Below, one piece after another: positions 1 through 64,000 of a stretch of DNA of 64,000 nt; within the stretch, counting starts at the first letter, position 1; every line of letters starts with the position of its first letter. Made by a program: the position numbers and the translations under genes. The stretch spans positions 5,952,001 through 6,016,000 of the forward strand of contig NEEC01000002.1 in assembly GCA_002189035.1 (NCBI GenBank), written 5' to 3'. The DNA is from Utricularia gibba. Its lineage: Eukaryota; Plantae; Magnoliophyta. The notes below the pieces were generated by a model, which saw only the letters and a program-made list of their open reading frames with translations, made no database searches and was not told the origin of the DNA.

Positions 1-47
1 CACCTATTGTTGAAGTATGAAGTTACCTAACTGCAAATGTGTTCCAG

Positions 48-686
48 GTACATTCACCATCTCACTGTTGAGGGATTTGCTCTCACGTTTCCCTTAAATG
101 AAACCGGGCAATATGGTAGTGATGACTCTGGCCAGGATGGGACAAAGATCAACTTGAAAGCCACCATGTATAGGTAAAACTCATTCCTTTTCATCTTCAA
201 CAATAACATCATCTGCACATTTCCATATCATACTGGAAGCAGTAGTATATTCTATGCCACTGGTTTGATGTCCAGCTCCTGCCGCCTTTAAGACTCCGGC
301 GGCCATATATGCCCATCTTTTTTCTTGTTTGTGCAGGAAAGATGTATCGCCTGTACTAGAGGGCTGCAAGTGCTACACATGCCGGAATCACACGAAGGCT
401 TACCTACACCACTTGTACAATGTCCATGAAATGCTCGCTCAGATTCTATTGGAAATGTATGTGCCTGCTACCTAACCCCTTCATCTTCTTCCTGTTTCGG
501 TATATGCTTGTGTTCATTGTGGCCCATGGTGGTGTCTGTTCGCCCTTTTCCAGTCACAACACTCATCACTATCTGCTGTTCTTCCGTACCGTAAGAGAAT
601 CGATCGACCATGGAGTTTTCATGAACTTCTTCAACCATTTTGTGGAGACTCGACGCTCTCATCTAGCTGCTGAACCCAGAAGCTGA
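48..686 (+). CDS. QTRT2: Queuine tRNA-ribosyltransferase accessory subunit (TGT family), 3' part; gene starts before the window
   Basis: Exons 48-173, 337-456 and 554-686 have GT-AG borders and splice to ...KINLKATMYRKDVSPVLEGCKCYTCRNHTKAYLHHLYNVHEMLAQILLEIHNTHHYLLFFRTVRESI...*. This contains the zinc-binding C-x-C-x2-C...H motif and C-terminus of eukaryotic TGT accessory subunits. Confidence 0.85.
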
Positions 687-1103
687 AATCCATTTCCGAC
701 ACTTCAGGAGCCCTGCAATTTTGGTACAAAAGGTAACCAACCTTTGTTGCTGGAGGAGCTTCGGGAGTTGTGCTGTGTGTTATTCTTAATCAGGCAATAG
801 CGTCATTGATATGTAGTTGTTTTGAAGCTCTTCCTGGATCTATCTTCTTTACATGGTCCAAGGCTCCGATCTTTGTTAGATATCGTGTGTGCATACCTTA
901 TGAGTACCTAAATAGTTATCTGAACTAAGACAAAAAAAACCAACTGCCAATAACACATGCCATTCCATCATTCAATAAAAACTGAGCAAGTGCTGGTTAT
1001 TCAGTTTAGGTTAGCACATGAAAGGATGAAACCGACTGCTTCCTGAAAACACCCTCAAGCTGCATAGCTTTATTAGATGTAGCGTCTTCAGTACAAGATA
1101 TTC

Positions 1104-2114
1104 TTACTCCTGCAAATGAAATCAGATGTTATATGGTATAATGATTATCTGTATTTAGAGTTTCACTAGTTGCATGGCGTGAACGCATACCTCATCATCT
1201 TCATCGTTCTTTTTAAGGCGAGTCGTGCCACCCTCCTTGGTGATTGGTAGCTTCATAGGCCCGAAGGGGGTGGTCACACTTATATGTCCTTTCATGGTGT
1301 AACCAGTGCCTCGGCCTCGTATCATGTCCCAGACAGCTGAGCCACAGTCCTTGGGCCTAAAGGTAATGGGGATTTGTAGATCAGTGATACCATTCTTTTT
1401 AATTGTAGCATTCTCATTCAGATCAGCTCCACCAATGCTTATACCACCCAGCCAAACTTCATAGTCAAGATCGTTAAGCCCCAAGTCGAAATCATTCTTG
1501 TTATCCAGCTTCAAGTAAAGAGTGGCAACAGTTTCCTCAAAAGAAAATTTCACGAAATGTATCTTTTCTATGTCAATATCCGGCTTGTAAGGCACAGGGA
1601 TCTCTCCGGTTTTCTCAAGAGGCAGAGTTAGCCTCCCAAACACTGGAACATCCACAATCAGATCAACCTTGACTCTATAGGGGATGATGCTCCCAGGTTT
1701 GATGTCATTGTATGTGCTTTTTATATCATCATATACCAGACTAACAGGTATGTTGACCGTCTCAGAGCCATGAGCATGTATTGTCCCAGCATCAGGAATC
1801 AACCCCGAAACTAATTTCCTTCCATCACTCTCGATTAAATAGTTTATATCAACCAGAGGTATGGGGACAGGATTCGGATTGCTCACAAGAACATCAACAA
1901 CCACATCAGCCTTCTCCAGATTGATGTGTTTGATATGAACCCCAGAGACATCAGCGGATGGTTTGCCAAATCCTACTGTTTCTTCGATTTTCTCTCCTAT
2001 ATCATGGATGAAATGCTTCACTTTTCCCAGAAACCCACCCTTTTCATCTTCACCGTGATCCTCTTTATCACCTCCTGCCCTTTCTACTACATCGGAGTTA
2101 TAATGAGACGCCAT
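1104..2114 (-). CDS. Late embryogenesis abundant group 2 (tandem LEA_2/WHy domain) desiccation-related protein, At2g44060-like
   Basis: ORF 2114-1191 has two LEA_2 repeats (GFGKPSADVSGVHI...YDDIKSTY; IPVPYKPDIDIEKIHF) and an acidic tail. A donor GTATGC at 1190 and acceptor TTTGCAG at 1110 give a 6-nt last coding exon GAG TAA (1109-1104). Confidence 0.9.
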
Positions 2115-2578
2115 ATATATCTGCAGTGCAGGATTTCAAAACTCAGAAAGATGAATGATTTCACAGTTTCGCAGCAAACATGATCAACTGAAAGATGAAA
2201 CACAGAAAATTCCAGATCCAGCGTCCAACCACAAGTAAAGTACATCAAATAAATCCTAAAAATTTCTCAAGTTTTCAAATCCATCGTATTCCGACAAAAA
2301 CAGAACTAGAATCAAAACCAAAGTACATTAAAATGCGATCTACAAACAGAAGACAAACAGTGGGAACAGAAATGCGGATGCTCGCTGGAAAAGTAAAAAT
2401 GGAACCCGCTCTATTCACAAGAGTGGCGAAAACAAGAATGCATCACATACCCCAAATCTGTGGCGATCCACGTCCCAACCTCTCAAAAACAGAGGAAACT
2501 AGCACAATACCAAGTCAAAGCGCGAGAGCCCGTGCGAACAGAAGGATCGAGACTGAGAGAAATCAAAAGCCACCGATT

Positions 2579-2690
2579 GCCGACACCTTTTCCGTCGTTG
2601 TCATGTTGTTTTCTCATTGAAGACGCGGCGCTGAATTTTCTTAAAAAATATAAACAAAAAAAGATAATGCATAATATCTCTCACACGTGG
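2579..2690. promoter_or_regulatory. DRE/CRT core (GCCGAC) and G-box/ABRE (CACGTGG) near the 5' end of the LEA_2 gene
   Basis: GCCGAC at 2579-2584 and CACGTGG at 2684-2690; this pairing is typical of ABA/dehydration-induced LEA promoters. Short motifs, function not shown. Confidence 0.4.
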
Positions 2691-3288
2691 AATAAAGTTG
2701 AAAATCGCTAACATTTTCTTAAAAAATATAATCAGGATATTGCAATAAATATCTTAATTAATTTCTCTTCCCCAGACGAGGGATGTGGATGGGGTATTTA
2801 GAAATGTGGCCACACTTTCACTATTAAGTGAGAAATTTGGCCACGATTAGTGTTAAAATTTTAATTTAATGTGTGTGAGATAAGATGAGTATGGCAATAT
2901 TTCTAAATCATTGTTTTATTAAGTAACATATATATGTTAGTTTTATATATTTATATTATTCATATATTAATTTTTTAAATATATTAATACTATACAGAGA
3001 TAAATCTAATTATATTTATATCAATATATGTTTTTTCATTTATATCTCTTCAAAATTATTATTTTTTTCTTAAATTCTAATAATTGTGTTTTTATTATAT
3101 ATCAAATATTTTTTTTATATTTTAGAATATCAATTACATAATTTATTATATAATTTATAATTAAATATATATTCAATTATATCATATTTAAACATTGTTG
3201 TGGTTGAAAATAGGTGTTAGGATGGGGACCAATTTTCGGGTTATAGATATGGTCGGGTGCATTATATCCAATTAAGATTCCAGTATTA

Positions 3289-3726
3289 TGTGTTGTGCGA
3301 TACGATTAACATGAATAAAGAGAGACAAGGATTTTAACATAAAATCGTTGGAAAACGGAAAAACCACGAAATTGTCAAAGCTCGTTGGAGAGTGACTACA
3401 TTAGATGACGATGGGAAAAAGATACAAAGTAGAGGGTTTAGAGTACAACACTTTCCTCTTTAAAGTTTATTGTATTTATAGAATGGATTATTATGATTGA
3501 ATTTGATATTTTGTAGATATTGGCTGCTTTTCGAACTATGGTATTACTTTCAAATAACTATCGGCTGCTTTGTCATTATCGTAATTCAATTATTTTTCAG
3601 ATTGTCCAAAATAATCGTTCAACTTTAACGTTTATTGTTCTGTCAGCTTGCATCAAATTGTTAGGATAACTTTTGACTCCTTTTCATTGATCGATTATCC
3701 TAATCTGATTTATATACCACCAAACA
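3289..3726 (-). mobile_element. Probable solo LTR of a Ty1/Copia retrotransposon
   Basis: 438 bp bounded by TG...CA with identical 5-bp flanks TATTA (3284-3288, 3727-3731). The minus strand has CTATAAATA (3473-3481) and a Copia-like U5 tract CGTGGTTTTTCCGTTTTCC...AAAATCCTTGTCTCTCTTTATT...CAACACA. Confidence 0.5.
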
Positions 3727-4276
3727 TATTAATATTATATCATCAAACGATCTTTTAGAAATACATGGAAAAAAATAATCATTTTCAATATTAATGTTTA
3801 CAATATGCCAAGAGACAGAAAGCATGAATCCTTGTGTTATTATCTGCACTCTCAACCCGGGGCTATAACCAATCCAGCCTCAAGATCACCTCTCGAGTGG
3901 CGCCCACTGAGATATACCCAGACTCACAGCAGCATTACTAGTGGGGAGTCTCAAGTTTGTTAATGAGTGAAGATGGAGCATCAGCAGAATATGGCTGCTT
4001 GGTGTAATTTTTCTAAGCAATAGACAAGGATGGTCACAAAAACTATTCTTCTTCTATATATTTTCAGTATTTCATCACCACCTGCTTTCACTCATTCAAC
4101 TTCTTAAGAAGCAACAACAACAGAACCAAGATCAGGATTTCTTCATTCAACTTCTTAAGGGAAAGAAACCCAACTCAAAATAGAGAGCCTGCTGGAAATT
4201 TTTTTCATGCCAACAAAGGTTAATCACATACTTTGTATTTTCGAAACAAACACTCTATCTGAATCCAATTTAAGCA

Positions 4277-7200
4277 TCACTTGGCTATGGGTGGAGGGCT
4301 TACCTTGCAGACTTCCACAGTGAAGCCAATATCCATGAGAACCAATAGCCACGCGTGCTGCTGCTCTGAGAGACGATCCCTAGGACCTTTTACTTCAACC
4401 AGCTTCGCCTCACCGGTGCAGCAGTTGTCATGGAGGCGCCACAATAGGAGATCAGGCATGCCTTTGGACCAACTGCAGTAATCTTGAGCCAAATGCCTGC
4501 AAATAGACGCAAGACAGGAGCCACCAATGCATTTAACAGCAGCTCGAAGATTGTTCATAGAGTGCTTCTCCCAGTTCACTCCCCTGCATGCTGTCCCGGC
4601 CCATGACTCCCACACCATTATAACAATTTCTTCACCCATTCCCTCTTCAATTTTCTTCAGCTGTGCTTCGATAAGGCTCTCTCTTGCGTGATAGAAACTA
4701 TCAGTCTCCAGATCCAAGGGTGCAGTCTGCAAACACAAGTTATATTTGAGCTTCTTCTCTTCCTTCTTTGTTATCATAGATTATCACATTGCGTATAATA
4801 AATCCTAATCATCGACACAAGTTGAAAGCAGAGCTCAGAGAAAATCTGGACGCAAAAAAAACATGGTCTTTTTGTTCCAAAACGAGAAGAGGTATTCTTT
4901 TCCTTTCAATGAAAAGTGTACCTGGAATTTTGTCCTAAATACGTTTGGGACATCTGCAAAAATGATATCCCACATCAAGATGCCAAAAATCATGAGCCAA
5001 ATTCCACTCTCAGCGTGAACGCCTTGCCAGCCACCACCTTCTCCAGAATAATGCTGCAAAGCAAGTTGTTCCACTCCACACTGCTCCCCATCCTCACCAT
5101 AAAATATGCTCTTCTTTCCCGTTACACACTTCAGTGGTCTTCCTTGTACATGAACCTAAAAACGCAAATACTTCCATGTTCATCAATGAAAGAACCAACA
5201 AGCTTATACATTATAAGGAGCTACCTCAAATATCTTCTTTGTGGCATTCTTCAAAAAAGTAGGCAATTTCCAGCGTCGGGGAGGTTTACCCAGCCGCAAC
5301 ACCCTCCTTTGCAGTGCTATCTTTGAACCAGCCCGAATCCATGGATCCGATAAACTGTTTTCTGCAACACAAAGGCTATCTTCCACACAACCAATATGTT
5401 CCAAATCAACAGAGAGCCTTAATGCCCAATGTCCTCTTCTTCTATCACAACTGAAAATTCTTAGTAGTTGTTTTAGTAGATTGATGGCATCAGCATACCT
5501 TCAAAGTAAAAAAAAAAAAAAAAATAGAAAAGAAAACATAAAAAAAAGATAAGTGAAGATAAGGAATAAATTAAACGACAATATCTGAAAATCGAGTTAT
5601 AAGGATCAAGACCTCTTCTTACGCTCAAGAACGGAGACACCCAGTGACACCACCTTAGAATATACCCATGATGCAGAAAACTGCAATAAAAAGGCAGCAG
5701 CTGGACCAGAACTTGAAAGATTGCCTTCTTTGGACAAAACTAACATCCGTGAAGCAGAGATATCTATGCATCTCAAAACCAATTCGAAATTATTGTGATC
5801 AATAGATTCAACCATAATTTGTGAAACCTCAACAGCCTGTAACATCAGTATAGCTAGTGTAAACCCTTTTTGCTGCTATAAATGACATTGAAGTTAAAGC
5901 ATACCTCCTCATAAGAAATGAAATCTCCCCTATTTGAAAAGACAGGTGTGGAGTTGATACATGTGTAAATTGGGTACTTCACAATTCCTAGATCCATTAG
6001 CATAAATGCTGAAAGATCCTGTTCCCCATTGAGGAAGAAAAGCCTCTGCAAAAGAATGATAAAGTAATTATACTTAAATAATCATGGTTTTCGCTGTGCA
6101 TAGACACAAATCCGTGTGTTATCATGCATACAGCGATAAAAAAATGTCTTGGCAAAAAGTTTCTGGGGAGAGCATCTAGTTTCTACTCCTAATCAATAGA
6201 GCATGAACATGACTGAAAAGGTACACCTAGTGAAGAGTGGTCACCAAGATAGTCTGAATCATAAGAAAGTAACCTCAGCTCGCCAAATTAGTGCTTCAGT
6301 CATCGGGGATACTTCAACACAGGATCCAGTAATTGATAACATGAACCTTGGGAGCTCTGGGCTTCACGAGAAAGTGATCCCTTGGTAATCTCAATGTGAA
6401 ACCCGTAATATACAGAAGACTACAGCATCTGCCACCTTACCCAAGGCCATCCTTGATTGAGGACAGAAGTAAGTCAATCATTTCTTGCTTCCTCATATGA
6501 TGACCCCATTTCTGAAGTGTTTATGTTACAATACAAGTTGTTACCAAAATCAGCCACATAAGATACTTTAACTAAAAGAAAATTAGAAAAAACCATCCTC
6601 CTTGTGAAAAGCGGCATGCAAATAAATTTGGGCATGCAAGGCATCATTCAAAATAGAACTAAAACCCATTGGAAAAAAATGACAAAATCTCTGGTCCGTA
6701 TCTGTCCACACAGTTGTTCTTTTTCTGTGTGGTCATCAGAAACCAATGTTGATTTAGGAGCATAATCAACGGAATCAATAACATTCACAAAGAACCCTAC
6801 ATTACGCTCCTTTGCACAATTTTCAGGCAGTGAAACGACATTTCCTATAGCATTATTTATTACACAAACTATCTCTGAAGTAGGTTTCTTTTACGAAAAG
6901 GTACTTCATGATTCATTTTCAATAACAATTTGGCTCACACAACAATATAACATCAAAACATCAGCAGTCCCTAAAATATTAAAAATGCCCCAAGCGTCAA
7001 AAAAGAATGCAAAACCAACCTTTCCAAGGAGGCGGAAAGCTTCCTGCAGCTCACATACGGTAAGGGTACCCAAGACCTGCTCTATTTCTTCTTCGTTTCT
7101 CAGCTGAGAGGAACATAGATAGCCTACTTCTGCATAAGGATAGTAATCAAATATTTTTCTAATAAAAAAATATATGCCATGAGTAACAACTTAGATGACA

Positions 7201-9197
7201 AAAGGTTGAAATTACCTAATAATTCGTTTGCAGCTTGATAGCAATTGGATATCTCCGGGTACGATATTTTGGAAATACGAAACAGTGGCCCTGTAAGAGT
7301 GGCAAGAAAAGCTTGTCATCACTACACCCTATGAAATTTTCTCCAGAGAAAAATGACCGTTTCCATGTTAAAAAAAGGTATTTTTTAAAATACAAAATGT
7401 TGGTTCTGGAAATGAATTTGGAATAGAAATGAGCAGCATATGTCAATGAAATTCATAGATCATCCACAAAAATCCAAGCAACAATGTTACTCGGATAATA
7501 GGGGCAAGTCAAACCTTTGCGCATTAGCAACCTTGCAAAAAGTCTCTGGCTATCATCTGAGAGTGAGTCAAATGCTTCTGGGATGAGGAAACACGTGCAT
7601 CATATCAGAAACTTCGGATATCCATTTAACAAATAAAAAGGAGAAGTTAGAACACAATACGTAGGAAAGAAATCTCCTTGACACTGAACAAGTGAGAGTG
7701 GCTCATTAAAACTTCTTGTATTAGCACTCTCAAATTGTTCTGATATTTTGTCATTCTAGAGAGCTTAGTGTACCACAGAACATTTTTCCACAATGACATG
7801 AACTCCTCGATGTCAGAGACAAATGAATCACAAAGCTCGAAATTTTTACATGCAATCTTAATAGGTACAGCTCCAACTGGGTCCTTTGGCAAGGAAACAA
7901 TATGACCCTGCAATTATTTATATCACTTGAAACCTTTTCTCAAGAAATACCTCAATCCAAATGAAGTGTATATATTAAGAGCAAAATAATCAAAAATAAA
8001 TTTACCTCAAATGTCAAATGAAACTTGTCAATTAAAGGTGATAGATATTGGGACAACTCACGTGGCACATACCCCAGCGTACTATCAGATTCATGATTGG
8101 CATAATGCACCTGGTTAATGGGCATCAACCATTTGATCAAGTAACCCAAAAAAAAAAAAAACAGTACAAAAAGATGACAGAAAGAAACCTTAATAGCATT
8201 CTGATCAATTGAATTCTCAGGATCTCTACATAGGCATATCCTCAGCCTAGAATCCAAGTCATTTCTGCTACAATATCTACGACCAACAATGATTGTTGGA
8301 ATAACAATCTTAGAAACATCATAATCATTCAACAATTCCTCCTCACAAATGGGTTCATCAATTTCTGTCCCCGCTTGTTGTGCCAGAAGCCTATTCTCTA
8401 TGCCTGCAACAGAATTTTTAAAGGAACTAGAAGCAGCGTGATCTTCCCACGAAATGGTACTATGGATATTCTTATGCTGGTCGAAAGGACCAGAAAACTT
8501 GAACGATGAAGAGCTGATACAGTTGCTCTGAATTGAAATGACGTTGCTTCCACATAGTTCTGGCTCCTCGTCCTGAACTTTACATTTGGGACCGGAGAAA
8601 TGAAGAAGAGTAAGCTGCCTTAATTTCCGTTTCTTGCCCTTAGCAAGGCACTCATCTGAAACAATACAATACATGTATAAATTCATTTTACGGACATTCG
8701 GTGGTAATCCAATTCATGTTGAATCCAAATAGACGGACATATTTCAAAGACTGGTGTCATTGAATAGCTTCTCATGATCAAGTGCTTAAAGGCCAAAAAT
8801 TGTACATAATGAACATCACCCAGATCAGCAAAAGCCCCACAATCATCATTATCCACTACCTAAATGAGAATTGATGAGTCTATCATCCAATCCTGGGATT
8901 TGTGTTTGACAGACAGGACAAATGACCAAATCTGTGCCAGAATCAGCGCTACAAAAAACCCCTTTCTCCTCCAGAAATCTTCCCACATTCCCTTCAACCT
9001 GCAAAAGAAAAAACAAATTAATAATGAACACAAAAAAAGAAAAAGAGGAGAAGAACAATATAAATAGCTCATACGGTCGAGGAGTGAAAGGGTGTCCCAG
9101 CGGAGGAAGATGGAGAAGCAAGAATCGCGTTGCGGTTCGGAAGGAAACGACGTGGTTTCCCGATTACCCTCTCCAGGCTCCGACGGCCAGCGAGCAT
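4277..9197 (-). CDS. FAN1: Fanconi-associated nuclease 1 homolog (UBZ-like finger, HIRAN, VRR-NUC), multi-exon
   Basis: Start MLAGRRSLERVIGKPRRFLPNR at 9197 (first donor 9074); finger CPVCQTQ...INSHL|DEC; HIRAN-like RDPENSIDQNAIKV...LGYVPRELSQYLSPLID; VRR-NUC GMPDLLLW...LVEVKGPRDRLSEQQHAW; stop 4277-4279. Internal exon borders not all resolved. Confidence 0.92.
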
Positions 9198-9778
9198 GAT
9201 GAGATCATCTCAGGGACAGGTCTCTACTTCAAGACGATTCAGTTGTTGGGAAGAAACTAGAAACTTTTTATTGCAGTGCAGGCATCGCAACGGCTAATTG
9301 AAGTTGAACCATCAATATATATAGAAGGGGAAGGAGATTAGGTCTTTCCCTATTGAAAGCTTTTTCATTTTTGTTTTTTTTAGTCACTTGTTCTTGTTGA
9401 AGCTCAGCTCCTTTCATCCATGTCTTCCTTCCATGGCTACCGATGCCAATGTGCTGTCTTTTTACGCCTATATACATTTTTTTTGTTTTCCCCTTGTCGC
9501 AATGCATCTGCAACGCGGTAAGTTTTGGCAACCGGCGACGAGGCGACACCTCCTCATAGAGTCGTTCAAATCGAGGGACGATGACTGCAAAACCATGTGT
9601 TGATGCCTTCTTTTGGACTGAATTTTATTCTTGGGTTGGCTTGACTGAATTTTTGCCCTTTTCCACGCTATCTTGAAGACCATAAAGGAGTTTAACTTCT
9701 TCCTCCATTTCTTGATAGCCTATGGGGCTTTTGAGGGAGAAGATGCTCCAGTTTGTGTGGTCGGCATGAGTGTCGTCA

Positions 9779-10930
9779 GAGTTAATTAGCTATTTAGCCC
9801 TCTTCAAAAAAACTCTTTGCTAAATGGCTTTATTTGGTAGACTTTAGCTAAATTGCCCTACTTTATGTAGGTATTAGGTAAATAGTTTTACTTTTATCAT
9901 AAATAAAAAAATAATATAATTATTATTTACGAAAAATACAATATATATGTATATATAATTTTATATTAATTATTATTTTGATTTTATATTTTTATTTCTA
10001 TTTAAATTAGATATATTTAATTATTTAATTTTAAAAATATAACATAAGTATCAATATTTATATTTAATAGTTATATTAAAAATTTTTTCATAATAAATTA
10101 ATATAAAAAATACATGAAAATATTTATACAAAATTATTATAGTAAATGCTTTTAAATTAATTTATTTAACCCAAAAATATGTTAAGGTACATCACCTAAT
10201 GATATAATTAATATACAATAATATTTTTCAATTTTTTTTAAAAAAAATTAAATATGAAAAATTTATTAATCAATATTTTTATCTATTTAGTATATTATTC
10301 GATCTTATACCTAATTTATTAAGATTTGATTAATAGATTTTCACATTTAGTTTTTTTAAAAAAATTAGAAATATTATTATGTATTAATTATATTATTAGA
10401 CGATATATCAAAACATATTTTTGGATTAAATAAATTCAATTGAAACATTTGATATAATGATTTTTTATAAATATTTCCATTCTTTTTGAAATATTAATGG
10501 AACTATGAATACTAATAAAACCAATACTATCACGAAATTACCTAAAAGTTTCAGTGAATTATAACAACAATTAATATCACGAAAAAGTTTCATTAAATTA
10601 TGAAAACATTTTTAGGATAATTACAAAATATTCATATTGATATATATGTTATATTTTTACAATTAAATAATTAAATATATATAATTTTAGTAGAAATAAA
10701 AATATAAAATCAAAATATTAATTATAAAAATTATATATATACACATGTAATATATAGTTAATTTTATTTTATTATTTTTCGTAATAATAATTATTTTATT
10801 CTTTGTTTATGATAAAAATAGGACTATTTACTTAATACCTACATAAAGTAGGGCCATTTAACTAATGTCTAACAAATAGTACCATTTAACCAAGAATTTT
10901 TTTGCAGAGTGCTAGATATCCAATTCACCA
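9779..10930. mobile_element. Non-autonomous Mutator-like foldback element, nearly fully palindromic, with 10-bp TSD
   Basis: Direct repeat AGTGTCGTCA at 9769-9778 and 10931-10940 abuts both ends. The left arm (TAGCCCTCTTCAAAAAAACTCTTTGCTAAATGG...CCCTACTTTATGTAGGTATTAGGTAAATAG) matches the reverse complement of the right arm, with pairing continuing to a centre near 10300. No ORF. Confidence 0.85.
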
Positions 10931-11438
10931 AGTGTCGTCAACGGTGGGGCTTCCGAGGAGATGACCCAGTTGGGTAGGCATGTGCAGCACTAAAATGAAG
11001 TCTTTGTCGCAAAACCCAACTCGAAATTATTCGAATCAACAGATCACACACTGCAAAAGGTGTGTCAAAGTTACTGCGAATGTTATCCCTGCTATATACT
11101 TGAACACAGTGACTTTATTGAACACATAATACACATTTCGTATACAAATACAATAAAGTTATCTAATTTACCAAACATAGCATTAGAGTGCGGGAGAAAA
11201 GAGGGTCATTCTAGTTTTTCAAAGTCTGCTAATTGTCATTTGCTATGAATCGAACAGGGTCATTCTTCTTTATGTGGAGCTGGAAACACATTGGAAGAAA
11301 CAATGGGAGAGAAGATTGGAGAGTTCTCTCATGACAAGAGAAGCTGGCAAATAAGCACGAATGGCACATCACATTTCCATGGAGTAGATGTAGCTTTTGG
11401 TAGTTAGGAATGCATCTACCAAGCACCAGAAGTTACAG

Positions 11439-14424
11439 TCACAGAGCGTCTGGTGTTGGTGACTTGATCACTTGAAGGATCTCCACCACTTCCGCCATTG
11501 AAGGTCTGCTTGAAGGTATCTCACAAGTGCAAACAAGAGCAAGTTTGATTAGTGGAATCACTTCTTCTTCATTGTACTGCCCCATTGCCACATCCACACA
11601 ATCCAAAACCTTCCCCTGCTCCAGCAGTTCTCTCACATAATCTTCTGCATTCTGTTTCCCTGTCACCACCTCAAGCACAAGGATCCCGAATGCGTAGACG
11701 TCGCATTTCTCATTAACTCTTAGGTTCCGGCAAGCCAGCTCCGGTGCACTTCGGTATCCATTGCTTGCTATGTGGCTATCAAATCTGGTTAGAAGCCGTG
11801 GGAGGCCGAAGTCTGATATCTTTGGGTTTAGATTCTCATCAAGGAGTATGTTGCTAGCCTTTATGTTGTAGTGGATGATGGGCGGTTGAAAAGAATGATG
11901 CAAATATGCAAGACCCTTGGCTGTTTTGATCACGATTTCGAGCCTCTCCGGCCAACTGAGTGCCTGAGAGGATGATGAATCGTGCAGCTTTTCTTGTAGG
12001 TTTCCAGCTGCTGCGAATTCTGATACAAGAAGCTGAAGTTCTGGAGACCAGTAGTATCCTCTCAGAGGGTTCAAGTTCTCATGCTCAGCTTTTGCTAGAA
12101 ATCTTACTTCTCTGTCAAAAGCTTCTTGATCCTCAAGAGTCTGCCTGGTTCTTAGCTTCTTTATCGCTACCACTGTGCCTTCTCCTCCCAGATTAGCCTT
12201 GTACACTGTTCCGAAGATGCCTTCCCCAATTTGAGAGGATTTGTTCAACACTAACTCAAGAGTGTTGTTGTGAAGATCCAAGGTCATGTTTGAATCGAAA
12301 AACACAAGTTTCCCGGTAGATGATGTTGATTCCACAACTGAAAGCCGACTCCGAACTTTGATGTTTATCAGTGTTATGATCACAACTCCTATGGCGATCA
12401 TGGCTGCAGCTGATATAGCAACAATGGACGAAACCGAGAAGAAGCTCGGGTTCCTAGCATTGCCCAAGTGCTTGTTTTTACTCTCTGCTTCACTGCCATA
12501 GGCATATGGATCAAGAACCAGAGGCTTTGGCACGTTAAGGATGCAAGGCTCCTTGAGCAGTGGCGAACAGAGACCAAGGTTTCCCTCCAATGCACTGGCA
12601 TCTAATGTCTGGAAGATGCCGCCGTGAGGCAGCCGGCCGGAGAGTCGATTCTGTGAGAAGTTGGCAATCACGAGATTGCTTAAACTTCCCAGAAGTTGAG
12701 GGATTTCTCCCATGAGCTGGTTTGCTTCCAGCTTAAGAACCCTGAGATTGGTCAGCTGTGACAAGGATTCTGGTATGAAGCCAGATAGTTTGTTGTGTGA
12801 TAAGCTCCTGCAAACAAGAAAAACAAGACATTTTCAGCTGAATTTGTCCCTAACAACATAATGTGTCAAACTTATGCATCTTGAAAGCTCACAGCAGAAA
12901 GAGAGAAGAACAGTTGCCAATCTCATGAGGAATATGCCCTGTCAATGAGTTCCCATCAAGCTGAAGGATATTCAAGCGATCTGACTCGCATATATCGTGT
13001 GGAATTGGCCCGGTCAGGCTGCAGTTGCGGAGATCCAACACGGTGAGATTTGGGAAGTAGCCGAACTCAGGTGGCATGTTTGAGTTGAACTGGTTATAAG
13101 ACAAGTTCAAGTATGTCAACTTGCTCAAAAGCCCCATTTCTGCTGGTATTCTCCCACTGAGAGAGTTGGCAGACAAGTCCAGCACCTTGAGGCTGTCCAA
13201 CAGCTTGCTTGAAGCTGGAGGGATCGAACCAGACAACTTGTTTCTGGAAAGATCCAGTTCATCCAAACTCCGGCAGAAAACACTCTTCGGAATGTTCCCA
13301 TTGAAACCATTTCGACTCAGCCGGACAACTGATAAACTTGCTGATTCAGCGAGGGATCTGGGAATGGCTCCGGCCAACTTGTTGTTGGAAAAGGAGAGAA
13401 ACACAAGTGACTTGAGTGCGGCCATGGATGAAGGAAGAGTTCCAGTGAAGCCGTTATTGGAGAAATCAATGTACTCCAAAGAAGACATTTGAGCAATCCA
13501 TTTAGGGAAGTCTCCTGTGAGAAGATTGTTGGAGAGATTTAAGAACCTGAGTTCTTTCAGCATTTGTAGTGAGCCTGGAATCTCATCTGTCAACTGATTC
13601 TTGCTCAAATCTACTTGATTCATATGTTGGCACAGACCCAAATCTTCAGGCAATGAACCCGATAACTGATTGCTATGTAAATGGAGCTCTTTCAAGTTAC
13701 GCAGCACTGAAATCCCACCTGGGATTGAACCAGAGAGCATGTTGTTTGAAAGATCTAACGTTTCCAGGCTTGATAGCGTCCAAATTCCATGGGAAAAATC
13801 AGGGTCCCCTGAGAAACGATTGCTGGAGAGATTTAGATGATAAAGGGCAGAGCACCGACGGAGACTGCTCGGAATCAGCCCATCAAGGCGGTTTCCTGCG
13901 AAAGAAAGACGCCGGAGGGAAGAACAGTTGCCAAAAAAGTTGTCAGGCAACGACCCAGATAGCAAATTTCCGGAGAAATCAAGAAACTGGAGATTCGGAA
14001 GCGTGGAAATGGAGGAAGAAACCTTCCCAGAGAGATTATTGTCGCTGACATTAAGATTTTCGAGGTTCTGCAGAAGAAAAATCTCCGGGTTCACACCCCC
14101 GAAGAAGCTGTTTCCAGAGAGGGAAAGTTTCCTCAGAAACTGCAACTTTTCCAGTCCCCTGACCACGAGCTCCCCTGTCAGACCAAGGCCGTCGAGAGTA
14201 ACCGCCGTCACGCGGCGACTAACACTGTCGCATTCGATGTAACTCCATGAACAAGGAAATTCATCTTCTTGCTTCCATGATTCCAGGTAATTCCGTGGAT
14301 CAACAAGGCTGGATTTGAACACAACGAGGCCTAGAACCTCGTCATTGAGCTTCAGAGACGCTTCCATTTTCATTCCCGGCAAAAACGCGAGCCAGAAAAA
14401 AGAGAGAATGAAGAAAGGCCCCAT
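11439..14424 (-). CDS. LRR receptor-like kinase, At3g28040/IRK/PXC2-type (LRR-VII), probably catalytically inactive
   Basis: Signal peptide from MGPFF (ATG 14424), LRRNT, many plant LRRs, one intron 12892-12808 (GTGAGC...TGCAG), TM segment IVAISAAAMIAIGVVIITL, kinase with VAIKK, HYN in place of HRD, and DFG. Confidence 0.92.
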
Positions 14425-15028
14425 CTTTACTTCGCAGTGAAGAAGAAAAAGCACAGCAATGGACGTAGGAACTTGGTGAATGAGTGAAAACTGAAGTGGG
14501 AAGCTTGGTTTTGTGGCAGTGGACCGGGAAGTGACTGTTTCTTCACGAGAATGGAGTGAAATAGAAACAAAGGAATCCGGGGAAAACGCCATTATTTCTG
14601 ATCACTAAAGCTTCATTGCGTGAAGAAGACAGGGCAAGGCGCTATGAAGATTCATCTTGCCTGTAGGGGTACTCGTCGGATCACGAGAGCACAGTACTCA
14701 TTTTTCTACACATACTTCATGTAACACACAGAACCTTCTTCTCTATATGGTTGTGTTCTTGAGACGGTTTTCGATGCGAAAATACAAAAGATCATGAGAA
14801 AGAGCATCACCATTGAAGTTCAGGAAGTCCCATTCACAAGCAAATTCATTGTTCAGTTCATTATTTTGGATGATCAAAGTATACGTATGGAAGAATAATG
14901 AGCCACCAGATTGTACAACAAACAATCCACTCTCACTATAAGCAGCTAAGAGTGTGATCAAAAGGGATAAATGAGCAGAGGTGTGAGATGAATCCAATGC
15001 TTTCTGTGGATAAAGATACAGTTTTGAC

Positions 15029-16114
15029 TCACCGGGAGCAACACGAATAGGATGATCCATTGCTTGCCTTCGATTCAGCGGAGGCATCGTCCAAAAGGGA
15101 CACTCTGTTAACGGATAGTTCAGCTTTATAAGAATCGGAGTTCAACACCTTCCGGCTTACATTGTCGTAGATCTCACGGATCACGATTTCAAATGCTTTG
15201 TTCACATTGGTTGAGTCCAATGCAGAGGTTTCCATGAAGAACAGTTTCTCTGATTCAGCTAGCTCTTTCCCTTCCTCCACACTGACATCCCTGATGTTCT
15301 CCAGATCACACTTGTTTCCCACAAGCATCCTGGCCACAGTCGTGTCTGAGTGAGCTGCATCAAGCGCAGAGCATTCAAAAGCATGGTACAGAGGATATAG
15401 TAAGCATATCAAGCAATCAGCCACAGAATGAGTGAATGATCAATTCATTGATCCTGTTCTGGTTCACAGATCTTGAGCAATGGAATTGAGCTTGTCAAAA
15501 AGTTAAAATGGGAAGAGTCTTAATGCCCTAGCTCCCTGTTACAGATTGATTTTCAGGGAGAGCTCCGTTCAGTGTTGGGAGCCATCATCAAGATATACAA
15601 TGATCTGAACTACTGACCCCTAGAGCAGGTAAATCACATATTCTCTCTAAATCAGGCATGAAAGTAGGTAGCATCTAGCTGCAGGGAGAAACCTCGAAGG
15701 AAATTCAAGTGGGATGATCACAAGTTCCAAGCAATAGAGTATTCTACAGTTGTGCAACGCAAGGAAGGAGGACTTACTCTTAAGTTCGTCAAGCCACCGT
15801 GTGATACTCTCGAAGGTAGATCTTCTGCTTATGTCATAAACGACGAGTGCGCCAAACGCGCCGCGGTAGTAGGCGGATGTGACTGCGCGGAACCTTTCCT
15901 GGCCAGCGGTATCCCATATCTGAGCCTTGACTTCTTTGCCGTCAATATCGAGTGACTGAGTCTGAAATTCAACTCCGATTGTTGCCTTGGAATGCAAATT
16001 GAACTCATTTCTTGCGTAGCGTGACAGAAGGTTCGATTTTCCGACAGCAGAGTCTCCGATAATCACGATCTTGAACAGATACTCCTCACCTTCATCCTCG
16101 GACGAGGAACCCAT
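15029..16114 (-). CDS. RABA5: Rab GTPase RABA5 (Rab11 family)
   Basis: Exons 16114-15778 and 15354-15029; [20 protein letters not shown] and ETSA motifs; C-terminal CCSR prenylation signal; N-terminus [10 protein letters not shown] typical of RABA5. Confidence 0.93.
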
Positions 16115-16439
16115 CGGAGAGATTGAACAGGGGAAGAAGGATCTGGAGGAACTTGGACTAAAGTGGAGTAAATGTGATGATGGGAGCTTAAAAATTGAAG
16201 TTTTTTTGGACAGGGATAGCGTGAATAATGGCAAGGCGACGTCTCTCCTCTTTCCCCTTATTCATACCAGAGATATTTTTCTCTGGCATCTCTGTTATCC
16301 CTCGAGTAAACACAGACTATAAACAAATACACCGCATTCCACCGCCGTTACGCGGCGGACTCCGGCGACTGTTAAAATACTCGTTTTTAATCAGAAACCA
16401 AGGGAAGCCATTGATGGCAATTGGCCTTCACAGGATTTC

Positions 16440-16915
16440 AGTGGATCGACATACAATGTCTCATCAACATATAATTTCAGTGCACCGAGATCACTTTGTT
16501 CATCGAGAACTTCAACGGCGGCTTGGGCCACAGAATCCGAACACCTTTCCAAATGAATCGATAGAAAGTTTGGGATATCTCCAACCCAAGAAGGAATCTC
16601 AAATGAGCATCAACGTCGGAGCTTCAGCTTCTCCAGATTAGGAAGTCATCAACCTCTAGACTCCAAAATGCGATTCCACGCCCCACGAGCACCAACACTT
16701 TCAACTTCACTCCGGCAGAGCTCCCACAAAAGATCATGAATACCACATTCCTCCATTTGCCCAGTTAGAGATTGATGACTCTAAACAAAAAGCAAACTTC
16801 CATCGATCAAGTCATTCAATACCTCGTAAACAGCCTCTTCTATATGTTTTCCATGTAAATCCTTCAACTACCCACTCCGTCAGCATTTCATCTACATTGA
16901 CTCAAATGAATAATT
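16440..16915 (-). pseudogene. Collapsed remnant of an R1-like CC-NB-LRR resistance gene
   Basis: Broken frames read VNVDEMLTEWVVEGF (WxAEGF), EEAVYEVLNDLIDGSLLFV*, ECGIHDLLWELCRSE (MHD motif at 16741-16733), then directly WSLEVDDF/PNLEKLKLRR*CSFEIPSWVGDIPNFLSIHLERCSDSVAQAAVEVLDEQ, which resembles the R1-type C-terminus. Several stops and frameshifts. Confidence 0.75.
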
Positions 16916-17354
16916 ATATTTCAACAAGACAAATGGCCCCCTCAACCCTCTTCACATCCAAGGTTGGGATTTGGAGATCTAGAGAGATAAGGAGACTGAT
17001 AGAGGTGAATAGTATGAGAGAGGGTAGAGATTATAGGTGTAATCCATTCTAATCAATTGAAATCGTGGTTTGGGTTTCGGTTCAATTCCAAGACAAATGT
17101 TTTTTAAAAAGATTTATTAAACACTCATAATGATATTTAAGAATACTTAAAATCAAAATTTATAATACATTTATTGACATCCATAACGATTGTTGAGCAC
17201 CTAAACAATGCATCGTTCCTGGTTATCGATTTTCATATTAATAGACCATATTCTTCAACACCGGTGTGCAACGGCTCATCCAACACATTCTCTTCCACCT
17301 TCCGCCATGGCTGGGCTCCTCCATCGCCTCAGGGGCGTTAATCAGATCACATTC

Positions 17355-19131
17355 CTACTTCAGCCACGTTAATTGACTACGAGTTTTTCTCCTGCTCCTG
17401 GATCCGCATGAGCAGCCCTCCAGTTCTTCATTCAGTTTCTGCCACAACCCACAAGTTGCTTGTCAGATCAAACCCAATTCCCCTACAGTTTTTGTTCCCA
17501 AGAAAATGCTAATCACCTGCACTTGATCGCGGAGGCTCTTTATGTGCTGCACAGCTAAATCCAGCATCTCGGAGTAGCTTGTTTGCTGTAAAATGCACAT
17601 TTAAAAAGTAAAAAATTTGTTTAATTCCAACATGTATTCCATATAATCAAAATCTTTTTGAAATTTATAATTGATATTAAAAAAACAGAAAAGAAAAACC
17701 TTATTCAATTTGGGAATAAGGTCTTGCAAGCTCTTCATCTTTCCACAGATTTTTCTCCTCCTTTCCTGGGAACAAAGAAGCAACCCTATCTCATATTAAT
17801 TAATTATAAATAATATATTTATACATTTTTTTTAAAAAAACCTTTTTATTTATTTATACATGTAAATAAAACTGGGTTACCCTTTCTACTATGCTGCGGT
17901 GCTGAGTCGCGCAGCCAGGCTTAGCCCTCGCCCGGTATAGAACAGAATCAGCCTGAAACTGGTGCAAGTAGCCTAACCCCAGTGGCTCTGGTGGGGAACA
18001 AGACCTTAGCCTCTTTCTGGATTGAGAGCCGGGATGGGCTCCCGGACACGGCTCCGGTTCGGGACGCGGGGACACGGGTGGGTCGATGCCTTCTGTAGTA
18101 GAAAGTCGCAGGGGAACTACGAACGCAGTGAGTTTTGGAAATGAAGTATAAATGAATATTTGTAAAAATTCTTTTTTTTTTTCATGAAAGATAATGCCGT
18201 TCGAAATTCAGAAAAAAATTCTAAATATTATTTTAAATACATATGTATAAATTCAAAATCTGAAAAAATCATTTATAATAATTAACAGTGAAATATTATT
18301 TTATTCTTTTAATTAAATTTGACTTCTTTAACACTAAATTGATTTTTAAATAATTAGTTCAAATTGTTCTTATAACTGTTTTGCAAGATATTCTTATATT
18401 GAAAAACATGTATTATTATAACATATATATATATATATTTAAACAATTAAATTTTTTAGGAACATATCAATAAATTCAAAAATCTACACAACTTAAATAT
18501 CAATCAAAATTGTTTTATTTAGGAACATAGAAAAACCCAAACCAACTCTGGGTTTGGGTTTATTAAATTAAGTAATTAAATTTTTAATATTTAATTATTA
18601 TATAGTAAAATAAAAAATTTAGATTTTATAATTAATATAAAAAGTTATGAAATTTCTTAAATATTTTTTCATAAATTAAATAAAAAAATTAATTAAAAAT
18701 TATAATATTTATTTTTTATTTATTCTAAATATATATTTATATCATAAATTAAATTATAAAATAATTTAATATATTAAATTTATAATATAATTTTATGTTA
18801 TTTTATAATTTACATAACATTAAAATTAATTACATTCTACAAAATTTGAAACATAATTTTAAATTAGGTCGTAATTATCACAATAACAAACGAATTAACA
18901 TTATTATATTGAAAAATAAAACTAAATTTTTCTGAGAGATGATTCATTATGGGGGGATTTTTAGAGAATCGATCTAGGGTTTTAACGCAATTTAAACAAA
19001 GCATCAAAGTCAAAGAAAGCGTACAGGATACACGTACCGTTTATTTCAGACGCGGAGAAGGCGTACGATAGCGAGAGACCAATGGTATCGTCGGCTTCTT
19101 CACCGCCTGAGTGCTCTCTCCGGTCAACCAT
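17355..19131 (-). CDS. bHLH transcription factor of the bHLH128/129 (FBH/AKS) group, short form of about 174 aa
   Basis: Hand-spliced exons 19131-19038, 18092-17881, 17765-17700, 17585-17517 and 17438-17355, all GT-AG and phase-compatible: ...RARAKPGCATQHRSIVER|ERRRKICGKMKSLQDLIPKLNK|QTSYSEMLDLAVQHIKSLRDQVQ|KLNEELEGCSCG. TATATATA lies about 45 nt upstream of the ATG. Exon 1 is less certain than exons 2-5. Confidence 0.8.
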
Positions 19132-20321
19132 CGCGGCCTACTCGCACACTTCCGGCGGCGCCTGGAAGGATATATATAGGCGTGGGTAGGTGCCACAGGT
19201 ACACACACATTTATATTCACGCCTGAGGGGAAGGACAAGAGCGACGACGGGTTTGCGAAACTGGAGGTACGCATGTTTGAAAAGTCGAACACCACCAAAT
19301 CAATCACCGATCCCTCGCCCAGGTGTAAATGCAAACCCCTATTTTAATACATTCTTCTGAAAATTATTTGAATAGAGTTCAATTTTTAATTATACTTTTA
19401 AATATAATTTATTTTTTGAAGTGAATTGGATGTATCCGTAATGGTCATATATTTTTCTAATGAATTGAATTAGTTTTAATAAATTTATATTTATATTTTT
19501 AAATTATTTAAAAAATGAATATTATTTTTTAAACAAGTCGAATTTATTTTTCGATTGAACCGATTTGAATTAAATTGAATCCACTTTTGGATTAAATCTA
19601 TAATTGTCATATATATTTTTTTCATAATTTATTATCGATCACTAATTAAACCGAATGAATAATTCAACTTTCCAACATATATGATAACAAGTTATTTAGA
19701 AAAATGATTATTCATATAATATGTCTTACACTCAATGATCAATCACCACATTTCTAACATATCTTCAACTAACTCCAAAAAATTAAGTTATATTCTGTAA
19801 AATTTTTGAATTTTATTTTTATTTTTTATTAAAAATAATTTTATTTTACAACACTAACAATTGTAAAAATATTTTTATTAAAAAATACTTTTAAAATTAT
19901 ATTACAAAATTCATTTTTTTAAAAATAATAATTAATTTACTTTTACTTCTTATTTTTAATTTTTTAAAATAATTTTAAAAAACAAAAATATATTTCAAAA
20001 ATTTTTCAAAACACTTCTATATATTTTTTGTTATTGCATTTCTGTCTTGAGCATATAGAAATGTAGTAGAATGCGAACAACCTTCCCTTCGCCGGTGGTC
20101 GGATTGACGCCGCTGCCGCAAGTAGCAGCGGTGCACCCAGTCGCTATCGTTCTTGTTGGGTACGTGTAGGGGTGGCTGGCGGCGGCTTTCCGTCCATTTC
20201 CCCTACCAGGGACACGGAGGAACTTCAACTCCGACAAAGGGATGAAGTGGGTCTCCCAGCATGCGGCCATATTTAATTAAACAAAAGATAAAAGAGGAAG
20301 ATGTGTTGGCTAACCATTTGC

Positions 20322-20370
20322 ATATTCTAGACGCATGCATTTGGATATTCTAGACGCATGCATTTGGATA
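20322..20370. repeat. Perfect 23-bp tandem duplication in the OCT promoter
   Basis: ATATTCTAGACGCATGCATTTGG twice (20322-20344, 20345-20367); each unit contains GCATGCAT (RY-like CATGCA). Confidence 0.85.
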
Positions 20371-20430
20371 CCGATCCTTCTATATAGATCCGAAGGCTCT
20401 CAGCAAATCGCAGCTGCTTAGGATCTGGTG

Positions 20431-21987
20431 ATGCCGCGGCAGGCGGAGGAGTTCCGCTTCTCGTCCCTCGACGACGCTCTCGAACACTACATCGGAGCGG
20501 TGACATGGAGCCAGCTTCTGCAGGTTGCCATCGTATCACTCGCGTGGTTCTTCGATGCTCAGCAAACCTTCATGGGTATCTTCACCGATGCGCAACCCAA
20601 ATGGGTTTGTCGTGACTCCACCGCTGAATTCCCCTGCAACTCCTCGAGCTCCACGTGTGATCTCCCCCCGGATTCATTTTCTTGGCTGTCGCCGTCTCAG
20701 TCCTCCACGATCTCCACATGGTCGCTCCAGTGCTCGGACGCCATCATCACTGCGCTTCCATCGTCATCTTTCTTCGCCGGAGCTATAGCCGGAGGATTAT
20801 TATTCTCCGCGGTATCGGATACCTTACTTGGCCGGAAAAGAATGCTGGTCCTGAGCTGTTTGTTGCTGTCCGCCGCCGGAGCGATAAGCGCAGCTTCGAT
20901 AAACATATGGATGTATTCCTGTCTCCGATTCATCAGCGGTATCGGCCGCAATATGATCGGAAGTTGCATTCTGGTTCACTCAGCAGAGCTTGTTGGAAAG
21001 AAAATGAGGCCAAGAGTTGGGGTATTTGGATTTGTATCCTTCAGTCTGGGATTCCTCTCGCTTCCATTGATAGCATTTGTGCTGAGAGAGAGATCCTGGA
21101 GACATCTATACCTTTGCACTTGCATCCCCGGCATTCTCTACTGTTTGATTCTCCAACTGTTCGTCGACGAGTCTCCCAGATGGCTGTTTGTGAAGAACAG
21201 GAAGACAGAATTTGCAGAGACCCTGTTGAGAATTTCCTCCCGGGACAGAAGCAGAGCTTGTGTAGCTGATCTAAGGGATTCGATAAACTGGGAGCTTGTG
21301 GAATCGGAAGAAAGCACCAGTTTCTACTCGATCAGGATCTTGTTGCAGGAAAAGTCTGTTCGGAAGAGATTCCTGGTTATCTCCGCCGCCTGCTTCAGTG
21401 TCGGGTTGGCGTACTACGGTTTTCCCTTCTCGCTCGGAAGCCTGTCCCTTAATCTGTACATCGGAGTGGCTTTAAACGCACTGATGGAATTCCCGGGGTC
21501 TCTTTTCACGTACATCTTTGTCGGGAGACTCGACCGGAGAATCGCAATCTTCGGATTGTCGGGTGCGAGCGGCGTCTGCAGTGTGGCAACTGCGGTGGTG
21601 AAGAACGAGAGTCTACAGACGGGGCTTGAGATTGTGGCGTTTACAATCGCCGTGACGGTGGCCAATTTTATTATGATATACGCTTTGGAGCTGTTTCCCA
21701 CGTGTGTGAGAAACTCCGGGATGGCGGCGGCGAGGCTCGCCGTGAACCTCGGCGGTGCTGTGTTTCAGGTGGTGACGGCGGTGGGAAATGGGAATGCTTC
21801 GGTTTCGTTTGTTGTAACCGGAGTCGCTATTTCTTCTTGTGCGGCGCTCGTTTACTGGCTGCCGGAGACGAGGGGTAGACAATGGAACGACCTCATTGAG
21901 GAGGAGAAGCAGGAACGACAAGGCTACCAATGCGTTCAGACAACCATAGAGGACGATGAGGGTAATAACGGAATTATCAGACGCTAA
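20431..21987 (+). CDS. OCT: Organic cation/carnitine transporter (MFS, OCT2/OCT3-like), intronless
   Basis: 518-aa ORF from ATG 20431 with SLDDALEHYIGAVTWSQLLQ, STISTWSLQC, LGRKRML, ESPRWL and ELFPTCVRNS signatures; about 12 hydrophobic segments. Confidence 0.93.
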   Translation: MPRQAEEFRFSSLDDALEHYIGAVTWSQLLQVAIVSLAWFFDAQQTFMGIFTDAQPKWVCRDSTAEFPCNSSSSTCDLPPDSFSWLSPSQSSTISTWSLQCSDAIITALPSSSFFAGAIAGGLLFSAVSDTLLGRKRMLVLSCLLLSAAGAISAASINIWMYSCLRFISGIGRNMIGSCILVHSAELVGKKMRPRVGVFGFVSFSLGFLSLPLIAFVLRERSWRHLYLCTCIPGILYCLILQLFVDESPRWLFVKNRKTEFAETLLRISSRDRSRACVADLRDSINWELVESEESTSFYSIRILLQEKSVRKRFLVISAACFSVGLAYYGFPFSLGSLSLNLYIGVALNALMEFPGSLFTYIFVGRLDRRIAIFGLSGASGVCSVATAVVKNESLQTGLEIVAFTIAVTVANFIMIYALELFPTCVRNSGMAAARLAVNLGGAVFQVVTAVGNGNASVSFVVTGVAISSCAALVYWLPETRGRQWNDLIEEEKQERQGYQCVQTTIEDDEGNNGIIRR

Positions 21988-22185
21988 AATTTCGAATTGT
22001 ACTTGAACATGTTCTGAACGAACCCTAATCCCAATTTTGCTCACGGACCACTAAACCCACCGTTTCCTGATCAAACCCCATACGTAACTCTTCGTTCGCC
22101 GCCGCCGCTGTCTCCACGCTGCAAAACTCCGGTAACGGTGACTACAATTAAAGAACATCAAATTTTGAAAACACAAATTCGAAGT

Positions 22186-22325
22186 AAATGTAGGCGCATC
22201 TGAATGCATCGGCCAAATCAAATAGAAGGGGATGCCAGAATCTCAGCGCCAGAATTCCGATATCGGCAACGTTCAGCGCTGTGTGCACAATTAAATGTGC
22301 AACAGTGACTCTAATTTGTTGCCTT
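22186..22325 (-). ncRNA. Box H/ACA snoRNA; 3' hairpin predicted to guide the conserved 5.8S rRNA pseudouridine (U78, recalled Arabidopsis numbering)
   Basis: Hairpin 1 has GGCAAC/GTTGCC and TGCACA/TGTGCA stems. Hairpin 2 has GGCGC/GCGCC and GCATC/GATGC stems followed by ACA-TTT (22191-22186). Pocket strands GATTCTG and ATTCA complement 5.8S UGAAU-[U G]-CAGAAUC, 14 nt from ACA. The H box is non-canonical (ATATCG). Confidence 0.75.
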
Positions 22326-22353
22326 GAAACAAATAGATCGATTCAAAATCAAA

Positions 22354-22441
22354 GGCTCAGATACGAAGGATTTAGTCAAATCAACGAGCCGTAATGCAGG
22401 CTCTCATCGTTTGATGGTATAGTTTATGTAACTTCATCGCC
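22354..22441 (-). ncRNA. Box C/D snoRNA predicted to guide 18S rRNA Um123 (snoR116-like, name from memory)
   Basis: GGC-GATGA...CTGA-GCC terminal stem with C and D boxes. TACCATCAAAC (22419-22409) is antisense to 18S GUUUGAUGGUA and precedes an ATGA D' box; the +5 rule gives U123. Confidence 0.8.
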
Positions 22442-22494
22442 AAAAGCAAAAACAAATCAAATCATGAAAAAAAGAGTGATCGAATCGCGGACAC

Positions 22495-22597
22495 AGGGAG
22501 ACCTCAGAAGGTAAATTTTGAAACATCACCAAAAACCTCTGGAAGAGATCAATGCTCAGATGGTACGGACAATTCAGATAGCATCACCGGCATCCCT
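22495..22597 (-). ncRNA. Box C/D snoRNA predicted to guide the 25S rRNA U in CUGGUACGGACAA (snoR117/U2103-like, name from memory)
   Basis: Terminal stem AGGGATGCC/GGTCTCCCT, C box GTGATGC, D' CTGA (22559-22556), C' GTGATGT, D CTGA (22507-22504). A 12-nt guide TTGTCCGTACCA is antisense to 25S UGGUACGGACAA. Confidence 0.82.
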
Positions 22598-22699
22598 CCG
22601 CCGACACATAGATTTGAAGGACGGTATGTTCTAGTAACAACATTTTGGGGTGTGTCTAGAGATGGAGGCGCTACTGGTCAGATATAAAAAGAAACAGAC

Positions 22700-22860
22700 G
22701 GAAACCCTACTAGATGATTTGGTCTACAAATTACTGGAATGCCCTCAGTGGGGGTTTACCGGGCCACGGGCTGGATACTGGGCCAACTCAGATCGCGGGG
22801 CGTTGTGGACTGGCCCCAATGATAAGTTACTGAGAGCCCAAAACTCCATATGAGCCCACT
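22700..22860 (-). promoter_or_regulatory. Probable snoRNA-cluster promoter with telo-box and site II elements
   Basis: AAACCCTA at 22702-22709, TGGGCC at 22779-22784 and further GGGCC/AGCCCA motifs; telo-box plus site II is the known signature of plant ribosome-biogenesis and snoRNA promoters. Confidence 0.5.
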
Positions 22861-23656
22861 TTCAGATTTGAATGAATTTTTATAATTTATTTAAATAATT
22901 ATGTTCACTTTTTAAAAATTTAATCTTTAACGATTTTGTAATAAAATTAAAAGTTCAAATTCTATAATTAACTTTAAAAATTATTAATTTTTTTAATTTC
23001 TATTTCAATAATTATATAAGATATTAATTATATTATTTATTATTTTATATTTTTAAAAATATATTTATAATATAATATAATATTATATAATAATTTAATA
23101 TATTAAAATATATAATATATATTTTATTTTATTAAATTTTATAAAATAATTTTATGTTGGTCTATAAAATAATTTACAATTTTAAAATGAACTTATTCAA
23201 ATAATCTTAAAATTAATTATATTTTAAAAAATATGAATACAATTTCAAATTATAGAATAATTTTTTAATTTTTAATTAATTCTAAATTAGATAGGAAAGA
23301 ATTTTAATTAATAAATTGCTATAAACATTTTAAAATATTAAATTTAAGTAATTATTTTATTTCTTATAAAAATACTAAAATGTGATTTTTTTTTGTTGTT
23401 CATTACTCATTGTATTATGATAAAAATTGACAAAAAAACCTGACTTAGCCAACCCAACAAAATGTAATCTTGATTTTGTAAGTGTGGCTTATGGGGTGTG
23501 TGTGTGCCTGAGAATCATCGAGTTATCTTCAACGCCACCCTCTTGACGATAAGAGACGACACTCTGCTGCCCACAGATCCTCATCATCACTCCATTTCGA
23601 TTATCCCTCTCGTTCCTCGATCAATCTCACTCGTTTCCCACAAATAATCTGAAGGA

Positions 23657-25743
23657 ATGGCGTCTACGGCCGCGTCTCTTGTCTTCTGTGGAATTCCCAA
23701 GAGTTCTGGGTCCGCGGCCATGGCTTCCCAGACCTTCCCCACAACGCGCTTTTACGGGAAGTCACGTCTGGGGTTCTCCGCCGGAGCCGCTGACCCACTT
23801 CTCGCCCAGGTCGTATCTACGAAGCAGGTGTCTTTCAAGTCAAAGCCTGTGAGGGGAGTTGTTTCCATGGCGAAGAAGAGCGTCGGCGATCTATCTGCCG
23901 TCGATCTTAAAGGGAAGAGGGTGTTTGTGAGGGCTGATCTCAATGTCCCACTCGATGATAGCCAGAATATTACTGATGATACGAGGATTAGAGCTGCGGT
24001 GCCCACCATCAAGCATTTGATCAGTAATGGAGCCAAAGTCATCCTTTCTAGCCACTTGGTGAGTTTGTTTGCGCAATATTCTTTTCAATTTTGTGTGGTT
24101 TCCTTGAATCCTTGATTCTAGAAAATGATGGCAAGTGAACTCTGGATTGCTCTCAGTTTCCGTAGGCAGCGTACCAAGTGTTTTAGTGACTTAGTCAAGA
24201 TTCTATAATTAGTTAGAAAATGTAAAGTGCTTCATTTAGCTTAACTCAGACTTATCTGCATTTTCTTGCAAAGTCACACATTTAGTTCTTTGCTCGTAGC
24301 CGTAAGTTGTGTGCTTTCCTCAGTTGAAGTATGAAGCTTGATTTTTGCTTGTTGCTCAGGGAAGACCAAAAGGTGTCACCCCAAAATACAGCCTCGCACC
24401 TCTTGTCCCCAGACTATCTGAACTGCTGGGAATTCAGGTAACTTTACTAGTCGAAAGTTTCAATCTTGAGAGTAAGGAAAGTGAAGATGAGATCTCAATA
24501 ATTCATTTTTCGCGTGATTCAACATGGGATTACAATGTGGCTGACTGCCTCAGGTTGTGAAAGCGGACGACTGCATCGGCCCAGAGGTTGAAAGCCTGGT
24601 GGCCTCGTTGCCGGATGGTGGGGTTCTCCTTCTTGAGAACGTGAGATTTTACAAGGAGGAAGAGAAGAATGAGCCCGAGTTTGCTCAAAAGCTTGCCTCA
24701 TTAGCAGATTTATACGTAAATGATGCATTTGGTACTGCACACAGAGCACATGCGTCCACTGAGGGAGTCACAAAGTTCTTGAAGCCTTCCGTTGCTGGTT
24801 TCCTTCTGCAGAAGGTTTCGTATAGCTACCTTCTTTGATGTTGAAAATGTGGTATTTTGGTTTCTCATCAGCTTTTCTGGATATCACAATCTAGGAACTA
24901 GACTACCTTGTTGGTGCCGTTTCTAGCCCCAAAAGGCCGTTTGCCGCCATAGTGGGTGGTTCCAAGGTGTCTTCCAAGATCGGAGTGATCGAGTCACTTC
25001 TTGAGAAAGTTGACATTTTGCTTCTTGGCGGGGGCATGATCTTCACATTCTACAAAGCACAAGGGCTGTCCGTCGGATCATCCCTGGTTGAAGAAGACAA
25101 GCTTGATCTTGCCACATCGCTCCTGGCGAAGGCGAAGGCAAAAGGTGTTGATCTCTTGCTTCCCACCGATGTCGTCATCGCTGACAAGTTCGCCCCAGAT
25201 GCAGAAAGCAAGGTCCTAAGCTTATCAACGCTATTTGTAACAGAATCCAGGTTCAGTGGCCTTGAAAATTGCTTCTTCTAACAGATTGTTCCCGCCTCTT
25301 CTATCCCGGATGGCTGGATGGGACTGGACATCGGACCGGACTCCATCAAAACATTCAGCGATGCCCTTGAGACGACGAAGACGGTGATCTGGAACGGACC
25401 CATGGGAGTGTTTGAGTTCGAGAAATTTGCAGTAGGCACAGAGGTATGCATGCCCTCCAGGTGTTCGCCGAAAGGCTGCTCTCAAGCTACGGTGTAATGT
25501 ATCACCATGCTTGCTCTGTGTCTAACACTGCAGGCCATCGCAAACAAGCTGGCAGATCTCAGTGGGAAGGGGGTGACGACAATCATCGGCGGCGGCGATT
25601 CAGTGGCTGCTGTGGAGAAGGTTGGTGTTGCGAATGTGATGAGCCACATTTCGACCGGCGGTGGTGCGAGTCTGGAGCTCCTGGAAGGGAAAGAGCTTCC
25701 GGGGGTGTTGGCCCTCGATGAGGCTGTCCCGGTGGCGGTTTGA
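23657..25743 (+). CDS. PGK: Phosphoglycerate kinase, chloroplastic
   Basis: Exons 23657-24058, 24360-24437, 24554-24814, 24895-25212, 25285-25443 and 25534-25743; transit peptide, [34 protein letters not shown] and [15 protein letters not shown]. Confidence 0.97.
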
Positions 25744-26007
25744 CTCAAGTGTACAAATGTTTTGATGGATGTGCAGGATGGTGAAAGCTTCTCTACTCCA
25801 TTCTACTGGTTTTATAGAGACGATGGTTCTGAAATAATTTTTGTATATCCTTCTCAAGTGAGCAGTGCAGGGCATGGTGCCACTTGCCAGAAGACACAGC
25901 AATTGCATTATTCGTTTCACTTTGGGTTGTTGTTTATGTTCCTGCATCAAATTACGTCTAACCACATAGCACAAGATGAGCAGAATAAATCTGTTTCAAA
26001 GCGCATG

Positions 26008-26016
26008 AAAAAAAAA
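26008..26016 (-). terminator. Pol III oligo-T terminator of the tRNA-Arg gene
   Basis: T9 run on the minus strand 13 nt downstream of the tRNA 3' end. Confidence 0.7.
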
Positions 26017-26029
26017 CAATACATATAAG

Positions 26030-26102
26030 CGATCGCGATGGGACTCGAACCCACAGTCTCCCGCTCCGGAGGCGAGCGCCTTATCCATTAGGCCACGCGA
26101 TC
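26030..26102 (-). tRNA. tRNA-Arg (anticodon CCG)
   Basis: 73 nt GATCGCG TGGCCTAATGGATAAGGC GCTCGC CT-CCG-GA GCGGG AGACTGTGG GTTCGAG TCCCAT CGCGATC G; 7-bp acceptor stem with A and B boxes. Confidence 0.97.
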
Positions 26103-26404
26103 AAGATTGGTAATAGGTTTACCAATTTAAAATAAAGCCTACTAAATTGTTTCCAATATCGATCTTGACATTCTCCGAACAATAAAAACTTATTTAAATG
26201 TGTTTTATCAATTAGAAGGCATATTAATATTGCTTTATTAATAATTTTACATCATATTTATATGCCAAAATAAATAAAATAGCTATTATTTTTTCAACCC
26301 GAGTGATCAGGCCTCACAGACATATAAACAGAGAGAGATTGCTGCTCAACGTTTGAGACATGGAATACCAAACCAAAAATAAGCTGCATTGCATTGCATC
26401 GCAT

Positions 26405-29400
26405 CTACTGCGGGACACAGTTCTCCGCCGGCAAGTCGGGATGCATCGCCCACTCCGTCCACGATCCGTCGTAAACGGGGACATCCGTCTTTCCGAGTCG
26501 ATGCAGCCCCTGAAATCCAGAATATATGCTTTTCAGAATGACCACAACTATGAGCTCTGGTTCATGGTAATTGGAGTGAATCAGAAGACTCCTAACTCCA
26601 GAGATTAGGGGAGTTACCAGAGCCAGGATGCAAGCAGTAACGCCAGTGCCACAAGATGCTATCACTGGTTCCTCTAGCGAGATTCCTGTCATGATGCATG
26701 TTTAAAGATAGGCATTTTTTGAAAGTAAAGCTGATTCGTGGCAGGAGTTTGAAGGAGTATTTACCTTCGTTTTCAAATGACTTTCGGAGCTCATCTGCTG
26801 GCAGGAGGGTCTGAGAGCTGTCCAGCATCTGCATCAAGCAAGGGAATTTTAAATGAAAGAAGAGGGCTTGTCATGAATCAACAACGGAGGCAGGCCAGGC
26901 CAGGCCAGGCCAGGCAGTTCTTGAATAGTCAGAACAGTTTACCTGAGAGAAAGGAATGCATTTACTCCCCGGAATATGACCACCTCTTACTCCTTTTCTA
27001 GGTTCTGGAACAGCTCCATCGAACCTGGGAGTAAAACAATCTCAAAAAGATTGGAAGGGGTACCAGTCGTTTTCATCTAAGAAAAGGGCATAAGGATTCC
27101 CTTTTAAATAGACTTGAGTGGGAGTGAGGAACACCAAAATAACTTCTCACTGAACATATACCTAGCCTTTGAGCGAGCATCTATGTGCTGATAGGTTTTC
27201 TCCTTGGTATTTTTTCGTACCTGATAAACAACGAGACATGGGAAACTTTGAAATGATATCACAATAGCTCAAGACCATTAGACATGATCCAAGTTTTTAT
27301 CCTATGAGCAGTGGGTTTTCAATATAGGCTGTTATTGTATAAAAAACTTAACATATCTAACGCGATTCGAATCAACAAAATAATGCATGCCATTAAAAGA
27401 ATCTTAAGCAAAGCCAGTCTGCTGAGCATTTTCCAGAAAATAGGGGCAGAATACTACTGCAACATGTGCTTAAATGAATTTGCAATTTCGTGCCACATTA
27501 TGAAAAGCATCCTCGGACAAAAAAAGACACCTGCTCAAGTGACCAGACGAGATTTGATCGAAAGTTGGTCTGGAACGTAACAGGCCCCACCTGCAGGTAT
27601 AATGAAGAATTTCTCATTCACAGCATGAGATAGCACACTTGTGCACAGATCAGCATTGAGTTTAAAAATATAACAAACCATTATAAGATGAAATGATGTG
27701 AATCATAAAAAGCCAACATCAAACAGCAAGAAAAAATCAGATAAAAACTCAAAGAGCACATGGAAGCTGAAAAACTTACAGGTTGCCCCCTGTATACTTG
27801 CTCTACGGTCTCACTGGCAGCACTGGATTTTAAGATAGCATCACTTGATGCACTAGATTCAACATCAAAACCTGAAGCACGCCATCTTGGAAGACCCCCG
27901 TCCAAAACCCAAATCTTATCATGCCCGTATACTCTAAACATCCTGTTTACAAAGTAACAATACAGACTGAACAATTTTCACAGAACAACATAAATATGCA
28001 AGTCACATAATTTGTCATCCTCAAAGCTCACCACCAAACACGAGCAGCACAGAAAATCCCCTTCCCATCATAAACAACGATCCCATCTTTATTTTCAATC
28101 CCAAGTGCAGAAGAAGCAGCAGCAAATGCTTCTTCAGATGGCAACATATGAGGCAACTGCAAGCAAGCAAACAGAATGGCACATATACAAGAATGATCCG
28201 CAGAAGCACTTGAATTGAAGCAGATTTCTGAAGCTCAATGAGACTTAGATACGCTGATATGATGAGCAGACATGTGGAAAATTTTTTGTAAGCAAAGCAC
28301 CATAACTGATCGCAAAAGAAAAGTTAGGTATTGGTGACAAGGCAACGAATCTTACATCAGTTGTTCGATCGGATATTCCATCCAAGTCAAAGAAAAGTGC
28401 ACCAGGGATATGGGCAACCTGGAAACCAAATTTGAGCATGACTCAAATAAATTCTATAGCAACCGGATGCTCAAAAGCGAGAATTGGATTTAGCTGAGAA
28501 CTTCAAGATGTTTGCCACCTGATACTCTTGAAGTGGGTTTCTCTGTTCATTTGGCATGTACCAGGAAGCATCCAGCACCTGAAATGATTCAATGTATGTT
28601 ACCCCAAATCACCAATACTGAAGTCTTTTTATATAAAGTGAGGCACATAAATATCTTCAATATCAGTATTTATCCATGCCATTTCTGCAGCCTCCTTAAT
28701 TGAGAACTGCGTACGTGTTCAACTTTATCCCTTGGAGCATTATAAGATTCATTATTATACATACTCATCCCGTGTTAGACATCGTACTATGTGCGGTGGG
28801 TCCAAATCAATTCAATTTTCAATTCAATATGTACAGAAAAATTCTGACCTTGACATCAGGTTCCCTTAGGTTTGCATGAAGCCATTCCACGGAAACAACA
28901 GGCTCCTTGGTTGATAAGGATTGCGCAGAGAATGAAGCCTGTGATGCAAGTGCTGCAGAAGAAATTCTACGAAAAATTGATCTCTGAGGCTTGCATTCCA
29001 AGTTGGATAGGGGCCTCTTCTGCAACCAAAAATAAGGGATATCATATTCCCAGAAATAAGTGAAACAAATTTCAGATCGTATACAGATGTTGTTCTCTGC
29101 GGGGATTTAAAATTTGATATTGCATTGCATTCTGCGTATTCCACCATTGTACAGCAGCGTGAAATAATAAAATCTCGATGTGTGTGAGATAAAAATCAGA
29201 TTTTTTTGTACATAGAAAGAACAAACACGTAGAACATGAAGCAGATCAGAGGTAAACATCTCATTCAAAAGCATTCCGAAAAGCAACAATATCATGTGAG
29301 CTATACTCCATTCTAGAAACTATATCAATATCCCTGCATCAACGGTTTAAATTTCATTCATTTAGTTCAACAAAGCTAGACCCACCATGGGAATTCGAAA

Positions 29401-29627
29401 AATTCCCAAAAATTGTCACAACTTTTCCAGGAAACAGCAACAATTCCAAAAGGAGAAAGCCTTACACGCAATCATACAAGAAAATAAGCAACGCAGCGGG
29501 CGATGGCGAAAAGACTCACGGGTAAGACTGAAGCGAAGTAGTGGGATTTCAATATGAAGGATGAGGGTGAAGAAAGCTGAAGGCCGCAACGCCCTAAGAG
29601 TGTTCGGGACAAAATAGCGGACGCCAT
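26405..29627 (-). CDS. STR1: Thiosulfate/3-mercaptopyruvate sulfurtransferase 1, organellar (two-domain rhodanese)
   Basis: Presequence MASAILSRTLLGRCG from ATG 29627; exons encode EPVVSVEWLHANL, VLDASWYMP, HIPGALFFDLDGI, LPHMLPSEEAF, WVLDGGLPRW, DARSKARF, GHIPGS, SCGTGVTAC and YDGSWTEW. Confidence 0.95.
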
Positions 29628-30389
29628 AGCAGTCAGTGACGCCTACTGAAGAGTTGCTCAGAAACTCAGGGCCGAAAAAAGTCCCTTTCCAAAGATTCCC
29701 ACCGATTATTCCCTTCTACAGACAGGCCCTTTTCTCCGTCCACTCCGATGATGATCAAACATCCGGAACTTCTTCGAAGTCCAAACAACCTACGGACTTC
29801 AGAGCTGGCAAGAGATCGAATCTAAGAGCTTTTGATTTGTGAAGATCAAATATCCTAAACCAAATAATATCAATTTAAAAATAATCAGAATATTACATAT
29901 ACTCATGACTCCGGGTTAGCGGGCCTGACCGGGCTTAGGAGTCCAGCGTGCACACCTCTAACCAGGCCGGCCCTGCCTTGAGACCGGACCGGTCCGGCAC
30001 GCAAATACCGTTGCCCGGGAACAGCCCATGTACATCGAGGCGGCCTGACCCATCCGTGGGCCCATCAGTATTTTAGTTTTTAAATCAATATAAAATGTAG
30101 TGCCAAATTAATTTGAAAATCAATTTTATTTTATAATAAAATAATAGAAACTAAATATGTTGAAAACCGTAAATGTTCGGACATAATTTTGTCGAATACA
30201 CCAAATTTTAACATCATTCGGAACTAAATACGTCATTTTAACCAAATATTAAGGATTAGATGCATCATTTTAGTAAATTGTATGGAATTTTGGCATCCAA
30301 GTTCTTTTTAATAATTAAAATATGTATGTGAATAGATGCTATGGGGCATGTCGCTATAATTAATTAATGGGCATAACGGAGGCCAGGTT

Positions 30390-30525
30390 ATTTTGGGCCT
30401 GATGGCCCATTTGGGCCTTTATGAGCCTTGCCCACTGTGAGGCTTATTTGGGCTTGTAATTTCAGACGCGGGCTACGTTTACTTAAACAATGGCCCATAA
30501 ATGGGTCCATTAGTAATGGGCCCAA
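30390..30525. promoter_or_regulatory. Cluster of TGGGCY (site II / proteasome-related cis-element-like) motifs upstream of the proteasome gene
   Basis: At least six TGGGCC/TGGGCT/GGCCCA motifs within 135 bp, just before the 5'UTR of the alpha-2 subunit gene. Confidence 0.55.
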
Positions 30526-30941
30526 CCTGCGACAGATTCGTTCTTCTCCTCCAAGAAAACTTCGCTACAGAACTTGCAATCTGCGGGCTCGTTTTTTTTG
30601 GTGCTTGGAGTCAGGGAGCGTGAACTGCTTGTTGTGTGGGAGAATCATCTGAGGTGAATAGAATGGTGTACTGCACTCTTCAAAATTGTGCCTCGTTTTC
30701 CGTGAATCGTATCGATACATTTAATCCGGCAATTTTGTTTTCTTGATAGTTTTTATTTGGATTTCGAAGCATAGACTGGGTGTTGCTGTTCTTTAGGTTT
30801 TGTCTACAGTGGTTGAAATTCAAAATGGTTTACGCCCGTAATCATGATGTATTCTTCTGCGAAAATATGTGGTCTTCAAGTGGAATTGTTTTAATTTTTC
30901 AGATCATTATTCTCGAGTGATAAGCTTCGTATCAGAAATCA

Positions 30942-33643
30942 ATGGGCGATAGTCAGTACTCTTTCTCCCTCACCACCTTCAGGTGCTCAGAGAATAAAGC
31001 ATGGTTATCTGTTAGCCTGATATTCTTAGGTTAATCTTTTTTATGTGGATACAGTCCGTCGGGTAAGCTTGTTCAGATAGAACACGCGCTAACAGCTGTT
31101 GGATCCGGCCAAACATCTTTGGGAATTAAAGGTGGTATCTTTGTCTCGTTCAACATGAACATTACAAGTTGTTTACATCGCCCTGTGATTGAAATATGAA
31201 ATCATTTGGCTCTTTTTTGTTTCCGAAAATAGTTAGATAAAAAGATATTAATGTGATATGCATTTTCACTTTTAATGGTTTGGATTCTATGTGCAATCGC
31301 TAACCAGTGAAACCTGATTAGACAGACATATACGAACCCACAGAAAAACAAAAAAAAGTTTTTAAAATTGGCAAGTTTCAAGTAGAAAAAAAATTGATTA
31401 CATTTCTTTGCATGGCTGCAGCTGCTAATGGTGTTGTTATTGCCACGGAGAAGAAATTGCCATCAATTTTGGTTGATGAGGCATCTGTAAGACAATCATT
31501 ATTTATTTCTATTTTGATTCATTCTCAGTATTTAGAAAGATGAGTAATTTTCACCTCGTTGGATGTTTCATGAGGAGTTTCATTTTTTCACTATGAAGAA
31601 TTTTAAACCTAGTGATTGAAATTACTGAATGTGGAGGTGATCAATAGACATTTCATTTATCAGTTCTATATCTCAGTTGAATAGAACTTGATATTGCTCA
31701 CTGGATTATATTCATTGTCAAACCACAATTGACAATTTTATGTTAAATTCACCAATTGCAGGTGCAAAAGATTCAGATTTTGACCCCTAATATTGGTGTT
31801 GTCTACAGGTTGAATTTCCTGTTCTGTTCATATGCTATTTCATCATGCTTTTGTGTAATTTCGTAGATGCTTGTTTTGTGAATCATACCACCTAAATTGA
31901 CTACTATATGAGCATGACTGGTAATCAGTACGATGCATCAACGTGAGCGCTAGTGAACTGCAATTTGCCTTTGATAAGGGATGTTGCGTAATATTTGTTA
32001 TCTCATTTTGAAGATGACCTGGAAATTTAAATAATGTATCCAAGGATTATTGGAAGTTGACATCCTTCAATATTCGAACTCCCTATAGATTCTGAGATGC
32101 CGTACACGTTCAATTCGTTTTCTTTGCAGTGGTATGGGTCCTGACTCTCGAGTTTTGGTTCGGAAAAGTAGAAAGCAAGCAGAGCAATACTACCGGTTGT
32201 ACAAAGTAATATTTTTTATCTGTGCCAATCATCTCTGTTGACCATGAGTCTCTTCATCTTGGATTTTGCTATGATGCACCATTTTGATACGGCAAAGTTT
32301 TCTACTACCAGCGTATCTTTTTGAAGTAGTCGTATTGTTCATTCCTCCTTTATTGTCTTTCTTAGGGACATTCAATGAATTTTCTGGGTTTTTTGATGCT
32401 CTCCATTCCATGTGCTGAGAATATTATGCTGACATTCAGAATCACAAGTGCTGATAAGCTTGTTTTTTTTATGTTTTTTGCATGTTGAAATAGGAACCAA
32501 TTCCAGTAACTCAACTGGTGAGGGAGACTGCAACTGTTATGCAGGAATTCACGCAGTCTGGGTAGGGATCACTTTTACCCTATATTCTTGTTGCTTCGTG
32601 ACTGTGCTCTTGGTCATTTATATATTGGAAAACAAGTTCCTCACTCCGTTATGTTTATGTATTCGGGTTTTAGTGGTGTGAGACCCTTTGGCGTATCTCT
32701 ATTGGTTGCTGGATTTGATGACAAGGGTCCGCAGCTATATCAGGCAAGCAAATCTGAATCTTGCACTCTCCTTGCATTTTTTCTAATGGGTCAAATCTTC
32801 TATTTCCTGTTCCCTAGTCTAATGCTGTTTTATTTGTGTTTCCGACCACATTTTCTGCTTCCCTACATATTCCATGAATTTTCCAAATGATGATTTTGTG
32901 TTGCATTAGGTGGATCCTTCTGGCTCATACTTTTCCTGGAAAGCTTCAGCTATGGGGAAGAATGTATCAAATGCGAAGACCTTTTTGGAGAAGAGGTGGT
33001 GCCTTACTTGTCTCCTACCAAATAAGAGTTGTGATAGTTTTCACTATGAGTAGATTCCTAAGTACCCGAAATGCTGCAGGTACACTGAAGACATGGAACT
33101 TGATGATGCAGTACATACGGCCATTTTGACATTGAAGGAAGGGTAAGTAATCTTATTAAAATGTGCATCGGTTTTAGATAATGAACTTGTAGGTTTAAGG
33201 CATCAGTTTTAGGTTTGGTTACATGCATCATTAAAATGTGCTCAATGTGGGACCTGATGAACGGGGCAGTTTACAGAGTTAAACTCAATGCTTACATGCG
33301 TTTCATTTTCGATCATAGAAGTTGCATCTTAGTTCATGCGTCACCTAGCTTTTTCCATGTCTTCTTGTAGAGAGGAATGTTATTCACCAGTCGATATACA
33401 ATAAAGATTCTGTCACTCATGTATTCATTTCGTAATCTCTATTTGCACCAGATTTGAAGGACAGATTTCCAGCAAAAACATCGAGATTGGAGTCATTGGC
33501 AATGACAAAACATTCAAGTAATTTTTACCCTGACTTGGGATTCACCTGGAAATAGCTATGATTAATGGCTTGACGGTGCTCTTGTTCATGTCAGGGTCCT
33601 CACTCCTTCAGAAATTGAGGATTACTTGCAGGAAGTGGAATAG
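30942..33643 (+). CDS. PAB1: 20S proteasome subunit alpha type-2, 11 coding exons
   Basis: [29 protein letters not shown]...[39 protein letters not shown]...[10 protein letters not shown]; one GC-AG intron (32744-32909). Confidence 0.96.
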
Positions 33644-34096
33644 CAAGTCCCCATGCAGGAAAAAAGCATGTACACTCTTTCCTCTCCTACTTTGCATGAG
33701 GTCAGGCCACATTACCTATCACATTCAGGACGTTGTAAACCAGAACCCCTTTCTTCTGCTACTTGTGCCCCTCATTCCAATTTGCTAGTTTGGCTGATGG
33801 ACATGCTTGCTGTCGAATTAGCTATCAGTTAATCTAATCTACTTGTTGTTTAGTGCTTTTTAATCTTCAAAACCAACCTACCACCATCCATTAAAATTTC
33901 TTGTTGATTCAAACATGAAATTGATGAATGGGAATCAGTGTGATGGTGGTACGCCCAAGTTACAACATGTCACATCCATTACAGAAGTTGAGACATAAAT
34001 GTGTTTCAAAAACTTGGTGAAGCCGAGTCAGCAGCAGCTTCTGTTGTCCCTTCAATGCACTCACATCACACTGATTGTAGGTCTTGGGCCCACGCA

Positions 34097-34124
34097 TTGA
34101 CTTGGAAGTTTTCCCACGTTGACT
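34097..34124. promoter_or_regulatory. Two W-boxes upstream of the CRK-like locus
   Basis: TTGACT at 34097-34102 and 34119-34124; W-box enrichment is known for CRK promoters. Short motifs only. Confidence 0.3.
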
Positions 34125-34610
34125 GGTGTCAACCCTCGTCTGCCAGGTCTCTGTCTTTTCTAAGACCTCATGCACCAGTGGGGAGGTGCCCTTCTAACTC
34201 GACCACCTCTATAGTCTTGCGTTTGCGCGTTTCAATAATATATAAACAATAGTTCATATAATATATTTGATTTTGAAATTCTATAAATAAAAAATGAAAA
34301 ATTAAAAATAAATTTGAAAAAAGAAAAAAAAAAGATCATTATTCAAAAAATATTGCTATAATAAATGAAAAATCTAAATAAGTAAAATAGTTTATTTTAG
34401 AAAACAATACATGATATAGAACTATTAATTTTCCATTTTAAAAATAGAAAAAAAAGGATTAGAACACCACGTAACGTAACTAGAAACTGCCAACAATCAT
34501 AGCAAGACTTGGAAGACTTCAACTGCTACAAAGAAACTTGTTCTAAAGCGCGTTGATCATTCAACGCGATTTCCTCTTGTTACTTAATGTGTGTGCTTTG
34601 GTGAATCGGC

Positions 34611-35820
34611 ATGGCTTCTTCTTCTGCACTTGTCACCTCCCACATAGGCTTCCAGAAATGGCACCTTTCAATGTTTTTGGTGGGAGTGATGATCTTCCCC
34701 ACCACAACCTTGGTGAAGGCTCAAGGGTTTTACTCATGTGGTAACAGCGGCAACTACACACGAAACAGCTCCTACCAGAGCAGCCTCGAGTCCACTCTAT
34801 TACGCTTCCCTTCGGAAGTGAGGAACAATGGATTCGCCGCCGGTATCGCCGCCTCCTTCGGCGATGAATCATATGCTGTGTACGCCGCAGCGTTCTGTTG
34901 GGCGAGCTTGCAGATGGAAGCCTGTCGCAGCTGCATCCGGAACGCCACTCTGGATATTCTCCAGTACTGTAGTTTGAGCAGAGAGGCGATTATGTGGAGG
35001 GATTTTTGCACTGTTCGGTACTCCAACGAGTCGTTTTTTCCGAGCGGCAGACGTAAGTATAGCAGGGTTGTCTCAGAGCACCGCGAATGTCTCCGAGGTC
35101 GGGCTATTCAGCACGACTTTGATGCAGCAACTTGATGATCTCCGCAGCCGGGCTGCAGCAGGAGGGGCCCTGCTCAAGGTGGCTGCAAGTAGTCGCGTTC
35201 TCCCGAGCAGAAGCAGCAACCTGACAATCTACTCTTATGTGCAATGCACACCAGATCTTTCTTCTGATGTTTGTGACTTATGTCTCGGTACTGCTATCCA
35301 ACAAGTGCCGAGATACTTTACTGGTAGAGCAGGGGCGAGAGTTCTGTTCCCTAGCTGCGTGCTGCGGTATGAGATCTACCCGTTCTTCAACTTGACGAGG
35401 ATTCGAGAACTTCAAGCCTTGCTGAATTCCTCGCCGGAAGCTTCACCTTCACCTTCATCTCAGCCGTCGCCATCACCATTTCCGCCGGCGCCTCAACCAG
35501 ATTTCCCGTCGCCAACACCTTCGCCTGCACCCCAACTGGAGCTACCCCTGTCGCCGCCACCATCCTCTTCCCCAGTCGCCCGACAACCACCACCGGCGTC
35601 ACCTTCGTCGTTGCTACCGCTGCCGCCACCATCTGAAGGTCATCTGCCATCTGATTTTTGGTTAACTGGGTGTATAGACACTAACCATATGTTCGTTTGA
35701 TTCCACAGGTAGCTCCATAAGCGTAAGTATCATCGTTGCCCTTGCCGCAGCGACTGCTTCCATCCTCTTGGGCGCTTGAACAGTACTCATATTTTGAAGA
35801 AGAAGCTGGAAGAGAAGTAG
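34611..35820 (+). pseudogene. Cysteine-rich receptor-like (2x DUF26) gene with a frameshift, stops around the TM segment and no kinase domain
   Basis: Signal peptide, two C-x8-C-x2-C motifs (CWASLQMEACRSC; CTPDLSSDVCDLC) and a Pro-rich stalk. Frame break at T6 (35034-35039). Exon 2 (from 35709) reads GSSISVSIIVALAAATASILLGA*TVLIF*RRSWKRSR. TTI1 ends about 130 bp further on. Confidence 0.7.
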
Positions 35821-35953
35821 GACTCTGTGTATGTCACTGTGTTTTCTCACAAGGGTTGAATAAAAATTGAATCTTTAGTGTATCATATGTCCAAGTAAAG
35901 ACAATCATAAGACCCTTAAGAACATTTGATTGAACTTCTGGTTACAAGGGCGG

Positions 35954-38900
35954 CTATGATTCTAACAAGTACATCGTCTGGTTCTGCGAGCTGAAAACTC
36001 TGGAGTGTAATCTATGGAACACATCCTCCACGGCATTGAAATCCACATGGAACCCAAAAGTTTGCCCTCCGTACATCACATGGAGGAACTCCTTCGGGGA
36101 GGCTGCCGGCGGCAATAGCTCGGTGACCTCTGGGAACTCCGACGATGGTGGATGAGGAAACTTGGCGCCTTTTCTTGAATAGTAAACATCGGCCAAAAGA
36201 AGCCATATCATATCAGAGTCCATGGCAGCCAACCCTGCAAGTGCATTTTCACAGGCATCTCGTAGGCCCTTGACACCACTGCATGCCATTCCGACAACCA
36301 TTCCGCTAACCTTCTTGAACACCGCTAGCAGGGCGGAGGAGCTCCTGCTGTTGCTGGCCAACTCTCTGATCATTTCAAGTATGGCGATTTGGACTTTGAG
36401 GCTTGATATCTCGGATGGAGGATCTTCTGAAGCTGCGAAGCTTTTCCTGTATGGAAGCTGCAATGGGATTCTATCTTCCTTGGTGAAAGGTTTCTTGTGA
36501 AACGGAGATGAGCTCAGGAACTTCCATATGTGGGAGCCATCAGTGAGAAATCGTCGAGAGAAAAAATCGCCTCCGCAGATCCGAATAAACATGCTGATTG
36601 TGTAACAGCATTTTCTGATTGCCTGCAGAACAATTGGATACAAGAAGAATGTTCAGAGAAACCTTGAAGAAAGGAAAGAGAAGGAAATGGAGACCCCTCC
36701 TCACCCCAAGATTTTTGCTGCGGAAACAACTAATGAAGAAAGGCCAGATTTTGTTCATTGCAGGAAGAAGTCTATTCTCTGAAGCCTCATCCTCAGCCAT
36801 GCTCATGGTATCCACAAGGTTATGAAAGCGTCGTGATTCAACTGCTTCTATGATCACCTCCCTTGTTTCACTCTCCAGCTTGTAGGCTTCTTCAACTTTG
36901 GCAAGCGCGACGATTCCATCCTGGATTATTATACAATTCTTCCTTAGCTGAATGATCCACAACGAAGCAAAAAAGAGTAATGTGGAAGCTTAATAGTACC
37001 TCAATTACATCCAGAGAAGTCATGCATTCTGCAGTATCCATGGAAGCAATCAGAGGCGTTACACAAGCTAGACATGACCCTGCAATTGAGCCAACGATTC
37101 GTCTATATCTCTTGGAATCATTGAACTCAAATACAATAGATTCCCATTCCTTCTCCTCTACATCAAAACTTCTTGTGCACATTTTGCGATCCAATTGAAA
37201 TTCCGTGGTTTCCTCTGTATTCTTCTCATCGTTAGATGTCTTAGAGTAGATGCGGTTCTTGAAAAAATCTGCTTGACTCGGGAGTTTATCAGCCTCATGC
37301 TTTGTTGCTTTTGATATTTCAGCAACTGCCTAAATGGAGGAAAAAAAACAGGGAGTACCACCAAAACATGAGAAGAATCCAGAAGACGCTACAAGCATCT
37401 AAAAGCCACTGAGTACCTTCAGAAAAGGAAGAGTTAAATTGGGATGGCGATGCCTTCCAAGAATTTCTAGCTCCATAGAGCAAGCATGCAGCTGCAGAAG
37501 TTGTAGGTGAAAATCAAATTTTTAGGCATGCCTGAGTAATAGAAATATGCTTTTTTTGCCGGCCAGATTTGTTATGGCATGAATCAAAATTTGTGATGCA
37601 CACATGAATCTTTTTTAATCACAACGTACCGGCTCATCCAATAACGGCAATATCTTATCCGCCACTCCGATGTATGAGAGGATAGCAGCAAGAACATTAG
37701 GCACATGAGGATTGAGATCCAAGTTGCGCAGCTGCCTGCATATTGAATCGATTATGTAATCTGCGTTGCCTAATACCAAGTGACCCACCTGAAAGAATCC
37801 ATTTTCCATATCAAATGCTAATCACATAATGACATGCAATAAACATACTCACCGTCTGGAATTTTTGTGTAGCAGAAATAACATGTAGAGCAGTATTAGC
37901 TGCATCTTTGACTTGAAAATTGGAGCAAATAATGTTCTCAAGCAACAAATAGAGTGATGAATTCAGAAATCCACATAATGAGAATTCCTCGCCGAGGCAG
38001 ATGTTGAAGATAGCAATACCATCAATTATAATCTGTATAGCCAAGTTAAATTTCATTGTGAGCGCCTTTGCTGCATAAACAAATCAGTACTGCAGCGAAG
38101 AAAAATTTTCAGGAAGAGAAACCTGGTTCAGCATCCCGTTGTCATTGAAAAAATGCATGCTTATGTCGCAATGATCCCCAGATTGCTGGAATGAAGATGA
38201 AATTCCAAGTGGAAGATCCCAGATTTCAGGTGCTAGATACTCATGAATGATGCTGCCAATACACTCAACAATGAGACCTTTTTCATTGGTTTTTCGATTT
38301 TTCATTTGATTCCAATATTCTGGCAGTAATTCTTCTTTCCTCAAACTAGACAAGAAAGTTTCAGCAAATGTGTCGATGGATGTATCTGACAGCCCAAAAA
38401 CCATTTCATTCAAGATGCAAACAGCAGTACTAGCCTGTCTCACCAATTTCCCAGAGCCCGTTCTCTCATACCATGATTTCCAGTTTTCATCCTGCCATTG
38501 TTTCATTCGCAGCTCCTTTATTAACTCACGAAGAGGTTCTAGAAGAATGTCTATGAGAATGAGGAAGGATCCCTCTCTTCGATGGTCTGAAAACAGAGAA
38601 GACACTGTAAGCTTTTAGTTACCGAGGAGAACAAAGGGAGGTGGGGAAGAAAACTGACCTGTAAATACATAAAAACTAACTAGCCTTAAAATCCCAGCAA
38701 GATCATTATACAGTTTCTGACTGCCCATGTGAGCAAACCATGGTGGCATGCTGGGCAACTCATGCTTGTTTTTAATATGCTCCGAATGGTTATAACTTCT
38801 TTGCTTTCTAAATCCAACAAGTTCTGCATCCCCATTGCTAAAATTGGTGATGGCCTTGATTTCATTAATTGAATCCATGAATCCTGAGGAGGATGGTTTT

Positions 38901-41497
38901 CTAGTGGCATACTTATTGAGATAACCCGCAAAAGTTGAGTTCTGACTCAAACACAGAGTAAAAACATCCAAAAAACGAGTAGTATCCACCTACAAAATAG
39001 CACAAATATGTAAATACAGGAGGCAACTGGGGTGTTAAGAGATCACAATACACATTATCCCAGCTTAGTAATAAAGGAACTCAGAAAGGATATTAATTAA
39101 CCCTCACAAGACAGTGGGCATACAGGAGAGCGAGTGATGTACTCTGCAACACGTTGAGCACCAGCGAAAAATGTAACTGCAAGTAACTTCCGGACGTGTG
39201 CCAGAGCTGTTAGCTCATCATTACCCATTATTATTTGAGGAAGCTTTTCAAGTAGCCTGTGCACAACGTTTGCATGGAATCAAGATATAGTAGACCACAC
39301 AAAAAAATAAAAAGCTATGAAGGTTGACCTTCTAAAAATTTCCAAAATATCATTTTCCAGTCCTTGCTCTGCTTTCAATGAAATTTGATGTTTAACAAAC
39401 GTATGTGCATCGAAAGACACATCTTCAAAATCATCACACACCATAATAAATAAGCATTCCTACAATGGGAAACTCCTGAAACACGTCAATTCAGGGAAAA
39501 ATTATGCAGATAAGAGGGAACATATAAGAAAATTGAGCACCCAGCTTACCACAAGCAATTGTCTGGTTTGTTTCAATGCATAACAACACCTATCAAGTAG
39601 GGCCTTCACAGCTGCCAAGACCCCTATTCTTACTTTTATGCTAGGATGAATACAAAGCTGAAAATGACAAAAAGATCATATCAAATGTTGGAAAGAACTT
39701 CCAAGTTGGTTCAATGGAACTTACATGTGGAAAGGTAGCAGACAGTAGCTTGTCAACATGATCAGTGGTATTTGCTAGCCAATCAACTGTGCGACTAACA
39801 CGCAGCACTTTAGAGTTAGAATTAACTTTACCCGTATCTCCTCTTGATACAACAACGTCTCTTACCACAGATTTAGTGGCATTTGCAACTTCACTACATA
39901 GTGGGCTTTTGATGCTCAGCTGTCGAAGTTCATCCAAGACAGACGCAAGAGGCTTTTCATTTAAAGAGCTCTGAGTATGATGTATTGATTCATTTTCCAT
40001 ATCACCAAGAACTATAATGAGATACTCCGATAAACCCCTAATTGCCTGGTTCAAGGCGTCAGTGCTTCCAGCTGCCCCAGTAACCATTGTTTTTGATGCA
40101 TAAAGCACTCTTCCTAGTTGACTGACAACTCCAGGTAAATAGAAAGCTATAGAATCTGCAGTACCAATCTGCATGTTTGTATAAAAAATAAACTGGAATT
40201 ACTAAGAACAATTTAAAGCCAGATGATTCCAAACAATAACGACCGTGATGGTAGACCACCTTAGCAACAAGCACCCTAAATGCCACAAGGGCTTCTACAC
40301 GAAGTTCTGAACTGCCTCGATGACCCCGTGCAGCCTCATTATCTACAGCCTTCAATACATGCCAAGTTAGCAGTCTGAGCGTAATTCTTCACGAAGAAAC
40401 AATAAAAGATGAACAGAAAAAGTAGAATCAGATTATAAAACTTAAAATGATGGCAATTTCGTGCCTTTAGTAGAAGAGACAGCCAATGGCCAACTGCTGG
40501 AGCCGCAGGTTCTGACTGAAGAAACGCTATCAAACATTCTCCAGAAGCAGCACCATCATCCTTTCGTATCTTACCAACTGAGTATGCTCGCAATTCTTCG
40601 GCTGCAAGAAGTGGTGAACCACTTACTTTTTTGCAAGAGCATGCTTCATCTGAACATGGGCATAAGTTAAGCACCAGAGCCCGGAAACATCTAATTACTC
40701 CCATGCGAAACTCTTCGGAAGCTTCTACTGGAGATAGCATCGCTCCGCAAGCCAACTTCTTCAATATGGAAACCATCTACAGGATAACAATGACAACACA
40801 TCTTTAGGAAATCTTAGCTCCTAATGACAAATGTCTAGAGTGAATTCATGAGAGCCACAACTTCAAAGATATTTTTTGGCAGCTTTTACCTGATCAAGTG
40901 TTCCCAATCGACACTTCCTCAGAACTTCCTCCAAACAAAGGACAACACCCTCTGCCACCGAATCACTCACAGTAAGCTCAGTAACTGATTCAGAAAACTC
41001 ATTCTGGGAGGCCACCTTCTTCGACGATCTACAGTTCACTGCCCCGTCGAGGAGAAGAAGCAAGGGGAACAAGGTATAGCTGAAAATTTTTAGGAAAAGA
41101 AGATAAGACTGTACCCTTAGGATAACACAAATTCCCTGTTCATCATTCAATCATGTTAACTCAATCTAAGGGGAAAACCAAAAATTCTCAAGTGACAAAT
41201 GGCAGCAACTAGAACACAGAAAAATATAACACAAAGAAACTTCCGAAACAAGTATGAACAACTGAAAGAAATAAAGTAGCCATACTCCGAAAAAGGTTTG
41301 AGAGACTGCCACGAAGATCGCCGAAGTAGGGCTAGATATTGAGAAAGAAAGGAATGATCCATATTCGGATTGCCAACTAGCTCCAGCATCATTATACAGT
41401 ACTGTTTCAGCTCCGAAAGCATACTGCTTTCAAGAAAATACTCTTCTCTACTTGAAATTTTAGTTGATTTTCCAGCAAAAACATTCCTTTCATCCAT
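35954..41497 (-). CDS. TTI1: TELO2-interacting protein 1 homolog (TTT complex, ARM/HEAT repeats), multi-exon
   Basis: ELKQYCIMMLEL...LKPFSE|YTLFPLLLLLD, EEFRMGVIRCFRAL, AVGHWLSLLLK, AFYLPGVVSQ...GAAGS and NADYIIDSICRQLR match plant TTI1 (At1g79190-like). Start inferred at MDERNVF (41497). Confidence 0.85.
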
Positions 41498-41573
41498 CCC
41501 AGCATAAGAAGAATAACTAGCAAAGCGTCCAGCGAAGAAGAGAGGCACAATGTTTTCCCGCTTCTAATTCTAG

Positions 41574-44126
<2,553 letters not shown>

Positions 44127-44229
44127 ACTTGATGCTCTTCATTCAGTTCAGTTTTCCCTACATTTTTCTTCTCCTGTTTTTGGTAATAGCTCTGTGCCTG
44201 TTCTGTATGCTTCTCTTTTAACACTCCGC

Positions 44230-44430
44230 GCGGTGGTCCAAATTGGGCTTCAAGCAGCCCGTGAAGAGTTTCCCGCGTGACACACAACCAGTATGCGGAC
44301 GATACTTTAATCCGAGACAAGTGGGAAGGCCTGAATATCATCAACATCACCCGAATCCTCCACTGTTTCTACCAGGTGTCGGGACTGAAGAGAAATCTGG
44401 GGAAGTCCTCACAAATCAAGGTTAAAAATC
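44230..44430 (+). mobile_element. LINE (non-LTR) reverse transcriptase fragment
   Basis: One frame reads VTHNQYADDTLIRDKWEGLNIINITRILHCFYQVSGLKRNLGKS (YADD at 44292-44303), matching plant L1 RT domains 5-6 (SHLQYADDTLIF...LxCFxxxSGLKINxxKS). Not in the ORF track because it lacks a start codon. Confidence 0.75.
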
Positions 44431-45807
44431 ATAAGTACCTATGTTTTTTAAGATAAGATTAACGACGGGTCATTCGCCCTCTCCCTATCGGTCGAGCACT
44501 TTCCAACCTCTCCCTATCGCCTACGGACCGGCCTACGGCACCGCAGAGAGAGACTCAATCCGCTCTTTCGAAAAGCCAGGAAGCGGGAGTCATAGAAGAT
44601 CCGGCCCAATGTTTAAAGTCCCAAAACGTTCAAAACAACGGTCTAGCCCATTTAATTCCATGTTTATTTTAATTAAATTACAAAAGGAAAATTTTAAGAA
44701 GGGTATCATATTCCACATTCGTTTTATATAATATTATTTATTTGGATATTTAGTTTGTATGATTTTATATTATTTTATTTTGAAAAAAAATGTATAAAAA
44801 TTTCAAATATCATTCTATTTATGCATATTGCTTTTTATATTCATAATCAATGTGATATATTATCACTAGTAAATTAAACTTATAAAGACAATCTACAATC
44901 GAGAAACATGAAATTGTAGGGAATATAAATATTGAATAAAATTTTTATTAATAAATATGAGAGATTTTTTATAATTCTACAATATTTTTAAAAAATTGAA
45001 AGACAAAGGTTTTATCTCGTTCTAATTCTCAAAAAAAAAAAATACAATACTAATCTCTACAATTTCTTATCTTAAGAAACAATTTTAAGACGATGATCTG
45101 TTTAGAGTAAATCATTCGCATTTATTAATAAAACGAATTCTAATCCGTTTTTTAAGAAGCAAAAATTGTTGCAAACAAAAATTCCCAAATAAGTGATTTT
45201 AGATACACGTAACAAATATATATTTACTATTCTACCATTTAGTTAATCAATTAATAAATAGATACTACAAGTACCATAAACATACAATCCAATTGAATTT
45301 ATTATACATAACACATACTGCGAATATATATGTAAAATAATATTATATTTGATATACGTTAACAAACAAAATTATACTTCATGTAGAAGGCCATCTGAGG
45401 CCGGACCCGACACCCATATTCGGGTCGGGTCGGGTGTGAATGTTGCTATTTTTTTAATATGATTATTTTGTTGACCAATAAATGGGGCATTAAAGAAACA
45501 TAATACGCGTAAGGTGAAGGGGGGGGGGGGCATTGATTGGACCCTACGCCTAGACGCTGCCATTTAATCCGCAGCTGTCCTTTTTGCGTATTCATGATCG
45601 ACGGCCCCAGTTCAACACCCCCCCTGCGATTCAACTCTGCATTTAATTACTCAAATAATATGCATCATTAAGTGCCTAATTAATTACTCCCGCCTTTAAC
45701 TACCCATGTAATGCACCAAATGAATACCCCCTTTCCTGTCCCCCTCTATAAATACCCCTCCCGCGGCGCCTCCAAATTCTCTTTTCTGTCGAATTCGGTT
45801 CTGTTTC

Positions 45808-46726
45808 ATGGCGGCGGTGATGAACGGCGGAGACTCGGTGGAGGCCGGGAAGCCGACGGCCCTGACTACGCGAGACTTGCTCGGCGGATGCTGTGCCCTA
45901 GACTCCAAGGAGCTCGACCTTGATTCCAAGGTCCCTGCCGGCTGGGAGAAACGCCTCGACTTGAAAGTACGATTGTTGTTTCTTTTTCTTTGCATCGTGA
46001 TCATCGATCGGTGTTTGAGGAGCGAAACTGAAAGGCGATTTGGGTGGTGATTTTGGGTAGTCGTACGTAATTTTGCATTTGCGGTGGGGTGGGAAGGTAA
46101 AAAATAAACAGCGAGGGGGTTGGTGGAAATTTGTTAAAGATGTGTGTTTGAATTAATTATGTGGTAACGCTTGGAAATTATTGCAGTCGGGAAGGGTTTA
46201 CATCCAGAGACGGGAGGTGTGCAACTCCTCGACCTCAGGTTCCGACACCACAGGCGACCACCGTTCATCTCCAGCGAGGTATTTCCAGGACTTGAACTTC
46301 CCATCGGAGGCGAAGTCCACCGTCTTGGACGACGGCGCGTTGGACTTGAAGCTCTTCTCCGCAACACCGCTGGTTGCCGTTCGCGGCGCGTCCTCGAGCG
46401 TGTGCACACTCGACAAGGTGAAGTCGGCTCTGGAGATAGCGGAGAGAGGAACCGCCTGGAGAAAGCGATCGCTTTCGATGTCGGTTTCCAAGTCATCCTC
46501 GACCTCTTCCTCCTCCGTGAAGGACACCGGCAGCGATATCGATCAGGAGGAGAAGTCAGGGTCGGCATCCGCTACGCCAACCTTCGCCGCCGGCTGCCCA
46601 AGCTGTCTTCTCTACGTCTTGGTTTCCCGGAGCAATCCCAAATGTCCGCGCTGCAACTGCGACATCCGGATGCCGCACCAGTCCGCCGGCAAAAAGCCAC
46701 GGATTGATCTCAACATGTCCATCTGA
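45808..46726 (+). CDS. Small WW-like / EAR-motif / C-terminal CxxC...CxxC protein (CFL1/GIR1-related, At1g16500/At1g79160-like)
   Basis: Exons 45808-45966 and 46187-46726; TRDLLGG, VPAGWEKRLDLK|SGRVYIQ, LDLKL, GCPSCLLYVLVSRSNPKCPRC and IDLNMSI; TATAAATA near 45747. Confidence 0.8.
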
Positions 46727-49700
46727 AAAGTCTCCCCGGCTCATGGACGACGCTAAATTTACTGCTACTGTTATTATTTATTTTGTAGATACTGCAAAAC
46801 GGAAACATAATTTTACAGATTTGGTACATAAAAAATTGCACTCATTTTCTTAAATTTCATGTGGTAGGTATTTTTATTGAAAATATATTCAAAATATTAT
46901 TAAATTTAACCCATGTAAAAATATTATCCTATGTTTATCTTGTAAGATATTGTTTGTTTTAACATATAATCTTTATTATTTTACGTTTTTTCTCATATTT
47001 GATTAGGAATTATCAAAGTGATCACCCATCCAGAAGTAAAATCATGGGACAAATATGCTTAATTTTAAAGTTAACACCAAAGATCCTCTTTCGTACAAAG
47101 TGAAAAAGTTTTTTTATAAGGTTTGTGTAATGATTCTACCTAATATCTTACTCTCTAAAGTTCATAACCGATATTTAATTCACTTAAATAGTGTTTTAGA
47201 ATATTTATCCGTACTATTTCTATTTTTCAAAAATATAAAAATAGAAGTATAAATAATTTATAAAAGTAAGAATCTTATTACTTTTAATTTTTAATGTTTA
47301 TATAATTTGATTTTAAAAATATTTTTACTATAATTAAAAATAGAAATTGATTGTATTGAGTGCATAAATTATTTTTGTTAGTTCAAAATTAGAAATAATC
47401 AGTATAAATATTCTGGAACACTACTTTAAAGTTTTTGTGACACCTTTCTTGGGCGGAGCCACTCATTTGATAAACATTATTATAATTATTATATAATGAA
47501 AAACACAATTTTCGAAATTCTATGTCTGATTAAACCCAAATTAAATTTTTTGGTAATAATTTACATCTAAAAATGGTAGGTATTTAAAGTAGTCAAAAAC
47601 GGGAGCCATCTAATGACGAGGGTCTATGTGTCTTAGGCTTTCGGTTACTACCAAAAAAAGAAATAATAATGGTGGGTCTCTTCTCTTAGTTTCAAGGGAC
47701 AGGTATCAGGTATATATCAATGTCATACCAAACGTGGCGTTGGGGAAAATAAAATAATGCATATGTTTAATTAATATTAAACTAATACATTATTCAAATT
47801 AAAATTAAATAAATAAAACCGAAAAATGCAGAGGGGTACGAATGATTATTGAAAGCGCCCTTTCTTTCTGAGAAATCGTCTTATAACTAAGTAGTTGATT
47901 TAATGTTTAATAATGTCACATTGACAAATAAAATTTTAAAAAATAGTGATGCAAATAATTGCTACCCAACACGTGGGCAATTCACTCATTGAACATTGAC
48001 TTGGTCTATTGGGGCTTATTTCCGGTATTGGAGTAGAAAAATTCCACTGATACGCACTTGATAAAGTTAGGATAAAAATCGAAAATGAGATTATTATTAT
48101 ATATATATATTACTAACTGATCATTTTTTAATATAAATTTTATTTCAATATGTTAAAAAAAATGCTTGAATTAGAAGAGATGTAAAACTCATTTTTTCTG
48201 TTTTTCTACAATTTATGTACTAAATATGTTCGATATATCAATAACAATTTTACGCATGTGAACAAATTATGTCATTATCGCTAACTATTTGGAATTAAAA
48301 AAATCCATTTAAAATTACATATATTTCAAATATATATGAATAAAAAAAATTTACAGCTGGATAATAATGAGAAGGGAAGTTAATGTGATGTTTATGATTT
48401 TGTTTTCTTAGAGTCAGGAAATTCAAAAACTGTCTACCAGCTAGTAAAAAAAATTAATCGCCATTAAACAGAGCAATAAGTAAAAGGCGCGGTTGTCAAA
48501 CTTTAATTATGCTGGAAAACGGCATGCCAATCGTAGAGATTAGCGTTAATTAATGACCTAATCCGCTCAATAATGTACATTTAATGCCATATAATTTCTT
48601 AGGCACTGTTTTTCTTTTCTTTTCAAATTTTACTCTCAGTTTTAACTACTACCATTTGTTGGGATTAAGAATTTTTTCTATCAAATGCATTATTTAACAA
48701 TTTCTTAAAATTAGTATCTATTTTTTAACATAAATTAAGTATCTAGTAATTACTTGAAAAAATCTCCAAAGTTTTACGTATCTAATATAATTAATTCATA
48801 AAATTTCACGTATTAAGTATAATTAATTCTCAATATTGTATATGTTAAATGCTTTTTTTACGATTTTTAGTTGAATAATAATTTGACTTGGTTTATACAA
48901 AAATTGAGGACTATTAATAATATAATCCAAAGCGTTTCACTCTTTCATCATCTTTTAATTGATTTATTATTTTTGTATATTTTTAAATTGAAAATAATAG
49001 GAATTGAAGATCCTACGATGGATCACGGCGAACTCCATTCAGGTAGGCCCCACTTCAACGACCGACCAATGAACAGGTTGATTTTGATTTGTGGACTAAT
49101 TCATAATAATTATTAATTATTCTAATAAAATTATTATTGGATTTTAATTTATTATTGATGGGGAAGTTGAGAAAGGGACGGGGCGAGAAATGATTCATGT
49201 ACCAGTGCCTCTAAATGCGTACTGTAGATAAAGGCGTTTGGGAGAAGTTATGAATGGCGTGCACAGTAGCCACCTACTCCCATTTATTTATATGGAGTAA
49301 TTGCATATGCACCCCTCATAAATCCGGTATTTCGCATTTACTCCACACCTAACCTACCCTCAAATCTACACCGTCCTTTATTCCCCTTTCAATTTCACAC
49401 CTACCCTTTGAATCACTGCACAGCATTAAGTAATCTTTTAATTTCCTTTCAAATTAAACCATGAATGGGAGAATGTGCCTTCAATTTAACTAAAACAGAA
49501 TAATTTTTAAAATATAATTATAATTGTTGAATTAATGCAACTCAAAATAATAAATAATTTAACTCAATTTATATCATGAATAATTTACTATTAAAACAAT
49601 TGAAAAAATTTAGGACTTTTGAATAAGTATACATATTCAATTTGTAAGATATTATTCATTTTATTCATTCAATTTTTATGATATTATTTCTTACAATTTT

Positions 49701-51932
49701 AGAAAAAATGTATCGTATAAAATTAAGAAATTCACTCTATTTAATCATGTTATCTTCCACACCCATAACTAATATGTGATATGTTACCACACCCTTTGCC
49801 TTATATTTAAACTCTAAAACTAAAATTTAATGAAAATAAAAAAAATAAAGTAATATATTTGAAAATAGAATTACATGATATTGGCTCAATTCATTCAAAA
49901 ACTTCAAATTTCAATCCAAATTAATTTGATTCAAAATATATGGAAAAGCCACAATCTACCCAAATGTTTAAAACGTCGCTGGTGTATATTATATATCAAC
50001 TAACTTGTATAATATTATTAGTTTTAGATATATGAATTTTATGGTTATACATTATATAGTTCTAGAAATTATATCACTATATTTAATCATACTCAATTCT
50101 TATCTGTAACCAATATAATTTAATAGATCAAAATCGAGTTTGATCAATTTATATCATATTGCGAAAGGAACTAATATTCGCTAAAGCGTATCATGTCGCC
50201 ATATAAAAAGCATTGTTATGTCACTTGTAAATTAGGCCAACAATAGCAGGTTTTTTTTTGAAAAAATGAATATCTTGTATTTATTTATTACGCATTTAAC
50301 ATTGAAAATTACGTATAATGTCCATTTTTGTTAGTCACCCAGCAACAGCAATGCACGAGGTAATAAATTAACCTAATAAAACACGTGCAAATACCTAACT
50401 AAGATGTATATTTTACTGATAATTTATCAAACACCTGGGCTTTTGTCGAGACCTGCAACAGATTTCCTATTTCAATTTTTAAATTCCGTCAACTGCTTTT
50501 CCCACGATGTTCAACTCGAGTCAGCCGCCAACTCCACTCACTCGGGCCTCGAATCTTGTTACTTCAAACCCCGCCACCTTTAATCCGACAGAGCTTCGTT
50601 CGATGGTTGGAGAATCCAAAACTGGGTTCAGAAGCTTCTGATTCATGGCGGGTGTTGAGGAATCTGATCTGTGTAGTTGTTGAAGATGGAAGGGATGGAG
50701 AGCACGGAGGGGTTGTTTTGTCAGGAGCACGTAAATGCACGACGGTGAAAGGGCGGGCGGAGGGGGCCATGCAGCACAAAACAAATGAAAGAGGAGAATT
50801 ATGCTATGTTCAGATTTTTTTTTTTTTTTTTTTTTTTTTTACTGTCGAGAAGAAGAAGAAGAGGGAGGGAGGGCAGTCCCGGCAGCGTGACAGAGTTCCA
50901 ATAATGCGCCTTCGATTTGATTTCATTTCAACTGTGGCCGGGCGGGTGGGTCGAGTAAAAGCCCTGAGCTGAATTTATTGCCACTTTCAATAACCTGACG
51001 GGATGTTTGCCCTCGGTAACTTTGGTTTTCACCGTCCTATTGGCACTTCCCGGAAAGTGCCACTTCGATTGGGCTTTTGTTTTACAGGAGACCACACACA
51101 CCCTTCTTTTTTCTTGCTTTTGTGTGTGCATTTCAGAACAGGGACAATGAGGGAGACTCCGGAATAAGTTAGCCACCATGTTGGATTTTAAAGGAGTGAA
51201 CTTTTGATCTGTGTGGGACAAAAACCGGTGCTTGAAGTAACTTTTTCTGAATCAGAAGAGTTAACTTTCAGAAGAAGACGGATGGGTTTCAAAACAGGAA
51301 AAATATTGCTTGGTGGGTCAAGATTTCCAGGCAGCACACAGATACCCACCCACCCACCATTTATCTGTCATTTTGGAGCTTCTTCTGTTAACGAAAAAGC
51401 GCATTTCCTGTCATGGCAGAGAGCCACTGATCCCTCTCCCTTGGTGAGAGCTCACAACCCTCACACCCAGAAATTTACAGTTTTCACGTCTTCGGAATGG
51501 AATGCCTCCCAGATGATGATCACCCCTTTGCGGGAAGCAGACATCCACACCATTTTACCCGGTGACCATCATGCATCAAGTTGCATTTCAGAATTGTAGG
51601 CGACATGACATGAATAACAGAGGTGTGGGGTGGGGTGGGTTAAAATAATAATGCTGCCGAGAAAAGGAAACTTGAGTAGACAGCAGTTTTAAATGGAATC
51701 ATTGCACTTGAATGCACGCATGTGGATAAGTAGGTGTCGATGCTACCCATCGTTTCTTGATTTCAATCCACTGTCGCCATGTAGGGCTGTGAATTCTGAT
51801 CCTCCACATTTAAGAAATCCATCCCTTTTCTGTGTGGCACAAGCACAAGCACAAGCAAAGCAGCCACTCTCTTGTAGTGGCCTCTCTGCTTTGGCCATGG
51901 GGTTGGGGTGTATTACAAATTTGAAATCATTC

Positions 51933-52030
51933 ATAAAGTATGTGAAAAGAATGATCATTCATAGTTGAAAATTTTTGTCTTTTTTAATAAAGTATGTGAA
52001 AAAAATGACCACTCTCAATTAAAAATTTTT
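51933..52030. repeat. Imperfect ~55-bp tandem duplication
   Basis: Two copies of ATAAAGTATGTGAAAA(G/A)AATGA(T/C)CA(T/C)TC...AAAATTTTT. Confidence 0.6.
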
Positions 52031-52205
52031 GGATGAGTGTATGAGAGAAGGTGTAATGATAACCAATTTTGTAAATGACGAAATTGATCCACTCTGCACC
52101 AAAGGTTTAGAAGGTTCTATTCAAAACTACTACAACCTAGACATGTTTTATTTTTAGAACTTATTAAAATGATTTTATTCAATTTTTGTATATTAATTTT
52201 ATTTA

Positions 52206-52208
<3 letters not shown>

Positions 52209-52236
<28 letters not shown>
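52209..52236. repeat. (AT)n microsatellite
   Basis: About 14 perfect AT units. Confidence 0.9.
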
Positions 52237-52241
<5 letters not shown>

Positions 52242-53906
52242 AACATATTTATATCTTCACATTGAATTTTAAAATACATAAGTTAAACTATTAAATTATA
52301 TAATATGATTTCAGATTATATCATAAAATAATTTTATAATTTCAAATTAATTATATTCATATAATTTCAAAAATGATAATATTTTATATAATCCAAAACA
52401 TACACCCTATGTGACAATTTTGGCCATTCTGAATACTAAATCATTTATTCAATGTATAAGATATAAAATAAGGATGATAAATTTTATAAATAACTGTGTG
52501 ATGGTTCATTATTCACAATCCCTTGACCAAAAAAAAAAACATACACACTCATGAATGAGAAAAAAGCAGTAGTAGAGGGCAATAAATGCATTCAACTAAA
52601 TTTATTGGCATTCATTGACACTATTTATATCATCTCATGAGTGATGGACATTATTTTTTTGTATACTTTTTTATATTATATTTTATATTACTAAGGATGT
52701 GTGTAATTGAAAATTGCATTTAGTAAATAGCTTTTACAAATATGATTTAAATTTTATTGTGTTTTTGGTAGATATATTTAAAGTAAACGAAAAAAAATTA
52801 AAACTTATTTGAAATAAAAGCCTTGTTATATAAAATTGGTGCAAGAAGGTGATATAATCATGGTTTTTGTTAACCATGGTTGAGTTTCCAGGGTTGCAAG
52901 AAGAGCCCAATTAGGCGTTTTTGCTTGCCCAGTCTTCTGGAGCAATTTATCCGTTGGGCCTAAGGCCCATTAACTTCTCTTTTTCCATCTTTTCTTTTTG
53001 TTGAAGACAAAATGGAATTAGATATTGTCTTTCTCTTTCTCTTTTTCTTTTGATAGTAAAACGTGATATGATAAAATGTAATATAAATTATGTAAATAAA
53101 TAAAGTATAAAATATGTTTGATTAGTGAGTCAATTACAAATTTAATTATATTTACTTTCTATTTAACAAACTAAAAGTAAAATTGTACATTGAAAATGAG
53201 GAGTTTTGTCACATAAATTTAATTATTCGACTATATTTCTAAATACCCTTGATTACTAGTACATATTTATGATATAAACAATTATTTTAATTAAAAACTT
53301 ATATTTCTATAATGAAAATGTCATTTATAGAAAAAAATTAATTTTAAATTCAATAAATAGAATTTTATATTTTGATTTTTGTATAGAACTATACCAACCA
53401 AGTCTAATAGGGAAAAGTATTTGCTTCTCTTATATCTTGTTTTAACATCTACCAAATAAGCCAATTAGCGTAAAGGAAACGAAAAGGCAAAGGTTAGTTT
53501 TTTTTTATAGGGATGAGAAGTACAAGGAGACATGGTGTTTAGTTGATGAGAATAGTATTTAATTATGGGGATTAAATAATTTTAAAATAAAGTAAAATAG
53601 AATATAATTTAAATAAATTTATGTAAATAAAATAAAAAAAACTGCTAAAATTCTGAACTTATTTAATACTAGTAACTAAACATTCTATAATTTATAATTT
53701 TACTTTTAAATTCATGTAATCCTATCAACGAAATATCATCCAATTTTTAGGTTTGCTTTGGCGCAATACAAAAACAAAATTTAAATTTTAAAAGCATTAC
53801 GATAATTAATTGTTCTCCTAAAAGTAAGGATTAAATATTTAAACGGTTAATAAACTAATACATGATCACTAAACAAGCATTAGGGTGCCGAGAGAGAAGG
53901 CGATGT

Positions 53907-54221
53907 TCACAACTCGTTTGAAATCAAGTCGCCGAGATCCCGCGACTCGCGCTTCTCCCCGCCACGGCGGAGCCTCCGGAGGACGCGTTCGAAGAGGGAG
54001 ACGTGACAGGGGATCCTAATCACGCCCTTCTGGCTGTAACCGTACTCCGCCGCCGATCGGTTGAGAAGTCTGACGAAAGCCGGGTGCTTCAGAAGCTCCG
54101 CACTCACTACGAACCTCTGCATCTCGTCGCCGACGTGCAGCGGGAGGTGCCCCGTGGGGACATCGCCGTCGTGCTGGGAGGAGTCGGCGACGCTGGACAG
54201 CCGCCGCAAGAATTTCTTCAT
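53907..54221 (-). CDS. SAUR: SAUR auxin-responsive protein (SAUR40/41/71/72 clade)
   Basis: Intronless 104 aa; VPTGHLPLHVG-EMQRFVVSAELLKHPAFVRLLNRSAAEYGYSQKGVIRIPC is the SAUR domain; N-terminus MKKFLRRLSSVADSS. Confidence 0.93.
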   Translation of the reverse strand: MKKFLRRLSSVADSSQHDGDVPTGHLPLHVGDEMQRFVVSAELLKHPAFVRLLNRSAAEYGYSQKGVIRIPCHVSLFERVLRRLRRGGEKRESRDLGDLISNEL

Positions 54222-54375
54222 AGGGGCGAGAGGGGCGGAAATGAAGAGATGGGGGGAGGGGCGAGAGGGTATATGATGGGAAGATGAAGGTACAAAGGAG
54301 CGTACTTTGCCGGTACGGTTGTTGGGTGTTGGTGAGGATTTATTGTGCTTCGGGTAATGAGTTTGTTATCAGTAG

Positions 54376-54381
54376 TGTCTC
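54376..54381. promoter_or_regulatory. AuxRE (TGTCTC) about 155 bp upstream of the SAUR start codon
   Basis: Canonical ARF-binding hexamer in the proximal promoter of an auxin early-response gene. Confidence 0.45.
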
Positions 54382-56289
54382 ATGCACCTTTTCTTTTCTT
54401 GTTTATGGGTTCAGGAAAAAGAGGGGTAAAAGTGCAAAATATGAAAGTTACAGGGTGTTGGGCACAAATTCATTTTTCACTTTCTTTTTTGTTTTTATTT
54501 CAATCACATTCCATCCCACTAATCATGAGGGGTGTATTATAAATCCGGCAATCCCTTCTTAAATTATGTTAGAAAATTGACCATACATAATTAAAAAAAA
54601 TTGCCTAAATCTGTGAAAAAAATAAAAAAAAGGACCATTTTTGTAAATGACTCACCATCACTTTATCATGGAAAGGATGAATAGTATCTGATTATCAGAA
54701 AAATCAGATTTTATTATATATTTTGAAAAATAATATAAAAGAGAAAAGAATAGAATTTGAACATTTCAAATAGTTTGAGATAATTTTATTCATTTATAAT
54801 ATCATATTATTATGACTTTATTTACATGATTTTTTGCACTTCATTTCAATACTTTTCTTTTTTGAAAAAGATATAATACTTCTTTATAAAAATAAAGTTC
54901 TTCAAAACATTTTGAAAAACCAAATGGAAGATAAGGAGAGTATCTTTGAATATGTCAATTGATGTAGAGAAATCTTATCTATTTCTAATATTATATTATA
55001 ATATTAATTTTTCTAAAAAATATACATATAACCATATATAAAAATAATATATATATATAATAATGATTATACCCCACATAATTAATATAATTATAACTGC
55101 ATATTAAATAATATAATTTTATTAAATCCATCATAAACCAACCTTACATCTTCATATCAAACAAAGTCTTTCAGTGACATGGAGGAGGGAATGAGGGGTA
55201 ACAACTGAAAAAAACAAAGGGAAAGATGAATGTAAACCATTTACTAGGTATTTTTCCATCAAAGTTAAGTTTTATTGATCAGCACTATCCTATAAAGAAT
55301 AGTAAAACCGTAAAAATTTGATCTTCAAATTTGATACATCACATTCTATTGTTGCAACTTTGGTGCGGGCGGCGGAGCAGTTCAAGGAGATGCCATTTCT
55401 CAGCCAACGTTGGGTAGCACAAAATAAGCATCAGATACGCATGAAGAGAACTTTCATGGGGCCGTCTGGTTTTCTCCACCATCGAATAGTCAGGCTGTGC
55501 CTGTCACCTTCCCACTTCCACATCCAAGAAATGAACCGTCGTCCATCTGAACTCTTCTTGTCAAGTATTTTTTAATGAAGAATACCATTTGTCTCGTGTA
55601 ATTTCTACCCACCGGCCACATCGCCTCCAGCCATATCGCCGGTTGCAGGCGTGCTTTCCGGCGACACGGAGGTGGCTCCTATTACCCACACAAAAAGATA
55701 TGTGCATATTACCTTAATTTCGGGGTGAAGATCCGCTGCGGCGCCCGGATGCTCAGAGTAGCCGCCGGTGTCGTGTTTCCCGGGAATTTCGGTCGATTTC
55801 GCCCGAAACCGGACAATTTCGGCCGGAATTGACGGGGACGCCCATTTCGATCGAGGCGGTAAATTGCCAATTGGACTCGACCGGAAATCACACAAGGATG
55901 CTCCACGCATTCAAGAAGATCCGCAAAAGCGCCGATTTGGGGGTGAATAGAAATTAGGGTTCTAAGGAAGATAAGAAATCGCCATGTCAGCAAAGCAAGA
56001 AGGCTGAAGTGGTGAAGGTGGGTTCCGTGTTTGCTTGTTCGTATTTATTTATTTCGTTATATATTTAATGCCGACTTATTTGGCGAGTCTTAATTCACAT
56101 CCACATCAGCAAACATGCGACCCGGCATCTTCTCAATCATTTCCGACGACTCCGCGCAGCATATGAAGGCAGTAGGCACCTCCCTCTCCATCGGCTCCAC
56201 ACTCTCCTTCTAATCCTGTAGGTTATCTTCATTCCTCGAATCGTCTTTCAGTCACTCACTCCATTTCTCTGAGTGAACGGAGATTTCAG

Positions 56290-59200
56290 ATGGAGGCGGC
56301 GCCGCGGCAGCGATTACTCTGGTTTTGGAGTCTTTTTCTCGTTTTACGGATCGGTTATCACGTCGGAGCTCAAATCACCGATCCGGTGGAAGGTACACTC
56401 CTATCTCCGTAGATTTTCGCGCGAATTTGCTTTGCGAAGCAGAATTCGGTTTCTGCAAGAGGAGCCTCTTCTGTACATTGGAGTTGGACTCGAGCTCTGC
56501 CTCGGGATCGCTAGCCTCCTATATATCCTGGTTGAGGAATAATTCTTTCCGTACGGATGATACTAGAAAAAGGCAAATTTCGATACGATAATAATTAATG
56601 TTAATTATATTGGAATTGTTTAGACATAAATAATCTGTAATATACATGTGAAAAAATAAATATCCCCATCATAATGTTTTTTTTATTTGAGTTTAAATTT
56701 AAGAATCATTTTTTATTTCTCGGAGATGTTTATTTACTATTTTCTTTTTGTTTTCTTCCTCATCAGCAAGGTTATTGAACACTATGTTTGAGAGATGGGG
56801 AATTGGGGACTGGGGACCAATAACGGATGGAACATCAGCGGGAACCTGTGCAGTGGTGTTGCAACAGATTCGACCCCGCTTGGGAGTATAAACCCAGGAA
56901 TCAAGTGCGGTGTGTGTACTGGAAATGGCTCCACTTGCCATATTACTGCCCTGTAAGCGGAAACATGCGAAATGCGTATTGCTTGTTGCTGCGACACGGG
57001 ATTTACAGAGCTTACATTGTTGAACAGGAGGGTCTACGCACTGAATGTCATTGGTCCTCTTCCAGATGAGCTTTGGAATTTAACATTTTTGACTGAAATG
57101 TACATTCACAATATTCCATTTACATTATTGACTATGAATTTTGAAGTGCTAACAGGGTTTCTTTGTTCTTTCTTGCAGAAATTTGGACCAAAACTATCTC
57201 ACTGGTCCTATTCCTCCTGCCATTGCCAGACTCACTCGTTTGCAAACCTTGTATGTATAGTTTGGTTTTATTTTGTTGTGCTGTTTCCATGTTTTCGTAG
57301 ACTCACTTGTTTATGAGCTTGGAGGTTTTTCCCACTTCTTATACGCATTTGGAATGGAGAATTTGAGAAGCTGTGCTTTTGAAATCTCAGGAGCATTGCA
57401 CTGAATGCATTACAAGGGCGAATTCCTTCAGCGCTTGGACAGCTTAGAGACTTAAGAGTGTTGTAAGTGTAACGAAAAATAATCTTATAAATATAAGTTG
57501 TTCTTTTACATAAACGCCTTGAACCGACGATTCTCTTCTGAACATGGACTAGTAACAGATTATAGATGTCTCTAAGGAAAAGGAATGCAGTGCTTTGGTA
57601 ACCACAAGGATATTTCCTGGACTGAACACGACAACCTGCATGTGAACTCCATCTGCATTGACTGTTATACTCATGTCTCCTGTGCTTTGCTAATATGCAG
57701 GTCATTCGGCCACAACAACCTTTCTGGTCCACTTCCGCCAGAACTTGGGAATCTAACAAGGCTTGAACAGATGTAGGATTTGAGAGCAAAACCTTGACCT
57801 TAAAAAATAGAAAGAAAGAAATATGAAGTATTTGGACCTATCTTTGTTATTATGATGCTTCTGTTTTTCTTATTCACATTAGATACATCAATAGTTGTGG
57901 AGCCAGTGGTCCGATACCCATGACTTTTGCCAATCTCCGAAGCATGCAGACAGTGTAAGAACTTGAGAGCCTATAAACTCATCTCCACTACAAGCCTACA
58001 ATTATGTTTGACGTAGAACTTGAAAAATATTCGGATTTCAGATGGGCAATGGATAATGGTTTCACTGGTGGAATACCGGCTTACATAGGAGATTGGTCTT
58101 CCCTTCAAGTACTGTAAGACACTAATTTTTCTCTACATATCAATGTTAATGGCGAATATTTCAGCCATCTTTTGAGGCTTTTCCCAGTTTTCTTAGTGAC
58201 ATGTCATTTGATGAGAAATGCTTTGTCAGGAGGTTACAGGGTAACTCTTTTCGAGGTCCCATACCTTCGTCATTTTCCAACTTGACCACGTTAACGGACT
58301 TGTAAGTTCTTTACTTCCTGTTTTGTTTATTATCCAGGAATGACTAATTCCCCATCACTACTGCAGGCGAATAAGTGATGTATTGGATGTAACATCGTCA
58401 CTCGACTTCCTTCAGAACTTGACTTCGCTGGCTACTTTGTAAGAGGTTAAATAACCACGTGGGTGCGTGAATATTTCACAGGCTAAGCCATATTTGTTTG
58501 CTTTACAGAAATCTGCGGAACAATTACATTTCAGGTTCCCTACCCACGTTCTTCAACAATTTTCCGAGTTTACAAATGCTGTGAGTGCTCTTGTATCTTT
58601 TTTTTTTTGGGAAATAACATTCTATGTGGTATGAATTGGAGTTTGATTCAAAAGCTTAAATTTTATCGTTTTGGTTTTTCAGGGATTTGAGCTTCAACAA
58701 TTTGACAGGAAGTATTCCAGACAACATTTTCAATCACAGCCGTCTCACTAACTTGTAAAATGAATCATTTTTCTATACCCATGTGCTGGAAGGAGAAATG
58801 CACGAGCTACTTAGATCATTTGCCTTTTTATTTTACATTTTCAGGTATCTCGGAAATAACAGCTTAACCGGTGCCCTTCCTTCGCAGAGGAGTCTCAACC
58901 TCCAGAACATGTACGTTCTTTAAATCATCCTTCTTATATATCTATTTACTTCTGTTTGTCTAACTCTCAACACTTTGTCATAGAGACGTGTCATATAATG
59001 ACTTATCAGGAACGTTGCCACAATGGATCAATCAACAGAATTTGAGCCTGTATGAATAAAAAAAAATCAAATAGTTCCTGTTGGCCTCATTTTAAAATGT
59101 ATCGTGGACTGATTGTGGTTCACCATTTCTTGTAGCAATATTGTGGCCAACAACTTCAGGATCGATAGATTGAGCAGGAGGTAAGTTTTGAAAATCAAGG

Positions 59201-61686
59201 ATCATCAGTTACCATCTGTATGCTTTTACTGATACTTCTTAACTATTGTCATCCCATAATTACAGAGTTTTGCCTGATGGTTTGGACTGTCTGCGAAGAG
59301 GCTTTCAGTGCAACCGTAATCGACCGAGATGTAAGGAATTCCACATTGTTGCTCTTTTCCATCTTTGAATTCCGTGTTTAAAATGATAGATTATTCTTTC
59401 TAATCTACGTTTGCAGATTCACGGTTTGCAATCAAATGTGGTGGACCTGAGTTCACATCTTCTAATGGAATCGTTTATGAGAGAGATGAAGACGCTCTCG
59501 GCCCTGCAAACTACTATATAGCCCCAACAAGACGATGGGGGTTACCAATGTTGGTTTGCCTAATGAAAACAACAACCCACGATATCAAACCAATTCATCT
59601 TCGCAGATCACAAACACTGCAGACCCTGCGCTTTTTCAGACTTCAAGAATTTCAGCAGGGTCATTGAGATACTATGGTCTAGGTCTTGAAAATGGTAACT
59701 ACACAGTGACACTCCAGTTTGCAGAGACTATAATTAATGGTACGAGGACATGGACGAGTATCGGACAACGTGTTTTTGATGTATTTATTCAGGTAATGAG
59801 GTTGGGATACTTCCAGCTGTATGCAGTTTTCATCTGAGATATATTATAAGAGAATGTGCGTGGTTCAGGGAAATTTGTTATTGAGAGACTTCAATATACG
59901 AAGAGAGGCTGGCGATGTTCCTAATTGGGCTGTGGTGAGGTCATTCAACGTTTCCGTAGAGAATAACTATGTTGAAATCCATCTGTTTTGGGCTGGCAGA
60001 GGGACATGCTGTGTCCCAGCACAAGGCACATATGGACCAGCTATTTCAGCTATAAGTGCAACACCAAGTAAGCAAAAATCCCAAGCATAGAATCATGTTG
60101 TTGGAAAGATGTTGACATATTTAGTCATCTGAAGCAGCTTCTTTCTTAAACAGATTTTGTTCCAACGGTTTCGGACATCCCTCCTGGTGAGCCGCGAAAT
60201 CATACTGGTCTCATCATTGGGGTTGTTGTTGGAGTGGTCACTGCAAGCTTGGTTGCGCTACTTGCAATTTTTCTTGTCCGGCGAAAAAGGAGAAGAGATC
60301 TCGAGGATCAAGGTAACTGTATGCTTAGACTGTCCATCTCTGTTTCTTGCGTTAACTCTGTTTGTTCCCTGACATTTTCTTGTCTCCCTGAATATTCAGA
60401 ACTAAAGGACATTGATGTCCGGCCTTACACATTTAGTTTCTATGAGCTTAAGACTGCTACCAATGACTTCAGTACCGCAAATAAGCTTGGGGAGGGAGGA
60501 TTTGGCCCTGTCTTCAAGGTACACACCCTTCATTTTTTCTAGCTACATGAAGAAACATCTGTACCTGATCGACATATCCTGTAGGGCACACTCGGAGATG
60601 GAAGAGACATTGCCGTTAAGCAGCTTTCCAAAGCCTCCCGTCAGGGTAAGGCCCAGTTTGTTTCAGAGATAAAGTTTATATCCGCTGTGCAGCACCGCAA
60701 CCTTGTGAAGCTTTACGGATGCTGCATAGAAGGGAACAAGCGTCTTCTTGTCTACGAGTTCCTTGAGAAGAAGAGTCTTGATCTCGTATTGTTTGGAGAT
60801 GACATCACAAGAACACACCTTGACTGGGAAGAACGATACAACATATGCTTGGGAGTTGCACGAGGTTTAACGTATCTTCATGAGGAATCTCGCCTCAGGA
60901 TTGTCCATAGAGATGTAAAAGCTGGCAACATCCTCCTGGACAAGGACCTGACCCCCAAGATCGCAGATTTTGGGCTCGCTAGACTCTACGAAGATAATAA
61001 AACGCACATAAGCACAGGGGTTCTTGCTGGTACAAGGTAAGGTTAATGCTTCGTTCCCTATCCATTATGGGGCATGCTCTCATGCACTTGCTCTATTTGC
61101 TTAGTGGCTACATGGCGCCGGAGTATGTCATGCGAGGACATCTTTCTGAGAAGGCGGATGTATTCAGCTTCGGAGTTCTGTCTCTGGAGATCCTCACCGG
61201 GAGACGTAACTCAGATGAAAGACTGGGGAGTGACCGCGCTTATCTTCTTGAATGGGTATATTTTGACCAGAATCCCTTTGTTACTGCACTGCTTCTTACC
61301 TCATTTCATCGAGGTCTTGTGCTTTTTAGGCTTGGAGGCTGCATGAAAGCAAGAATGAATTGGAGCTGGTTGATCCAGTGCTGCAAGAATTCAACCCGGA
61401 GGAAGCGAGAAGGGTCATCGGCGTTGCTCTTCTCTGCACTCAGTCATCTCCGACATCACGCCCGCCAATGTCCCGTGTGACGGCGATGCTCTCCGGCGAC
61501 ATTAAAGTCCCTCCGGTTACCTCCCGGCCTACGTACTTAACTGACTATGAGTTCAATGATGTCTCTGTGGCGACAACCACTGTTGGCTCAGAATCAAACC
61601 ATGACACGGTTGCTACAAGTCTCAGCTCAAGTGAAATAATCCCTGGTGAACATGAGCAGCCAATTTTTGGAAAAAGCGGAAGGTAA
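56290..61686 (+). CDS. LRR-malectin receptor kinase (LRR-VIII-2, At1g56130/At1g56140-like), with two single-base frameshifts as assembled
   Basis: Exon 1 (56290-56392) [34 protein letters not shown], a run of about 72-nt LRR exons, malectin domain ([29 protein letters not shown]), [13 protein letters not shown], and kinase with AVKQL, HRDVK, DFG and GYMAPEY. Frame breaks at G runs near 56805-56815 and 59537-59541. Confidence 0.85.
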
Positions 61687-64000
61687 ACTGATGCACATGG
61701 CATCCTTCACCGGAGTTCGTCTGTCTGCGTCCTGTCCTGTGGTTACTGCTGCTGCTGTTGTCTTTTTGGCCTTGGTCTTCTTTCTTGAACTTCTCTACCA
61801 GCTTCATCCTGTACCGAAAATAAACCCAGTTGTGGTTGGGAGCTTTGATGAACACAATAACGTCTGAAGATTCACCGCCGCCGCCTGTCCTCTGAACAGC
61901 CCAAGAAACATCATCCATATGGAATGGCCAGCGCAGGAGGCGGCGGGTAGCCCTCCCGGGTTTTGAACTTTTATTTGTGTTTTAGCTATACGTGTTGTAT
62001 ATATATAATTTAAATAACCTGATATACTGAATGCCTATAATTATATGTTTTAAATATATTTAAAACATTTTAATAAAGATATGTGAATTACCTAAGAAGT
62101 GTTAAATAGGACTAGAAATGTTTTATTTATGTAAAAATAAAATTATATTTTTGCTATCTTTTAATGTAAATGAAAAAAGTGAACTATAAAAATATTAAAT
62201 AAGCGCTGAGATATAAAATTAATCTATAAATATTTACAATCAGCGTTAATCTATAATTTTGTTATTTTAATACAGAAGTTTAAAAATTAAATAGAATCTT
62301 TTCAATAAACTTTGTAAATATAACATGCTCTAGATTTACGTATCTTTAAATTAATAAATATCGATTTTATCTAGTTTAATAAACATATGATTTTAATACC
62401 TTATTAATATAATTTTTTTAATACTATCTACAAAACACATTAAATTGTAAACATGATAATATTTATTTTAATAGTACTATGTTTCAATGGAAAAACACAG
62501 CTTGGGGTGGTGTCATGTAGGAAGCTAACTAAACATGTATTCATCTCCCACATTGAAGCTCAATTTTCTTTGATCATGTTTCTCATAAGTTGTTTTGTGG
62601 AATTTAGAACAAAATTTCCACATATATTAGTAATAAAATTATTTTAATTATTTTTTAAAATATATATTAAAATAGAACCCAAATTAGACTGCGGGCAAGC
62701 TTAAGGTATGATACAACAAAATTGTATGTCCTAGGTGTTAATGCTTATAAACAAGTTTTAATGTAGATGAATTAGAAGTTTGGTCATGTATCAAACATTA
62801 TGTGAAAAAATTGTCACCATATAATATATATATATATATACCTAATGTGTAAAAGATAATACAAAAGTGATTACTTTTCTAAATGACTCATTCTAAAGTA
62901 GTACAACATGCTTTTCAAAATCTTGTCAATGTGGGAGGTTATCCTTTGAAATTAAAGCTTCAAAGGGATCATAAAAGTTGGAAGATTTAATTCAACTATG
63001 TAATAAGCTTTGAAATTAATGCAATTTATCATATACTTGATATAAAGGTAGAAAACATAACATGAATCACAAACAATGTCCTAAATAATTATTTAATGTT
63101 TGGGTGATGATTTACAGGTAGTTTTGAGGAGTGATGAATGTTAGAATAAGTTGCTAAATGTCGCGGTCTAACACATTTAACGTATCAAAACAAATTTATA
63201 AACGTAGCTATTTTACTACACAAATAATATGAATTAATATAATGTGGCAAGCAAGGGTAGAATTCACATGCAATGTTTGTAATTTCCTGAAGTTTATCAC
63301 ATTTACTGAAAATAGGAGGTTTCTTGGGGGTTTAGTTCCAACGCGGATAAGACTTAAAATAACAATAACTGAAATAAATTGGTTTTAATGATGAAAAAGG
63401 ATTGAAATTAACGTGAATGGATAGGAAACATAAAATAAAAGTGATTATGCTGGGTTTTACACTAGGGTCTAATTCTTGTGTCACTCAAGAGAGCCCATAG
63501 GCTTAAACCCAACTTGAAAATGCTTAAAAATAGAGTAAGAGTTTGCAGGAATAGAGGAAGGGTTCGTAGTAACAGTAAATCGCATATTAAATTTAAAGGC
63601 AAACACAAAAGGCTCAAGCAAGAACATGTTCATAAGCTTAAATAAGGTTTCCAGGCAATTTCTCGTTCACAACAAGGTACTAAAAATGTAGTAGAAAGCA
63701 TAGAAACGAAGACAGTAACAGTAGCTAGTTTGTCGACACAAACGGAATGTAGAAAATGGAAAATAAAGTGTTTAGTGGTTGCTCTCGATTGTAGATCTAT
63801 TGGAAATCGAAGTTCTGGCCGGAAATGTGGTGTAGAAATGCAGATCTGAAGGTCGTTGGAGATGTTCGTTGGAGAAACATAGTTCTCCTCACTCCCGCTC
63901 TCGCTCCTGTTCCCTCTGTGCACTTTGCGTGCACAATGTACGTTCCTTTTTCTCTCCCTTCCTTTTCCCTTTTACAGCTCAAAAGTAAAGTTAGTTTCAT

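Follow-up and report, generated by a model that had tools for sequence, protein, structure and literature searches.

A plant gene predicted to encode three snoRNAs in the interval separating transporter and phosphoglycerate kinase genes

Does the DNA that separates a transporter gene from a phosphoglycerate kinase (PGK) gene hold a gene of its own? An earlier note on this DNA had placed two box C/D snoRNAs and one box H/ACA snoRNA in it, all on the minus strand. We read the minus strand of 22186-22860 letter by letter and scanned the window (the whole stretch of DNA analysed, 64 kb) with Rfam at gathering thresholds, which returned three matches: one tRNA, snoR116 and snoR117. The two flanking genes are those that had been named. 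A single-exon, organic cation/carnitine transporter-like MFS gene lies on the plus strand at 20431-21987 (PF00083, PF07690); its best matches are OCT3-like proteins of Lamiales, at ~49% identity. On the other side, an open reading frame starting at 23657 on the plus strand carries a PGK domain (PF00162, E 9e-21) and represents the first exon of a PGK gene with an N-terminal extension (23657-24085). Judged by its sequence, the gap between them holds a real plant gene with three predicted snoRNAs on the minus strand. This gene is convergent with the transporter gene and divergent from the PGK gene.

The transporter stop codon is separated from the 3′ end of the H/ACA RNA by 198 nt, in agreement with the convergent distance of about 200 bp given before. 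We read a plus-strand AATTAAA near 22146, which suggests a transporter 3′ UTR that may terminate not far from the snoRNA gene, and with a convergent layout at 198 nt the two transcripts could overlap. Intergenic DNA at 19400-20000 and 22900-23400 is extremely AT-rich (5-20% GC) and the genes have 45-59% GC, a contrast that makes blocks of gene plus promoter sharply distinct in the window. Together with the Lamiales-like transporter at ~49% identity, the AT-rich intergenic DNA suggests a compact, fast-evolving asterid genome.

The first RNA in the direction of transcription is snoR117 (22592-22499, minus strand), a full-length match to RF01423 with 44.3 bits against a gathering threshold of 42 (E 2.3e-6, whole window). 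It has a C box GUGAUGC (22587-22581), a D′ guide (22572-22561) followed by the D′ box CUGA (22559-22556), and a D box CUGA (22507-22504). Its guide is invariant in our alignment of snoR117 sequences (A2), in which the body of the window copy shows an insertion of 10-13 nt. The second RNA is snoR116 (22442-22353, minus strand), again matched over its full length (RF01422, 48.9 bits versus a gathering threshold of 47, E 1e-6, whole window). Its C box is imperfect: the best reading, GCGAUGA at 22440-22434, has one mismatch to RUGAUGA, and the Rfam alignment is poor at this place. The D′ guide (22420-22408) is invariant in the snoR116 alignment (A3) and adjoins the D′ box AUGA (22407-22404); the D box is CUGA (22360-22357). 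When 21900-23000 was scanned at E<=10, a plus-strand snoR116 match of 20.6 bits and other weak matches (trypanosomatid mitochondrial LSU in AT-rich DNA; mir-7918) also appeared, all of which we regard as noise.

The third element, a box H/ACA snoRNA of 140 nt (22325-22186, minus strand), matched no Rfam family in the same scan of 21900-23000, even at E<=10. We therefore turned to a covariance model (R1) built on an alignment (A4) of nine plant H/ACA copies from outside the window, all located downstream of snoR117/snoR116. The model matches 22186-22325 on the minus strand with 111.8 bits (E 8.6e-26), and this is its sole match in the 64 kb window. Rfam, to which the earlier note had looked for support, thus backs both C/D RNAs above gathering, and the third element stands on model R1. 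The order C/D, C/D, H/ACA on the minus strand is confirmed by the two kinds of model, with boundaries within a few bases of those first proposed.

The H/ACA RNA can be read as two hairpins with the expected boxes. The 5′ hairpin (22323-22265) contains the pocket strands 22317-22306 and 22278-22271 and is followed by the H box AUAUCG (22263-22258); the 3′ hairpin (22250-22193) contains the pocket strands 22245-22236 and 22205-22198 and is followed by the ACA box (22191-22189) and then by UUU, with which the conserved part of the alignment stops and where the 3′ end is predicted. In our reading the pockets lie 15 nt upstream of the H box and 14 nt upstream of the ACA box, the rule being 14-16 nt. 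The H box fits ANANNR, the rule given by Chen & Wu for plant H/ACA RNAs (PMC2685112), but not the strict ANANNA, its sixth position being non-canonical; in other plants, copies of type a read ACACCA at this place. In an alignment of ten distinct H/ACA sequences, that of the window included (A1), hardly any change is seen in the lower stem of hairpin 1, the four pocket strands or the ACA tail, and the upper stems and loops vary. The canonical hairpin-hinge-hairpin-tail fold comprises 27 pairs, for which 93.2% of the alignment cells are paired; with the partners displaced by one to three columns, only 30-50% of cells pair. Five pairs are changed on both sides, and none of 500 shuffles reaches any of five measures of the fold. 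In the upper stem of hairpin 1 of the window copy, 4 of 10 pairs are doubly changed with pairing retained. Such compensatory changes in the stems, combined with fixed guides, point to selection.

Energy alone would give another structure: the canonical fold of the window RNA has –35.2 kcal/mol, and the unconstrained minimum is a non-canonical fold of –40.2 kcal/mol with a z-score of only –1.76. We gave the latter no weight in judging the canonical fold, since binding to rRNA requires unpaired pocket strands. The RNAalifold and single-sequence minimum-energy folds, which pair the pocket strands with each other, were not taken as the biological fold.

The arrangement has a known counterpart. Chromosome 1 of Arabidopsis carries the cluster snoR117/snoR116/snoR85a/snoR85b (Kim et al., 2010; PMC2875012), snoR85 being At1g09873. 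The order (C/D, C/D, H/ACA), the D′ guides and their targets are the same as in the window, and the Arabidopsis snoR85a and snoR85b are H/ACA RNAs of 139 and 140 nt (PMC2875012), as compared with 140 nt here. The two loci differ in that Arabidopsis has two H/ACA copies and the window one, and in their neighbouring genes. Over a short distance the sequence, too, is consistent with a link to snoR85: stem-loop primers for Arabidopsis snoR85 (PMC8327949, supplement) give roughly its last 23 bases, GTGCATTCAAAGCCCTT then ACATGT, and this 3′ end, known over ~23 primer-derived nt only, has GTGCATTCA as well as the ACA tail in common with the H/ACA family of the window. The shared string covers the last part of the upper stem and the beginning of the 3′ pocket strand. 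The window H/ACA RNA is therefore a probable snoR85 orthologue, mainly by cluster position and size and in addition by these 23 nt.

Further relatives were sought by DNA pattern, and the invariant snoR117 guide led to 12 plant contigs in a metagenome collection (L064-L075). In 11 of the 12, snoR117 is followed by snoR116. Downstream of snoR116 these loci have an H/ACA copy, a, which clearly resembles the element of the window, and further on a copy b, so that the pair mirrors snoR85a/b of Arabidopsis. The order of the RNAs, the promoter (site II, then telo-box) and the guide strands are as in the window and the spacing is similar; the number of H/ACA copies is two or three versus one. Neither a transporter nor a PGK gene was found in the flanks of these loci. 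We conclude, with a probability of about 0.9, that the window contains an independent plant gene for three snoRNAs, orthologous to the Arabidopsis snoR117/snoR116/snoR85 cluster. The mixed composition put forward before stands, though not as a new kind of cluster: since Arabidopsis already has the same one, the window locus is just another case of a plant snoRNA cluster already described, and an annotation gain, not a discovery. The gain is that a seemingly empty gap holds what looks like a working gene for three guide RNAs, preceded by a conserved promoter of the ribosome-biogenesis type.

A cluster of this kind might still be a decaying copy, in which at least one RNA gene has turned into a pseudogene without a working snoRNP, snoR116 or snoR117 being the likeliest. 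Both C/D scores in the window are only 2 bits over gathering, versus 68-89 bits for the copies in other plants, and the mismatch in the snoR116 C box and the insertion in the snoR117 body fit such a course. However, no damage is seen in the D′ guides or in the D′ and D boxes, all of which match their counterparts in distant plants exactly, and the H/ACA stems have changed compensatorily around fixed guides. The neighbouring transporter likewise shares only ~49% identity with its nearest relatives, so rapid change may be a trait of the whole lineage, and within the 64 kb window the covariance model finds no second H/ACA copy. We consider decay improbable; the intact guides and compensatory stem changes argue for function.

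The sequence upstream of the cluster contains what could be its promoter. A telo-box lies 110 nt upstream of snoR117, at 22702-22709 (minus strand; AAACCCTA on the plus strand, transcribed-strand reading TAGGGTTT). Three site II motifs (TGGGCY) form the upstream part of the predicted promoter (22779-22784, 22835-22840 and 22853-22858, minus strand), where about 0.06 would be expected in 80 bp at the window-wide rate. The telo-box/site II block that had been reported upstream of the cluster is thus present, all three site II motifs falling within 22779-22858. There are only two telo-box copies in the 64 kb window. As both motifs, telo-box and site II, have window-wide counts at chance level, it is the local arrangement that matters. 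The same arrangement, site II then telo-box in the same orientation, occurs 156-255 nt upstream of snoR117 in 11 of 11 related loci, and it corresponds to the TeloSII promoter type of plant polycistronic snoRNA genes and ribosomal protein genes (PMC4660826). By our reading, a TATA-like TTATAT (22682-22687, minus strand) follows 90-95 nt upstream of where snoR117 begins at its 5′ side; the same hexamer is one of the TATA variants employed in PMC4660826.

The spacers are U-rich, as described before: spacer 1 (22498-22443, minus strand) has 56 nt and 52% U, spacer 2 (22352-22326, minus strand) 27 nt and 56% U. From their shortness and their lack of promoter motifs we infer a single tricistronic precursor. 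RNA polymerase II would start near 22650, downstream of the site II/telo-box/TATA promoter, and run leftward; nucleases would then cleave within the U-rich spacers, and their trimming of the fragments would yield the three mature RNAs. That each RNA instead has its own promoter, or that all are part of a longer host transcript, is also improbable, for although some plant snoRNAs are single genes or intronic, neither of these short spacers contains a telo-box, site II or TATA motif, the sole promoter-like block is the one upstream of snoR117, conserved in the 11 related loci, and no minus-strand ORF with homology was seen around the cluster.

What would the products of a tricistronic gene modify? 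The window is without rDNA, and the guides were checked against the rRNA of other plants. A search with a plant 5.8S pattern recovered 63 plant rDNA contigs (L001-L063) within 63 representative bacterial genome assemblies; these contigs look like host or laboratory contamination. The 18S, 5.8S and 25S rRNAs were delimited by Rfam in three of them (L008, L062, L001), the remaining contigs having matched the 5.8S pattern only; the assemblies that contain L008 and L062 belong to bacteria whose descriptions name them as leaf-nodule symbionts. Controls consisted of 1000 shuffles, in which Watson-Crick pairs only were counted. Each 25S target string is found in 24 of the 25 contigs that reach far enough into 25S, and the full 18S target 13-mer in 16 of the 33 that reach that part of 18S. 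The 5.8S target string occurs in 63 of 63 contigs, a count that is not independent since the string is part of the search pattern. A collection of viral contigs scanned for the 5.8S target and the snoR116 guide gave no match.

Both D′ guides fit rRNA well. That of snoR117 forms 12 Watson-Crick pairs with 25S 2111-2122 (1 of 1000 shuffles equal; L008 and L062 rRNA). The fifth base upstream of its D′ box lies opposite 25S U2114/U2116 (L008 and L062 rRNA), and the guide would accordingly be predicted to direct 2′-O-methylation of 25S U2114. Methylation of this base was detected in Arabidopsis by RiboMeth-seq (Wu et al., 2021; PMC8053127), and the D′ guide of Arabidopsis snoR117 is assigned to 25S Um2103 (Kim et al., 2010; PMC2875012), U2103 of the older numbering being U2114 of the newer one (offset 11). 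The snoR116 D′ guide forms 12 Watson-Crick pairs and one G-U pair with 18S 119-131 (1 of 1000 shuffles equal; L008, L062). Here the fifth base upstream of D′ (AUGA) is opposite 18S U123, the methylation of which this guide would direct; U123 methylation was likewise detected in Arabidopsis by RiboMeth-seq (Wu et al., 2021; PMC8053127), and Um123 is the target given for the D′ guide of Arabidopsis snoR116 (Kim et al., 2010; PMC2875012). Chen & Wu (2009) list the same C/D targets for snoR116 and snoR117 as Kim et al. For the guides upstream of the D boxes of the two C/D RNAs, the best rRNA pairings (8 bp and 7 bp) are not significant, with 445/1000 and 912/1000 shuffles equal. A pairing of the snoR117 D guide with 18S (14 pairs including G-U) was rejected, the methylated base lying at the duplex edge.

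The 3′ pocket of the H/ACA RNA forms 5+7 = 12 Watson-Crick pairs with 5.8S UGAAU-UG-CAGAAUC, a fit equalled by none of 1000 shuffles (L008, L062), and would direct modification of the 5.8S U preceding G79. The 25S, 18S and 5.8S pairings attributed to the three RNAs in the earlier note are thereby borne out on the rRNA of other plants; a fourth site, in the 5′ pocket, had been missed. This pocket pairs with 25S AGC-UU-GACUCUAGU through 3+9 pairs with one G-U (10 Watson-Crick; 16 of 1000 shuffles equal), and the predicted modified base is 25S U2417. Its left arm is short, with 3 pairs, a G.G mismatch and 3 more pairs. As an H/ACA RNA with two pockets adds two sites to those of the C/D RNAs, the cluster would address four sites, not three. 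The proposed interpretation of the locus is otherwise supported, as far as pairing and conservation can tell.

Both pocket sites can be placed on known maps. Since the targeted 5.8S U precedes a G and 5.8S psi78 adjoins Gm79 (Streit & Schleiff, 2021; PMC8351944), the predicted 5.8S site is psi78. With the offset of 11 seen at the snoR117 site (2103 versus 2114), 25S U2417 is U2406 of the older numbering, and the U five bases downstream of it matches Um2411 (2422 in the newer numbering), in agreement with that offset. In the supplementary tables of Streit & Schleiff (PMC8351944), 5.8S U78 and 25S U2406 are listed as mapped by Sun et al. (2019), with the guide given as ‘nd’; they are equated with yeast U73 and U2416, respectively, the Arabidopsis 5.8S site being the uracil adjacent to the yeast one. 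The sites that the two pockets fit are thus equivalent to those of yeast snR43 (5.8S psi73) and snR11 (25S psi2416), two separate snoRNAs as opposed to one RNA with both pockets in the window. According to the same authors an snR43 equivalent was not identifiable in Arabidopsis, and snoR85 is absent from their tables (PMC8351944).

Mapped pseudouridines make up ~80 of roughly 1,180 uridines, which makes it unlikely (roughly 0.5%) that two independent pockets would both fall on mapped sites by chance. The H/ACA RNA of the conserved cluster, the snoR85 family, may then be the missing plant guide for 5.8S psi78 and 25S psi2406 (U2417). We put this forward tentatively, as an assignment with somewhat worse than even odds. 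If it is true, one plant RNA does the work of two yeast snoRNAs, snR43 and snR11. The latter is what we take to be the guide of yeast 25S psi2416. Our literature search found no target assigned to snoR85, and the original description was outside its reach. That description is reportedly the one by Marker et al. in 2002, and both targets may already be proposed there. The gain is modest: an H/ACA family absent from Rfam, with two pockets that are conserved in distant plants and fit mapped pseudouridines listed without a guide.

The metagenome loci show some variation of their own. In one type of locus, copy b (L068:3368-3507, L070:1060-1199, L074:254-393) is altered in both strands of the 3′ pocket, with GATTCTG changed to GATTATA and ATTCAGAT to CTTCAGAA; the fit to 5.8S is lost and the 5′ pocket is kept. 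These copies may be re-aimed or decaying. A third, much weaker H/ACA relative lies further downstream in two contigs (L071:2485-2623 and L064:4388-4528; 52 and 46 bits with R1). The stretch from GGCGATGATAA, right behind copy a, resembles the start of another C/D RNA. One contig, L065, has two snoR117 copies (717-797 and 1648-1729) separated by ~900 nt, and no match to snoR116 reaches the gathering score there; this is a different arrangement, and the plant may belong to a different lineage.

Elsewhere in the window, the tRNA found by Rfam is a tRNA-Arg (CCG) gene at 26029-26102 on the minus strand (63.7 bits at 26030-26102; ARAGORN concurs). It lies ~290 nt downstream of the point, near 25743, at which the last PGK-like ORF ends. 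Further clusters of site II motifs (TGGGCY) occur at 30394-30524 (8 motifs), 41645-41835 (4) and 52904-52969 (3), and may mark promoters of ribosome-related genes or of further snoRNA genes.
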